A DNA stretch of 64,000 bases, from NCBI GenBank assembly GCA_038496445.1, contig JALMLS010000361.1, forward strand, positions 186,001 through 250,000, written 5' to 3'. The stretch comes from Trichosphaerium sp. ATCC 40318 (lineage: Eukaryota; Protista; Tubulinea). Both the position numbers and the translations under genes were made by a program. Below are positions 1 through 64,000 of this stretch, one piece after another. Position 1 is the first letter of the stretch; every line of letters begins with the position of its first letter. Below the pieces are notes generated by a model. It was not told the origin of the DNA. It searched no databases and worked only from the letters and a program-made list of their open reading frames with translations.

Positions 1-3000
1 CAGCTCTCCCAACTGTAGACCGTGGAGTTAAGTTTGTCACATAAGTGGGTACAACAAAACCGTTGTTCCTTGGTGATGCACTCGCAGTAGAGCTCACAGA
101 TCCACTTTTAGACTCAAGCGAAGAAGTACTCTCTTTGTCATTAATAACAGAAGATATCTCTGTTGTGTCGGCTTCAAAAACACCTAGGACAACAGCTTCT
201 GGTGGATTATGGCTACTTGACATTGACATCAGTGGTTGTGAAGTAATAGACCTACAAGAAACAATGTTAGAAACACTGTACTATTGAAGAGTTTGTGCGT
301 ACTTTGGGTAAAGTAGCTCTCGTTCATCACTTCCTGCACTGACATTATCACGTTCCTATTAATATTAGCATCTTTTGGTGAGTATAATCACGTACTTCTG
401 GTATAGGAGAAAGAGCACGATCCATAGCTGGGGAAGAGAGCTGAAGGTAAATAATTAATAAATCATTCGTTGTGAAATACTACTGTACATTTGTTGGAAT
501 ATTAATCCTCTTAACTGTTTTAATAGACGCTGCAGAGTGCTAAACAATAACAATTAGATGTTGAAGTTAATTAATATTTGGTCGGTACAGCAGTTTTCTT
601 TCTTTGTTGTTTGAGGATTTTGGGAAATTTCCTCTTTGGCGACTCCATATCTGTTTTGGAAGATAACTTAGAACCTAGTTTTTTTATGAATTAGTGACAG
701 TGTTATAACAAATACAAAAGGAAGTCGGATAGGCATACTTGAAGGAGATTTTGTCTTAGTAGGAGATATCATATCATCACTCTCTCCGGATGCTTCAACA
801 ACACTTTTAGAACCTCCAGATGTCTAACGAGATAAGTTAAACAACCAAATGATTAAACACTAACCTCTTCTGCTCCTGAATATCCTTCTTTCTTTACAAA
901 TGGCCTTGAAAAAGCATTCTTAAAAGCCTAAGGGAAAAAACCTTTAGACAATGAACCATGCTATTTATAACGACATACACTTCTTGTTTTATGTTTAGTT
1001 CTCTTGTACATAACCCAGAAAGCATAGTCTCTGAGAGCACCAGCAGTTAATCCCGCTAAATAAAGAAACGTGAATAACAAATCACTTTTACTAGTTCTCC
1101 TTGACTTACGTTCTTGGTATGTCTTCTTGTATGATCCATCAGGGTAAACAATCTCAATTGCAAACAGCTGTGGTGCAACAAGGGGTGGTGGAACATACTT
1201 TTTATACTCTGGCCATTGTATTGCCTCAGAAGGATCAGCACGCTTTGGCATAAAACGTTCGCGATATCTAGAGATATAATCAATAAAATCAATGCAAAAT
1301 ACAATGGCAATAACATTACCTTGCGAATTGATGTCTGAAATCATTAGATTCCTCAGTTGGTTGATCAAGAAAAGATGAAACATCACCAATAATAGAAGTA
1401 ACAGAATTAAAAACTTCAAGTTCCTTCTCCAAGTTGATTTCAGCCTTCTCGAACTGAGATCTAGGAACCATCTCCAAATTTGGTGTAACAAACGTCGTTG
1501 TAAATACACTCTGAATTATTGGTATTCTGTACAATGGCAACGACTCCTAAAGTTCTTTGTAAACGCCACAAATGGGAAAAAGGAAAAAGATGTACCTTTA
1601 CTAGAGGAGTGTTTAAAGCAGTGATACGAAGTATATAATCATCAATTGAAGATAAGTTCACGGTATTTGCCCAAGGACTCTTTTGAGCTCTGGCGTAAAG
1701 TGCTTGTTTAACCTCCCCCACACGCATTGTTCCAATACAGTGAATTTGAACAGCTAACTTGTTGTTGCCGCTAAAGAAATTGTTAAACATCATACTAAGG
1801 CACTCATGTATATTAACTTACTGCGCAATGTAGTTTGTTGATATATAGTCCTTTCTATTAAGCCCCAAGCTACGGACAGGTGGTACAAATACACGTGCTG
1901 TTTTGTCTGTAGCTCTTTGACGACTGGATGTGTATTTTTTTCCTTTGCGTGTAGACTTTATTTTCAATTTGAGAGTAGCATAAAACGTCTCCCGTGACTC
2001 TAACGAATATCCCAACGACTGTAAACGACCCTAAAAGATATATTAAATCACCAGTGGCACACAAACTTTTCACATACTCTGCGTTGCCTATCAAAGTTAA
2101 GCGCTTTCTGAGTTCCTTTGAACATACTAACAATAGATTGGATACTTGGTACATCATCAAAGCCACTAGGAGCATTGTTGGGACTATTAAGAGACTTATA
2201 CCAATCTCTACTGAGCAAAGGCATTAATGACGTCAATGATGTCACAACATCTTGTATGCCTGCTTTAATACGTTGCTCTTTTATCGTGTCAGAGAATAAT
2301 TCAAAACGGCTATAATTCTTTACCTTTAAGTTGCACGTCTTGAGCAATTAACTTCTCTATTGCACCATTGATTGTTCTCATAAATGCTTTTTTTGCTGCT
2401 TCAGAGGTTACGTAAACGTTAATAGTATGGGACGGTCCAGCAATACGAAAAGAAGGTTTCGAATTAGGTGGACTTGGCTTAATAAATACAGAATGCAAAG
2501 CAAACTTTTGTGCAGCATGCTCTCCGTCACTACTATCTAACATATATATTAGATAAATACTATTCCTTAAACAAGACGAAAAGGGCGTACCAGATTGGGC
2601 TATAACGAGTATAAGATCATTAAACAGGATCAACGAGTGTTGAAGTGGACCATCTTCTCGCGTAGCAATGGCAGTGCTATACAGGTACCGCCTATGCGGT
2701 TCCAGCAAATACTGCGCAAAAGGTTAGGTTTTTATTGATTTAATAAAGTATTGTAACACGTGCTTGATAGTTCGGAAACTGACGAACAAAGTCAAGGAAT
2801 TTTATAGAGTTTGAATTTGCTGACTCATCTTGAGAGAAACTCTGAAGCATCTGCGCCATATCTCTGCACTTACTCAATACCTTTTTTAGTGATTTATACT
2901 CATCCATATACTTTGGTGTTCTCTCAGAAAGCTCCTATGATAATAGCAAACAGTCAAAATTAAAGCAACTAGCAATAAGAAATCATCAAAACCCGAACAA

Positions 3001-5542
3001 AGTACTCACCTCAAACAAAGGCTCTAATCTTTTAAAGTGCTTGAAAGGTAACATAAGGAAATTTCCTATTTGTTCAGGCCCTTTTCCACCTTTGGTAATC
3101 AAACCAGATTTTATAACACGTGGGTGTATAAATAAATGACGCTTTAGAAAGGTTAATAAAAGGTTAAAAAAAAATAATAAAAGATATCATTACCTTCATT
3201 TGAGAAGCGAGTTTAGTTGTTGACTTTACACTCTCTTGGTAAAGCTGCCATGATTTTGCAAACCCTGAACCGTATATAGTGTATATTTGCAAGAAAAGGT
3301 TGTCCTTAGCAAAATGTAAATCTAATGACATTTGTTGAAGATGCAGTTCTATAGAACTGAACGTACAGTGAATGCCCTTAGGAATATATCACTAATATTG
3401 TAATCTTTTTTTATACTCCCAAGTTTTCCTGTCAGCTTTTTTACAATCCTCTGGTGGTAACCAGCGATCTCTTTAATATTAGAAATAATTAATGCCCAGC
3501 TATTCTTCCCAATAAGTTTCGCCATGACGTTTGAAATCACCTGTAAATATTCATCAGTTGCCAAACCACATATTCCAAAAGTGCAATTCCATCGACTTCT
3601 TTTGACAACGTACACCAGTAAGTAGTACAATATTACTAAAGTATTTACGCTCTTCATTAAAAATACGGAAGAGTGTGACATTCCTGCTATCAACGCCATT
3701 ATCTATGATTATTAATAAACTTCGAATTTTCCTTTTGTTCAAAAAAAACACATATGAGCCTTCACTCAAAGTCGTTCAATAAAATGAAACAATTGTGAAT
3801 GAGGGTAAAAAACAGAAAATGTACCTGCGTAAGCGATACAATGTCTATATCCACACTTGACAGATAAAACAACGTAATCTTGAAGAGCAATAACACGTTT
3901 TGGAACAAGAACATCAGCTTCATCACCATGTCCAAGTTTTCCTTTAGCACCTGCACCCCAAGTGTACAAAGTCCCATCAGCTAAAAGGTTTAGTTAAACC
4001 TAACAAAAATAGGTTTCAAAAACGTACTTGTCACACAAGCATTGTAGTGACGTGAAGTACAAATACTAAGTACTGGTGCGTCAATCTCTAGCAGAGCTGG
4101 TACTTGATAATTCTTATGACCTCTTCCAAGTTCTCCGTGTTTACCTTGTTGCAAAGTAAGTCGAAGAATTAATTGTTTCTTGTATTATCACCTGCGCCCC
4201 AAGTATAAACATAACCTTCAACAGAAATAGCAGCAGTATGTTGGTAGCCACATGATACTTTTTCAATGCGAGTCTGAGAAGACTGAAAGAACTCTAGTAA
4301 TCTAGGGAAAGACTCGTTTTTCTGTGCTGGGTGACCAAGTTGACACATGTCACCTCTACCCCAAGCATAGACAGATTTATCAGCTACAGTATGGTAAGTA
4401 CAAACAACACAGATATTACACCAAAAAAAAAACAAACAAATATTTAGCGCTTGAATACCTGTAACTGCGGCTGTATGTTCAAAACCTGATGACACATACT
4501 CAACAATAGGTACAGATCCAGTAAATTCTACTTCACATGGAGAAAACCTATTAGATGTACCACCAACACCAAGTTGACCAAAATGATTGGCTCCAAAAGC
4601 ATAAATCTTTCCAGAACCTAAATAATTATTCGTCTTAGGAATATGACTTTATCATGTTAATTATAAGTGCCACACCTGTCAATAAGCAAGTATGGTGACC
4701 ACCAAGAGCTAGTTGTACAACTCTAACATGCTTTAAAGCAGCCAAATACTGAGGCTTCGAAATTGACTCTGATGATGTTTTACCAATGCCCAATTGTCCC
4801 ATGTCGCAACTACCCCATAAAAAAACCTCACCAACCTCTTAAATATATATTAATCCATCAAATACTTTGCAATGAGTTAAAAAAAGTCGTCATGTGACGC
4901 AAATTACGAAATCAGAAAATTGTGTTTTCTGACACAACCATTTTTAGCTGTTGCAACAAGCTGCGTTTGGAATGGCATATTACCTGTCAATACGCCTGTA
5001 TGAGAGTCTCCACAATCGACTTGTACTATATGTCGCTCTCTAAATAACTCACTACCACTAGAAAGAGGTCATTCTGTCGTTTATTAATCTTATGCTTTCG
5101 TACCCGAGCGGTGTTGGTCTATAGACCTTTCCTTTACGTTCTTTTTTAGCACTCTGATCACCACATTGGTCACAGTCGTTTTTACCGAAAGTAAAAAGCA
5201 CGTCATTGTCATCTTTTACTGTAGGGATTTTAGTGTATTGGCAAGCGATAATATAGCGTAAATGAGCGCTGTTTTAGCCATTGGACATTATTAAACCGCA
5301 ATTCGCGGCAGACTATTTTGAAAAAATAATAACGCACCTGATAGTATCGCCGAGTGCGATGAAAACGTAGCTATATGCGTTATTTGGCTATCATCATACT
5401 TTTCGTGAGGTTTTGGTGTTTTATGTATTCCAATACGCTCTTCACCGAGCCCTAGTTGCCCTACAGTACCACTGCCCCATACAAACAACCCAGGTGTAGT
5501 ATCTTCTAACCCTTTTCCTTTCCATCTCTTCTTATGGGCCAT
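1..5542 (-). CDS. Large multi-exon signalling protein: RCC1 repeats + DH-PH (RhoGEF) + degenerate FYVE-like finger + class I PI3K-like ABD/RBD region; 3' end runs off the window
   Basis: RCC1 motifs LFVWGSGTVGQLGLG, VYAWGRGDMCQLG, YTWGAGAKGKLGHG; DH start IFNEERKYFSNI; PH LILFNDLILV...AFMRTINGAI; Cys cluster RVCEKFVCH...CICTTC; EVFNSVTSIIG...EESNDFRHQFAR resembles the p110 ABD-RBD linker. Confidence 0.75.
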
Positions 5543-5769
5543 ACACGCATATCACACACGCGACGTTATATTATTGAGGTCGGGTTTACTGCCCTTGCTT
5601 ATTCACTGCAAGGGCTTAATTCAAAAACCGGAATTCAAGCAAACTGAAACACAAGAAGTGGTGCAAGAACTGCACGCAATTTTCGGCGAAGATGGCGTTA
5701 TTACGCTAAAAGCTAAAAAAATCCGTAACATTTCACTTTTTTTTACTCTAATGTACAACATATAACTGT

Positions 5770-8396
5770 TTACTTTTGTAAGAGGGTTAGAATCTGCTGT
5801 AGCATCTGATAATTCTGTTCTTGTCTTTCCTCTAGTGCTGTCAGACGCTTCTCAACAAGATCCCATCGTTTCTCTCCTCCAGTAGTCACTACAAAGAAAG
5901 TCAGCGATGAATTTGTGGATGGTTTTTGGTATTGTACCTTCTTTGTTTCCTGATTTGTAGAAGGACCTTCTATTCTCTTTTTTCTGTTGTTTTGAGATAG
6001 AATCGGTCTCATCCTTCTTACGCTTTTCTTTTGTTATTTTTTTATTCGAAAGTTGCCCGCTGGATTGTGATTGTTTTAATTCCGGTGGAGGTTTCAAAGT
6101 ACTCTCTCTTTTTTCATCACTACTAGGTGGTTTATCCCACGTTGTTTCTTTCGTGACAGCATTATGGTAGTACGTCCTAATGATAAAAAATGACATTCTG
6201 AAGTAAAAAATTGTTCAGAATACATACCTGCCATCATCAGTTTGGTACGCAGTCCACTCTTCTGCACTCTTTTTCTTCTTTTTTAATTGTGGGCTTGGAG
6301 GGAAGTTTGGGGGTGGAAATTTCACTCTTGGAGATACCGCTCTTGGCGATGAACGTGATGGTGGCATAGACATTGACGAAACCATATTTTGTCTTACAAA
6401 ACTTAGTACTAACACAATACCTTTTGATCGTACTTTGGGTTTGGTCGCTTCAGTGATAAATTCTTTAGTTCCTATATTGCAACATAAGCACCAATGGATT
6501 CTACTAAATTACATACATTACTAACTCTCTTGAATCCTTTTCCTCCTTTTCCTCTATTGAACTTTTTTTTACCTGGAATGCGTAACATTCCCATACCCTT
6601 CTTTGGCATACCAAAGCCTGGGTATTTCTTAAATGCTTTCTTTGGACCAGGTCCACCAGTTTTCTTAGGTCCGAAACTTCGTTTGGGCCGAACTAGACTA
6701 CCACCAGCTATTGAAGAAATGTAAGTGAAAATAAAATATAAACGCGAAGTATAGTACGTGGCGGAGGCAATCGGAATGACTCTGATTTCTTAGGTACAAC
6801 ATGCTAGGTACTGTGTCAGTTACAATAAGCATGAATACAAGTTACCAATGGTGGAGGGCTATTAGGTGGAGGATTAAATGAAGGAGCAACGAACTTCTTG
6901 GAAGCTAAAATTTCGCTTTTGTGATTAATCATATTTTCGGTAGCTCTCGTTAGAGAGTCCATATCCATTACATTGATATCACCACTATCAGTACGTAAAA
7001 GCGTTGGACCAAATACAACTGCCAAATTACTGGCTCCCTAAGATTCAAAGGCATCAGCAAATGATCCAGCTTTTTTTTTTACTCCAGAAAAAAAAGTGCA
7101 ATTTCACTTACCATTTTATTAAAAGACTCGTGTTGTGCAATAAATGCCAAAAACTCTAACAATAATCTCAATGTTTCTAGATTATGCATAGGTAGAGTAG
7201 AAACAATAGTTCTTAGTTCCTAATATAATGACGTCAGGAATGAAATTGTATGTCTTTTTCTTTTGCGCGCACAGATATATTAGAAGCGTTTTTAACAATA
7301 GGAGTGTATTTAGAAAACGTCATGATAGGTTCGGGTAATTCTCTAGAATTTGAAAAAAAATGTGAGCAAAACAGCCTAGGAACCGAAAAATACCAAACTG
7401 CAACGTAGCTACGTTACCTCAAGTATAATTTAAGCATGCCTCCAATAGCAAGAGGGTCAAAGTCGCTCAAGTCGGGTATTTCTCCTAAAAAGTGACTTTT
7501 TGTTATTGACAGAATACCCGTAACATAGATAACATTGTCTTATTTATCATTATGCATTTGAATTAACATACCCAAGTCCAAAAACTTTTGTAACAAAATC
7601 ATTTCGGCTTTCGACCCAGGAACCCTGAATAAACCTTCCTCTTTTGCGTCTTGTGAACGAAATTAGTTTGGTTTACCAATTCTGAACAATATAATCCAGT
7701 ATTATATTGCTATTGAGCCGTACGTTTCTTCAAATGAGCGCATATTGCACTTATTACGTTTGGAACATATTGACCGCTTTTACAAGCGCGTTGAAGCTCG
7801 CTACCAAATGTGCGAACGCCTGTTGAATGACTTGATGAGTCTTGTGAAAAGAATGTATTTTCGATTTTTCGAAATACGATTTCATTTGAAGAGGTGGTAT
7901 GCGTACTATCTATTGATATGATGCTATTAAGCACTTTGCCCCAATCTTGCAGTTGTATTTCATCTGCCAATGCAAAAGAGAGTTTTTTACCTTTAGTTGT
8001 TTAAAACGAGCGCTATAGACTGTGACCGTACCTTTTTTATCATCTACATTGTCAACGACCCAACCAAAATCAACTTTCTTTGCATTAGCTGGACGAATGA
8101 AGCAGCTACTTCCAATTTGAACAGTTTCAATAGCATCTTTGGCTGGCTCTGTAGCTTTTACCTTTTAAGATTTTTAGCGCTAACAACACTAATACACGTA
8201 ATACAACCGTACGTAGCTATCATTGTCTTTAAATACGTAAAAATAGCCATCAACGTCTAAAACTACATGATATTGTTTCCATGAGCCTGCACGCTTGACT
8301 TGCAATTGCCCTGAGCGCAATATGGTTTTCGCAAACTAAAGTAGGTTTTCAGTACAGTGCATTTTGGAATTGGAATTCTAAAGCTACCGTGTTCAT
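5770..8396 (-). CDS. PH-RhoGAP-proline-rich-WW domain protein
   Basis: Spliced start MNT|FAKTILRSGQLQVKRAGSWKQYHVVL (PH); GAP motifs EEGLFRVPG and NLAVVFGPTLLR; WW EWTAYQTDDGR|TYYHNAVTKETTWDKP; C-terminal coiled coil. Confidence 0.85.
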
Positions 8397-8620
8397 TGTG
8401 ATACTCGCTTGAAACCTTTTGCAATTGAGAGATAGTTTACGGTTATATGAAAAAAAATACCCCAAGGTCATCCTTTTTCTGGCAATGTTACTAAAACCAA
8501 TGGCTTCTTTTAGGCACATTCTTACCACGTCATTATATTGCGTATATATGCATCGCTAACGATACAGTGTACCACAACGTATTTGGCTGGATCCCAGACT
8601 CATAATTTATCATACTATAT

Positions 8621-11119
8621 TTATTCTTCCTGTTCTTTGCCGCTTTTAAGATACAAAACTATAGCAGCAACTATAATAACAAGTAGTATCAAGAACAATA
8701 TACCACCTCCGAGTATGTATGCCCATAAAGGCACATCACTCTTTTCCTTTTTTTCATCATTTATAAGCACAAATAGTTGCTGTTCTAAAAGCGAGAAGTG
8801 AGTTGTGATGAACATTAACAAGGTATGTATGCTTTGAAAAAAACAAATGTACCTTGTACAACAAGGGAAGCTGTTTTGTCCTCTGGGAGATGACTGACAT
8901 TTACGTCAATTGTTGATAAGTCAGCTGATTGACAGTTTCTGCTCCTGTATTGCCCCAAATGTATAACTTTCTTACCTTTGACCATATCTTCTGGCAGGTC
9001 TACGTTAATGCTACCCTATCAAATTACGATTAGAACTCTCCAATTTTTTCTAAAATGATCATTGTACCCTCTGAAAGATGAAACAACCTTCTGTAATAAT
9101 ATATCCCGGCCGAGACCATCCATACCAGCTTGTCTCTTGCTGGGCTCGGCAAATGAGAAGGTTAAATTGCCACCATTGAGCACTAAACTCGCTAAAATGG
9201 ATTAGCTCTTCAATACAGACATACCAATGGAGTACTTGTTACTACATGTCGACTATTAAGCGAAAGCTCTGTGTTATCTCTGCTGTCAATGTTGATAAAT
9301 CTGCACCTAAATGATTGTTACGTTACTTTGGTAATACAAATACATACGTAGGTCCTTCACATGTCATTTGACATGCACCTTGATCCCATGATGGAATGTT
9401 TGGGCAAATTGCAGTAGTAACTTGGGTTGTGGGACCAATTGTAGGTGCTAAAGTGTTTACTGGTGCACTTGTTGAAGGTGCTTCAGTAGGCACTTCGGTG
9501 GGCGCTTCAGTAGGCACTTCAGTTGGTACTTCAGTAGGGGATATCGTTGGGGGAGGTGTTGTTGTTGGTATAAATGTGTAAAGTAGCTCTTGGGGAGCGC
9601 GTGATACAAAATACACAATGGCACCTACACGAAAGAATAAGGATTTGTAGTGGAAAACTAACTACTTTACCCTCATAGTCAAGTGCGTGAGTAGGAGCAG
9701 TTTCCCATGAAGTTACTCTCATAAACTCAGTTGCTCTGGATTGTGCAATAGAATAGATTGAAAAGTTTGTTTCGTTTCGTACAACCTATGAATTTGAGTC
9801 AAAAACCCAGCTGGCTATTTATACGTACAACAAAGAGAGCTGCACTTTCCAAATTTTGATCTAATACAACTAGATTGGTTATGCCACAATTGAACGCTGC
9901 ACAATCTAATAGTACTTTGCTCACCTGATCCAAAAAGGTCAGTGAACGCGATTGTAATTGAAACTTACATTGTTGACAGGATCGAACTGCATTAATGAAT
10001 CTCCTGTTGATCTATTTGATGCTACATAGTAAAGGTGGTTTTCGAATGATACCAGTCTGCTAGAAATGATTCTGAAGCCTGTACATATTAGTAAAAATAC
10101 TATGTTTTTAAAAAGACTCTTTAGACGCACGTGTATCCAATAGTGCCACTGAGTGCTCTTCGTTTTGATTCATTCTATAAATTTTATAGCCACTTCCTAC
10201 GATAGACATCCAGAACAAATCTCCTTGATGTTCAACAAAGTTGAACGGTGTACTACTTTGAGTGCCATCTTCAAGTTCAAAAAAAGTAAACGTATTTCTA
10301 TCATCTATTCTACAAAGCTCTACACCATAATCTATTACTGCTGTTATAGCCCTTACAACACGTGCTCGGAAATATAACCGATTAGAGTATACAAAAAATT
10401 CTTGAGGATCTCCTATAACAACATTAACGTTGTAGTTGCAACTTATCTATCTAACCACTTTGTCCACTTAGTTCGTTGATGTTTCGCACCAACTCTCCTC
10501 CACTACTTGGAGTTGGGTAGCTGTACAATTCACTCTCACAAAAGGAAATGCGGAACGCTGACATATATATTACATTATTGAACGCTGTTGCTTCTTTGAC
10601 ACTAGTCAAGTTTACTAGAGTTTTATTACCTGCCAGAAACAATAAGTTTAACCAATACTCCCGTATAGGTAATAGAAGCGTACTGGACAGACTTGAGTCA
10701 ACAATAACGCGCTGCGAGCCAATTTCACAGGTTGGAGAATCTGTCAAATGATAGACAATGGATGATCCGCTAAAACATCTATTAACGCAACATCTACGCG
10801 TTTTATCGTACATAGACACCTTTGCGAACGAATCCGATTGGGTTATTAAATCACTCGAAGTAAAATTGTAACGGCGCGTTTCAGCAACTGGCTCAGCAAA
10901 CGAGCACCATATATAGCCCTCATGGCTTGTATTGTCAGAACAGGTAGTGTTTTTAAACGTACATAAGCGGTTCCTTGCAGGCTCCGGGCAGTACTTGGCC
11001 TGCAGTGAGATTTGCCGAAACTGTAGAGTAGGCTAAACCAATTAATGGGTTAAACGCGTATTTCTATTATTTATGTTACCTAAAATCGCTACCAACAGTA
11101 ACGTGAGTGCGTGTGGCAT
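8621..11119 (-). CDS. Type I membrane surface protein with ELWxxDGT-like beta-propeller repeats and PT-rich stalk
   Basis: Signal peptide MPHALTLLLVAIL; ELYSY...ELVRNIN...DPQEFFVYSNRLYFRA; PTEV/PTEA repeats; TM LWAYILGGGILFLILLVIIVAAIVLYL. Confidence 0.7.
9460..9545 (-). repeat. 12-nt coding tandem repeat (PTEV/PTEA stalk)
   Basis: gcttcagtagg/acttcggtggg-type units encoding PTEVPTEVPTEAPTEVPTEAP. Confidence 0.85.
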
Positions 11120-11340
11120 TGGTAGTCTTCCTGTACTGCTAGTTCGTTTTTCACGTGAAGACTCTTTTACAAAAACCGTAACAGAGTCGCTACAGTATTA
11201 CTAGCAGTTGGTAATGTTGTATTACACGTTCCAGAAACCTCCTTTAAAACTGATTGCTTGGCTTAACAGGCGTGCCTTACCATACCACTTTTGCTTTGTC
11301 GCGAATTAAGACTGTACACCCTAAGGGTATCTAACGGAAG

Positions 11341-14082
11341 ATGGCATCACCTGTAGACGAAGAATTGTACGAATCGCTTAATGAGCTCGAAAAGCTGCTC
11401 CTGTGCAAGCTTACCTCTGAGGTACACGATCATTTGTTGGAAAACGTAGAGAAAAAAATATCAGTATTTACATAATTCGCTCAAACAAGATTTTTACTGT
11501 AGGCAGAGATCAAAAGCATCATTTCTACGCGAAGGGAACTACTATACGGTCTTTACAGTCAACAATCTAAAAAAGAGGACTATTTACGCCTGCTTGAGTT
11601 TGAGTGTAATCTACTTGGTCTCTTAACGATACGTATGGCACCTCAGCGTAATACAGCGGCAATGGTTTTTGAACAGGTACAAATCGTCATTTAATAGTTT
11701 TACATGCCATTCGATTGGTAATACACATATTCCGTGCGTTTCTGACATTTTTTCGAAAAGAAAGAAGTAAAGAGCGGAGTGCCAGGCATGGAGCCTGTTT
11801 TGAAGATGACAACAAGAATCATAAAATACTTCAACAGAGCTACTATAAGATACCCACGCGATGACAGAATTTGGCTACAATACATTCATTGGGCAGCTAA
11901 AACAGGTCTTAGAACAACATTGACAAGAGGTGCAATTTTTACTGCTTCTACTCCACCTAACCCTCTCTCTGTAGCGCTTTTACGCACCTTGCAATTACGG
12001 TCAACAGTACCAGAATATTGGATTCTAGCAGCTGACTTTGAATGGAGGAACAAGAAGAATATATTGGCAGCAAGACGTGCGTTAAAAAAATTGTGTTGGT
12101 TGTTCACTAACCTGTTTTGTTACTAGGTTTACTACAAAGAGGTATTCGTATGAACGCCAAGTGTCAAAAACTGTATATTGAGTATTTCAGACTTGAACTA
12201 TTGTATATTTACTTACTCTCAACACGTGCTGAATATGTCAAGAAAACAAAAGAGTTAAGCGCTGGAAAAGGATTGGATGAGCAATTGCCACAAGAAATAG
12301 GTATTTTGAGTTAACAAGAGTTAATGATATTGACCTTTCTGTTTGTAGAATCAAATGATACGAGTAAGATTCCAATTTTAGAAGATTCAAACTCTGCTAT
12401 ATCCCAGGGAAGGATTGCTACAATTGTTGTCAGACATGCTATGAAGCGTAAGACCAATTTCTGGGTTTTTTTGTTGTAGCTTTTTGTTGACATGCCGTTG
12501 TTTTTAGAGTTTCCAGATAACCTTGATATAATTAGAGGATTTTTGGGAGTTATCGCATTATTTAATAAGGAACAAGATATGAGATTCCCTATTGTAGAAG
12601 ACACTATTTTTGAGTATCTAAGGTATGACTGTTCGCCTAAAGGTTTTCATTAAAATTTCTTAGAGAAAATACCACAGAACCATCTCAAGCTTGGGGATTA
12701 TTAACTGAGTACACCCTTTCTCTTGGAGAAAAAGAAACAGACAGAGAACGAGCTCCAAAAAAGGACCGTGAAAGTATTGCAGGACTTACTGAAGTGCTAA
12801 ACATGTGGGAGCAAAAGCTTGCTGTAAGTAGTAATTTTTGCGCTTTTATACTAATAATAACCCACAGGAAGATCCAACTGCTGTAAATATAGCTGAGAGT
12901 TACTTGGAGTTCATACTAAGTAGCTATACAAAGTTCAAATCACGCACACAAGTGAAGGTAACAAACCCTTTCGAGTTTCTCTTCTGTATCAAGTAACAAT
13001 CTATTCACACTAATTCTAGAAATGCGCACTTCTTCGTAGGCGGTTCGTTGAATTTCTTGACGTGTCAATGACATCTGATAACATGACACCTAAAATGTGG
13101 TACGTTGATAAAAAAAGGTTGGTCTTCATCTGTATTCACGTTGCCTGTCTTAAGGTTACTTGGTATTGATACTCTTATTCGATGGGGTAAACCGTATGTC
13201 GCTTTTGCTATTGCAAAGAGCAGTATTAAATCAAAAGGCACCGTACGTTTGGAAGCCTCAATAAGTCAGTTACAATTTGTTAATGTTCACTTTTTAGAAC
13301 GCTGATGTTGTGTGTGCTTACGTGAAGTTATATTCTTTCATGTTAACAGACCTTGACATAGCTAAATGTGGCTTAAAGGAGGATACGAAATGGCTTGATT
13401 ACAGACGAACATGTGAAGCTCTTCTAAGTGACACACGTACTGATGACTTGAAACAAAGAACAACACTTTGGGCAGCATACCTTTCTAGCCTCTGGCAACA
13501 CGATAAAAAAAAATCTTACAATGCATACAAGGTACAAAACTTTGATGACATAATGTCGATTTTCTTTGTTTATTCATAAAAGAAACTAATCGTATATCTC
13601 CCAGAAATGTCTTGAGGACAATCAAATTGCACGTCAAGTGTTTGGTGAATACTTTGGATTTGTTACCAAAAACTCTACGCCAGGGGATATCAACCTCATT
13701 AGAGAGATGTATAACTTGTGAGTCTTCTAGTAATTTGGTTTAATTATAACGTTTCTTATTATTTTCTTACAGAACGATTGATTGTACACAGCTCCCATAT
13801 TACCAATGGAATAAAATACTTGGATTTGAGAAAAAACAAAAAACTGCAAAGAGCACGGATCACATAACACGATTATATACCCGTGTTGCTGTACTCCACG
13901 GAGCTAAGAATTGCGACTTGTGGTTGGATGCCATCCGTTGGCAATACTTACTTGGTAACACAGATAGAGCTTCCAGTTTATACTGGGAAGCTACCAGACA
14001 ACTCAAGCCAGAACATGTACAAGATTTCACACAAAGGCACAGCTTAAAACAAGCACAATGGCAAAATGAGATGTCAAAATAA
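11341..14082 (+). CDS. UTP6: U3 snoRNA-associated protein 6 (HAT repeats)
   Basis: Spliced N-terminus LNELEKLLLCKLTSE|AEIKSIISTRRELLY...KEDYLRLLEFECNL matches the UTP6 N-domain; HAT motifs RIWLQYIHW, WILAADFEW, LLQRGIRMN, YIEYFRLEL. Confidence 0.85.
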
Positions 14083-14433
14083 ATAAAAACAACAAATTTT
14101 TTGTCCAATGACGTTTAAAAGGACGCGAAAGTATTAAACGCATACACGTCAACTGTACAAGAATACGTTTAAGGGCGTACAAAACACAAGAGGTCTATTG
14201 CTCACTCACAAAAAAACGAATTCATATCTACGCAAGTATTTCTTGTAAGGATATTGGCCATCTACTATGCTAACATGATTAGAGTGATGATTATTGTATT
14301 TAATCAATTGTAAGTTTACCAGATATGACTTTGCTGGCTTAAAATCACTGTATCATTCACAATAACGATATTCGCAAGTTCTGATTCGCAAGTTGCTCGT
14401 ATAAACTACTGGAACGAACCTGTTGAAATTACC

Positions 14434-16260
14434 ATGGAACTTTCACTAACGTATGTTTCTGTCTATAAACAGGACCTTGAAAATGCTGCTGAGCATGGTA
14501 CGTATAAAACAATATTATTCGTTCTAATAAAGCAGTAAACTGACCGTTTCTAACTTTTGTAGGCGCTATATCTACAGGCGAAGTAGATCAGCTTTGGGAC
14601 GACTTAAAACAAAGCGCATCTGACCGTCGCGTTCAAACAATCCAAAATATCGGTTACTTTGGTGGTGCTGCACTAATAGTAATGGCAATGGTACGTATAG
14701 AACGGAGAATAAACATTCCTGTACACTAAATCAGCCAAATGTAGATATGGTTTGCGGAACAAGCCTGGAGTGACCAAAAATCTTTGGCACTCTTTTTCGT
14801 TGCTGCCACATACGTAGGAGCTTTTGGACTCGTAGGGTACGGACCAAAACCGCAGGTAGAAGGTGAACGAACACGCGCGTGTTCTATTCCTTTAAACCTA
14901 CTCATCTAAACAAGTAATATACTCTCCAGTGCTCACGCGTATTAGAAAGTACTTTTACGGTAAAGACTCGATATCTTTGAAAACCGTTGGTGGTCTATTC
15001 GTTACTATCGCTGTATCTGTTAGTTCTGTTGCCGCTTATGGTCTATTACGTTATCTACATCTTAATGGTCATACCTATACCGATATCGGTGAGGAGGCTG
15101 CTGTAGTAGTAACTGGAGCTATCGCCCTTTACTTTGTAAACTACCCACTTATTACTTTGCCAATCTCCCTTGGTACGCCCTTTGAACAACTTTCTACCAC
15201 TAGTTTACCTCAGAGTGCAAAAAACCAAAACCTAAAAGAACCAACCCAAAACGGTTGGTGCGCGAAAAAATTCACTTTTTTTTCTTATTTTTCTTTGTTC
15301 CACAAAGTTCCATAGAGTTGAAAACTAGATCTTGATTTTGAAGAAAAACTTTGTTATCAACCAATCGCGTATCTAACAATGTATTAGCTCTGTTCTCTCT
15401 TGCCAGAGAAGACATCGCAACACTCATTTTCGGTCAAAACGCAACTGATGCTGAGTTCAACATTGTATCCGTTATTTTCGGATTCCTTGAACTAGTAGTT
15501 GGTTACGTCATTCAACGTCAAAAGCTAAAGGTAGACTACACATTCTGGATATACCTATTCGGTACACTAGCATACCAAGGAGGATTCACAGCACTTGTCG
15601 TCAACGACTACTACAAAAATCAACTCATCGGAGGTGTTTACTTAGCAGGCTCCCTTGCTTTGGTTGGTGTATCAATCCCACTCAACAATATTATATTCAC
15701 CATTGCTGGTGCAGCTGGTTCTATTTACTGGCTAGGTAACGAGTTATACCTTTACGGTAACCCACAATTCAACTCGATCGTATCAATCTTGATCGGTCTT
15801 TTGATTGCTGGTTCTGGTTACTACGAGCAGATACGCACTAAGAATGCTACATACCCATACTGGGCATTCTTAATAGGTGTATTGACATCCCAATTGGGAT
15901 GGAGCTCCCTCGTTTTTGGTATAAACACTAGTGTTGCTTTGAAGATTGTATTCCTATTTGTTTCCATTGCTACTGGATTAGCTTATATTCCAACAAAACG
16001 GAATGTATGTCTATTCTCTGGTGTAACTGGTGTACTATCTGTTGTTGGCTGGGCTGTTGACACTTATGTTCACCAATGGGCTGTTCCTATCCTACTCACT
16101 TTCCTCGGTAAGTTCAAATGAGATTTTTCTTTTATTTTTTTGGGTTTATTGCTTATCTTTTCTAGGATTGGGTCTTATTGCTCTCGCTGTTTGGTTGTCC
16201 TCAAAGAAATTGATCGAATACCGCGAAAAAAAGAAGAACACCTCAACTTACGAATTGTAA
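14434..16260 (+). CDS. Polytopic membrane protein, DUF2157-like
   Basis: N-terminus DLENAAEHGAISTGEVDQLW...GYFGGAALIVMAM followed by many TM helices; two copies of a DYTFWIYLFG/TYPYWAFLIG unit. Confidence 0.7.
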
Positions 16261-16358
16261 ACAAAGAGTGTTATTACCCTTGCAATAAACGCATTCAACC
16301 CTCAAAAAAAAAAGCTTTTTTATTATTTTTGTTACAACATGAAAGAGGCTTGAGACTT

Positions 16359-18498
16359 CTACATCAAGAACCTACCCTCTTCTTTTTTGTAAGTGTGCTT
16401 CGCTAGATCTGGAGCAATCTTAAGTAAGTCTTTTGGTTGTTTTGGATGAAATCGAGTGATGTGACAAGGTGCGAAAGCACGACCAACTTTAAACTTTCTA
16501 GAAAGAAAATAACAATTAGAAATCATGTGCTTTTTGAAAAACAAACAAGTCGCACTTTTGTGTTTCTGTATTCAATGGTTCGTCTTTACCGACCATACTA
16601 CCCAGGAATAGTGGCTCCATAGCACACTTATACATTATTGGCTCACGCTCAGGTGTAACTTGCTTTTCGAATATTAAGCCAAAGATATAAGAGTACAAAA
16701 ACTGACTCTTCCAGGATACCACATCCTCAGCAGAGATTTTGTTCGGGTGCCAGTTATTCGCAGTTGAAAGCTCAGGTATATACGCCCACAGCTCACCAGA
16801 AGTGAAATACTTAAAGAATAAAGGCTCCCAAAGTCGATTTTGTTTGCTCATAGCAGCTAGAGCCTTGTTGCATGATCCAATACTGCAAAGACCATAATCA
16901 TCCAGATTTTGGATAACAAGGTCTATAATCTCGTTTGGTAGCTTCTAAAGTAACTAGTTAGCTTATATATTACAAATTTGTTGGGCAGCGGATCGTACAG
17001 TAAACTGAGGGAAGCTTTGCAGTTTTGTTGAGCACCAAATAACCAAGTTATAGCGTTTACCTTCAACAATAGGATCAGCGCTATGTGTAGCATTTCCTCT
17101 ATGGACTATAGCACAACCAGGTGTCTGACACAAAGCTCAGTTAAAAAAAGATACCTCGATCAACTAACCTGACCAACAGCGAAGCTGTTTTTACCGTCAT
17201 GAAACCGTAAATCTCCACCTGAATCCATATTAAACACATCACAACGCTACAACGTCTACTAGTACAAGCTGCATACCTTTAAATATCGTTCCAAGACAAA
17301 TATTAACAGTATACTGTGAGTTATCTTTATGAACGCGATGTTCCGTATCTTCGTGCATACTGTACTTTATCTGTGAAAACAAGGTTAGTATTGTGCACGT
17401 GACGTTAATTTTTTCTTACAATCATCGCATTATCCGTCTTCAATCCAGTATCAATATTATAAAGCTTTTTAATAGTAGGTTCTATGCACTTTTCTACTAG
17501 CTTATTCGCAAAAGTCTGAAGACCATAGTGCCTTAGAATAATACCCAAACTATTCTAAAGCAATTCGTTTTCATTAGTTAAAAGACCAACATGTACAGAT
17601 GGTAGACCAAACAGTCTATCTGGAAGGTAATCGTACGTACAAGAGAAGCTGTCGGGAACATGACTTTGATATATTCCGCTTCCTCTATGATATACTTACA
17701 ATGATCAAGTGATAGAACGTCAAAAATATGAATGTCTTTTGATGGACTTGTTACTACCCTCTTCTTCTTTACAGATTTCGAATTATCCATAATCTTACGC
17801 AATAGATTAGGTCTACATGGTTCGTATAGCTTCCTCATTATACGTGTACGTTCCCAGAGAACATCAGATTCATCAAAAAAGTGCTCATCAATTTTAAGTG
17901 GTGCCCTTTTTTGTGATTTTGCTGGCTATCTACGTGGTTAATAGCAAGATTCTGGATGTTATGTAGTAGAAGCGTACACTTTTTGTTTTCTTAGCTGATT
18001 GTTTTGGTTTGGGAGCCTTGCACAGGTATGATTTGTCGTGGTTTTTGAATTTTAGTGGGAAGACAACTACTGTTTTAGATTTACCAATGCTTATTGTTAC
18101 TTTGATATCAAATGTTCCCCAGCCAACCTTAAAATACATTAGAGTTTTTAGGTTTTTTCGGTTTTAACAACAGCGGAGTTGGCACTAAAAACAGATTGTG
18201 CTAATGGTTTGCCAATGCGTGGTCTAGTTGTTTTGTACCCTTTCTAGAGCAAATGGCCTTTTTTCAATGGTTACAGAAGGAGGGTTGAACTACGAACTGC
18301 TTAATAGACGACAGAGCACGCTTGCGTACGGTTGGGTGTAATGCATAAGTGACCTTGTTTATCTTTGCGTCGTCACTCTGTACCTCAATTCGCCAGCGAT
18401 AGCTATCGTTCTGAATATGTTTTAAGCATTTTATTTCGCAGTAAAATGGAATGCACCTTTAGCTTTGTACTGCGCTCTGTTATTTTCACAGACGCCAT
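16359..18498 (-). CDS. YEATS domain + 2OG-Fe(II) oxygenase + F-box fusion protein
   Basis: YEATS: KVTYALHPT|FNPP...VGWGTFDIKVTI; oxygenase: HKDNSQYTVNICLG, HRGNATHSADPIVEGKRYNLVIW; F-box: LPNEIIDLVIQNLDDYGLCSIGSCNKAL...LW. Confidence 0.8.
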
Positions 18499-18683
18499 GA
18501 TTACACCTCCAAAGGGCTTACGGACTATTTACACCAGTTAAGTCAATAACAGTTAAAATGATTCGTTTAACAAGTTTCTTCATTAATACTTGACACATTG
18601 TGACACAGCATGCTACAACCATAGAATCAGCGTCTTTTTAGCTAGTTTACAAATTTTTTATTATGTTATTACACTAGTAGTCG

Positions 18684-19157
18684 TCAACGACTGTTTATTG
18701 TGATCACAACTATCGTTATCACACCAACGAGCGCAGTGACGCAAGCTAGGCCAATCAATGAACCTTTTCGGCTACATTTTTAAATAAGCTCATAACACTA
18801 TCTCTCTTACTTACCCTGACTCGCTTCGCCCGAACACCAGCAAACTCACAATTACACCAACTATGCTACCAAAAAAACCAAGTGCCAAACCGATCATAAA
18901 GTCATTGGTCGTACCTACTCGGTATTAATACGCCATGCATACGTATTATACTATCGATTGTTCAATGCACCTTCAATGTCTGATCGTGGAGTAACTTTGG
19001 TCTTTCCAACAGGCGAGAAATACGTTGTACCGTACGCCTAGATTTGTTGTAAACCAATAGTACTTTTTCAGTAGAATATTACTTGTTGCACTTTAGTAGT
19101 CTTCGCTCGTTGTACACCTACAACATGTGGCTTATATACTAGCGGTCGATAGGCCAT
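18684..19157 (-). CDS. Small two-TM membrane protein resembling the Dsc3/DUF2407 C-terminal domain
   Basis: Four exons joined by canonical introns give MAYRPLVYK...EGTTNDFMIGLALGFFGSIVGVIV...RKGSLIGLACV...SR*. Confidence 0.6.
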
Positions 19158-19641
19158 GATGAACTAATAAATGAGCTTTTCCCAAGAATCAGGGAATCTG
19201 CTGACTTATTTATCGGATCTAAGCACGAAAATGGTGAAGGCTGTTTCCTGAAGTTGTGTCGAAGCCTTGCGCTAATATTCTGGAATATACGTAATACGAC
19301 AAACAGCACATGTTACAGTTTTTTCAAAATGAAAAGAAGTCTCCTAAACAACTTTGATTATTTCTTCATTCCAGATATAAACTACCAACGCACATCATCC
19401 CATTATTACAACAACACTTGAAAACATCACCACATAAAAGGTACAGCTTAAACATAATGAGTTTAAAGCTAAGAAACAATAGACAGAACTTCCAACTAAT
19501 TCCGAAACAACATGCTCCAACTATTGCTGTTCCACCTTCCTTTGGAGTTGCATTACGCAATTATAAAGATGTAGCATCTAAATGGTAAAATATGGAAGCA
19601 AGAAAATTACATCAACGACACACTTTAAGGAGAGTACACGT

Positions 19642-19826
19642 GCCAAATTCATGCTAGCTATTGGCTGATGAGAATGTAAAGTCTGGCTCTTTAAGGGCCT
19701 TTAGATAAACTGTTAAGTCACTATCAATAATTGCTAGTGGTTGCAACATCTCGCCTGTCATTTGGAGAACCTATGGCAAGATAACGTGTAACCAAGTAAG
19801 GAAATGGCTAGCTTGGTTTTTTTTTT
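19642..19826 (+). ncRNA. Candidate structured non-coding RNA, family unknown
   Basis: Terminal stem gctagctatt (19653-62) / aatggctagc (19803-12), internal hairpins with G-U pairs on the + strand, followed by a T10 run. Confidence 0.35.
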
Positions 19827-19983
19827 GAAACTTTTTTAATTGGCTTAGAACTGCCAGATTTACCAACTTTATTGCACAAACCGTCATTGGCTATGGACTC
19901 CAACTTTTACAGCCACAATGTTCCTGTTTGCATTAGTATGGGAGGATTACTGAAGTTCAAGTAATATTTTTTTAAGACGTTTC

Positions 19984-22113
19984 TTATGATTTGTATTTAC
20001 GGCATCTATAGATTAACATGACGGTGACGAAGATGAAACAAAGCAGTAAAATGCCACCCCCTACACCAACGTACAGAAAAGGGAAAGCGCCTTCATCTTC
20101 ACAATCGCCTGAAAGGCGAAGCAAAAAAGATAGTTCCTTTTGTTCTATACTTAACTTTTTGCATTCCTTCGTTTCAACTCTGTCTTCGACTTCTTCCCTG
20201 GTAAGACAGCCTGGAGGAAATGTAACTGTCACAGAATCTTCAAGCTGTATCGTAATATCTGCAAATGAGGTAGTTAGAATGTGGCATTAAGACTGTGCAA
20301 ATCAACGTACTGGTTGGACATTTCAAAAAAGTGACATTAGAGCCAGATTCTAAGATAACGGTGGTAGCAGGAATGTCATCTAATAGCCTATTGAGAATAC
20401 CAACGATAAAAAAAAGGTTTGGTTTTGTTATACCGTCAATGGTCACGTTTCCTTCAAGCTTAATAGTGGGTGTTGGCGTAGCATCAATAGGAAAAATCCA
20501 CACACCATCTCTACACACAGCGAAGGGTACAAATCCTTCACATGGCCTTGTAGGTGATGTCTCGGCAGAAGGCGTAGATACGGGCAAAGCCACAGGTGAA
20601 GATACAGGCAAAGACACAGGCGAAGATACAGGTGAAGACGACACAGGTGCAGCCGGGTTAAATGGAGGATACACCAGTAGTTTAATGTCTACCGCCTGGG
20701 AACCCATAACTATTTGTCCTGTAACAGGATGTACAGCTGCGCATTGTACACTATTGTCAGTATGATTTGTAAAAATACCGTCTACTATTTCACCTACAAG
20801 AAAAGAAGCGTAAGAAAAAATTAGGAAATTTGTTTTACAATATTTCACCTTCAAGAGTTGTAATAGTAACCGTCGCTCCCGCGGCTGTGAGCATCAGATG
20901 CCCATCAAAACGTTTCTTTACAGAAGTGAAAAAGGTTGTTGAAGAATCCACTACTTGATCAAAAAATGCTGGTGCTGTGGGAGATGACTCAATAAAGGAA
21001 TGTAGCGAAAGCCGAAAAGCTCCAGCCACAATAAGAGAACTGTTGTAAAACAGTACGGCCTATACGGTAAAATATTCAGTTAATAGCACTCCAAGAAGGT
21101 GCACTAGCACATACCTGAGCGCCCATAATGTCAGATAGTGAAACTATTTGGCCTACAAAACGTTCAACACTGAATCTGAAAAAGAACTGTTTTATACCTG
21201 TTGAAGTAGATCGAACCTCGACATGACTTCCTATAGAAGCCAAAGCAAGAAATCTTTCATCTGGAGAGAGAGATAGCTGACGAATTCTGGAAGAAGGATC
21301 TGAAAACAAAAGTTATTAAGGCAAGGCTAGGTTGTTTGTTAAAATTACATAATTGAAAAGTGAGCTACGCCTACCAGCAGTCATACGACATTAATACTCA
21401 ATCAAATGTTTTATCATACTGCAAGCGAATCAAACTATAAAACGTGGTTTATACCAACGTACCAGGAACTGACATAGAACTTGCGAAAGTTCCATTTGGA
21501 TATATCTCCACAATGTTATTGCCAACTGAATTCACAGCACCGACATAAATATTTCCATTGGCTCGTAATGCAATACCTTGAGGATGCGACTGAGCAAACT
21601 TCAAGTTGCCAAACGGACTTGGAATACTTGTATAAGACTTTACAAGCGTATCTTGAAACATAAAGTAAAAACCAAGAAAATACAGAATGCACATGTGTTC
21701 TGTAGCACTCGCAACCTCCCCGTCCCTTTTAGTTGATAAAACTATAAAAACGTACAGTTACTTGAGTGTAATATCTTTATACCACCATCGTTGGCGTCAA
21801 CAAGACCGCTATCTGCTACAATAAGGTACTGACCATCATTTGAAAATACAAGCTCCTGAGGTCGTACAAGACCTAAATTGGAACTTACCAAAAAAAGTAA
21901 TCTTCTTCTAATGCGTTTATACCTGTAGTTGTAGTATCGTAAATGGCGTCATGGTCACCTTCTCCTATTTTACTATGTCAAAAAAGGAAAAGATAACTAG
22001 CGTATTGTGCGTGTTGTACCAAGCCATACTGGGGAAGCCTGAGCGTAACAAGAAGGAATGCAAGCAAAAAAAGCCAAAAGGACTAAAACAAAGCGAATAC
22101 GGTCCAAATTCAT
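19984..22113 (-). CDS. Type I membrane surface protein with beta-propeller and PVSS stalk
   Basis: Signal peptide MNLDRIRFVLVLLAFFACIPSCYA; NHL/WD-like blades HPQGIALRANGNIYVG and LSLSPDERFLALAS; SSPVSSPV repeat; TM LYVGVGGGILLLCFIFVTVMLIY. Confidence 0.7.
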
Positions 22114-22511
22114 TAACTTTTAGCGGAATGGGGTGCTCAAGTATGTGCTAGCTCCTATTATAGCCACTATTACTAGTTTTGACTTGGCTCCTCACTTAAA
22201 AGTTCCGTTTTGTATGGCGTTCACTTATTCGTAATAATTGCGTTGTTTGTTCGTGTGAAGTTTTTACTGAACAGCAATAGAATAACCTAATTTTGTGCGA
22301 GTTTTTGTTCCAAAAAATGAGCACTGGGTTCTTGTAACACACCGCACAAACGAAGGCTTCGTTGTTGTAAAAATACTTTGCTACTAAGAACTTAGGACGT
22401 TAATGGCGTACTGAATGTGATTGTGACATTCCTTTTCAAAAGTTTCTAAAAAAATGTGCACGTGTGCAGGAGTCGTAGTTAATAATAACTACAACTGCAG
22501 TGACAACACTT

Positions 22512-25505
22512 ATGCCCAGTTCACATCAATATCTTATACTTGTCGTTGTATTTATAACAGGAGCCATTACAGTACCAACACAAGGACTAACACGGATTCA
22601 TGCAAAAGACTTTATTGAAGGTTCATTGGAAAATAGTTACAAACGAACTATTCACTCCGGGTACGCTTAAATACGTGATTTTGACGCTTATTTTTCACCA
22701 TCAGGGAGTCTTTTATTGTTTATGGTGTTCAACACAATGAAAAGCGAAGTGCAGGGATTGAATTCATCTTAAAAGAGCAAATATCTCGCCCAAATAGTAC
22801 GCTTTTTGACATATTGAAAAACAGTTTTCTGATATCCTTCAAGCGTACGTAAATGGCGTTTTGGCAACCAAATCAGGTTTACAAGGTATTGTGTATATGG
22901 GACAAGTGCTAGATGATCCGAAAAGCATTGTTGTACGGATTTTTAGAGCATTCTTTTTTCTTTTAAAAATAGTTGAAATACTGTTTGGCTCTTTAGGTTT
23001 TTTTCACAGCACCAGCCCAAACGTCACTTTTCTTTTTGTATTACGGAAAACCCCTGGGTAGATTCACAAAATATGAGCTACTCAACAATTGTCAATATAG
23101 GCCGTAGCACCACACAACACGTTTTTAGTGTTTTTAAGTTTTTTTGCAGTTTTTGCACTGAAAGCCATTTTAGTTTTCTGACGTTAGCACTCATTACCCT
23201 TTTTTAGGTTATCACTGTCCGCAATGGTAGTCTGTTCAGAGGAATGGTACACCACTCAAACGGAGACCACCACGTCGTAAAGTTCGACACAACTTTAGTG
23301 TTGAGCGGCATACAAGGCAACACAAACGGTCACACCACTGATATGGGTTGCAGTGTAGAGCATTCTACGCCTAGAGACAAAAGTAACATATCTCGCTTTT
23401 GGTCTACCACAAAGAAAAACGTTGAAAGCAACGGTTTATCAACAACAAATGGCAAGACTTATAATATTAAGTTAGCCATCGAAACGGACAGCCGATACCA
23501 CGACGGGTTTGACAGCGACTCTGATGCACGTGACTACATGATGACTATAATCGGTGTCGTACGTAAAAAATTCTTCAGTTGCTCATTGATTCATTTTGGC
23601 CTTACTCGTTATTTCCATTAGGTGTCGTCCATGTTCCAACGTGATTTCTTAGCTACGCTTGAAATAGTTCATATTGGCATTAATTCTGGTTCCTCTTATG
23701 CTAGTAGCTACAATGTTATGCAACCTTACATGGAACGAGAATACCCTGACTTGGAATTTAACGTTGGCGTGGCACTAACTGGAGGTCGCTCTGGTGGAAA
23801 AGCGCAAAGCGTTGGTACGTTTTACTGTCATCTAACAAACCCTGATTCTCTCTATAGGCGGTCTTTGCAATGATCATAATTATTGTGAAGCTGGTATGTC
23901 AATGACATACGGGACAGATGAGTTTGATGCAATTCATGATCCGTACATACTCGCACATGAGGTACCATCAATTCCTCATACCCAATGTATTAATTAAGCC
24001 CAGATTGGACACATACTAGGATCAGAGCATACGCATGAGAGTGATCAATTCAATCCAGTAATAGACAATTGTGGAAATGGCGGTTCAGTACCAGATGATG
24101 CTGGTTGGTGATTTTCTTTAGGATTTTTCTGTTTGGTTGACTAAGTTGTTTCAAGGTGTTCCTATGAGCTACTGTGTTACTAGATCAGGTCCTCTTGATG
24201 TAAAACCTTGCTACGCATATTGTCAAATAGTTCTGGTGATGGGAGAAGTTGGCAAACATGGATACAAGTACCTTTAGATGTCCGTTTTAGTACGAGTAAC
24301 AAATCTGTTTTAAGGAGTGAGCGTATTAATCAAGTCATACGTGAACACTTGGAAGATTCTGAAACATGTGCTGAACTAGAGTTTACGACAGGTGTATGTA
24401 ACAGCTCCATAGAAACTTATGATTACGACTTACAAGACCACAACAGGCTCCACCACCTACAGATGCAGCTACAGATGCACCTACAAACAAAGCAACTACT
24501 GCGCCGCCTAATGATACACCAACCGAAACTCCGGAACCTACGGATGAGCCGGCATCTGTAAGTTACACTTGCAGTTATTGAATTTTTAGTAATATTTTTT
24601 AAGACAGTACCGACAGTATTGTATGATCAGCTCGGTAATTGCTTAGATCATAAATTTCCTGCACAATACCTGACTGACTTTCGAGCTGGTTCTGATGCTG
24701 CTGACGATTTTATTGTTCCTGAAGGCACTCCTTTTCTTCCTTTGCAATCACTCGAGTAATTGGCTGTGTAGGTTCGCAATGGTTACTCAAAACTGTTACA
24801 ATTGATGGAGCGTTTGAACCTAAAAGCAACACGGTCGAAATAGATAGTGTAACAGTAACAATATATCACGATGATAATGGTAAGATATAAAAATCGCTAT
24901 ATTGTTTGACACTATCTTTAGGCCTACCTGGTAGCATTGCGTGTAAAGAAGAAGATGCAGAGATACTTGCTCCTGATACAAGTTCAGAGCTGGCTCTATT
25001 CTTACCTAAAGACGATTGCACACTCAACCCAGGTGACCAATAACTTGAGTGTTTATTGTGTTTTTTTATTTCTCAAAATTATCTTATTTAATTACGTTTT
25101 TAGGACATTATTGGCTTCAAGTTCTTCCTTATATTGAGTACGGTTCTGATAAAAACCAATATTGGTGGTTTGAAAGCTCAACAACGAACGGCAATAAATT
25201 CATCTGGAGGGATTCTGAAGATATTTACTCAGACAAGCATGAGCCGTGTACTTCTTGGACAACCGGTGACAAATGCTATGATGTTAAAGGTGTAGATCTA
25301 TGTTTTTCACTGTTTGGTACGGGTTAAAATACTTGTTTTTCCTTGTATGATTGTTTTGTAATTGTTGTTGAAAGGTCATTTAATGAAAGATTCAACTGTA
25401 AAATCAACAGCTATCTCACTTGGTAAGTACTCACATTTACACTATTTCCTAATAACTACAGGTGTTTCCATTGCGTCATTGATAACTGTACTGGCTCTAT
25501 TGTAA
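22512..25505 (+). CDS. Secreted or GPI-anchored M12B (reprolysin-type) zinc metalloprotease
   Basis: Signal peptide; IKLAIETD; spliced zinc motif LAHE|IGHILGSEH; Met-turn PMSY; PT linker; hydrophobic C-terminal tail. Confidence 0.85.
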
Positions 25506-25796
25506 GCACAACTGAAACAAGATATTACAATAAATTACTGAAACAAACTAGAGTTATTTTTCTTTATCACATTTGACGTCTTTTTACATTTCAAGGTTAT
25601 TAATCAACTGGTAACACTTTTTTTAAATATCGAACACTTTTTATTTACAGGATGCTGCATAAAATATAAAGAAAAAAAACTTCTAATCTGGCAGACTTTC
25701 CTCGTTTTTGTTTAAGTCATTTTGTTTGATTTTGTTTTTTACCTCAGTACATTTTGTGGGAGAGTTTTACACTTGCTATTGATATATCTTATTGGT

Positions 25797-27503
25797 TTAA
25801 GCCTTTGTGTAATAAAACCCAGTATAGCTTTCACTAAAAGTAACGCCATCGTTACTTACACTACAGACAAACCAAGATTAGAAATGTTGAATATTTAACG
25901 AAAAAAAAATGATAAAAAAAGCCAACGAAGAACGTACGTTATTTTTGCTACTGAATGTGGAATACCTCGAGGTACAATTATAGTAAGAGCCCCGCTTTCA
26001 TGGTAGACTGAAGGAATGATTTGATTTCCAAACTTAACACGTGCGGTCTTTAAAAACCCACTTCCTAAACAAACGTGTGTAAGTAACTGTTCATAGAATT
26101 ACAGTCACAACCATTTCGTCTCAAACACTATTACGTACCCATTATAATGGCCTTAACGCCTCCCTTTGGTGAGCAATGTTTTGGGATGATGTCCAACGTT
26201 TTAGGTGGCATTATTCTGCCTTTTGTATCACAAGATTTCAAGTAAGATACGTGGGAGAATACTTCAATAGGTGCGCTTGTTACAGTTGATGGAATGTCTT
26301 GAACGTGAGTGTTGTGGAACCTCTACAAAAAAACCTGTAAGCACGTGATTCATCACTTAAAATAATACATAAAACGTGGGTACACGTGATAGGCGCTTTA
26401 AGCACAGAGCTCTGAAAGAGCAAAAAAATGGAAAAAAAACCTAAGAGATGTTGTTACCTTTAGTCTAAATCTGAGTTGGAATTTAGTTCCTTGCATTTGT
26501 GTTGTAGTCACGATTTTTAGTTTTTTAAATACGGCAGGACGATTCGCTTCAATTTTTACAACGACATCGCCCTGTAGGCATAGAGCTAATGGTTGACCAG
26601 TGTCACATCTGATGAGCTCTGCCTCAACCAAGAGGTTATTTTGACGCGGGCCATTGCCTAAAAATTCCATCAATACAAGAAGTTACAATTATGACGAAAA
26701 AAAGGCTAAGTTAGTTGTATACATTGCATTTAACCTTGCAAGGCAAAATACAAGTACATTAGCTATAAGAGACCCAATATAATCTTATAAGATTATATAA
26801 GGCATCCCAAAGCCTCACTTGATAGATAAATAACTTTAATACGTATAATTATAAACAACAGAGAAAGAAGGAGTTACAAAAAACAAAAATGTAAAAATAG
26901 TGTTAATTTTTTCATAACGACTCCAACTTTTTTCCAACACTTGGAATACTCAAAGAGCACGTTAAATTCAAAAAAATAATAGGTTTGAGAGCCTGTTTTA
27001 CCTTCAAACAACCCGAAAAGTTAAAGTTCAAAAAAAAAAATTAATGTTGAACGTACTGAATAGCATGACTTCTGGCCACGGTCTTAAGTTTCTTTTATAC
27101 ACCGTCCGTAGCGGTGGTTGTCTTACCAATTTAATTTGGTGCACTGAGTGTAAAGGGGGTAACCCCTTATCGCCAGCGACAGGGTGAGTCTGTTGGGCAA
27201 CACCATGGGCTGTGCGGTCGACGAGTAATGTATCCAAAGTCGCGTCTGTGTGTATTGTAGGAGGCTGTAAAATTGGCCATGAATTTGGGTTTACCTTGCA
27301 CTTTACGGCACGTTAGAGTTGTTATATGTATTATAATAGGTTTATACGCAGTATACACGTACCACAATGGCAGAAATTGGTTGAATAAATTGCGTTTCAG
27401 TCTTAACTGCAGTTTTCGCCTTTTTCATTCGTTTTAGCCCGGCAACAGCTAGAGCTGTTGTAGCCGCGCGTTTTTGTCCAGTTGGGTAGATTATGAAATT
27501 CAT
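25797..27503 (-). CDS. Putative transcription factor: Rel/Mga2-like beta-sandwich + IPT/TIG domain
   Basis: QPPLRTVYKRNLRPWP...FKKLKIVTTTQMQGTKFQLRFRLK...SAPIEVFSH; IPT LDIIPKHCSPKGG...VSNDGVTFS; basic NLS KRMKKAK. Confidence 0.65.
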
Positions 27504-27979
27504 TGTATAAAGAGTAACTATAATCATACGTTATTTCTCTCCGCGTACGCACAAAGTATTTAAGGCTGTTTTTACATTTTTGTAAATTTTAATGTGTTTT
27601 TAATAACGTACTTTGGTGATGGTTCGCTATTTAAAGAGAGCCTGCGTTTATTTCAGGCTTCACCAGGTTACGGTGACGTCAGGTGGAGTTTTAGGTCTCA
27701 TAATTGTATTGGTGCGCCTGGGTACTGTGTGTAATCCTGGATTTACTGTTGAGTTGGGAGAGCCATCTTAAAAAGAGTGGTAGGCGTTAGTCAACTGGGG
27801 AAAAAGTTTACCAGTCCTCAGAAAAATAAGTGAACGAAACTTGACGATGAGAAAAAAACTAGATTTTACAAACGACATTTTTTCTTCATTGAAATTAAAC
27901 GTTTCAAACAGGGCGAATTCCACTTTGAGTATGCTGTAGCAATACCTCTCTCAGTTGATGATAATGTACTAGTACCAAT

Positions 27980-29255
27980 TTACAATTTATTTCCCTTCAT
28001 ATCGAACCTTATATTATACAATGGCTCTTTTTGTGTTATACCCCAAATATTAACATTTATATCATTTGGCTTCATTTCAAAGCTCATAAATCCATGTGTA
28101 GCGAAACCTGATATAAGTTTCTCATGTGACTTTGTTACCCCATGTAGCCCATGATAACCACCAGCACCGGATCCAAATAGATGTGTTACACTAGTTTCAT
28201 CATGGTTTACTTTTAAATACTGTAATAAATGATCATGACCAGCAAAATACATGAGCACATTGTGTTTTTTAAATAGAGGTAATAAATAGCTTTGAAGCTT
28301 TTTAAAATCCCCATGGCCTTTCTTTGCTACAAACAAGCATCAGAATGAGTTTAAAACACAGAAAAAGACGGCACGTGAATGAAAATTACCTGCGCTGTAG
28401 ATGGGCCAATGGTTTACAACAATTTTTACTGGCGCTTGAGACTTTTGTAGCTCGTCATCTAACCACGTCATCATTTCATTTGCTAGTTTTCTATCTACAC
28501 TATCTACACAATCCTTCTTTTTTCTTGGAGGCTCGTCAGGGTAGTCCAAATGACACTCCAATGTGCAACCATCTAAGAAGAAAAAATCTGCCATTTTTGT
28601 CCTGTGTGCAAAATAGCGACCTGGCATGTTCCACATATTTTTGGAGAGCCTAGAATACGTGATTTCGGCGTCAACTGAACCTAAATACGAAATGATGACG
28701 TGTGACATTTTAAAAAAGGTTACCCTTGGTGCGACAATCGTGATTTCCTACTGTTAGGTACCAAGGTAGCCCAATGCGTGCCTGAAACTAGTTGGTGTGC
28801 GTTGTGGATGTTTTTGTACCAATTTTTTCTCGTATAAACTCGAAAAGAGCTTGTCATGAACGCTACGCACGCCGTTGTGATAAAAATTGTCTCCTACGCT
28901 AACACCAAAGCTAACGGTTTGCGATTTTGTCTCCATGTCATTCTTGACAGCTTCCATACGTTTTAATACAGATTCAAAGTGCTTAGGCTTCTTAGCGTCT
29001 CCCCAGTCCCCCAGTAGAAAAAAATTTAGCGAAGTGTCATCAATACCGTTTCCGTCGAATGCCATAGCCTCTGTTTCATGCATTTCATACAGCTGTGGGC
29101 TAGCACGAATTGCAGTGTACAATATCAAGCCAAAAACGACCAAGAACCCAATTATGAGGTGATTCTTGTGGAATTGGCGACGTGTGCTAACTCAGAATTA
29201 ATCTCGCGTTTTGAAACAATACCTTTTATGCCTACCTCTTCGGATAGGCCCTCAT
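27980..29255 (-). CDS. Purple (tartrate-resistant) acid phosphatase, metallophosphoesterase family
   Basis: Metal-ligand motifs GDWG, GDNFY, GNHD, NHWP, GHDH; N-terminal signal anchor. Confidence 0.9.
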
Positions 29256-29422
29256 TGCCTACAAACAAACAAGGAGCCTGCGTACAGGAACTTTTAATGA
29301 GTTTTATTACGACTAGACACCAAACAAAAGAAGAATGGCCTAACTTAAAACAGTGCTGCAACGCTTAACAGAAATTACGAAGTAGTTTATTTTACATGAG
29401 AAGCAGGTTCAATGTTCGCTCG

Positions 29423-31727
29423 TTATTGCTTGTTTTTTCTAAAACGAAGCGACAAACGCCTTCTGAAGTTACTTTCTCTTTTGTCAGAAAATTGAAAAAA
29501 TTTCATAGTGCGCTCTTCCTTACGTTGATTATAAAAGAATAGTGCTGGTAAAAGAGCCCATTGCATAGCACAAAAAGCTGTGATACACTGATAGAAGAAA
29601 TAATTGAGGATGAACTTATAGGTACTCGTGTTTGTGTTAACCATCATGGCTTTGTTTGCAATATACTTTAAGAACACTAGCTCGTTCTGAATAGCAACAT
29701 TAACATCCCATATATGAAGGTTAACTTCAAGATTATGTCGGTAAGACATAATATCAAAGTTGTAGGATCCTAGTGCTGAGTCAGCAATAAATTCACTCAA
29801 AATGAACGAAAAAAAAAAGAAGAAAAAGACATACCAATGACACTATAAACTCCATCTATTGTTACCATCTTCATGTGCAGTTCTCGTGGCATGTACTCAT
29901 ACACCAGAATATTCTTTAAAAAACCGTGTTGGTTAGGAATCAAAAAAAAATTGTTGTGACCACGTACATGTTTATTCAGCTTTCTGGATACGTGACGGCT
30001 TGCATGGCTGATACCGAATACATCACACTTTCCTGCCTTTAAAATACGTACATCTACTCCACTAGGCAAAGAATGAGGGGAAATATTTAAAAAGGTCAGG
30101 TTTGTACCGGTTACTTGCGGCGATAAGGGCTTTCATCAAGCGAAGTGGCATCAACAAATACGGTGTTGTCTAGGAAGCAAGTCAGACAATTTGTACGTCA
30201 AAATAAAATTATGGCTGCGTACAATGTAAATATGCTTCCTAGCTGCGTTAAACGCCATAATATAAGCATCGCGGATATCTTTCTTGCGTTGGTGTACTTT
30301 CATACGTGGATCAGAATGTACTGCTTGGATCAATACCCCATCTTTGTATGGTTGGCTTTTAGCCTTTTCTGTAGCACGAGAGTGCTCAGCGCTTAATCTT
30401 TTGGGCGTCCAAGGCAAAATAATCCGTTGCCACTCTTAAAAAAAGTTAAAAAGGAAGCACAAATTTTTTTCTCTCTAGCTCACCTTTTGGCTCAGCGCGT
30501 TGTAGGGATTGAATAAATACACGCGAGAGTTCGTGTACCACAGGGCCTTCAACACTTATTGAAAACTTTAGCTCAGAAATGAAGAAAAAGAAAAAAAAAG
30601 CAACAAAGAATATTTCGTACATGCAATGTAAGTCCTTAAAACGACCACTACCGCCCACTTCCTTTCCAGCGTAATCTATAGACAATAAGTACACTCAAGA
30701 ACAGGGCTATTGAAAGCGAAGACCGGCGTGATGTCTTTTTTTACGTTTTTAGGTAAAATAATTCTTACCACTACCAATGTTCATGCCACCACAAAATGCA
30801 GTGTCTTTATCTACTACAATAATCTTTCTATGGTTTCTAACCATTATATCACTCAATGCAGAGAACTTATTCTTTCCAGTGAACAGTGGACGAAATTCCA
30901 CCACCTCTTAACAGCAAAATGTTAGATAGGCGCGCACAGCATTGCTGCTTAAATTAACAAACAACGCACTTCCTCCAGCGCGTTGCAACTCTCTGAGGGC
31001 TGGGTAAGGTGGGTTAGGGGAGCAACCAACTGCATCATAAAGTAAAATGACGTGAACGCCTCGTGCGGCTGCTTTTGTCAGGCATTTAATCGTTGTAATA
31101 GCCACTCTGTCGTTTGCCAAAATATACGTTTCCATCCTGTATGTTGTGAGATTAAATTGGAAGGTCGTTGTACATACCACACACGCTTAGTTGCACGATT
31201 AATAGCTTTCCAGATGCTGCTGAATACCTGTTTGGCTGACATTAGCTCTCTTTTGAATGAAAATTGCTCCCATATACCTTAGAACCATCTCTATGCGTTT
31301 GTAATCTGCTCATGGCTCCTTTCGAATATCCACCGAGCTCTAAATGGTTTGCAGTGGCTTCTTGCCAGCCTTCATCCATCTAGGCGCAGGCATAAATACA
31401 TTAAAGGGTAATATATGTACATACGCCTTTACAATTTGGAAACCGCTCTCGCAACGATTTACTAATTCCATTTTGCTCAAATACCTTTTTAACGAGCTGT
31501 CTTCGTTCCGCATTAATGGCTTTACGATTTCGTTTGCGCCATTGTTGAGATAAGGCCTTAAAGAATTGTGGTCTATATTTAAGGCTACGCCAAGAGCGCA
31601 TAGTACAGAAACCGCTAATGTAATGTAAACTCGAGATTTTGACACGTTTTGACCAACAGTACAAAAAAAACCGGCTAGCATTGTCACGGCGTTCTATCAA
31701 TTTGAGTACGTAACCTACAAATTCCAT
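29423..31727 (-). CDS. Phospholipase D family, bacterial-type cardiolipin synthase-like
   Basis: Two HKD motifs: RNHRKIIVVD...GGMNIG and LHMKMVTID...IGSYNFD; AAARGVHVILLYDAVG. Confidence 0.85.
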
Positions 31728-31800
31728 TTTAGCTCTACAGCTTTCAAACGGCCTTATTTCGCTTACTAAAGAAATTACAGACACTTGGCTATCGTTAAAA

Positions 31801-33413
31801 ATGTTAGCTGCTCGAGTGGCCGGGTATTTCTTACTACTCTGTGTATTGTTCGCCTCCTACGCGTTTTCTGAAGGGGATTGTGGCTGTGGCTCGCTTAGTA
31901 GAAGCTCAGGGCTAGAAAGTGGGTCCACGTGCACCTTAGAAAAAACTGCAGAAGAAAAAAAAGACAGTGCAGAAGGCGAAAAAAAAGGAACCGATGGCGT
32001 GACAATATCAGCTGACGAAGGTGCTACAAAAACTAGAGAACTGACGCACATGGTTTATATCAGAGGAGGTTATCTTGAAATGGGACAAGAGGAGGACGAT
32101 AAGGCGTTGGAACAGCATCAAGTGAGTGTAATTAACACGTATTATGTGTGGTCTTTTAGTTTTTTTTGACATAGTAAAAAGGTTCTTGACGGCGAATCTC
32201 CAATCAGACGTGTTCAATTATCTGGTACCACCCGCAATAAAAAATAGTATCCCTAACGGTTGTAAACAAGGATTTTACTTAGACGAACATGCTGTCACGA
32301 ATGAACAGTTTGCTGAATTTATAGAAGAAACAAACTTTCAGACTGACGCTGAAAAGTATGGTGCGTTTTCCGACTACTTTTTTTTTCAACATTCAAATGT
32401 ACTTAAACAACAGCATAAGGTTGGAGCTTTGTTTTTGAAAAATTCATTGATCCAGATCATGAGTTCAACGTAGTACAAAGTGCACCGTGGTGGGTGAGTG
32501 ACGAACTTTCATAATGTCGTACTAAATAGAAATAGGTGTCTGTCCCAAATGCCACGTGGGCACACCCTTTTGGACCAGAATCAGATAATGAAGGCATAGA
32601 GGTATACTCGTTAATATAATAAGAGTCTTACATTACGTTAGGATCATCCAGTTGTACATACAAGTTGGAATGACGCATTTGCTTACTGTAAATGGGCTGG
32701 GAAAAGATTACCAACTGAAGCTGTAATTTTTTCCATTTTAATTTTGCAACATTGACAAAACTAGGAGCATGAGTGGGCGTCCAAATCTGGGTTGAAACAT
32801 AAAAGATATCCATGGTATAAGTCTTCACTGATTTTGTCCAGCAATTTAACTTGTTAAAAGGGGTGAGGAGTTATACCATCCAGGAAAAGAAGGCAAAGAA
32901 AAACATAGATGTAATATTTGGCAAGGCAAATTTCCAACGGATAACACAGGTACACCATCGGACTTTCTGTCCGTTAACTCTTGTTCTACAGGAGAGGATG
33001 GATATGTCTATACATCACCAGCAAAGTCTTTCGAACCAACAGCTTTTGGACTGTACAATATTGTCGGCAATGTATGGGAATGGGTAAATGATTATTGGAC
33101 GATAAAACACACTAGAGAACCTAGAGTGAATCCAAAGGTATATCACCCCAACAAGGTAGTAAAATATGAGTAACTAACCAGTATGTAGGGACCAGAAAGT
33201 GGAGATAGAAGAGTCCAACGTGGAGGAAGTTATATGTGCCACGCTAGTTACTGTTATAGATACAGGTTAAGTTTAAACCTCTACTTTTTCCTGTTCAAAG
33301 CTTAAGTTCTTTTTAGAACTACAGCACGTATTGGAAATGAACCAGATACTTCGACAGGAAATTTAGGATTCCGTTGCGCTAAAGATAAGCCTAAAAAACC
33401 AAAAAAGCAGTAA
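31801..33413 (+). CDS. SUMF1: Formylglycine-generating enzyme (sulfatase-modifying factor)
   Basis: Signal peptide then CGC motif; [10 protein letters not shown]; KRLPTEAE; NIVGNVWEW; [16 protein letters not shown]; GNLGFRCA. Confidence 0.92.
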
Positions 33414-33544
33414 TTCAAAAACTTAATAAATTTTTACTTTTTATTCTTGGATCTTTTTGGGTGCATTCCATGGAATTACCTTTATCAAACGTATGCCACG
33501 CTAGTCTAAAATTAACGGTTTTATTCTTATTCAAGTTTTGGCAA

Positions 33545-34485
33545 CTACGATTCCCCCTTATCATCAGTTACGCCTTGTCCTTGATCCATTATTTCATCTT
33601 TTAATGCTAGTCCAAGTGCATACCCTGGATCAATAGCTAACGCTTTATCACACCAAAGTATAGCCTCTTCTTTATCTCCGTGATCATTATAAACCTGTGC
33701 TTTGCGATAATAGCCTATCGTTCTATCTGGCAGTACTTGAATCAATTTATCACAGGCACTCAGTCTAATATCTTTACCCTTATTGGTACGACCTAGTAGA
33801 CCCACAATATTTGCCAACGGCTTCCAATCTCTTGGTCTGAGCTTATAAGCTTTTTTCCAACATTCAACAGCCTTATCGGTCTTGTTTTGTAAATCGCATA
33901 CAATACCACAGTTGTTATAGGCACCATGATGTTGCTTCAGCTCTAGTGTTTTATCATAGCATTCTTCGGCGGCTGCCCATTGTTTTAGTTTCTTATATAT
34001 ATTCCCTTTGTTATAATGGGCACTTGCTATACCCCTACCACGTGTTGTAGTAATTATATCATCATAAATTTGAATTGCTTCTTGTGTTTTATCTACGTGT
34101 AGGTTAGCGGAAATCATACCTTTTCATTTGAACAAAATGTAGAATCACGTGCGTACTTTTTTTCCCAAGACACAAAGCAACTTTAAAGTTGGCGGTAGTA
34201 CTACCTAGATGCAGGGAACGCCTATAGCAAACCTCGGCGCGATCATAGTCATTGTCCTGTGTATAAAATTGATCTCCCTAAAAAGATGGTCACAGGACTT
34301 ACAGTACACAGGACATCGATCACGCACTGCTTGTGCCCATGCATTAGCTTCAAAGAAGGTACCAAGAGCCTGTACTGGGTCCAAACAAATGGCAATTCTT
34401 CGATTTTTGTATTTAGTAAATCAAGCGATTTTATCTTCTCGATAGTGTAGCCCATAGCTTCGGTAAGTGTTGATGCAAAATCCAT
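33545..34485 (-). CDS. TPR-repeat protein (5' exon structure uncertain)
   Basis: TPR units AHYNKGNIY, AYNNCGIV, GYYRKAQVY; upstream exon GDQFYTQDNDYDRAEVCYRRSL splices in frame to the 33545-34117 ORF. Confidence 0.75.
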
Positions 34486-34774
34486 GTTATGTAAACCAAA
34501 AGTAATTGTAAACCTAAAAATATAAGCAATGGACTCGCACATGCGTAGGTATGTTATTTTGATAGGTTTTGGATTGTTTGTTTATTGTTCAGTACAAAAT
34601 GTTACATTAACGTTGTAGAGTGGTCTAATCGATTTTGACGTACTTGTATTTATAACTAAAAGGTGTGATGGTGTAAAGACGACAAATCAGTTCAGTCAGT
34701 TAAGTGTTTTACTTTGAATTTGCCGCGTTTTTGATTAAGTGCGGTTATTTAAATCCTACCACCATCACATCTCC

Positions 34775-35240
34775 ATGACCTTGCACGCTAACATACCACA
34801 GACCTTATTTCAGATCTTTGTAGACGAAAAAGAAAATATAGACCCACAAACCGGTCTATTACCAATAAAAAGCACAGCAAAGGTATCTCCCAAACGCTCC
34901 ACACGCAAGGCGCTTCGCGATATTACGAATAAATTTCTTCATTCTGAGGACGTACGCAATTGTTTTAACCTGGCTTTTCTAATGCCTAAATTAGAAGGAG
35001 GACGAGATAAACGCAAGCGAGGAGCCAGCTCGCAATAGTGACGAGAAACCTAAACCCGTCGCACTGCCATCAAAGGACAAACCACAGAAGAAAGAACAAA
35101 CTGACACCAAAATTGAAGAACCAAAGAAAGCCAAGAAGCCAATGAAAAAACGGCTACGCCGCAAGCAACTCAAAACAGGCCCACGACGCGTTATTATGCC
35201 ATCAGCCGCCAAGATGGCTGTGTTACGCTCATGCCGATAA
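34775..35240 (+). CDS. 140-aa disordered protein with ABBA, KEN and D-box motifs and an LRSCR tail; putative APC/C regulator
   Basis: FQIFVD-EKEN; RKALRDITN; intron 34952-34994; ends VLRSCR*. Confidence 0.7.
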
Positions 35241-35434
35241 CTTTGTTGAGGCACAAAATGTACCATAGTGTAAAGATGTAAATTACTGTTAAATGAAAGT
35301 ATTTTTGTAGATAGACATCCAGAACAAACTTTTCGCGTCACCTGTCACTCATTGTTTACTTTGCCTCGTTGGCATCGGAGTTATCAAATTAGTCTTTGGT
35401 AGTCAACCAATTGCAACAGTCATTGATTGCAAAC

Positions 35435-37104
35435 ATGGATTTCAAAGCAGCTCTCGGTGGAGGAAAGGAAGAGAAAGAACCAGCAAAGGAACAAAAAAAA
35501 GCTCCGGTTAAGAGACGTCCTCCTAACGCAAACGACTTCCGACGTTACGCTTGCCCTCCAAATGGTACTATACTGCGGTCAATCAACATATTTACGTAAA
35601 TAAAGGTAATCCTGACAATTTTTGCGTCTGGTACGATGAGCACCTTCGTGAGAAGTACGGTTCACCAGATCAGAAAGCATGGACGTGGAAAGAGCGCAAA
35701 CAATACTTTTGGAACTTTTTCACTCAGGTAGTGCTACTCGGTACAATAAACGCTTACTCTTACCACTAGCGTATTAACGGCAAATACCCATACCTTAAAG
35801 TCCCTACCGTTTACACTGCTGACGCCAACATGGACATCAACAAATTGATGAAAGACAGGAAGCAATCTGTAGAGCACATTGTACCAAAAGATATCTTGTG
35901 CAAGGAAATGCAAAAAAGAGTACACAAAAAATAATTCTATCAAAAAGGGGCCTAACTTTTTTGTAGTACCCGCAATTCCTCAAAAAACACCCAAATCTCT
36001 TTGCTGGTGCAACTACTAACCTCTTTAACATGGCTCCTTCCCATCAAACCGTTAACAAGATGCGCGAGTAAGTCAACCGAAAACAAGCGTTTTAAGCTAA
36101 TCTCATCTACTAGGTGTTACCCATTCGATCTTGAAGGTGATACCGTAAGACATAAGCCTCTACGTTTCAAGGGAGCAGGTTCTTTCAATGACTCTGGACT
36201 TGATGACCAACACGAGTGGATTGTACCTGACCGCAGTCGGTACGTACTAGTCTGCTACTCTTTGTATACTTTGCTTACAAACTCAGTGGTGACATTGCTC
36301 GTGCTATGCTTTACGTTTCAATCGTATACCGTCTCAACAACCTGTACCCTAACGAGGTTGCTACACTAAAGAAGTGGGCTGAAAATGGTAAGCGCTATTC
36401 AAATAGTGTATCAATTGCTTACATAGTACTTAGATCCTCCAAACAACTGGGAGAAGGGTTACAACAAATGGGTTAGCAGCTTGCCATTCTGCAAAGGTAC
36501 GGACTGTCAATGTTTTTACGAGGTAAAATGATTGACGTTGTTTATAGGATACAACAACCCTTTTATTGTCAACCAAAAGTTGTGGCTTGTAGACAGCGTT
36601 TTGGATGCTGTTATCAACAAGGACGAAGATGCTTTGGATGAAGCCGTTGGTGAAATGTGCTACTGCAAGGGACCTCTTCGTGTTGTTGCTATCTTACCTG
36701 ACCCAAGAGGTCGCGATGAAGGTGCTGAGCAGGTACGAACAAAAGTTGTAGAGTTGTATTTTCTTATTATTTTGTAGATTACCTTAAAAGCTACTGAAAA
36801 GGTAACTGGACGTTGGAGAATAACTGGACCATACGGAAAGCATCAAGAGTTGAAAGAAATACCATCTTCTGCAAAGTCTTTTACTGTTACTCTTACTGAA
36901 GGACCACAACTCCCTAACAGAGGTGGAAAGAGCAGCAAGTTCTTTTTGGAAAAGTACGCACTCGAATCCCTGTTTTCTTCGTTTCGTTTGTTGTACTCAC
37001 TAAGTTTTTGTAGTTTTGATGAGAAATCCGGTAAATGGTACTCTAAGGTAAAGGCAGTATACCCAAAAGCTGAAGGCGGCAAATGGATTAAATTCTTGGA
37101 CTAA
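35435..37104 (+). CDS. Endonuclease I (His-Me finger) fused to a lamin-tail-like domain
   Basis: Spliced SVEHIVPK, NLFNMAPSHQTVNKMR, EWIVPDRSRGDIARAMLY, KWAENDPPNNWE, GYNNPFI; C-terminal LRVVAILPDPRGRDEGAEQITL...QLPNRGG. Confidence 0.85.
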
Positions 37105-37274
37105 AATTCACGAGTACTAAATAACTCGAAATAAAAAAACACGTAGAACCAAAAACCGTAACTACTGACGTACATTGCAACACAAAAATAGTTATTTCTT
37201 TTATCATTACGTTTAGCTAGTATCACAGTACTAGAAGACTATTGCATTACAAGCATACATTAAAGAACGTTTAT

Positions 37275-37926
37275 TTATGAGTTTATATCACCTACAGGGA
37301 AACCGCCTCTTCCTTTCCCAGGATAGCGAAGTGCCCAGTTATTACCAAGCTTGGCTAGAATTTTGTTCTTCTCTTCCGGATATAAACAGTCTAAAACACC
37401 TGCTAGAACATAGTCGTCAAGTACATCCTTCAATGATGGGAAAGGGCCTAATTTTTCAACATGATCCAAGTTCATAAATAAAGCCATAGTAGAACAGTTG
37501 GCTAGCCAAGATTCGGGATTTGTAGAGTCACAGAAGTCGCCGCACATTAATTTAAACAAATACACATACTGTTGGCAGTTGCCTCCTGCATTGCTAGCAT
37601 CAAGTTTAGGATTTTTGGCATTGATTGAGTAGTACGCACATCCATGCTTGGGGCATAGGTCTAGATATAGATACGTTGTAAGTTCCACAGTTACCAGCAT
37701 CACGTATATCTATAGCCCAAGTAGTCAAGTTTCGAGCGTAAGCAAATCGCGTGTTGAACCCTCCAAAGTGCGTCCTGTGCTTGTTAACAGCTACGCCTTC
37801 ATTGTTTATTGAATCTAACTCTTCTAAAACGTAGAAAACGCCTCTGCTTGCATCTTCTGGCTTAATTTCCATTGAAGCTAACATAACTATTTTAGAACCA
37901 TGTAGTTCTACTTCTGAGAAGTCCAT
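37275..37926 (-). CDS. Hypothetical protein (~205 aa, one 34-nt intron)
   Basis: Two ORFs joined in frame by the intron gtaactg...atctag; no recognisable family. Confidence 0.6.
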
Positions 37927-38682
37927 AATGAGTTGTTGTGGTATTTGTATTTCGATTTAAACTGTGATTGAAGATTGATAAGTCAACTTAAATATCAATC
38001 TGAAAACAGAAGAAATTCGGCTACGCGCTAGCTCAGGAGCGCGTAGACAACATACTAGATTACTTCATAGCGCTACATCAATGATTGCAGCTAAAATAGA
38101 TCAATCACGTTCTCGCACATTCTATTGTATGAATGACACCTTAGTTGGCTGTAGCCACGATAAAAGCCATTGGTTTTAGTAATTTTTGAGTGATCTAAAG
38201 TAAATGTGCTATAGAATTGGCTTCGTAAGTGGCACATTATCTCGAAACATAACAACGGCAATCTGCGATGTAAACAGAAATTAGTTGACCATTTGTTCGT
38301 TGTTTAAAATCGTTTGTTAGCAAGCGCAAAGATAACGGTATGCGAATGTGTTTTTGCTACAAAATAACCGATTAACTTTCTAGACTAGGTTTAGCCACCA
38401 CTTATAGTTATTGGACGCTTGTGTGGTAAGAAAGTACTAATTTTATCTGTGAAGGGTACGTATGAGACAACATTGTAACGCGCATTTAAAGCCACGCACG
38501 TTAAAATATATATTTTCCACCTTTTTGTCTTTTCGCTCTACAATGTCACGTGACTTTTTTACTGTAGTAAGCTAGTTTTGAACATATCCACCAGTAGTTC
38601 GTTTTCTTATATATGCTTGGTTCTAACCATTTTAGTCTCGACACGAAACAACGCTGAATAAAAAAACGAACTTTAAAATAGC

Positions 38683-39702
38683 ATGTGTTCTTTGCTGGAT
38701 CTACCTTGTGAACTTCAACAATACATTTGCACTTTCAATGCTGAGACTTTCACCAAGTACCATACACTATCAAAGAGAGCAGCAACCAATACACACTTTG
38801 ACGAAGGATTACAAACAAAAAAAGGAAAATGGATATCATGGTACAAAAGCGGTAAAGTTTTTCGTCATGTTCATAAGAACGGACCATCTGCAACTTGGTA
38901 TGAGAATGGACGCCTCAGGTCACAATTCACGATGATTAACTGGAAACTAAATGGCGTACAAAAAGAGTGGTATACGAATGGACAACTTAAAGCACAAGGC
39001 GCATGGGTTGATGATGTGAGTGAGGGAGAATATAAAAGATGGTACGAAAATGGACAACTTATGGAATGTGGTACATGTGTTCATGGCAAACTAAATGGCA
39101 AACTCAGATCGTGGTATAAAAATGGAAAAATTAAATTGCAAAGTATGTGGCTTGATGATAAAAAAACAGGAGAAGAAACCAAGTGGTATCAAAACGGTCA
39201 AGTTGAGGTAAAAACCACGTGGGTTGATAACAAGAAAAATGGCGAATTCAAGGCGTGGTATGAGACTGGAGAACTCTTGCTAGAAGCAATGATGGATTAT
39301 GGTAAGCAAACAGGATGTCAGAACGAGTGGTATAAAAATGGACAGCTAAGTACACAGAGCATGTGGATTGATGGTAAACAAAATGGAGAAACTAAGAAAT
39401 GGTATGAAACTGGTGAAATTCAGCTTATTGCCTTTATGGTAGATGGAAAACAAAATGGTGAACAAAAAGAGTGGTATAAAAACGGACAACTTAAAGCACA
39501 AAGTATGTGGGTTGATTATGTGTGTAATGGAGAATACAAAACTTGGTATGAAAATGGACAACTTATGGAACATGGTACATGTGTTGATGGTAAACTACAT
39601 GGTGAATGCAAAACGTGGTATCAAAATGGAAAGCTCAAGGAAAGGAGTATGTGGGTCAATGATATTAAAAGTGAACAGAAGTGTTTGAAAATGGAGAAAT
39701 AA
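38683..39702 (+). CDS. Intronless MORN-variant repeat protein with F-box-like N-terminus
   Basis: 339-aa ORF; LLDLPCELQQYI then about 11 repeats of WYxNGQL...G. Confidence 0.9.
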   Translation: MCSLLDLPCELQQYICTFNAETFTKYHTLSKRAATNTHFDEGLQTKKGKWISWYKSGKVFRHVHKNGPSATWYENGRLRSQFTMINWKLNGVQKEWYTNGQLKAQGAWVDDVSEGEYKRWYENGQLMECGTCVHGKLNGKLRSWYKNGKIKLQSMWLDDKKTGEETKWYQNGQVEVKTTWVDNKKNGEFKAWYETGELLLEAMMDYGKQTGCQNEWYKNGQLSTQSMWIDGKQNGETKKWYETGEIQLIAFMVDGKQNGEQKEWYKNGQLKAQSMWVDYVCNGEYKTWYENGQLMEHGTCVDGKLHGECKTWYQNGKLKERSMWVNDIKSEQKCLKMEK

Positions 39703-39879
39703 AAGTTCAAATAAAATTAATTGATATGATTGCGATTTATTTCAACAAGGTTTGACACTAGTCCCATATAGAGCATATCGTTGAGAACATAAAATAACCA
39801 ACTGCAAGTACTACTACTATTCTTTAATAGTTCTGTTACAACATTGCAAAGCACAATAATTTTGTCTCCATCTCTGCAA

Positions 39880-40250
39880 CGGAATTAAGTGACACTGTCC
39901 CATAGTTGGGTCCGTTCATTGGTGCCATTCTTCATTGTAACTTACCTCTGATATGACCATTTTCATACTACATCATATGCTCTGCAAGTTGAATGCCTTC
40001 AAGATAACTACACTGTACTTGTAGTTGGCCATTTCTGTACTAAACTTTACTATCATTTCTTAAAACCGTCAACAGCATGACTTGAGCTCGCCTTCTTTTT
40101 TACCTTTTAATACCATGCTCCATTAATTTGCCATTGGCATGAAATGTCTTGTACTCACCTGCAAGAATACCTTCGATATTGTAGCATTGTTGTAGTCGAT
40201 TAGGTTAATCCCACTCTTTGTACGTTCCATGATATAAATCGTGTTTGAAA
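39880..40250 (-). pseudogene. Decayed MORN-repeat paralog
   Basis: Minus-strand reading YHGTYKEWD*..., GEYKTFHANGKLMEHG, KV*YRNGQL, MM*YENGHI with stops and frameshifts. Confidence 0.75.
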
Positions 40251-40809
40251 GTAATCTAACAAGCAATGTACTCAACCTTTTACAACAAAATGTTCTTTTT
40301 TTTGTTTTTTACATGATGATAGTGGAACCCCACTCTGGCTGTGGGGTAATAGTAGTTTCTTTTAAAGCGCTTGTAATGTATTTTCTCTGGTATCACCAAA
40401 GAGGCGTTTCGATACTTAACAGGTGCAGAACAACTAAGTAGGCACTCACCAGCTTACCCTCCTACGCTTGATCCATGGGCATATGAGGATCCTCAATGCG
40501 TAACTCGCGCCATTTGTTTGGAAAATAGACTATGTTGTAAGATCCCCACTGAAAATAGTAATAAATATGAGATTGAGTGTTTTTGCGATTCCTGTAGTTA
40601 CTGTCCTATCGCCGAAAACAGTTGAGCATAAGAGATTCCCAACAAGTTGCTTTAACCGATACCACTCAATATAAAATTACAAGTATGTTTATTTCTGTAA
40701 CAGTGAAGTTTTCAATACAACACAAAGAAAAGCTGTACAATCACTACAAATAAAAGAGGTAGTAGATAAAGATCTCACCCAAAAAAATATAGGGAGAAAT
40801 TGAGTTTAT

Positions 40810-43800
40810 CTAATTACGTGATCTTAAACGTCGAGCAACAGGTTCATTAGACTTTGAAGCTTTAGATGCCTTTGAAGCAGTACCACGAGTACGTCTTGTA
40901 CGCTTCTGCTTGTTAGGAGAGTTTTCACTGTCATATGTAGCTAAAGAACAAAAAAATGTCAACAAGTGTGTACACAAGGTTTTGTAAGAAAAAAACAAGA
41001 AAAGAAAGAACATACCTTCGACAACTGGCTTTTTCTTCTTAATAACAACCTTCTTTTTGACACGAATAGTACGCTTTGTAGGTGGTTTTACTTGTTTAGG
41101 AGCTTCTTTTTTTGTTTCTTCCTCTTGAGGCTCAGCAACAGGTTTTTTCTGCAAATAAAGGTTAGTTTAAGGTATGGTAAAAAGCTGGTTAAGTTCGTTG
41201 TACATACCATTCGTCTCCTGATACGAATAATACGTCTTGGGCGTCTGGTTTCTTTTTTAGGCTCTGGTGATGCCTCTCTTTCCTCGGATTCTTCTTCGGA
41301 AGCTTCAATAGGTTCAGGAGTTGGCGTTTCTTCAACGACCTCCGTTTCTGTTGTTTCTGTTGGAGTAGCTTCTTTCGCAACTTCCTCATCTTCTTCGATT
41401 TCTGCTTTAGAAGATTCCTCAACAACAGAAGCTTCTTCGCTAGCATCATTGGCATCAATCACATCAGTTTCTTGTTCGGTTTGTTCAACTTTTTCTACTT
41501 CGGTTTCCTCAATTTCTTCAGCAGGTTCGGCATCTTCAGCACATTCAGCTTCAGCATCTTGCTCTTCAACGGCATCAGTTTCCTCAAGCTGTTCGACTTG
41601 CGATTCATTTGCGTTATCGTCATTTACAACGGCTTCTTCCATAGAAACATCAGCAACATCAGCTGCATCAAGCTGTGATTTAACAACCTCGCTAGGAAGA
41701 TAGTTAGAAACAAAACCGGTCACGTGAAATAAAAATAGTTACCCTTGTTCTTGTTCAATAGCATCAAACAAAGATGGTTCTTCAATGGCATCTACGAACT
41801 CTTCAGCTTCTTCTTGTGGTTCTTCTTGGGAATCATTAGAAACTATAACCTCAGCATCAGAGAAGCTAGAATCAACCATCTCATCAGCAGAAAAATAACA
41901 AGATTCGTCATTAACATCAGCTTCCAATTTAGCGTTTTCGTCAACATTGCTGCTTTCGATGACTTCGTCACCCATTTCAGATTCCATAGGTGTTTCGTCA
42001 ACAACATCCTCAGCACATTCTACAGGCTCGGCGATTTCTGTTTCGGTTTCGACGGTTTCGACAGGTTCGGTAGCCTCAATAGCTTCTACAACTTCAGCTG
42101 CTTCTTCTGCTTCTTCTGGAATGTCGTCAGCAATTTCTTTGGCAGGTTCTTCTACTGGGGCTTCTTTAGGTGTTTCCTGGATCCAAATTATTAATTTGCA
42201 AAGCGACTAAGCAAACAGCAGAACAACGTACATCAACATTGGCAGTAACTATCTCAATAATTTCGGATTCAGGTGCGACAGCAGTAGACTCATCAACTTT
42301 CTTAATCTCTTCAATAGGTTGCTCTGGAGAAGCGTCAGTGGTTTCTTCAGGTTGAGCCTCGGCAATCTCGACATTGTTGACAGGTTCAGATGTGGCAGTT
42401 TGTTCATTTTCTGGCTCTTGCATAGGCTTGGCTTCAAAGCGGATCTCCTTATCAGGAGAGCGGTGTAAGGCAGTTGGTGGTCTGATGGTTTTTTCAGGAG
42501 TAGAGTGAGAAACTGGTGCGCTTGGTTGCGAAACAACTAGGGTAAAAGAATAAGAATAAAGAAAAGAAAAAACACTTGACTAGCTTTGCAAGTCTAACTG
42601 ACAATCACATACCTCTAAAAGGAGATGGCTCACTATCTTTGAAAGCAGTAGATATATGTGGAGGACGAACCTAGTTATTAAAAGTAAGTAAAAATAGAAT
42701 GTGAAGCGCTTACTTGTCTTGGTTGTGTTGGTTGTGTTGGGAATACAGCGGTAGCTGGTTTTGGAGCTTGCATTACTACAGGATCTTGATTTTCGTCATT
42801 AGCTTTTGCGGCTCTGGCGGCTTTAGCAGCAGCCATGAGCTTACGCTTACGTGCGCGTATGGCCAATTGTGTGGCAGAGAGACCAGTTTTCTTTGGCTTG
42901 TTTCTGGCATCCAACTAGAAATTAAAAGAATAAGATCACGATTGTCAGTTCCGCGAAAGTACGCACACGTGATTTTACGGAAGGATCCAGCTTCTGGTTG
43001 ATAGATTCTTTGAAGGCAGGGAAGGTACTTTGGTAGTAAGTATAAAAGAGTAAAGCCTCACGTCGGACTGGGGCCTGGTGCAAAATGTAAGTCGAAACTA
43101 CTTTTTAAAGTATTCGTACGATCTTGTCAGCAAGACCTGCGGCAATACTCTGCTCCAAAATATTCTTATCAATAGATCGCAATAAGCGTTCTTGCATTGT
43201 AGCTTTTTCACCTGCGAAGCTCTGGTGTAGGTAGTGCAAGCATCTATTGAAAGTTATTAGTACAAATATAAAAAAAAAAAACTAAGTTCGTTTTTATTTT
43301 GGCGGGATTTATCACGTGCGCAGGTATTAAAAAAACGGTTTGAATATTTGAAAACTTTTCAGAGTATCAACGCTTACCTTGCTCTTACACGACCGTGTTT
43401 GAAAGCACAACCCATTGTGAGTTCTTCAAAGTAAGTACCAAGGCGAAGTGCTTTTACAATGCGTGCAAGACAGTTATCAGCTGCCTTCCAGAAGACTTCC
43501 TTTGTCTTGGCTAGTACACTGAATATGTGTGGTGCAATATCTAAAGAATAAACGCATAAGCACATGAACAGTGTAAACGAAACTACAAAGACACAGAAAG
43601 TTGAAAAAAAAAGAAAGCACGCAATTACCTTCTAGGATATCTGTGGCCTTATCTTTCATCTTTTCAAATACGAAGGCAACGGTATCCAGAGCCTTTTTAG
43701 CAACAACAGAACGTAAACTTGTCACCTGATAATAATCAGTGAGTCTCTAAAAGAGAAATGTTTCAAAAAAAAAACTAACCGCTTGGTTAAGGTGCTTCTG

Positions 43801-44299
43801 AAGTGTCTCGTGAATGGCCAAAGCGCATCTCGCAGAGTTTGTAAGAGCGAATTTTGCAAACATTGCGCGAAGGTCATCTAGAGCTTCAACTTGTTTTGTC
43901 CATGGTTCTGTCTCAGCAAACACTGTACCAATACGTACAACCTCGCGTTCTAGGTGTACCTACAACAAAAAAAAGTTAAATTATTTGATTTCCCTCCAAA
44001 AAGGTTAACGGTCGTTTACGTACTTGCTTTGGATTTATAGCTAGACTGTTAGTTCGTCGGCGATCCCAACTACCGCCAAGATCGAGTTGAGTTGTCATCC
44101 TGCGTGATGTAGGTCCAGGAATACGTGATACGCGTCTGTTACGCTGTAATGGGCCAGGAGTACGAGCTACTTGAGGAGTTCTTTGTTTAAACGTTCGAAC
44201 TCTGTTAGATTGGTTTGTTGGGCTTAGTATTCTACTCTTGAACTTGTTTGTAGATTTAGGGGTTAGAAAAGGCGTCTGTAGGCCGGAAGAGGCGTCCAT
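40810..44299 (-). CDS. Single TOG/CLASP-N domain protein with long acidic low-complexity tail
   Basis: WTKQVEALDDLR, SLRSVVAKKALD, KEVFWKAADNCL, HGRVRAR; S/TP-rich basic N-terminus; E-rich region; basic C-terminus. Confidence 0.75.
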
Positions 44300-44602
44300 G
44301 TTGTAAAGTGTTTGTATTTTGTAACGGCTACAAAAAAATCAACGAAATTCTAGCGGTAATTTGGCTTAAATTCGTGGGCAGTGTAACACAGCTTAGTTTT
44401 GTACGTAGTGCAACCAATTTTGGTACAACGTTTGTTGTATTACTCACGTTAAAACTTGTAATTTATCCAATTGTTTTAAAGTGACCTGTTTGCTAATGGT
44501 ACGCGTAGGGGGTGCAAAATAATGACAAATTGTACTTTTGTGACATTTCGTTTGAATACACAGCCAAACATACAACACTTACACTAAAACCCTGACGCCT
44601 CG

Positions 44603-47072
44603 ATGATTTTGAGGACATGTAAACTTAAACAAAAGCAAAATGTAGCTGGATTACCACAACAACGTACAGTAAACGCTAAAGCGTGTAATAATGCGTCAGT
44701 AGAAGTATCCATCAGAACACGTCTTTTTTCTGCCAAACATGGGCATATTTATACACCGTACGAACTTGCCGCAATGCTTTACGCTACCAGTTTGTCTTGA
44801 AAATACAGTTTTGGTGTCATGTCATTCCAAAGTATTAATCAATTCCTAGGCAAGGACCAGCCTCTCAGAGCTCCTCAACGTTAACAACAGATGCCAACAC
44901 GCCTTCTTTAGCTACCCATAAAGCCGTAGGTAGTGTTCCTGAACGCCCTTTCAAGCGTGTTCCAATGGGATTCTGGAATGATAGTGCTAATCAACGTAAA
45001 CGTTTTGATGAGTTTGGCGTCATACTTAATGTAAAGACATTGGATGCTTGGTACCACGTGCTAGCAGACGACATATTAAAATTAGGAGGTAGAGGTATAC
45101 TGGCAAAGTAAGGAAAATACGCCAAGCTAGAGATGCGTTAACTGATAGAACTTTAGGTACGATGGATCACTTGTGAAGACTTTAGCAGTGATTTATGATT
45201 GTTTCGAATGGGTTCAATGGAAGTTTGAGTGAGTATTCTTCAAGGTTTGTATGAACTAATAGGGATATAGTTTGACGTCTCCATTGTTCTGGGAGTCCGA
45301 AGAGAATCATAGGTTATGGATGGATGATGCTGGTAATATGTTAGGCGTGATGACTTTGGATGATTGGAAAAATATATCAGAGCTTCATTTGCGCATTTTC
45401 TATGGCTGGCAGATAATAATGAGCAAGTACGGTGCTCGAAGTGGACATGTTTTTAAGTGATTTTAACAAGTTTACACAGGTATAATAACGACCTTATAAC
45501 TGCTCTTAAGTCTATTTTCCATTGGGACAAGTGGTACTCTGTGAAATTCAGGTACATTTTTTTGAATGTTTTTTTTTTACCGTTTTGGATTCTGTTAATG
45601 TTGTGTGTTAGGTACATGTTCTTTGATAGGAAGTCTGAAGTTCCGGCAAAATTCAAGTACGATTGATTAGTGACCGTAAAGGATGTAAATTGGTAATTGA
45701 TTATAAAGGAAGCATGCCAAGGGTTTACGAGTAAAACGGAAATTAAGGGCTAAACAAAACTTGGGTTTACAAAATGATACTGTGCAACCAAATGCTTCTG
45801 ACTTGGTTCTTTTTAATCAAAGAGAGACGTTCAACGATATTGCACGTGCTTTGGATGTGAAGATATTAGATGGATGGTACAATGTAACAAGACGGAGTAT
45901 AGAAAACAAGGGAGGAGGTCATATAATCATGAAGTAATCCTTTTTGTTTTTCGTAGTTTTGTGAGTACTCAAGTTGATTTAGACATGGCGGATCAATTGC
46001 TGTTACTTTAGAGAATCTTTATCCATCACATAAATGGGTAAAGGATAAGTTCAGGTAAAGAAAAAACAGCATTTAAGTTTAGAAGCCCAAAAGTTGATTC
46101 CACTTTCAGAGAGGCTTTGAAGCAGCGTACATCAGGGCATAGGCAACGATGGAAAAAGATTGATGATGTTGTTATTTTCTTCAAATCAGTTGCTGAAAAG
46201 TTTGGCATAACAGAACCTGACATGTGGTAAGTTGGGTCAAATACAAGAAGCATGTAGTAAAATTTTATTGTTTTTTAGGTACCGTGTTTCAAGAGCACAA
46301 CTTATAACACTTGGAGGAATAGGTATTCTTAATTTTTGGCCAAGAATCCTTGAAGTACTTTATCCAGAACATAAATGGAAATCAAAGAATTTTGAAGAAC
46401 GTGATAAACGTTCAATGCAAAGGTAATTTTATTGAACTGGCTGTTTAGTTTTCTGAGTTTTTTCTTCTTTGTGTTCTGTTTAAGTTTAATTGCGTTTTAG
46501 ATGGCTTGGTCAATGTACACGGGAAGTATTTCCACAACGTGATATTATTGAGGAATACTACCTATGCTCTAGACAACACTTACACCGAAAATCTCAAGTT
46601 TCTTTGGATATTTTCATTCCCAGTATCAACCTTGGTTTGGAGTATCATGGTCAACAGCATTACTATGATATTATGGGTAGGTTCGGTCCTGCATCAGTTC
46701 AAGAGAATAGAGACTTGGATAAATGGCAAAAATGTAGAGAATTCGGTAAGAGACTGTTTTATGTTCGTTTAAAAAAACGTCTAGTTTTGTACATCCTTTT
46801 CTTTCTAACCAAGTTACATTTCAGGTATTACACTTGTAACAATTCCTTATTGGTGGCAAGGAGATACAGAAAGTGTAGCAGCTACAATAAATTTCTACAG
46901 GTTAGCGCAAGCTTATCAATAAAAAAATAATCAGTCAACCTTATTATTCCATAGGCCGGATTTGGGATTATCCTTTCCCAAAGATGTTGAACCTCTACAT
47001 CAAGATCATATAAAGAAATCTAGTGCTATATCACTTATGCTTCCTAAGCTAGAACAAGGATATGTCTTGTAA
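44603..47072 (+). CDS. Tandem ~70-aa repeat protein (4 repeats) with C-terminal PD-(D/E)XK/RAP-like nuclease domain; possible mitochondrial presequence
   Basis: Repeat VPMGFWNDSANQRKRFD...DAWYHV...KYDGSL...WVQWKF; C-terminus SLDIFIPSINLGLEYHGQQHY...RDLDK...GITLVTIPYWW; basic N-terminus containing RTRLFS. Confidence 0.8.
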
Positions 47073-47314
47073 TGACACTATGACATATTTGAAAAAAAAA
47101 AATGTGCTGAGTTGATCTCTTATGTATCTGCACACTGTAAATTACCATGATAAAAGCGTAGCGCTTCGCTTTGTCAGTTTTGTAAGTTGTTTTGAAAAGT
47201 TTTTCTCGGAGAGAAAGGTGGTACTCACTTCGCTTGTTTACGTACTAATTAACAGTATTTGAGTTGATTCTGACTTAATATCCTATTAGCTCCTCTTTTT
47301 TATTGTCTTTTGCG

Positions 47315-49760
47315 ATGCAAGTCACACGAGAAACATTTGCGCGTGTCCTACCTGACATTAAAAGGGCTATAAAAAGATGTGACTTTGTAGCAGTTGATCT
47401 TGAAATGACAGGCCTATCGAACACTCACGAGCGGCCGAGCACATTCGAAACGCTAGACGAGCGCTTCTCGCGTGTTCGTACCTCTGTTTCGCAATTTGTA
47501 CGTGTAACCGCTAGACGTTTGTTTAATTTTGCTAGTTTCCTTGCCAACTGGGTGTATGCACCTTCACATGGGACAAACGCAAAAAAAAGTACGTTTCCAA
47601 GCCTGTTTTTGAAGAAATTGCTTTGAAAAACGTCCTGCGGTGACGCGTACTTCTTTTTTACTCAGTCCTACACTTATTGACCCTATTTAGATTCGTTAGT
47701 AGACCATTCAATTGCTATGTATTTCCAAGGAGTTACAAAGGCATAGAGCGTTGTTACATGAGCGCGGCAAGCTCTATCGAGTTTTTAGCAAGCCACAAGT
47801 TTGATTTTAACAAGTGTATGTATGAAGGTACAGAAACGGGTTCTATACACGAAAAACGTATTGTACAATGGTTTTGAACGTCTTTTTAAGGAGTGTCATT
47901 CTTGAATGAGGCAGAAGCAAAACACTTGAAGAGAGCTCACGAAAACCGTCTTAGCAAGGTGCCTGATGTATCATATGGCGGAGCAGACAAGGAATATGTC
48001 GATGAAGTCATGTACGAAAGTTTTTCATTCTCCCAATTTGGATGACTTACTTATTCTTTTCAAAAAGGGATAAAATACAGACCTTCTTGGACACCACTGA
48101 TGAACCTCATCTCGATCTTGAGCATGCTAATGGATGGAAGAGAAAGTTGATACACCAAGAAACAGCAAATAGGTACTTCACGTGGTATATCACGTGATTT
48201 TTTGATGAAAGAAAGTCACGTGAAAACGCGTTTTTCTAACTTGTTTATGTCGTATTTGAAGATTTAAAAATGCTGTTACTGAGACGATTAAAGTCGAGAA
48301 CTCTTTCAAACAATACATCCGTGTTGTACGCTGTGACGGTAAAGAAAAAGAAAGAAAACATAGAGAAAAAGTTAAAGGACTTGAGGACGAGTTCAATGAA
48401 GCTTATGGTGTTTCAGCTGTACGTAATTAGTATCAGTATTACTGTTTGTGTCGCGTAATTTATCTACTGCATATTTAGCCTATTCAGTGTATTAACAGTT
48501 GTGTGTAGATTATGGATTGCATAAAAGAAAATAAAAAACCTTTATTGGGACATAATATGTTGTTCGATCTATGTCATATTCATCATCACTTTTGTAAGTC
48601 TCTTCCACTTACAATGGATGACTTTAGAAAATCAATTCATGAAATGTTTCCAGTGTACGCGTTTTCTCCAAATAAAAAGAAACAAGCAAGCAAAGGTACT
48701 CCAACTAACAGCTTGAAGCATTTTCGATACAAAACACTTGGCATCAACCCATCCTGCTCTTACAGTACGTCTTAATCTATTAAGCTATTTTTAATGTAAA
48801 AAAAGAGTTTGGAATCTACAGCACTTGGACCATTAAGCGAGCTACTAGCGGAAAGTTTGGAAGATGGTGAAAAGTTTTCTGGTACCCGTCTCCTAATTAC
48901 AACGCGTTAACTCATATTTCTTTGCACTTTAGTACTTGCAAAGGATTTTACAGCCTATGGCGATAAAGAAGAAGGAGATGATACACCAGCAGCTTACCAT
49001 GAAGCTGGATATGATGCATTGGTAACAGGAAACGCATATATTGGAATGATTCAGCGTATAACGAGTATGTTAAGAAACCAAAAACCAAAAAAAAATTCTA
49101 TCTCTTTTTTAGAAGCAACAAAAGTACCTATTGTGCCGACTGATAAGTTGTTGTCATCATATGTGAATACATTACATCTTATGTTCTATGACTCCCCATT
49201 ATACCTTGTAGGCGAACAGCGTAAGTAGTGAAGCCCGAATTCTTCTCAAAACCAAGAACATTTTTTTGTTCGTTTCCATTATGTTTATTCAAGTTTTTTA
49301 GGCGATGTTGACAGATCAGGCACTTTTTATGTTACTGGTTTGACGACAAATGATTCTACAAGAGATATTATGAGCCACTACCAGAAATATGGTAAAGTCT
49401 ACGTAAGATGGATAGACGATGTGTCATGTTTTATCAAATTTCTTGAGTACGTTTCTTTTTGAAAAACTAAGAAAAAATGCTGTTTCTAATGACTTTACAC
49501 TCAGTGACTCGTTTACTGATGAAAACAAACAAAAAATGTTCGACAACAATGACAAGTCTGCTTATAATGTAGCAGACTATGAAAAATACGTTGCAAAGCA
49601 ACTAGGTACGAACTCAGCATTAGTAATTAACTAAACGTGACGAACTGATTTTTTTCAATAAAAAGACAAGAAACGCAAACCAGAAACTGACCTTGACAGA
49701 GAAGAATCGAAGCGTCAAAAACAAAGACAAAGAGAGTTTCCTGAGTGTATTATATTATAA
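47315..49760 (+). CDS. PARN: Poly(A)-specific ribonuclease (CAF1 family) with C-terminal CaaX box
   Basis: MQVTRETF...VAVDLEMTGL; RPFNCYVFP; SSIEFLASHKFDFNK; GHNMLFDL; HEAGYDA; RRM VRWIDD; final exon ends ECIIL*. Confidence 0.9.
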
Positions 49761-50004
49761 AGGAAGAACATATAAGGGCTACATAAGACTACGATAATAA
49801 AATAAAGCAAACACAAAAAAGGTCTTTTAAATGGACTTCAATCAAAAAACTCGTTTAAAGTTACCCGAGACTAGACCACCTTCTACTGAACCACATGGCA
49901 CTTGAAGACTGGTTCAAAAAACGCAAACAAGTATTTGTCTTGCCTTAATACCTCCACGCGGAAATCTTGGCGTGCAGGTCTTTGTTTATTCTTTTTTTTT
50001 TGTT

Positions 50005-53000
50005 TTATGTAAAACTTCGTACAGAAAATACAAATGTTCTTAGTCTGTTTAAAAAGACGCCTTGTTCAGCACCAGCTGCCATAAAAAGCTCTTGAAATGA
50101 GTGTTTAAGTTTATCTGATATTTGTGGAGGATATTTTGATACTACAGCAACAGCCACTCGTTCAAAAGAAACCTATTAACATACTTAGTACTTAAATGGA
50201 AATTAATCAGAATAAAATGAGATTTTGGTGCGGCAAATGTTTTTTGAAGTAGTGTTCAATGATTGGTTTTTTTAACAAGTTTGTTTATTGCTTGTTATAA
50301 AAGAACCTCGTTATACAAACGAAAAAGATTTGAAAAAAATCGTAAAAGTTACCTTATCAAAGTGAAGCAGATTAAATATTGCCTTGCCAACTGACTCAAG
50401 TACACCAAGATCTATCTTTGTTTTTGAAAGTAATAATTTAATGATTTCTCCAGATAATGCATTCAATCCAGGTTGTTTATCTTGTGGTAGAACTAACAAT
50501 AAACGATTAGGAAAAAACCTCAAAAAACTAGAGCGTATACCATTTTTAGTCAGCTTCAGCGCATTTGCTGTCAAAACGTTTAGAGCGTCTGCACCTTTAA
50601 ATGCAATAGCAGAAGACGAAGTAGATACACAATAATTTAAATCAGATAGTATACGATCAAATATGTGAGTTGGAAGCCTCCAAATTGTCATATTGTAATT
50701 ACTAACACTTGTGACAAGTAATGTAAAATACTGGCTGCTGATATCAGGATAATTAAGTATGTGAGGTTGTAAACACTGCATAACAACATGCATTCCAAGG
50801 AAAAGTACTTCTCCTCCTTTAGCATGACGTTGATCGCCAATATGGTCCAGGATTTGTATGAGCCGCTTAAGGTCCTTACAATTTTCATTTTTTCTGTCAA
50901 ACTCTGCTTTTGTTGTTTTGTATTTAGCACCTAGGACTATTAGCACGTGCTACTGTAATTTGTTTTTTACTGCGTACCTAATCCTAGCGAATTGTATAAC
51001 TCAAATAATTTTGCTATTGAGCCGTAGAAAGAGGTAGCACCGACTTCATCAAGGAAATCAAGCTTAAGAATAAAGTAAGAAAATACAAGCGAAGCAGTTT
51101 GTCTTACCATGTACTTTGAGGCGTCTTTGAATAGAGATATGATCAGTTTAACTACAAAATTTGATCCTTTGAATACATGGAATAGTGAAATGAGTGTATC
51201 AAAGTGTTGTCTCATGAAGTTATCAATTATTTTTACATTGCGAGGTTGTGTTGCTGTTACAATGCCACGACACCACTTGTGAAGAAAAAGTTAGTAAGTC
51301 TCCAATGCTATACAGTTGTAGTTACCTCTAATACTGCTTCCACGTGATTCAGGACAGCTTGAGAGCTACATTGTTTTGTTACATGTTGCTTATTAGCAAG
51401 CAACATCTTACATCCCGCCTGTTGCGATAGGTGAGCTTACTGCATTTCTTAACGAAAAGGCAATAAAAAGTACATCAATAGGTGTTATTATCTGGTTATA
51501 AAACATAGGTCTATCGGCATCAGATACACCAAGGGCTAATTGCATAACACCTGATACAAATCTCCTATGTGCATTTGTTAGTACGTCTTGGTTTCTATAG
51601 AAACATGTGCCTTTGTAATCTACCAGGTAGTTTAATAAATTTTTCTGTTTTTTCTGTATAAATAGATATCAATCCTTTCCACGCATCTGCGTTAAATTAT
51701 CAGTAGGTAAACGTGTAAAACTACACATTGTATTCCTACCTGTGCTTGAAATAAGGACACCATTCAAGTCTTTCTTTGCCACTTGTGTTAATAAATTGCA
51801 AACCTAGTTTAAGAATAAGTTAACCGAACGACACACAAGAAAATTGAAGTAATACCTGATCAACAACATCTTCTTCAAAGTGGTAGTGTACAATGTTAAT
51901 CACCACTTTTTGTAATATGAATTCTAACAGTTGGTATGCACTTTCACTACGTCTACCATACGCTCTTTGAAGACCAGCACTAAAATAAATTAGCAGTCAA
52001 AAGCAGAAAACTATCACGAAGGATAATGTTACCTTATCGAGTTGTTGCCGGCAGGAAATAATAAATATACTGGCACCCATCTCTCTAATAACATGCATGT
52101 GCGCTCACAAATAAGTGGGCTCCACATTTCAAGTTTGTTCTCTGTCAAACACTTGTTTTCGAACTTGATTATATTAAATACAACGTTCATCAATTGAACT
52201 ACCAAGTCTGGTTGCTAAGACATTTGTCAGCATTAAAAACAACTGTCAAGTCACTAGTATAAAATAAAAATTGTACGTTTGCTTGGGCACATTGAGAGCA
52301 AGCCGATTTTATCCTAGGAGGAATACAAGGTGTCTCTGAACTGAATTTATCAGCAAGAACATATCCAGATATTAGAAGCAACCAATTTAATTCCTCCAGA
52401 GTATGTACAAGCAAGACACCTTTAAAAGCGCAATGTTAATGGATTGTCATAGTGGGGAATGGTTTGTAGTATACTAACCAGAACGAGGACCATCTTTTGC
52501 GAATGCAACGAGTTTATCAAAGACAACTTGAAGACGACTTGTCAAAAGTCTTAGACTTGTCACAACATCGTTTCGTGCGAGCGTAGCAACAGCATCTAGT
52601 TCATCATCATATTTTAACTAAACAACATTACTACTACTCTAAGCATACGCATTCACAATAACTTACGTCATCCTTAAGGGAAGCCAAGTCGATATATTCA
52701 TCTCCTTCTTCTGATAGCTCCTGTTGCGCAACAGAAATTCGTGCATCAACATAAGACATGAAGATCTTATTTGTGTACTCTGGTGGAAACGTGCCACTAG
52801 GTCCCTTTGCTAGAACTTTAAAAACAGTATGGTTAGTCCATCGGCTAGAAGTAGGTCAAGTTGGAGGTACCTAAAGCGAGCCAAACGAAAATCATACTTT
52901 TGAAAGGACGTTCGACAAGTATTCTGTCTTCCTCATCTTGTGCACTCTTAAACTTTCCCAGGCAAAAATTATACCACTCCAATAATGTATTGATAAATTT

Positions 53001-54599
53001 CTGACCTAGTGCAAGTTAGAAAATACTCAAAAGTATTAAACTAGGTACCTTCTGGAACGCTCAATATATTTGTCAATCCAAAGTTTTTAACAATCTTTTC
53101 TACAATAGTACACACGCCATCAATAGCCTCTACATTATCGCTACACAAGAAATATTAAATTATATCATAAAACAACAACGCACCCTGACTGAGACATTAA
53201 ATGTTGTGTAACTTGGATAAGTTTTTGTAAATGTGCAAGGCGTGAATTCTTGTTTTCGAAGACATTCCCATCTGAAAAGTTAAGTTAATCTACAAATCCA
53301 CACGTATTTACCTAAGCATGCTAGAGCAGATATACCGCCAACTATTGAAAAATATGCTTCTTGTTGCTTGACAAATCCGTAAACCTTCAAAAAACAATTA
53401 AAACTGAGTAAAAGTAACATCAATTACGTTAGCATAAAATTGAAGTATCCTCGTGTCTTTTAACAGCAAATCTCGCCACGCAGCGCCTGGTTCGATTGTT
53501 ACTGAATTTCCAGTGTCTAGAATACCAAGGAATTGGCCTATTCAATGCGATTGAGTGGATAGTTTAGTGACTGGATTATGGTGCTTACCATAATTATCAA
53601 AAGGCCATGTCAAGACTGAACATATAACTTTCAGACCGCTTCTGAAATACTCTAGATCACGTGTTTTTTGTAAAGATTGTTCCATTAGAAGTAAAGCATA
53701 TCTCATGACGTCTAATAGATCTTTTTGCTATATACAAAGTAAGGAGCTTTGGATATAAATAATTGTTAAAACCTGGAATGATTTGAAACAACTGCAATGA
53801 AATTCACGCGAAACTCCAAGCCCAGATGCACTTCTAAAGGAACTAAACTCATCTACAGTAGCATTCAAGAGCTCAAGAGCAATTTTTAGCTATGAAATAA
53901 TGTCAACAACGATGCAATGAGGATAACACAAGTATCTTATACCTGCGGTATTGTGCCTTCTCGCAATTTGTTAAGGTTCTGCCAGAACGTGTCACGAAGA
54001 GCTTTGTGGAATTCTCCTGCTTGTAGCGTATCCTGATCAATCCAACCACGCTTCATAATCAAAGCAAGGCACTTACAAGCCTACGAAAAATGTTACAAGC
54101 ACAGTCACTACGAAGAATAAAAAAAAAGTACTTGGTTTATGTTGTACGCCTTTGCTGTTTCTGCTCTTGTCACGATGTACGATAATATAAAATCCCGCCA
54201 TTGTATAACCTGTAAAGGAGGGAGAGTATGCCATTGTGTAGGAATAACGTCCTAGTAATGTGTCACGCTTGAAAAAAGTCACAATAGTGATTACCACAAC
54301 GTACCTTCAACGCTGTAAAAATCTGGTACTGCATCGCTTCAGAGGCATTGTTTTCTATGAAGAAGTGACTAAAACGTTCAAAGACGCGCCCATAGCGTAT
54401 ATTGGCGTACCTAACGCGTACTGGCTGACCGCCAACGCTTGAGGAGAGTTTCTGAATTGTAACAAGAACTCATGCCCATGAGAAGAGGGATTTTGCTATT
54501 ACTAGGTGTTATAGTTGCTTTCTCGGTGGAGCGTACACTAAATGCAAGACACGCGGCCTCAAGTTTCTGTGCTATCTGTCTTATCTCTGTTTGTGCCAT
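50005..54599 (-). CDS. XPO4: Exportin-4-like karyopherin
   Basis: LEAACLAF...FLLQFRNSP; IMKRGW; LEELNWLLLISGYVLAD...ETPCIP; LNYPDISSQYFTL; ends FVFSVRSFT*. Confidence 0.85.
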
Positions 54600-54859
54600 T
54601 TTGGAGCGCTAAACTGAAAAACGAGTGTTGTTCAGTACAAAATAGACAGGCGGGATTTTTAAATGTAGCGTTGTATTACGTGTGTTTGTATAAAGTGTTA
54701 GCGATTGACAAGTGCTGCCAGTTGCTTAGCTTTGTTCGAAATGTTGTGAGAATTCAAAAAATTCGGTTTGACTTCTGTAGCTGTACGTCAAACTTCTGCT
54801 CAGAGCGTCTCATAGCAATACACACTATTAAACAGCTTTAAATTTCCAACTGCGACAGT

Positions 54860-55977
<1,118 letters not shown>

Positions 55978-56069
55978 AGTTGCGCGTAGACGGTTTTGTT
56001 GGTTAAGTTGGTTGTAAATGAGTTAAGGGAATGTACAAACAGTTTTTGTGTGATTTTAGTAAAAAACGT

Positions 56070-58191
56070 ATGTCGTATCACCCACCAGCTCTTCATCAAC
56101 TGTTTATTTTCAACCCGTTACTTGGGCCCAAAGAGCATGAACAAGCAAAAAAAATATTATATTTTCATCCACCCACAACGTCAATGGATATACAAATGGG
56201 TGCCATTGGCTTGAGCGAAGGGTTGATTAACTTTACAAAGTGCGTTTTGCGTTAAACAAAATACGATATTAACCCAAAAGAACTTTCGCTGGTGACAAAC
56301 CATGCGAAACTATGCACACATTGAAGCATAAACACGTCTATTATTCGCCTGAGGAAGACTTCTGGATAGTGTTGGTGCGTGAACATTTTAAAGCGTATAA
56401 AGCGCCTACTATAGCGTAGGTCGTAAGCTGTCCAAAGATTGTGCGAAGTGGCGCTGATGAAGACGAAAACAAAGGCGTTGACTGGCAAGAGCATCAAATT
56501 GATGACATTGCCTTACATAATGTCGTACGACAAATCTACAATAGATTTAGGGTGCGTATATAAAATGTCAACAAGATTTCGTTCTGGTGCGGTTCTTAGA
56601 GCCTCTAACTGTTCGAAATAGATTTTTAATGGCACTCTACAACGCCTTTTAACAAAGAAAGGCCCTGAGGGACTAAAACAACGTCTTTTGAGTACAATAA
56701 CAAATCTCGTTCTACAAGTTGATTTCGAGCACGTAGACCTCTTTACAACGCTCGACGGTACTCTAAGGGATCATTAATAGCAACATTTCTAAGTCTGGTA
56801 TCTAGGCATGCACTTCCTACCTGTTAATAAGAACGTCTATTTACGTATACAATCATTTATAAACTTGACTGAAGACAACTTTAAAGGTACACAAAAAAAA
56901 GAAGTAACAAATGAAGCTACTTCCTTTTTCGTAAATTTTCGCTGTTTGTGCTACCAGTAAGTTTTTCTTAACTCTTTTATTAGAAGAAATAGCATATTCA
57001 GCATTTCTTTATAAGGATAATTTAGTTTGGAGCGGCCTTGGTAAGTCTGGATGATGAGATCGCTTTTCTTTTTTTTTGTAACTTTTTTGTTTTACTTTTT
57101 TGTTGATCCGTGTCTATTAGAGCAAGAGGATATGAGAATTTTCTATAACTACCTGGTACTATTGATCTAAAACTATCACTACTATAGCCTTGTTACTGAC
57201 TCTTTTATTTTGTTGTAGAATGATTTGAGAAAACATACTAGTTTTAAAAGAAAGAGTGGATTTGTTACTGGTCCTAATGATATCAGAGATACTAATACAG
57301 AAATTGTTGTGCCTTCTGTCTATATTGGAGAGGATGCATCAAAAAAATACTCTTTTGTTATCTTCAAGGTGCGTATCACGTGATTTTTTGTTTCAGTTCC
57401 AAAAAACCAAACTCCTACCACGTGACCTATTTATCGCTTTGCCGTTGTGAAAAAACAAAAAGTACAATATGGGGTAGCGTTGAGGACTAGTTGGGTTTTT
57501 TGTTTGCATGTTGTGAAGTGCTAATTTAGAATTTGTTTAGAAAGGTGATATTACTTGCTTGTATTTGGTTCAACCTAAGGCTGCACATACACTACAATTC
57601 TATCACAGATTATTCGATACAATAAGAGAACATATTGAATTCTTAGATCCAATTATCCAAGAACATTACAGTCGTAGACAAGGGTAAGAGAACACAGAAA
57701 AAAATGCAACTTTTTACTAAGAAAATGATTTTGACATTTGTTAGGGTTGATGACGAGTATCGCTACATTTATTTTAATCACATGAATCTTGCGCTAAAGA
57801 CATCGCTTAAATATAGAGGAAATGAATTATCTAAAGATGTTGTGCGGTTACTTAATGAAATGCATAGCGACTTAGCTGGGTAAGTTTCTGTATTTTTGTT
57901 GCTGCAAGAAAATTTTGAGAAAAAAAACCAACATGTTTTTTCTCTTTGTTGATATCCTGAATAGGCCTGATAATATCAATGAAGTCATGGTTCGTACTCA
58001 AGGAGATGGATGGATTGTTGGGAAGAAGTCTGACCAACGCGAATTTTATGTCATCTTTGACAATAAGAGCGCAAACTTGTTGGAAATTAATGGTGAAGTC
58101 CAAAAAAAAAATTTCTTTTTGACTTATTTTTTCTGTAGATCAAGTTAAAAAGTTGAGTGATACGTACTTTAGTAGTATTTTTATTGGTTGA
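56070..58191 (+). CDS. CCZ1: Vacuolar fusion protein CCZ1 (Mon1-Ccz1 Rab7 GEF subunit)
   Basis: FIFNPLLGPKEHEQAKKILYFHP...IGLSEGLINFT; YIYFNHMNLA; DGWIVGKKSDQREFYVI. Confidence 0.92.
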
Positions 58192-58457
58192 AAAAACTAG
58201 AACAAAATATTTAATAAAACACATCAAAAGCATCAAAAAAAAACATACGACTGTTTGGTGGATAAAAACTTTAAAGTGATGTGACAATTTTTTGATGAGG
58301 TTGTAATGTAAAATATTACTGTACATCAAAGTCAAGTACATGTGTTTGTTATCAATACTATAGTTTAGGTATTTGCGTTTATTTACAGCTAGTTTGTACA
58401 AAGATAACCAAAAAAACACCTCCTATGTTCAAGAACTAAGGCAAACAAATGGATTTA

Positions 58458-61260
58458 CTAGTGAACTAAAATTTGGGAAGCCTGCATGCCTTTGTCTGTG
58501 GCATCTAATATTACTATTAACCACGATCCTGATAATTATGTTTACTTACGTTCTGAATTAAAGTGATCATCTTCCGGAAGGTGAATTTGTTCTTGTTCAT
58601 TGGTTTTTAGCAAATTTACAAAATTTGATGTTGCATCTGTTATCAGTTTTGTCAATTGCTTTTTATCGCCTGGAACCCACCAATAAGGTACAGATACGAG
58701 AATAACACCTAGACCATCATTAAAAGTGATCATTGGCAGAATTTTAAGCACAAATAAACATGAACGGAAACTGTGATCAGCTAACAAAGTCTAAGATTCT
58801 TACCTATTTGTCGACAATATTGAACTTTCTGGGCATCAAGAGACTTTGTAATTGCAGATGGTGCTGCAAACCGGAACACATCATGGTAGTGCTGCTCTCC
58901 TATGATGAAAGAAGGTTACATTTTGTGTTTGTTCAATGTTTGTGACTTGTCATTTAATGATTGTACCTTGATACTCAAGTGCTAAGTTTAGAAGTGGAAT
59001 ATAAACATCTACTGTTACTTCTTTTTGTGATAAATCATTTAGCCCAATTGAATGCTCCTCTCGTACAATAGTGTTTGGAAATAAAGACTTTACAGTATTC
59101 ACCAAAACACTATTTAAAAAAACTGTTAGTTTCATAAAGATTACAGGCTATGGAGGGAATCCACGTGTCAGTATAGTTGTACTATAGTGCCATAAAAGAG
59201 AGTTGTGGCAACCTTTGCAGTTCAAATCGTTCAAACTCTTCGCTTCCTTTTTCCCAGGCTTGAAAGTGTTGTATAAGCGAAATACCTTAGGTATTTCTGG
59301 TGGAAAAAAAAGGTAGGGTTTGAACGAAGAGAACTGTGGCTGCGCAACTAAATGTTCTTTTGTACCCTTGTAAAGATTTTTTGCTCATTAGCGAGAACTT
59401 TTTCCAATCCCATTTTTTGTTTGGATACATTACTTGAAGGATATGAGGGAAAAGTGTTGTTGTGCACAAATCATGGAGGTTTCTGAATTGCTCATTTGAT
59501 ATTCTGTACCTACGAGATAAGATAAGTACCAATTGTACAAAGAAAAAAAAAGAGAAAAAAGACAAGAACATTAGAAGATAAACGTCACTATACCACATGT
59601 ATGGATCTGAAATGTCAAGCATTTGTTCCACTTTTTTAATATACTTTATCTGGTTTTGTTCTGTTCTCCAGAACGCTGTAGGTGTACGCCTAAATATGGA
59701 GTATTTAGTTTGATTACCAGATAAAAAGCAATATTGGAGAATATTGATGCATAACGTACTTGAAGGATAATGGAGACCACTTGTACTTTGGATAGAGGTT
59801 TACGAGAGTCCGATACAAAGAATGATTATACCTGTACCAAGTTAACAAAATAGCTGCGCAACAAACATGATTTTCCTCTCTTTTGTTGAACTTAAAGTTG
59901 CTGATAAAAATTACCTTTTAAGGACACTTGTTGCTCCAATTTCTTGTATTTCAGGGGCTTTAGCGTTATACCATTCATCCATGGTTTTGTATCCTAACTC
60001 ATGAGCAACTTCATTAAAGCTATCCACTTGGTTTTGTTTACTATCCCAGTAGCTATGAGGTGCACAACTAACCCATAAAAACCTTGTAAGTTGGAAATCT
60101 AAAATATTTTTAGATTGTACGTGAACTTCCATGGTAGCCATCTGAACTCTGGATACAACGCCGTCATTACGTTATACATTGATGTCTTATACCTACAAGT
60201 AAAATAAATAAATACCGTTATGACTTGCCACAGTAAATGAATGAAAAAAACCGGCTTGAACCTGTTAATTATGCTAATTCCGCCAGATTTTTGTATTATT
60301 GCGTTTGTAACATTGTACCAATCTGTCATTACTTTAATACCAATATTTTCAGCTATGGTATCAAAGCGTGCTCGTTGGTTTTTCTTGTCTTCCCAGCAAC
60401 CTACTGGAGCTGTACTAAATCACAATTAGACCAATCACGTGATAAAAAAGTAGAAAAAAAAAAAGTTTTTTGTTGCTCGTTACCTGAAACGCCAAGGTTC
60501 CCAAACTATCTCTGGATAGATAGTTTTAAGTGTCAAGTACAACGAGCCATTGTGCCTAATTAGGTAAATTACAACGTAATTTCGTTATCCTAAAACAAGT
60601 ACTCCCAGTGTCTACAAATGTAATGGAACGTACAAGGCTAGTATCCGCTGTCCACCATCAAAATTAGCTAGGTCAGCTACAACAACGTTATACCATTTGC
60701 TTGGTCTATCAATGCCTAGTTCCACTGAAATCTGATCGTATCTTTTACGTTTGTTTGCCATACTATTCCAGTATCTCATTGGTGCATTTCTTTTATGTTT
60801 GTGAGTTTTCATTTAATTGGCTGCGAAACTTGAAGTTTGTCATGGTTCTCAACCCTTACCTGAACTTCCAAGGCTCCCAATAAAACTCTGGGAATACTGA
60901 TTTAAGCATAGTGCTCATTGAGCTGGAGTATCTAAAGCAACATGAGTGGTTGGAGTTGAAGATTGTATTCATTGAAAGTGTCACTTTCGTAGTTTAGCCC
61001 TGTAAACGATACTGCTGTCACAATTATAATCATTGCGTACAAAGATATTAGCTTACTGTAGCCTCTCTTCAACATTTGGTGTTTTGTAATATAATACCAG
61101 TCCTCATACAAGCGTACATGTAGTATAGGCGCCAGCTCATTCAATAATCTACGTTGATAGCGCTTATCCCGGAAAATGTCTTGTGTGTATAAATTTAAGA
61201 GCAAATGGTATTTTTCGCACTCTCAGTGACCGGTTGGGCGACTGTTCGACTTAATCTCAT
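58458..61260 (-). CDS. Paralog of 44603-47072: five ~70-aa repeats + PD-(D/E)XK/RAP-like nuclease domain
   Basis: Repeats such as APHSYWDSKQNQVDSFNEVAHELG...DEWYNA...RYNHSL...LYPKYKWSPLSF; C-terminus TVDVYIPLLNLALEYQG|EQHYHD...GVILVSVPYWW; last exon uncertain (alternative stop at 58542). Confidence 0.8.
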
Positions 61261-61400
61261 CTTTGGCTCTATCTATCGCGAAAAACCCTGTAGAACGTAA
61301 AAAATAGCCTCTCCATCACGCCAATTACTCCAACGCTTCGTTTATCACAATCACGGTTGGTTTTTAATCAGTCAATTTGTTTCATAACAGCAAAACCACA

Positions 61401-63267
61401 ATGGAGGAAGGAGATGAATACATGCTTGTAGTGTACTCTGTTAAACTATTGCCGACGACGAAACTTACACCAGACACAGTGATGCCGTTTCTTGACAAAT
61501 TTGGACAAGAGTACGTTAATTTATTATAAACAACATCTCTAATGCATTAGGTGTGGTCCACCAATCTCTTTTCCGGCTGGTACGGTGTTTAAGTTTTTTG
61601 AAGTCATAAAAGAAGTTACAACGCTGGATATATTGAGTCTGGTTGGTGGCGGTACTGTTGGTAGTGATTATCCACCAGAAGATAGTTTGTGCTGTGGTAT
61701 TTTACAACCAGTACGCTATTACGCGTAATCTCGCTCTAAAACTGTCAACAGGAAGTGACACTTGCGTCAGCAGCAAAAATTGAATACTTGACAGAAAACG
61801 ATAAAGACGACTACACAAAGGCTACAAACGAGGCAAAGAAGAGAGGAGTACGTACATCTAACCTACTATGTGCTTGAACGAAGAAAGTTGGGCCAAAAAC
61901 TTAACAGTCTCACAATTTTTTAGTTGGATACAGAGTGGTTTATGACAACTGCAAGAGCGCTCGGTAACGCCTTTGCTGAAAGACTTAAAAAAGGAGGCGA
62001 TACTATCGCAATATTTGAGTAGATGTATAAATAAACTAAGTGTCACATTTCCTTGCAATGTATTCAACTTTTTGAAATGCTTCGCTGAAAATTTTGGCTG
62101 GAAAATGCGCGATTGCGGACCAAAATCCATTAGGCTAAACAAAACTGTGAGACAAAATCTACAAACACTAAAAACTCTGCAACACAATGCTTAAAGGTTG
62201 GTCATTCCGTAATATCTCTAGAGGTACATTAAAACATTGTTTGAACATAATAAAAAAAACCCAACTTCATTATTGTAACTAAAATCGCCTTAGAAACTAC
62301 CCCAGTCATAAGACTAAACCCTACAACCGTTTTACCAGACGAACTGTTAATGGAAATTTTTACACTACTACTCGACGAAACTGTTTATGGGGTACGCTTA
62401 AACGCTCTACTATACACCACGTAGTTAGATTAATTATTTTTAGACGCTACCATTAGTTTCCAAACGATTTAATTCACTAAGTAATGATGATTTGTTATGG
62501 CGATACTTTTGTAAGATGTCCTTTCCTCATTTAAAAGCACCAGTCGGTCTTAAAAGTTGGCGTAAATTCTACGTTGACAGTCAACTCCACGAATGGCGCG
62601 TTGCCCGTGCACGCGAGACTACAATAGTACAGAAATTAAAGGATGGTTTAATGGACCGCTGGACAGGTTTAAAGAGCAGGTAAGAATAAACAAGCAACCC
62701 GAAGAATTATTTTTTTCTGACATGTTTTGTAGATTGTTGGGTGAACAACAAATGGTTATTTCTGGTCCTACATCGTGCACACATACAATGCATATTGGTT
62801 TTGATGCAAATGGATTCCAAACACGTGGTATACCAGAAGAATGGCGTGTAGGATTAGCATCAAACTCAGATGAAGAGGAAGAGCCTTTAGAACGAGTAGA
62901 GGATGCCATCAAAATTGAAACTGAAGACAGACTTGATTTTGATGCAATGTCAACTGCTGAGGATATGTCTATGTCTCTTGACGATTCAGATTCCGATAGT
63001 GTATCTATGTTTGGAGACGAAGAAGATATTAAATCTATTGAAGATATGCATACTAGAACAGAAGAACTAACGTACGAAAATAATTAATTACAAAAAAAAC
63101 TTAAAACATTCGCATTCTGGCAGTGTTTTTACGGTTTTTTAATTTACTGCGCTCTCTTGAACTGTTTACTAATATCGCGTAGGACCGTTTCTATGCCTGC
63201 TCCACCACTACCACCTACAGCTATGACAAACGTATCTGAAGATGAGACTGATGATGACGATTGGTAG
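61401..63267 (+). CDS. F-box + CRIB protein with polyproline segment and acidic Trp C-terminal tail
   Basis: F-box LPDELLMEIF...LVSKRFNSLSNDDLLW; CRIB ISGPTSCTHTMHIGF...GIPEEW; last exon after intron 63072-63182 gives PAPPLPP...EDETDDDDW*. Confidence 0.8.
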
Positions 63268-63357
63268 ATAAACCAACCGTTATGTAAAAAAGAAACAAAC
63301 CAATTTTTTGTAAATAAACCCCATAAATGACATTATAATCATCCAGGTTTTTGGCAT

Positions 63358-64000
63358 TTATCGCGTGTCTACAGATGATGCTAGAGTATCGAATGCGTTT
63401 GCAAAACTAATATAATCTCCCAACTCATTGTATACTTGGCATGACACTCTTATAAACCTTCTTTGACGCATCTGTGTGCCTTCAAGAACTGGTATTTCAT
63501 ATCCTGTTATCTACATCTTTCTTTTAGGTTTTGTAATTAAGAAAAAAGAGCAACGTACCCATGCATTGTAATTTGAAATAAGTTGGGCCAGCATTTTGTT
63601 AAGATCCCAAGTATAACAGATTTCAGGGTCCGGGTGATTACAAGGGAATTGAACGTTTGTCATTGACGCCATCATATCAAGTGGTATAGGTAGCGTTGTG
63701 TTCCATCGAGTTGACATGAACAAAGCTAAATACTCAACTCAGTATTCAAATTGATCGGTGGAAATGTTTCGGTTTTCGTACTGGCGTTTCTGCACAGATC
63801 ATTGTTGTATTTGTACCACTCTCTATCCCCAACTTTAAGTCTAAATATAGTTATAAGTGTGCAACTTGTAGCGCGAGTACCTATAATTAAGAGCGTCTTC
63901 AACAGAAAGCCAGGCACTGTAATCACGTGTTCCGATAAATCCAAACTCCTTTATGTATCCTATAACAACTTAGTTTGTCTGAGTTTTATCGACAGTACCT
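63358..64000 (-). CDS. C-terminal part of a class V PLP enzyme (cysteine desulfhydrase / Egt2 / isopenicillin N epimerase-like)
   Basis: FGFIGTRDYSAWLSVEDALNYR...MMASMTNVQFP...FIRVSCQVYNELGDY; 5' end lies outside the window. Confidence 0.8.

Follow-up and report, generated by a model that had tools for sequence, protein, structure and literature searches.

The locus and its gene

The window, which is the whole 64-kb stretch of DNA that was analysed, is eukaryotic with a G+C content of about 38%, and the genes near the locus contain short introns. At the locus lies a small, two-exon gene on the plus strand. It is flanked by a minus-strand gene apparently starting near 34486 and by a plus-strand gene with its ATG at 35436. 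The gene and its upstream region are composed of the following elements:

34713-34726 (+): TTTGAA (CHR-like) directly abutting TTTGCCGC (E2F consensus TTTSSCGC), in the promoter shared with the divergent neighbour; its end lies 49 nt 5' of ATG 34775
34775-34951 (+): exon 1, 59 codons, containing the putative APC/C recognition cassette
34952-34994 (+): intron of 43 nt, GT..AG (GTACGC...TTAG), with the spliced junction present in a contig of run X3
34995-35240 (+): exon 2, 81 codons (34995-35237) followed by the TAA stop codon (35238-35240), encoding an acidic patch and then a Lys/Arg-rich tail

Translation is assigned to the ATG at 34775, which is the first in-frame ATG 3' of an in-frame TAA at 34736. 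Once spliced, the exons encode 59 and 81 residues, and this agrees with the length of 140 amino acids given in the first-pass annotation of this DNA. Three public sequencing runs from one study (X1, X2 and X3) contain contigs that cover 34995-35276, that is, exon 2 and the 3' UTR. One contig of run X3, 161 nt long, aligns to 34995-35133, and the 15 extra letters in front of it, CTTCATTCTGAGGAC, are identical to the final 15 nt of exon 1. Since the alignment begins exactly at 34995, directly after these letters, the spliced form exists in this run. The library kind of the three runs is not on record and therefore, the contigs attest the presence and the splicing of the sequence and not its level of expression.

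The contigs of X1-X3 differ from the window at two sites only: a synonymous G>A at 35087 (CAG>CAA) and a 2-nt deletion at 35252, which is past the stop codon. These differences indicate that the runs sampled another strain or allele of this organism. In addition, their direction is the one expected of a coding gene, although as a tiny sample they do no more than suggest this. The 140-residue product is that of a real, transcribed and spliced gene, and it is basic and without a stable fold.

Several other features of the locus were noted. The divergent neighbour (33545-34486, minus strand) has a last exon of 190 amino acids that appears TPR-like by eye, and for which no homologue was found at E <= 1e-5 in a word-index search. 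On the antisense strand, overlapping exon 2, there is a 116-amino-acid open reading frame (34991-35341, minus strand), which is without any supporting sign and is taken as a by-product of sense-strand composition. Further downstream, a stop-free open reading frame of 339 amino acids (38683-39702, plus strand) contains MORN_2/YwqK-type repeats (PF07661). Of 5.8 billion proteins, the closest share no more than 44% identity with it and come for the most part from bacteria or metagenomes; its exact product has no record in the protein collection, and it is possibly a gene of bacterial origin inside the amoeba genome.

The CHR-like/E2F pair is a possible, weak candidate for a cell-cycle promoter element. 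The chance of one E2F match inside the intergenic region of ~290 bp was estimated, post-hoc, at ~0.02. Enrichment of the element across the window was considered as evidence and rejected, as five E2F consensus matches were found in the 64 kb and 4.83 were expected.

APC/C-binding motifs in exon 1

Exon 1 contains three classes of short motif, each of which is known to bind the coactivators of the APC/C, together with a site for CDK. They are arranged as follows:

34808-34825 (+): FQIFVD, residues 12-17, a strict fit to the ABBA consensus
34829-34846 (+): KENIDP, residues 19-24, a KEN box with a proline downstream, preceded by the acidic residues D17 and E18
34886-34897 (+): SPKR, residues 38-41, a full CDK consensus site between the KEN box and the D-box
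34904-34930 (+): RKALRDITN, residues 44-52, a D-box of the form RxxLx[D/E][hydrophobic]xN

These are the motifs that the first-pass annotation had named and a motif scan located all four in exon 1. The ABBA consensus is Fx[ILV][FHY]x[DE] (PMC5179498), and a proline shortly downstream is a common context of KEN boxes (PMC5717348). The D-box agrees with the consensus RxxLx[D/E][hydrophobic]xN[N/S] (PMC5717348) at nine positions out of ten, with the Asn at P9 kept and a sole departure at position 10, which is Lys. The spacing between the motifs is uneven: FQIFVD is separated from the KEN box by a single residue (E18, between D17 and K19), and the KEN box from the D-box by 22 residues.

To say how readily such a set arises, the residues of exon 1 were shuffled. 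The statistics that follow are post-hoc and concern a single protein. ABBA, KEN and D-box motifs occurred jointly in 5 of 100,000 shuffles (5e-5), while KENxxP alone was present in 0.0011 of them and RxxLxx[LIVM]xN alone in 0.0032. When the window was scanned in all six frames for a KEN box and a D-box at most 60 residues apart, the pair in exon 1 was the only one found.

These values bear directly on the view that the motifs are coincidental, and that the gene encodes a small, basic nuclear or nucleic-acid-binding protein with no tie to the APC/C. Short motifs are frequent in disordered, charged sequence, exon 2 resembles a generic Lys-rich tail with an NLS, the E2F-like site is at chance frequency in the window, and the protein is an orphan for which the word index, phmmer and a metagenome scan gave no relatives. 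Yet the joint frequency in the shuffles is very low, and the extended forms KENxxP and RxxLxxIxN are rarer still. Furthermore, both the order of the motifs and their N-terminal placement are typical of APC/C clients, and no second KEN/D-box pair of this spacing exists in the 64 kb. The exon 1 set is thus unlikely to be due to chance, and a protein that has nothing to do with the APC/C is improbable. Instead, a link between the gene product and the APC/C is well supported because the motifs are of high quality, stand in the typical order and are rare.

Exon 2 and the predicted fold

The second exon has a very different character, and its recognisable features are the following:

35016-35033 (+): SEEPAR, residues 67-72, a match to the separase site motif (S/D/E)xExxR in which Arg is at P1
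35064-35072 (+): LPS, residues 83-85, 11 residues after R72 (compare LPE of human securin)
35124-35189 (+): basic cluster, residues 103-124 (KKAKKPMKKRLRRKQLKTGPRR), NLS-like, with a function suggested by its sequence
35205-35237 (+): C-terminal helix predicted by AF2 (residues 130-138, exon-2 residues 71-79) and the final LRSCR; mean pLDDT 92 over exon-2 residues 71-80

Exon 2 is strongly hydrophilic (GRAVY -1.49), has 25 Lys and Arg among its 81 residues (17 Lys, 8 Arg), and contains no aromatic residues. With the six lysines of exon 1, the lysines of the protein number 23. Single-sequence AF2, which like all of the searches below was run exon by exon, produced no globular fold, the pTM values of exons 1 and 2 being 0.33 and 0.21, respectively. 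In exon 1 it placed two helices with low confidence, and in exon 2 everything was coil except for the one confident helix at protein residues 130-138. Given these models and the composition of exon 2, it is fair to call the protein disordered, as had been done earlier; the basic NLS-like patch and the LRSCR terminus described at the same time are likewise present.

Searches for relatives

The first-pass annotation had predicted that sequence searches would miss the relatives of this protein, and this was borne out, as none were found by Pfam, PDB, word-index, phmmer or metagenome searches. With Pfam, neither exon matched a family at E values up to 10. Among PDB sequences there were chance-level matches only, to Prp19/"Core" for exon 1 and to Vma22 for exon 2, with no securin among them. 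The word-index protein search with exon 1 returned zero candidates, its own protein included; here, the query was the unspliced open reading frame 34775-35035 with scoring limited to residues 1-59. A metagenome contig scan gave no relatives. In the ESM Atlas, a search by features reached at best 0.86-0.89, to unnamed plant hypotheticals that lie under the lead threshold of 0.9, and a search limited to named clusters gave no match. The route to related genomes through synteny, using the TPR-like or the MORN_2 neighbour, gave no result either.

When exon 1 was compared exhaustively with 1.84 billion representatives by phmmer, a single hit was returned, P0001, with E = 2.7e-13. This protein of 995 amino acids was rejected as a relative, as it has the appearance of a DNA tandem repeat read in multiple frames, and the score comes from eight weak, repeated matches to residues 2-25. 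The case demonstrates that repeats can fake a match to a short query. The two-exon gene itself is missing from both protein collections searched, and it seems that this genome and its close relatives are absent from them.

Other identities were also considered and set aside. A PIP-box has the consensus Qxx[ILM]xx[FY][FY], and by eye QTLFQIFV does not fit at positions 4 and 8, so that this reading was rejected. Sororin, shugoshin and PCLAF were rejected as well, since there is no Pfam match, coiled coil, or acidic/aromatic C-terminal motif.

Substrate or inhibitor

The explanation that accounts best for the motifs is that the product is a substrate of the APC/C that is degraded in the cell cycle, with its first 52 residues forming a complete APC/C recognition cassette. 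We put the probability of this reading at about 0.55. It has against it that no orthologue was found in any search run and that motifs this short may turn up by chance. True substrates, among them cyclin A, Clb5 and securin, carry ABBA, KEN and D-box motifs just as typically (PMC4195823; PMC2173548).

Such a substrate would work in the following way. The KEN box and the D-box 22 residues further on would together engage one Cdc20/Cdh1 propeller along with Apc10, with the D-box, which is of the cyclin-B type, binding to the coactivator/Apc10 co-receptor. Ubiquitin would be accepted by the 23 lysines, six of them in exon 1 and 17 in exon 2. Phosphorylation of S38 by CDK, between the two degrons, would tune the timing of destruction; in yeast, securin and Dbf4 are destroyed later owing to Cdk1 sites near their KEN and D boxes (PMC4195823). 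As FQIFVD abuts the KEN box, it cannot fill its own receptor alongside KEN on the same coactivator. Instead, it may be an alternative or early docking site for Cdc20, as in cyclin A/Clb5, or merely context for the KEN box. In genuine substrates, namely cyclin A and Clb5, ABBA motifs speed early destruction (PMC4195823).

The first-pass annotation had proposed a different role, namely that of an APC/C pseudosubstrate inhibitor. Here, as in Acm1/Mes1, several degron-type motifs would clamp Cdc20/Cdh1 and block the access of substrates, while the inhibitor itself would be degraded poorly or late. The presence of all three classes of coactivator-binding motif in the Acm1 order of ABBA, KEN and D-box agrees with this proposal, as do the small size of the protein and the lack of a globular fold. 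The 22-residue linker from KEN to D-box is also Acm1-like in length, and in the structure of Acm1 with Cdh1 the corresponding linker is reportedly about as long.

An obstacle lies at the other end of the cassette. The ABBA receptor is situated between blades 2 and 3 of the coactivator and the KEN receptor is on its top face (Di Fiore et al. 2016, PMC5179498). When the linker between the ABBA and KEN motifs of BubR1 was cut by 12 residues, function was abolished, and a neutral linker restored it (PMC5179498). A spacing of one residue rules out simultaneous binding of both motifs to one propeller. Since the receptors are on different faces and the linker is only one residue long, it is implausible that the protein holds one coactivator at three points as Acm1 does. 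ABBA and KEN could in principle bind to two coactivator molecules, as has been proposed for BubR1 (PMC5179498).

Additional features speak against inhibition. The D-box is of the full substrate type, including the Asn at P9, and the protein has 23 potential acceptor lysines. LRSCR had been put forward as a further argument, and it fits none of the defined tails. IR/MR tails have I-R or M-R as the final two residues and the tail of Emi1/Ube2S is LRRL (PMC5717348), whereas this protein ends in C-R, which is neither [ILM]R nor LRRL, so that an ending of the Nek2A/OSD1/UVI4 type is absent. There is one Cys in the whole protein and no Pfam domain, and so a zinc-binding region of the Emi1 type is absent also. 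Finally, exhaustive phmmer, which is able to catch detectable kin among the known inhibitors, gave no true relative.

What stands of the inhibitor proposal is therefore the link to the APC/C, carried by motifs that are well formed, rare and in the typical order; what falls is the three-motif grip combined with a terminal tail, as the ABBA-KEN gap is one residue and LRSCR fits no defined tail. An Acm1-like inhibitor is ranked below a substrate and is unlikely. Slightly less likely again is an inhibitor that arose independently in the amoeba and is unrelated to Acm1, Mes1, Emi1 and OSD1, in which the ABBA-KEN fusion would engage two coactivators or switch between receptors while the D-box blocks the substrate site. 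Sequence does not allow a substrate to be told from an inhibitor, because a strong, multi-degron substrate also inhibits competitively.

With its near-ideal degrons, the gene is a compact candidate for the timing of anaphase or mitotic exit in this amoeba. The fused ABBA-KEN arrangement lends itself naturally to the question of how degrons lying close together are read. Should the motifs lack conservation in relatives, the protein would be merely another orphan, disordered protein.

Securin-like features

The most specific form of the substrate reading is that the protein is securin proper, the inhibitor of separase. In this arrangement the degrons would set the time of destruction, and separase would accommodate the acidic patch and LPS in its active site and exosite. 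All that securins of different clades have in common is a Glu-containing patch and the KEN and D boxes at the N-terminus (PMC6690013), and the layout of KEN, D-box and Glu patch seen here fits this clade-independent profile of Cromer et al. 2019. The order of KEN and then D-box is the same in the human protein, where they are at residues 9-11 and 61-68, respectively (PMC2173548). The layout also fits part of the set of KEN, D-box, LPE and SIS that is used for motif-based calling of securins (bioRxiv 10.1101/2024.01.07.573240).

Two stretches come into question as separase sites. The first is SEEPAR, which fits the separase site motif (S/D/E)xExxR (PMC10317155) and is followed by LPS 11 residues on; in human securin, the LPE docking motif is 12 residues after the P1 position, F118 (PMC6858450). 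A motif of the SEEPAR type alone was present by chance in 0.14 of exon 2 shuffles, and [SDE]xExxR with LP 7-17 residues later in 0.008 of them. The second is DKEDEI (residues 59-64), which spans the exon junction from D59 to I64 and fits (S/D/E)xExx-hydrophobic; being rich in acidic residues, this stretch yields matches of that kind readily.

Set against these similarities are several departures. Neither exon matched PF04856 at E values up to 10. Securins have a large hydrophobic residue at P1, and Arg at this position marks a cleavable substrate (PMC10317155); the best active-site motif here carries Arg. Use of R72 would make the protein a substrate or competitor of separase and not a classic pseudosubstrate. 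In addition, the third residue of LPS is Ser and not Glu. The LPE motif of human securin is followed by a hydrophobic stretch (PMC10317155), whereas the C-terminal half of this protein is strongly basic and free of aromatic residues. At 140 residues, it is also short. Among specific identities securin proper leads, yet it is tentative and on balance doubtful.

Securins and regulators of the APC/C evolve fast, and so they are known from few lineages. A survey in 2011 found separase in Amoebozoa and no securin (PMC3195147). Since then, securin candidates have been named on the basis of motifs only and in a single preprint, of 2025, which gives one for each of Vermamoeba, Acanthamoeba, Mastigamoeba, Planoprotostelium and Physarum and none for Dictyostelium, Polysphondylium, Arcella and Entamoeba (bioRxiv 10.1101/2024.01.07.573240). 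As motif-based candidates are already contained in that preprint, an amoebozoan securin candidate is not new in kind.

Comparison with known systems

Emi1/Emi2 and the plant proteins OSD1/UVI4 are D-box-bearing regulators of the APC/C with a functional C-terminal tail, and such a tail had been claimed for the amoeba protein too. Unlike them, it has no F-box, no zinc-binding region and no LRRL or MR ending. Acm1, the pseudosubstrate inhibitor of Cdh1 in budding yeast, is a small, disordered protein with ABBA, KEN and D-box in the same order (PMC5717348). Here, the difference is the one-residue gap between ABBA and KEN in the amoeba protein, with which the three-point binding of Acm1 to Cdh1 cannot be copied; exhaustive phmmer with exon 1 found no sequence relation between the two.

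The N-terminal degron regions of cyclin A and Clb5 also combine an ABBA motif with a D-box, and there the combination drives early, APC/C-Cdc20-dependent destruction of a real substrate. In contrast to these cyclins, the amoeba protein has no cyclin box. Its gene stops at 35240, and 35436 is the separate start codon of the gene that follows.

Securin (PTTG1/Pds1/Cut2/plant PATRONUS; PF04856) differs from the amoeba protein in that the latter has Arg at the putative P1, LPS in place of LPE, a basic C-terminal half without aromatic residues, no profile match, and 140 residues as compared to ~190-370. Nevertheless, both are small and without a stable fold, and both have a KEN box near the N-terminus that is followed by a D-box. 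A CDK site is positioned beside the degrons, and after it come an acidic Glu patch and, about as far on as in securin, an LP motif. Even the residues in front of the KEN box may have a counterpart, as the N-terminus of human securin contains a hydrophobic I-Y-V-D run directly before KEN..P.

What the first reader, a model, noticed from the sequence alone, without database searches (positions are those of the whole stretch)
61401..63267. F-box protein with WASP-like CRIB, polyproline and DDDDW acidic tail
A terminal exon missing from the ORF track adds PAPPLPP...EDETDDDDW*. Known: a C-terminal acidic-Trp motif is the Arp2/3-binding A motif of WASP/WAVE and of inhibitors such as Arpin, and CRIB binds Rac/Cdc42-GTP. 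No WH2 is evident. Inference: a Rac-gated SCF adaptor that binds, inhibits or ubiquitylates Arp2/3, linking proteolysis to pseudopod control.
Basis: partly seen in the sequence, partly recalled or inferred. Interest (0 to 1): 0.72.

Follow-up and report, generated by a model that had tools for sequence, protein, structure and literature searches.

The report
Amoeba F-box protein with CRIB
An amoeba-type protist expresses a small protein that joins a ubiquitin-ligase docking motif (F-box) to a Rac-binding CRIB motif and a WASP-like acidic tail ending in tryptophan. The domain combination appears undescribed, and its link to the Arp2/3 actin nucleator rests on a short motif only.

Summary
The motifs are real, and the disputed last exon is real. 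Transcript contigs from two studies join 63071 to 63183, removing a 111-nt GT..AG intron, so the protein ends ...PAPPLPP...DDDDW*.

The coordinates merge two genes. 61401-62022 is a separate 154-aa orphan gene with its own stop. The F-box gene starts at ATG 62187, with an in-frame TAA 18 nt upstream inside the transcript. It has 5 exons and encodes 264 aa.

Its layout is:
- an F-box split by an intron;
- a predicted 41-residue linker helix;
- a CRIB/PBD (Pfam 38 bits);
- about 80 acidic residues predicted as coil;
- PAPPLPP;
- EDETDDDDW*.

The CRIB matches PAK-type and amoebozoan WASP-type CRIBs equally well. The tail matches only the acidic-Trp core of amoebozoan WASP tails (usually ...DDW-SD, sometimes ending in W). 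There is no WH2 and no C helix.

No relative with this architecture turned up among 1.84 billion cluster representatives, in the word search, in metagenome scans or in papers.

My best reading is an SCF adaptor that docks on Rac-GTP. Arp2/3 capture by the tail is plausible but untested.

Earlier notes of this scan, on other DNA of the same genome, record many F-box fusions and reshuffled WASP tails. This is therefore one more product of rampant shuffling.

The parts
61401..62022 (+). Separate upstream gene (154 aa, 4 exons: 61401-61510, 61551-61710, 61752-61847, 61924-62022). It is not part of the F-box protein.
   Evidence: The splice model gives an intact ORF with a stop at 62020-22. Joints 61510/61551 and 61847/61924 appear in contigs, and a contig reads through the stop to 62048. 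No Pfam or Atlas match.
62164..62223 (+). F-box gene exon 1: 5' UTR from at least 62164, in-frame TAA 62169-71, ATG 62187, codons 1-12 plus 1 nt.
   Evidence: The X5 884-nt contig has 58 nt on this side of joint 62221-3/62292-4. Upstream stop found.
62294..62391 (+). Exon 2: N-terminal half of the F-box (LPDELLMEIFTLL, residues 25-40 = 62329-62376).
   Evidence: Pfam F-box-like, 16 bits, profile positions 3-17. Joint seen in X1, X2 and X5.
62444..62679 (+). Exon 3: C-terminal half of the F-box (residues 49-68 = 62453-62512) and a long linker helix (residues 81-121 = 62549-62671).
   Evidence: Pfam F-box-like, 22.3 bits, profile positions 26-45. PDB phmmer hits the F-box regions of FBXW12/19/21 at E 0.02-0.06. 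AlphaFold single-sequence helices 14-26 and 36-76 of the piece, pLDDT about 70-76.
62733..63071 (+). Exon 4: CRIB/PBD (residues 133-179 = 62758-62898; core ISGPTSCTHTMHIG, then GIPEEW at 62827-62844), followed by an acidic low-complexity region.
   Evidence: Pfam PBD PF00786, E 1.7e-9, 38.2 bits. PAK1-4 PBD hits in the PDB. Alignment A1. Predicted as a beta-hairpin then coil, at low confidence.
63072..63182 (+). Intron 4 (111 nt, GTACG...TACTAAT...TAG). If retained, the protein would end YENN* at 63087.
   Evidence: Skipped in contigs of X1 and X5, with depth 0 in all four runs. Sequence read.
63183..63267 (+). Exon 5 coding part: PAPPLPP (63196-63216), acidic tail EDETDDDDW (63238-63264), stop 63265-63267. 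The 3' UTR runs to at least 63333, with AATAAA at 63313.

Best explanation
A lineage-restricted, expressed 264-residue F-box protein that most likely works as an SCF substrate receptor built from short linear motifs rather than a folded substrate domain.

Shown: the gene model, its expression and splicing, the F-box and CRIB/PBD matches, and the motif content of the tail.

Inferred:
- The N-terminal F-box plugs into Skp1-Cul1.
- A long helix spaces it from a CRIB hairpin that docks on GTP-bound Rac.
- Active Rac is therefore either the substrate (negative feedback, as HACE1 and IAPs do in animals) or the signal that brings the ligase to sites of Rac activity.
- The disordered acidic C-terminal third carries one PPLP-type proline motif (a profilin, WW or SH3 ligand).
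- It ends in a WASP-type acidic-Trp core that may hold Arp2/3 weakly, as a second client or competitor.
For: All four introns are removed in one 884-nt contig, and the last joint is also seen in a second study. The upstream in-frame stop fixes the start. PBD scores 38.2 bits against a cut-off of 21.3. The invariant I, P, H, H and P of the CRIB are kept, and the canonical Phe position varies among protist PBDs. The F-box halves sit at contiguous profile positions and sum to 38 bits against a 24.3 cut-off, and FBXW F-boxes are the best PDB matches. A linker helix is predicted. The tail matches the [DE]n-W core of amoebozoan WASP tails, two of which also end in W. Between strains, all 3 changes in exon 3 (F-box second half and linker) are synonymous, and the only 2 changes in the acidic region are conservative. 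Active Rac1 is a known ubiquitin-ligase substrate, via HACE1, IAPs and SCF-FBXL19 (PMC8274835).
Against: No binding was tested. The F-box could only be scanned in two halves, each below threshold alone. No orthologue was found, so conservation of any motif is unknown. The CRIB stops after PEEWR and lacks the following helix of PAK and WASP GBDs. The tail lacks the C helix that accompanies A motifs in NPFs and Arpin. The genome is reported to hold very many F-box fusions, so some may be young and of marginal function.
Confidence: 0.5

Rival explanations
1. One reading: Rac-GTP only gates the adaptor, and the real client is Arp2/3. The DDDDW tail captures Arp2/3, which is then inhibited or ubiquitylated.
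For: The acidic run plus Trp at the C-terminus equals the core of WASP-family A motifs in Amoebozoa. The CRIB, proline, acidic-Trp order matches WASP minus V and C. The Trp is the only one in the last 99 residues. The conserved Trp of A domains inserts into a pocket on Arp3 (PMC8810855).
Against: This is motif-level only. The WCA profile scores -6.7 bits overall and 1.8 bits on the tail. There is no C helix, which Arpin needs for inhibition, and no WH2. The proline motif is 7 residues long. No conservation data exist.
Confidence: 0.2
2. A decoy or scaffold that does not act through SCF. In this reading it is a small CRIB protein (like BORG/SPEC or plant RICs) that sequesters Rac-GTP and perhaps Arp2/3. 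The F-box serves only for Skp1 binding or for the protein's own turnover.
For: There is no folded substrate domain. The C-terminal third is predicted as coil. Small CRIB-only proteins are common among the nearest hits.
Against: The F-box keeps the canonical LPxE...I..L and V.K.F..L....LW positions, and a long linker helix typical of adaptors follows it.
Confidence: 0.15
3. A young by-product of domain shuffling in an expanding F-box repertoire. It is expressed but has no specific selected function, and the tail resembles an A motif by chance.
For: No relative turned up in any search. Earlier notes report hundreds of F-box items and many fusions in this genome. In an acidic tail, a terminal Trp has roughly a 1% chance.
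Against: The ORF is intact over five exons and is the best-covered transcript of the stretch. The substitutions in exon 3 (F-box and linker) are synonymous only. Three motifs that co-occur in WASP proteins occur here in the same order.
Confidence: 0.15

Closest known systems
F-box substrate receptors of SCF ligases, especially FBXL19 (targets Rac1), and the non-SCF ligases HACE1 and IAPs that ubiquitylate active Rac1
   Same: An N-terminal F-box followed by a linker helix and a partner-binding part. The predicted partner is a Rac GTPase, and selectivity for the active form is the known logic of HACE1 and IAPs (PMC8274835).
   Different: The partner-binding part is a CRIB motif rather than LRR, WD40 or ankyrin repeats. 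I found no described F-box protein with a CRIB. There is no sequence relation beyond the F-box.
WASP-family nucleation-promoting factors of Amoebozoa (e.g. the Cavostelium WH1-less WASP-like protein P0010, the Physarum transcript P0018, and Entamoeba CRIB-WCA proteins P0019-P0021)
   Same: A CRIB of the type I.GPT..H..H.G....GF...IP.EW, then proline motifs, then an acidic run ending in Trp. P0010 and P0014 also end in W.
   Different: There is no WH1, no WH2 and no C helix, and the proline motif is a single PAPPLPP. An F-box sits at the N-terminus. The CRIB scores the same against PAK-type PBDs (32.6 bits each). It therefore cannot activate Arp2/3 the way an NPF does.
Arpin and other acidic-Trp Arp2/3 ligands without WH2 (cortactin NtA, Abp1, myosin-I tails; the last three from my own knowledge)
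   Same: A C-terminal acidic tail with a Trp, no WH2, and a proposed place downstream of Rac.
   Different: Arpin's folded domain is absent, and so is its C helix with W195, which is needed for inhibition (PMC8810855). No homology.
F-box fusions to G-protein modules in the same genome (earlier scan notes s1-372533, s1-372451, s1-397158)
   Same: The same theme: an F-box joined to a part of small-GTPase signalling, in small expressed genes.
   Different: Those carry a dead GTPase domain. This one carries the effector-side motif that binds an active GTPase. I did not examine those genes.

Membership tests
F-box proteins (Pfam F-box-like PF12937 / F-box PF00646) | An F-box motif of about 45 residues matching the family profile | tested here: met
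   The motif is split by intron 2. Exon 2 matches profile positions 3-17 (16.0 bits) and exon 3 matches 26-45 (22.3 bits). Each half alone is below the 24.3-bit cut-off, but they are contiguous after splicing. The spliced protein has no reference, so it could not be scanned whole. FBXW F-boxes are the best PDB matches.
F-box proteins (Pfam F-box-like PF12937 / F-box PF00646) | Binds Skp1 and assembles into SCF | not testable with these tools
   Needs pull-down or co-expression.
CRIB/PBD effectors of Rac/Cdc42 (Pfam PF00786) | Profile match above the curated cut-off | tested here: met
   38.2 bits against 21.3, E 1.7e-9, profile positions 2-48 of 59.
CRIB/PBD effectors of Rac/Cdc42 (Pfam PF00786) | CRIB consensus I-S-x-P-x(2-4)-F-x-H-x-x-H-V-G | tested here: met
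   The sequence ISGPTSCTHTMHIG keeps 6 of the 8 fixed positions, with Phe replaced by Cys and Val by Ile. The Phe position is V, F or P in the aligned protist PBDs.
CRIB/PBD effectors of Rac/Cdc42 (Pfam PF00786) | GTP-dependent binding to Rac/Cdc42 | not testable with these tools
   Needs pull-down with GTP- and GDP-loaded Rac.
WASP/WAVE nucleation-promoting factors | WH2 (V) motif | tested here: not met
   No WH2 hit in any exon at E up to 1. A WCA profile built from 15 WASP tails aligns nothing to its WH2 part.
WASP/WAVE nucleation-promoting factors | Central (C) amphipathic helix just before the acidic motif | tested here: not met
   The residues before the tail are TVSMPAPPLPPTAMTNVS. The only C-like alignment lies upstream of the CRIB (residues 97-122) at 0.7 bits, which is chance level.
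WASP/WAVE nucleation-promoting factors | Acidic (A) motif with a conserved Trp at the C-terminus | tested here: inconclusive
   EDETDDDDW* matches the [DE]n-W core. 13 of the 15 comparators continue with two more residues (SD, DD or ED), and P0010 and P0014 end in W. The profile score is only 1.8 bits.
WASP/WAVE nucleation-promoting factors | N-terminal WH1 or SCAR homology domain | tested here: not met
   The N-terminus is an F-box. No WH1 hit.
Arpin | Arpin folded domain plus a C helix (W195) plus an acidic tail (W224) | tested here: not met
   No Arpin-family Pfam hit on any exon. No C helix. Only the acidic-Trp is present. Requirements taken from PMC8810855.
PAK kinases | A protein kinase domain after the PBD | tested here: not met
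   The protein ends 103 residues after the PBD, and no kinase hit was found.

The most novel reading that the evidence does not exclude
A Rac-GTP-recruited SCF adaptor that uses a WASP-derived acidic-Trp tail to seize Arp2/3 at sites of Rac activity, and ubiquitylates either Arp2/3 or active Rac itself. This would be a direct proteolytic brake on pseudopod growth, made by swapping the WH1 of a WASP-like gene for an F-box and losing V and C.
Probability: 0.1. Interest if true: 0.8.

Novelty: new variant of a known kind. Interest (0 to 1): 0.45.

Why it matters
If the CRIB really serves as the substrate-recognition part of an SCF ligase, this is a compact natural design for destroying, or acting beside, only the active form of a Rho GTPase. 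In animals that job is done by unrelated ligases. If the tail also binds Arp2/3, the protein would tie ubiquitylation directly to branched-actin control.

The protein is small and made of separable motifs, so every step can be tested with simple pull-downs and actin assays.

Two things limit its wider weight. No relatives were found, and by earlier notes the genome shuffles F-boxes and WASP tails freely.

Tried and rejected
One gene from 61401 is rejected. There is an in-frame stop at 62020-22 inside a transcript contig, a gap in coverage, and a separate start with an upstream stop.

An mRNA ending at 63087 is rejected as the main form. No contig enters the intron, although contigs cannot exclude a rare retained form.

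Relatives were sought in four ways, without result:
- The word search on the stop-free ORF window:62593-63084, region 48-164, found nothing.
- HMMER with exon 4 against 1.84 billion representatives gave 10 hits, all PBD-only and none with an F-box.
- The metagenome scan for the exon 4/5 junction found nothing.
- The tblastn-type metagenome scan found nothing.

The ESM Atlas returned only generic PBD clusters, at scores of 0.81 or lower.

'WASP-type, not PAK-type CRIB' is undecidable. The PDB shows only PAKs, but amoebozoan WASPs share the IP.EW extension and score the same.

A hidden WH2 or C helix was not found.

Paper searches found no description of an F-box plus CRIB protein. 'Arp2/3' itself cannot be typed as a search term.

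The spliced 264-aa protein has no reference, so it was never sent whole to Pfam, structure prediction or the protein searches. All of those were done exon by exon.

The upstream 154-aa gene stays unidentified.

Full report
**What is in the sequence**

The stretch 61300-63400 reads as a eukaryotic, intron-rich locus. It has 38% G+C, short introns with GTACG donors, a CTAAY branch-like element near the acceptor, and YAG acceptors.

Splicing by these signals gives two intact + strand genes, not one.
- **Gene 1** has exons 61401-61510, 61551-61710, 61752-61847 and 61924-62022. It encodes 154 aa and stops at 62020-22, with AATAAA at 62030.
- **Gene 2** has exons 62187-62223, 62294-62391, 62444-62679, 62733-63071 and 63183-63267. 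It encodes 264 aa of about 30 kDa with a calculated pI of 4.5.

**Transcript evidence**

Assembled contigs of four public runs were laid on the stretch.
- One 884-nt contig of run X5 covers 62164-63333 with all four introns of gene 2 removed. This includes the disputed joint 63071/63183, which skips 111 nt with GT..AG ends.
- A 326-nt contig of run X1, from another study, shows the same joint.
- No run has any depth at 63075-63145.
- Two of the three gene 1 introns are also seen removed (61510/61551 and 61847/61924), so these are cDNA-derived contigs whatever the run labels say.
- A gene 1 contig runs unbroken through its stop codon to 62048. No contig covers 62081-62151, and contig depths differ (5.4 against 30.9).
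- The gene 2 contig reaches back to 62164 and contains an in-frame TAA at 62169-71, 18 nt before ATG 62187.

Contigs cannot exclude a minor intron-retaining form, which would end YENN*.

**Domains**

The spliced protein has no reference, so each exon was scanned in frame.
- Exon 4 carries a P21-Rho-binding domain (PF00786) at E 1.7e-9 and 38.2 bits, against a cut-off of 21.3.
- Exons 2 and 3 carry the two halves of an F-box-like motif at contiguous profile positions: 3-17 (16.0 bits) and 26-45 (22.3 bits). The canonical LPDELLMEIFTLL and VSKRFNSLSNDDLLW strings are present.
- The best PDB sequence matches of exon 3 are the F-box regions of FBXW12, FBXW19 and FBXW21 (E 0.02-0.06).
- No WH2, WH1, kinase or Arpin family matched any exon.

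Single-sequence AlphaFold models are only moderately or poorly confident.
- They place a helix of about 41 residues (residues 81-121) between the F-box and the CRIB.
- They place a beta-hairpin at the CRIB, followed by coil through the acidic region.

The last 99 residues hold 34 Asp/Glu against 5 Lys/Arg. The only Trp among them is the final residue.

**Is the CRIB WASP-like?**

Against solved structures, only PAK1-4 PBDs match (best E 8e-5). No WASP GBD matches.

However, the nearest WASP-like hit, P0010 from the amoebozoan Cavostelium, led to a set of amoebozoan WASP-family proteins. Their CRIBs carry the same ...GF.IRNIPPEW... extension. The full protein scores 32.6 bits against a WH1-PBD WASP (P0014) and 32.6 bits against a PAK-like kinase (P0002), so the origin is undecidable.

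In an alignment of eight PBDs, the I, P, H, H and P positions are invariant. The canonical Phe position is V, F or P, so the Cys here is tolerable. Unlike the others, this PBD runs into acidic low complexity straight after PEEWR.

**The tail**

Fifteen WASP-family tails end in an acidic run plus Trp. Most continue with two more residues (DDW-SD in Amoebozoa, EW-DD/ED in animals). Two amoeba-type sequences (P0010, P0014) end in W itself.

Gene 2 ends EDETDDDDW*, which fits that core. A profile of those WCA tails does not recognise gene 2: it scores -6.7 bits overall and 1.8 bits on the tail. The residues before the tail are the proline motif, not a C helix.

The cryo-EM work on Arpin shows two things (PMC8810855). 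The Trp of the A domain binds a pocket on Arp3, and inhibition also needs Arpin's C helix. The tail is therefore a credible low-affinity Arp2/3 ligand at motif level, and no more than that.

**Relatives**

No relative was found:
- by word search;
- among 1.84 billion cluster representatives, which include EukProt transcriptomes of Amoebozoa, where 10 hits at E<=1e-3 all matched through the PBD alone and none has an F-box;
- in two metagenome scans.

Papers holding both 'F-box' and 'CRIB' or 'P21-Rho-binding' describe no such protein.

Conservation of the motifs therefore cannot be tested. The only population hint is five differences between strains. Three are synonymous changes in the F-box/linker exon, and two are conservative changes (E188D, F217L) in the acidic region.

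**Context**

Earlier notes of this scan, which I did not check, call the organism an amoeba-type protist. They list many F-box fusions, including F-box plus dead Rac, pseudo-Ras and mini-G-alpha, and many proteins with transplanted WASP tails. This makes a shuffled origin likely. It also lowers the weight of any single fusion.

**Mechanism**

In an F-box protein, the part after the F-box selects the partner. Here the only recognisable selectors are short motifs.

My best reading (0.5) is an SCF adaptor docked on Rac-GTP through the CRIB. Active Rac would be the substrate or the recruiting signal. This is the logic known for HACE1 and IAPs, and SCF-FBXL19 also targets Rac1 (PMC8274835). The PPLP motif and the acidic-Trp tail would be secondary contacts.

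The rivals are:
- a non-SCF decoy or scaffold (0.15);
- a young, marginal shuffling product (0.15).

**Verdict**

This is a real, expressed gene with a domain pairing I found nowhere else. I rate it a new variant of a known kind (an F-box adaptor with a CRIB as selector), of moderate interest.

Noticed in passing
window 61401-62022 (+): A separate, expressed 154-aa gene with three tiny introns (40, 41 and 76 nt). No Pfam match on any exon and no useful Atlas neighbour, so it is an orphan of unknown function lying 165 nt upstream of the F-box gene's ATG.
   Followed up: partly
window 63256-64000 (-): A 1529-nt minus-strand contig of run X2 reaches down to 63256. A convergent neighbouring transcript therefore overlaps the last codons and the 3' UTR of the F-box gene by at least about 78 nt (63256-63333).
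   Followed up: no
window 62597-62674 (+), residues 97-122: The linker helix upstream of the CRIB (TTIVQKLKDGLMDRWTGL) weakly resembles the WASP C helix pattern (I-V-x-x-L-x-x-x-L/M-x-x-R-x-x-x-L). The profile score is only 0.7 bits, which is chance level. It is also on the wrong side of the CRIB for a WCA order.
   Followed up: partly
window 61511-63182, all seven introns: Six of the seven donors read GTAC(G/A), and five of those six read GTACG; the seventh is GTAAG. A CTAAY-like element sits 8-20 nt before the YAG acceptor in several of the introns. Lengths are 40-111 nt. This splice-signal signature should be useful for gene modelling in this genome.
   Followed up: no
proteins P0010 (Cavostelium apophysatum, EukProt) and P0014 (JGI): These amoeba-type WASP-family proteins have an acidic motif that ends in Trp as the very last residue, instead of the usual W-SD or W-DD. 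P0010 lacks a WH1 domain.
   Followed up: partly
window 62870-63020 (+), residues about 170-220: The acidic region holds a psi-K-x-E sumoylation-type consensus (IKIE), a DSDSDS run of CK2-type sites, and two acidic Phe motifs (LDFD, MFGDEED). The Phe of MFGDEED (F217) is Leu in run X1.
   Followed up: no
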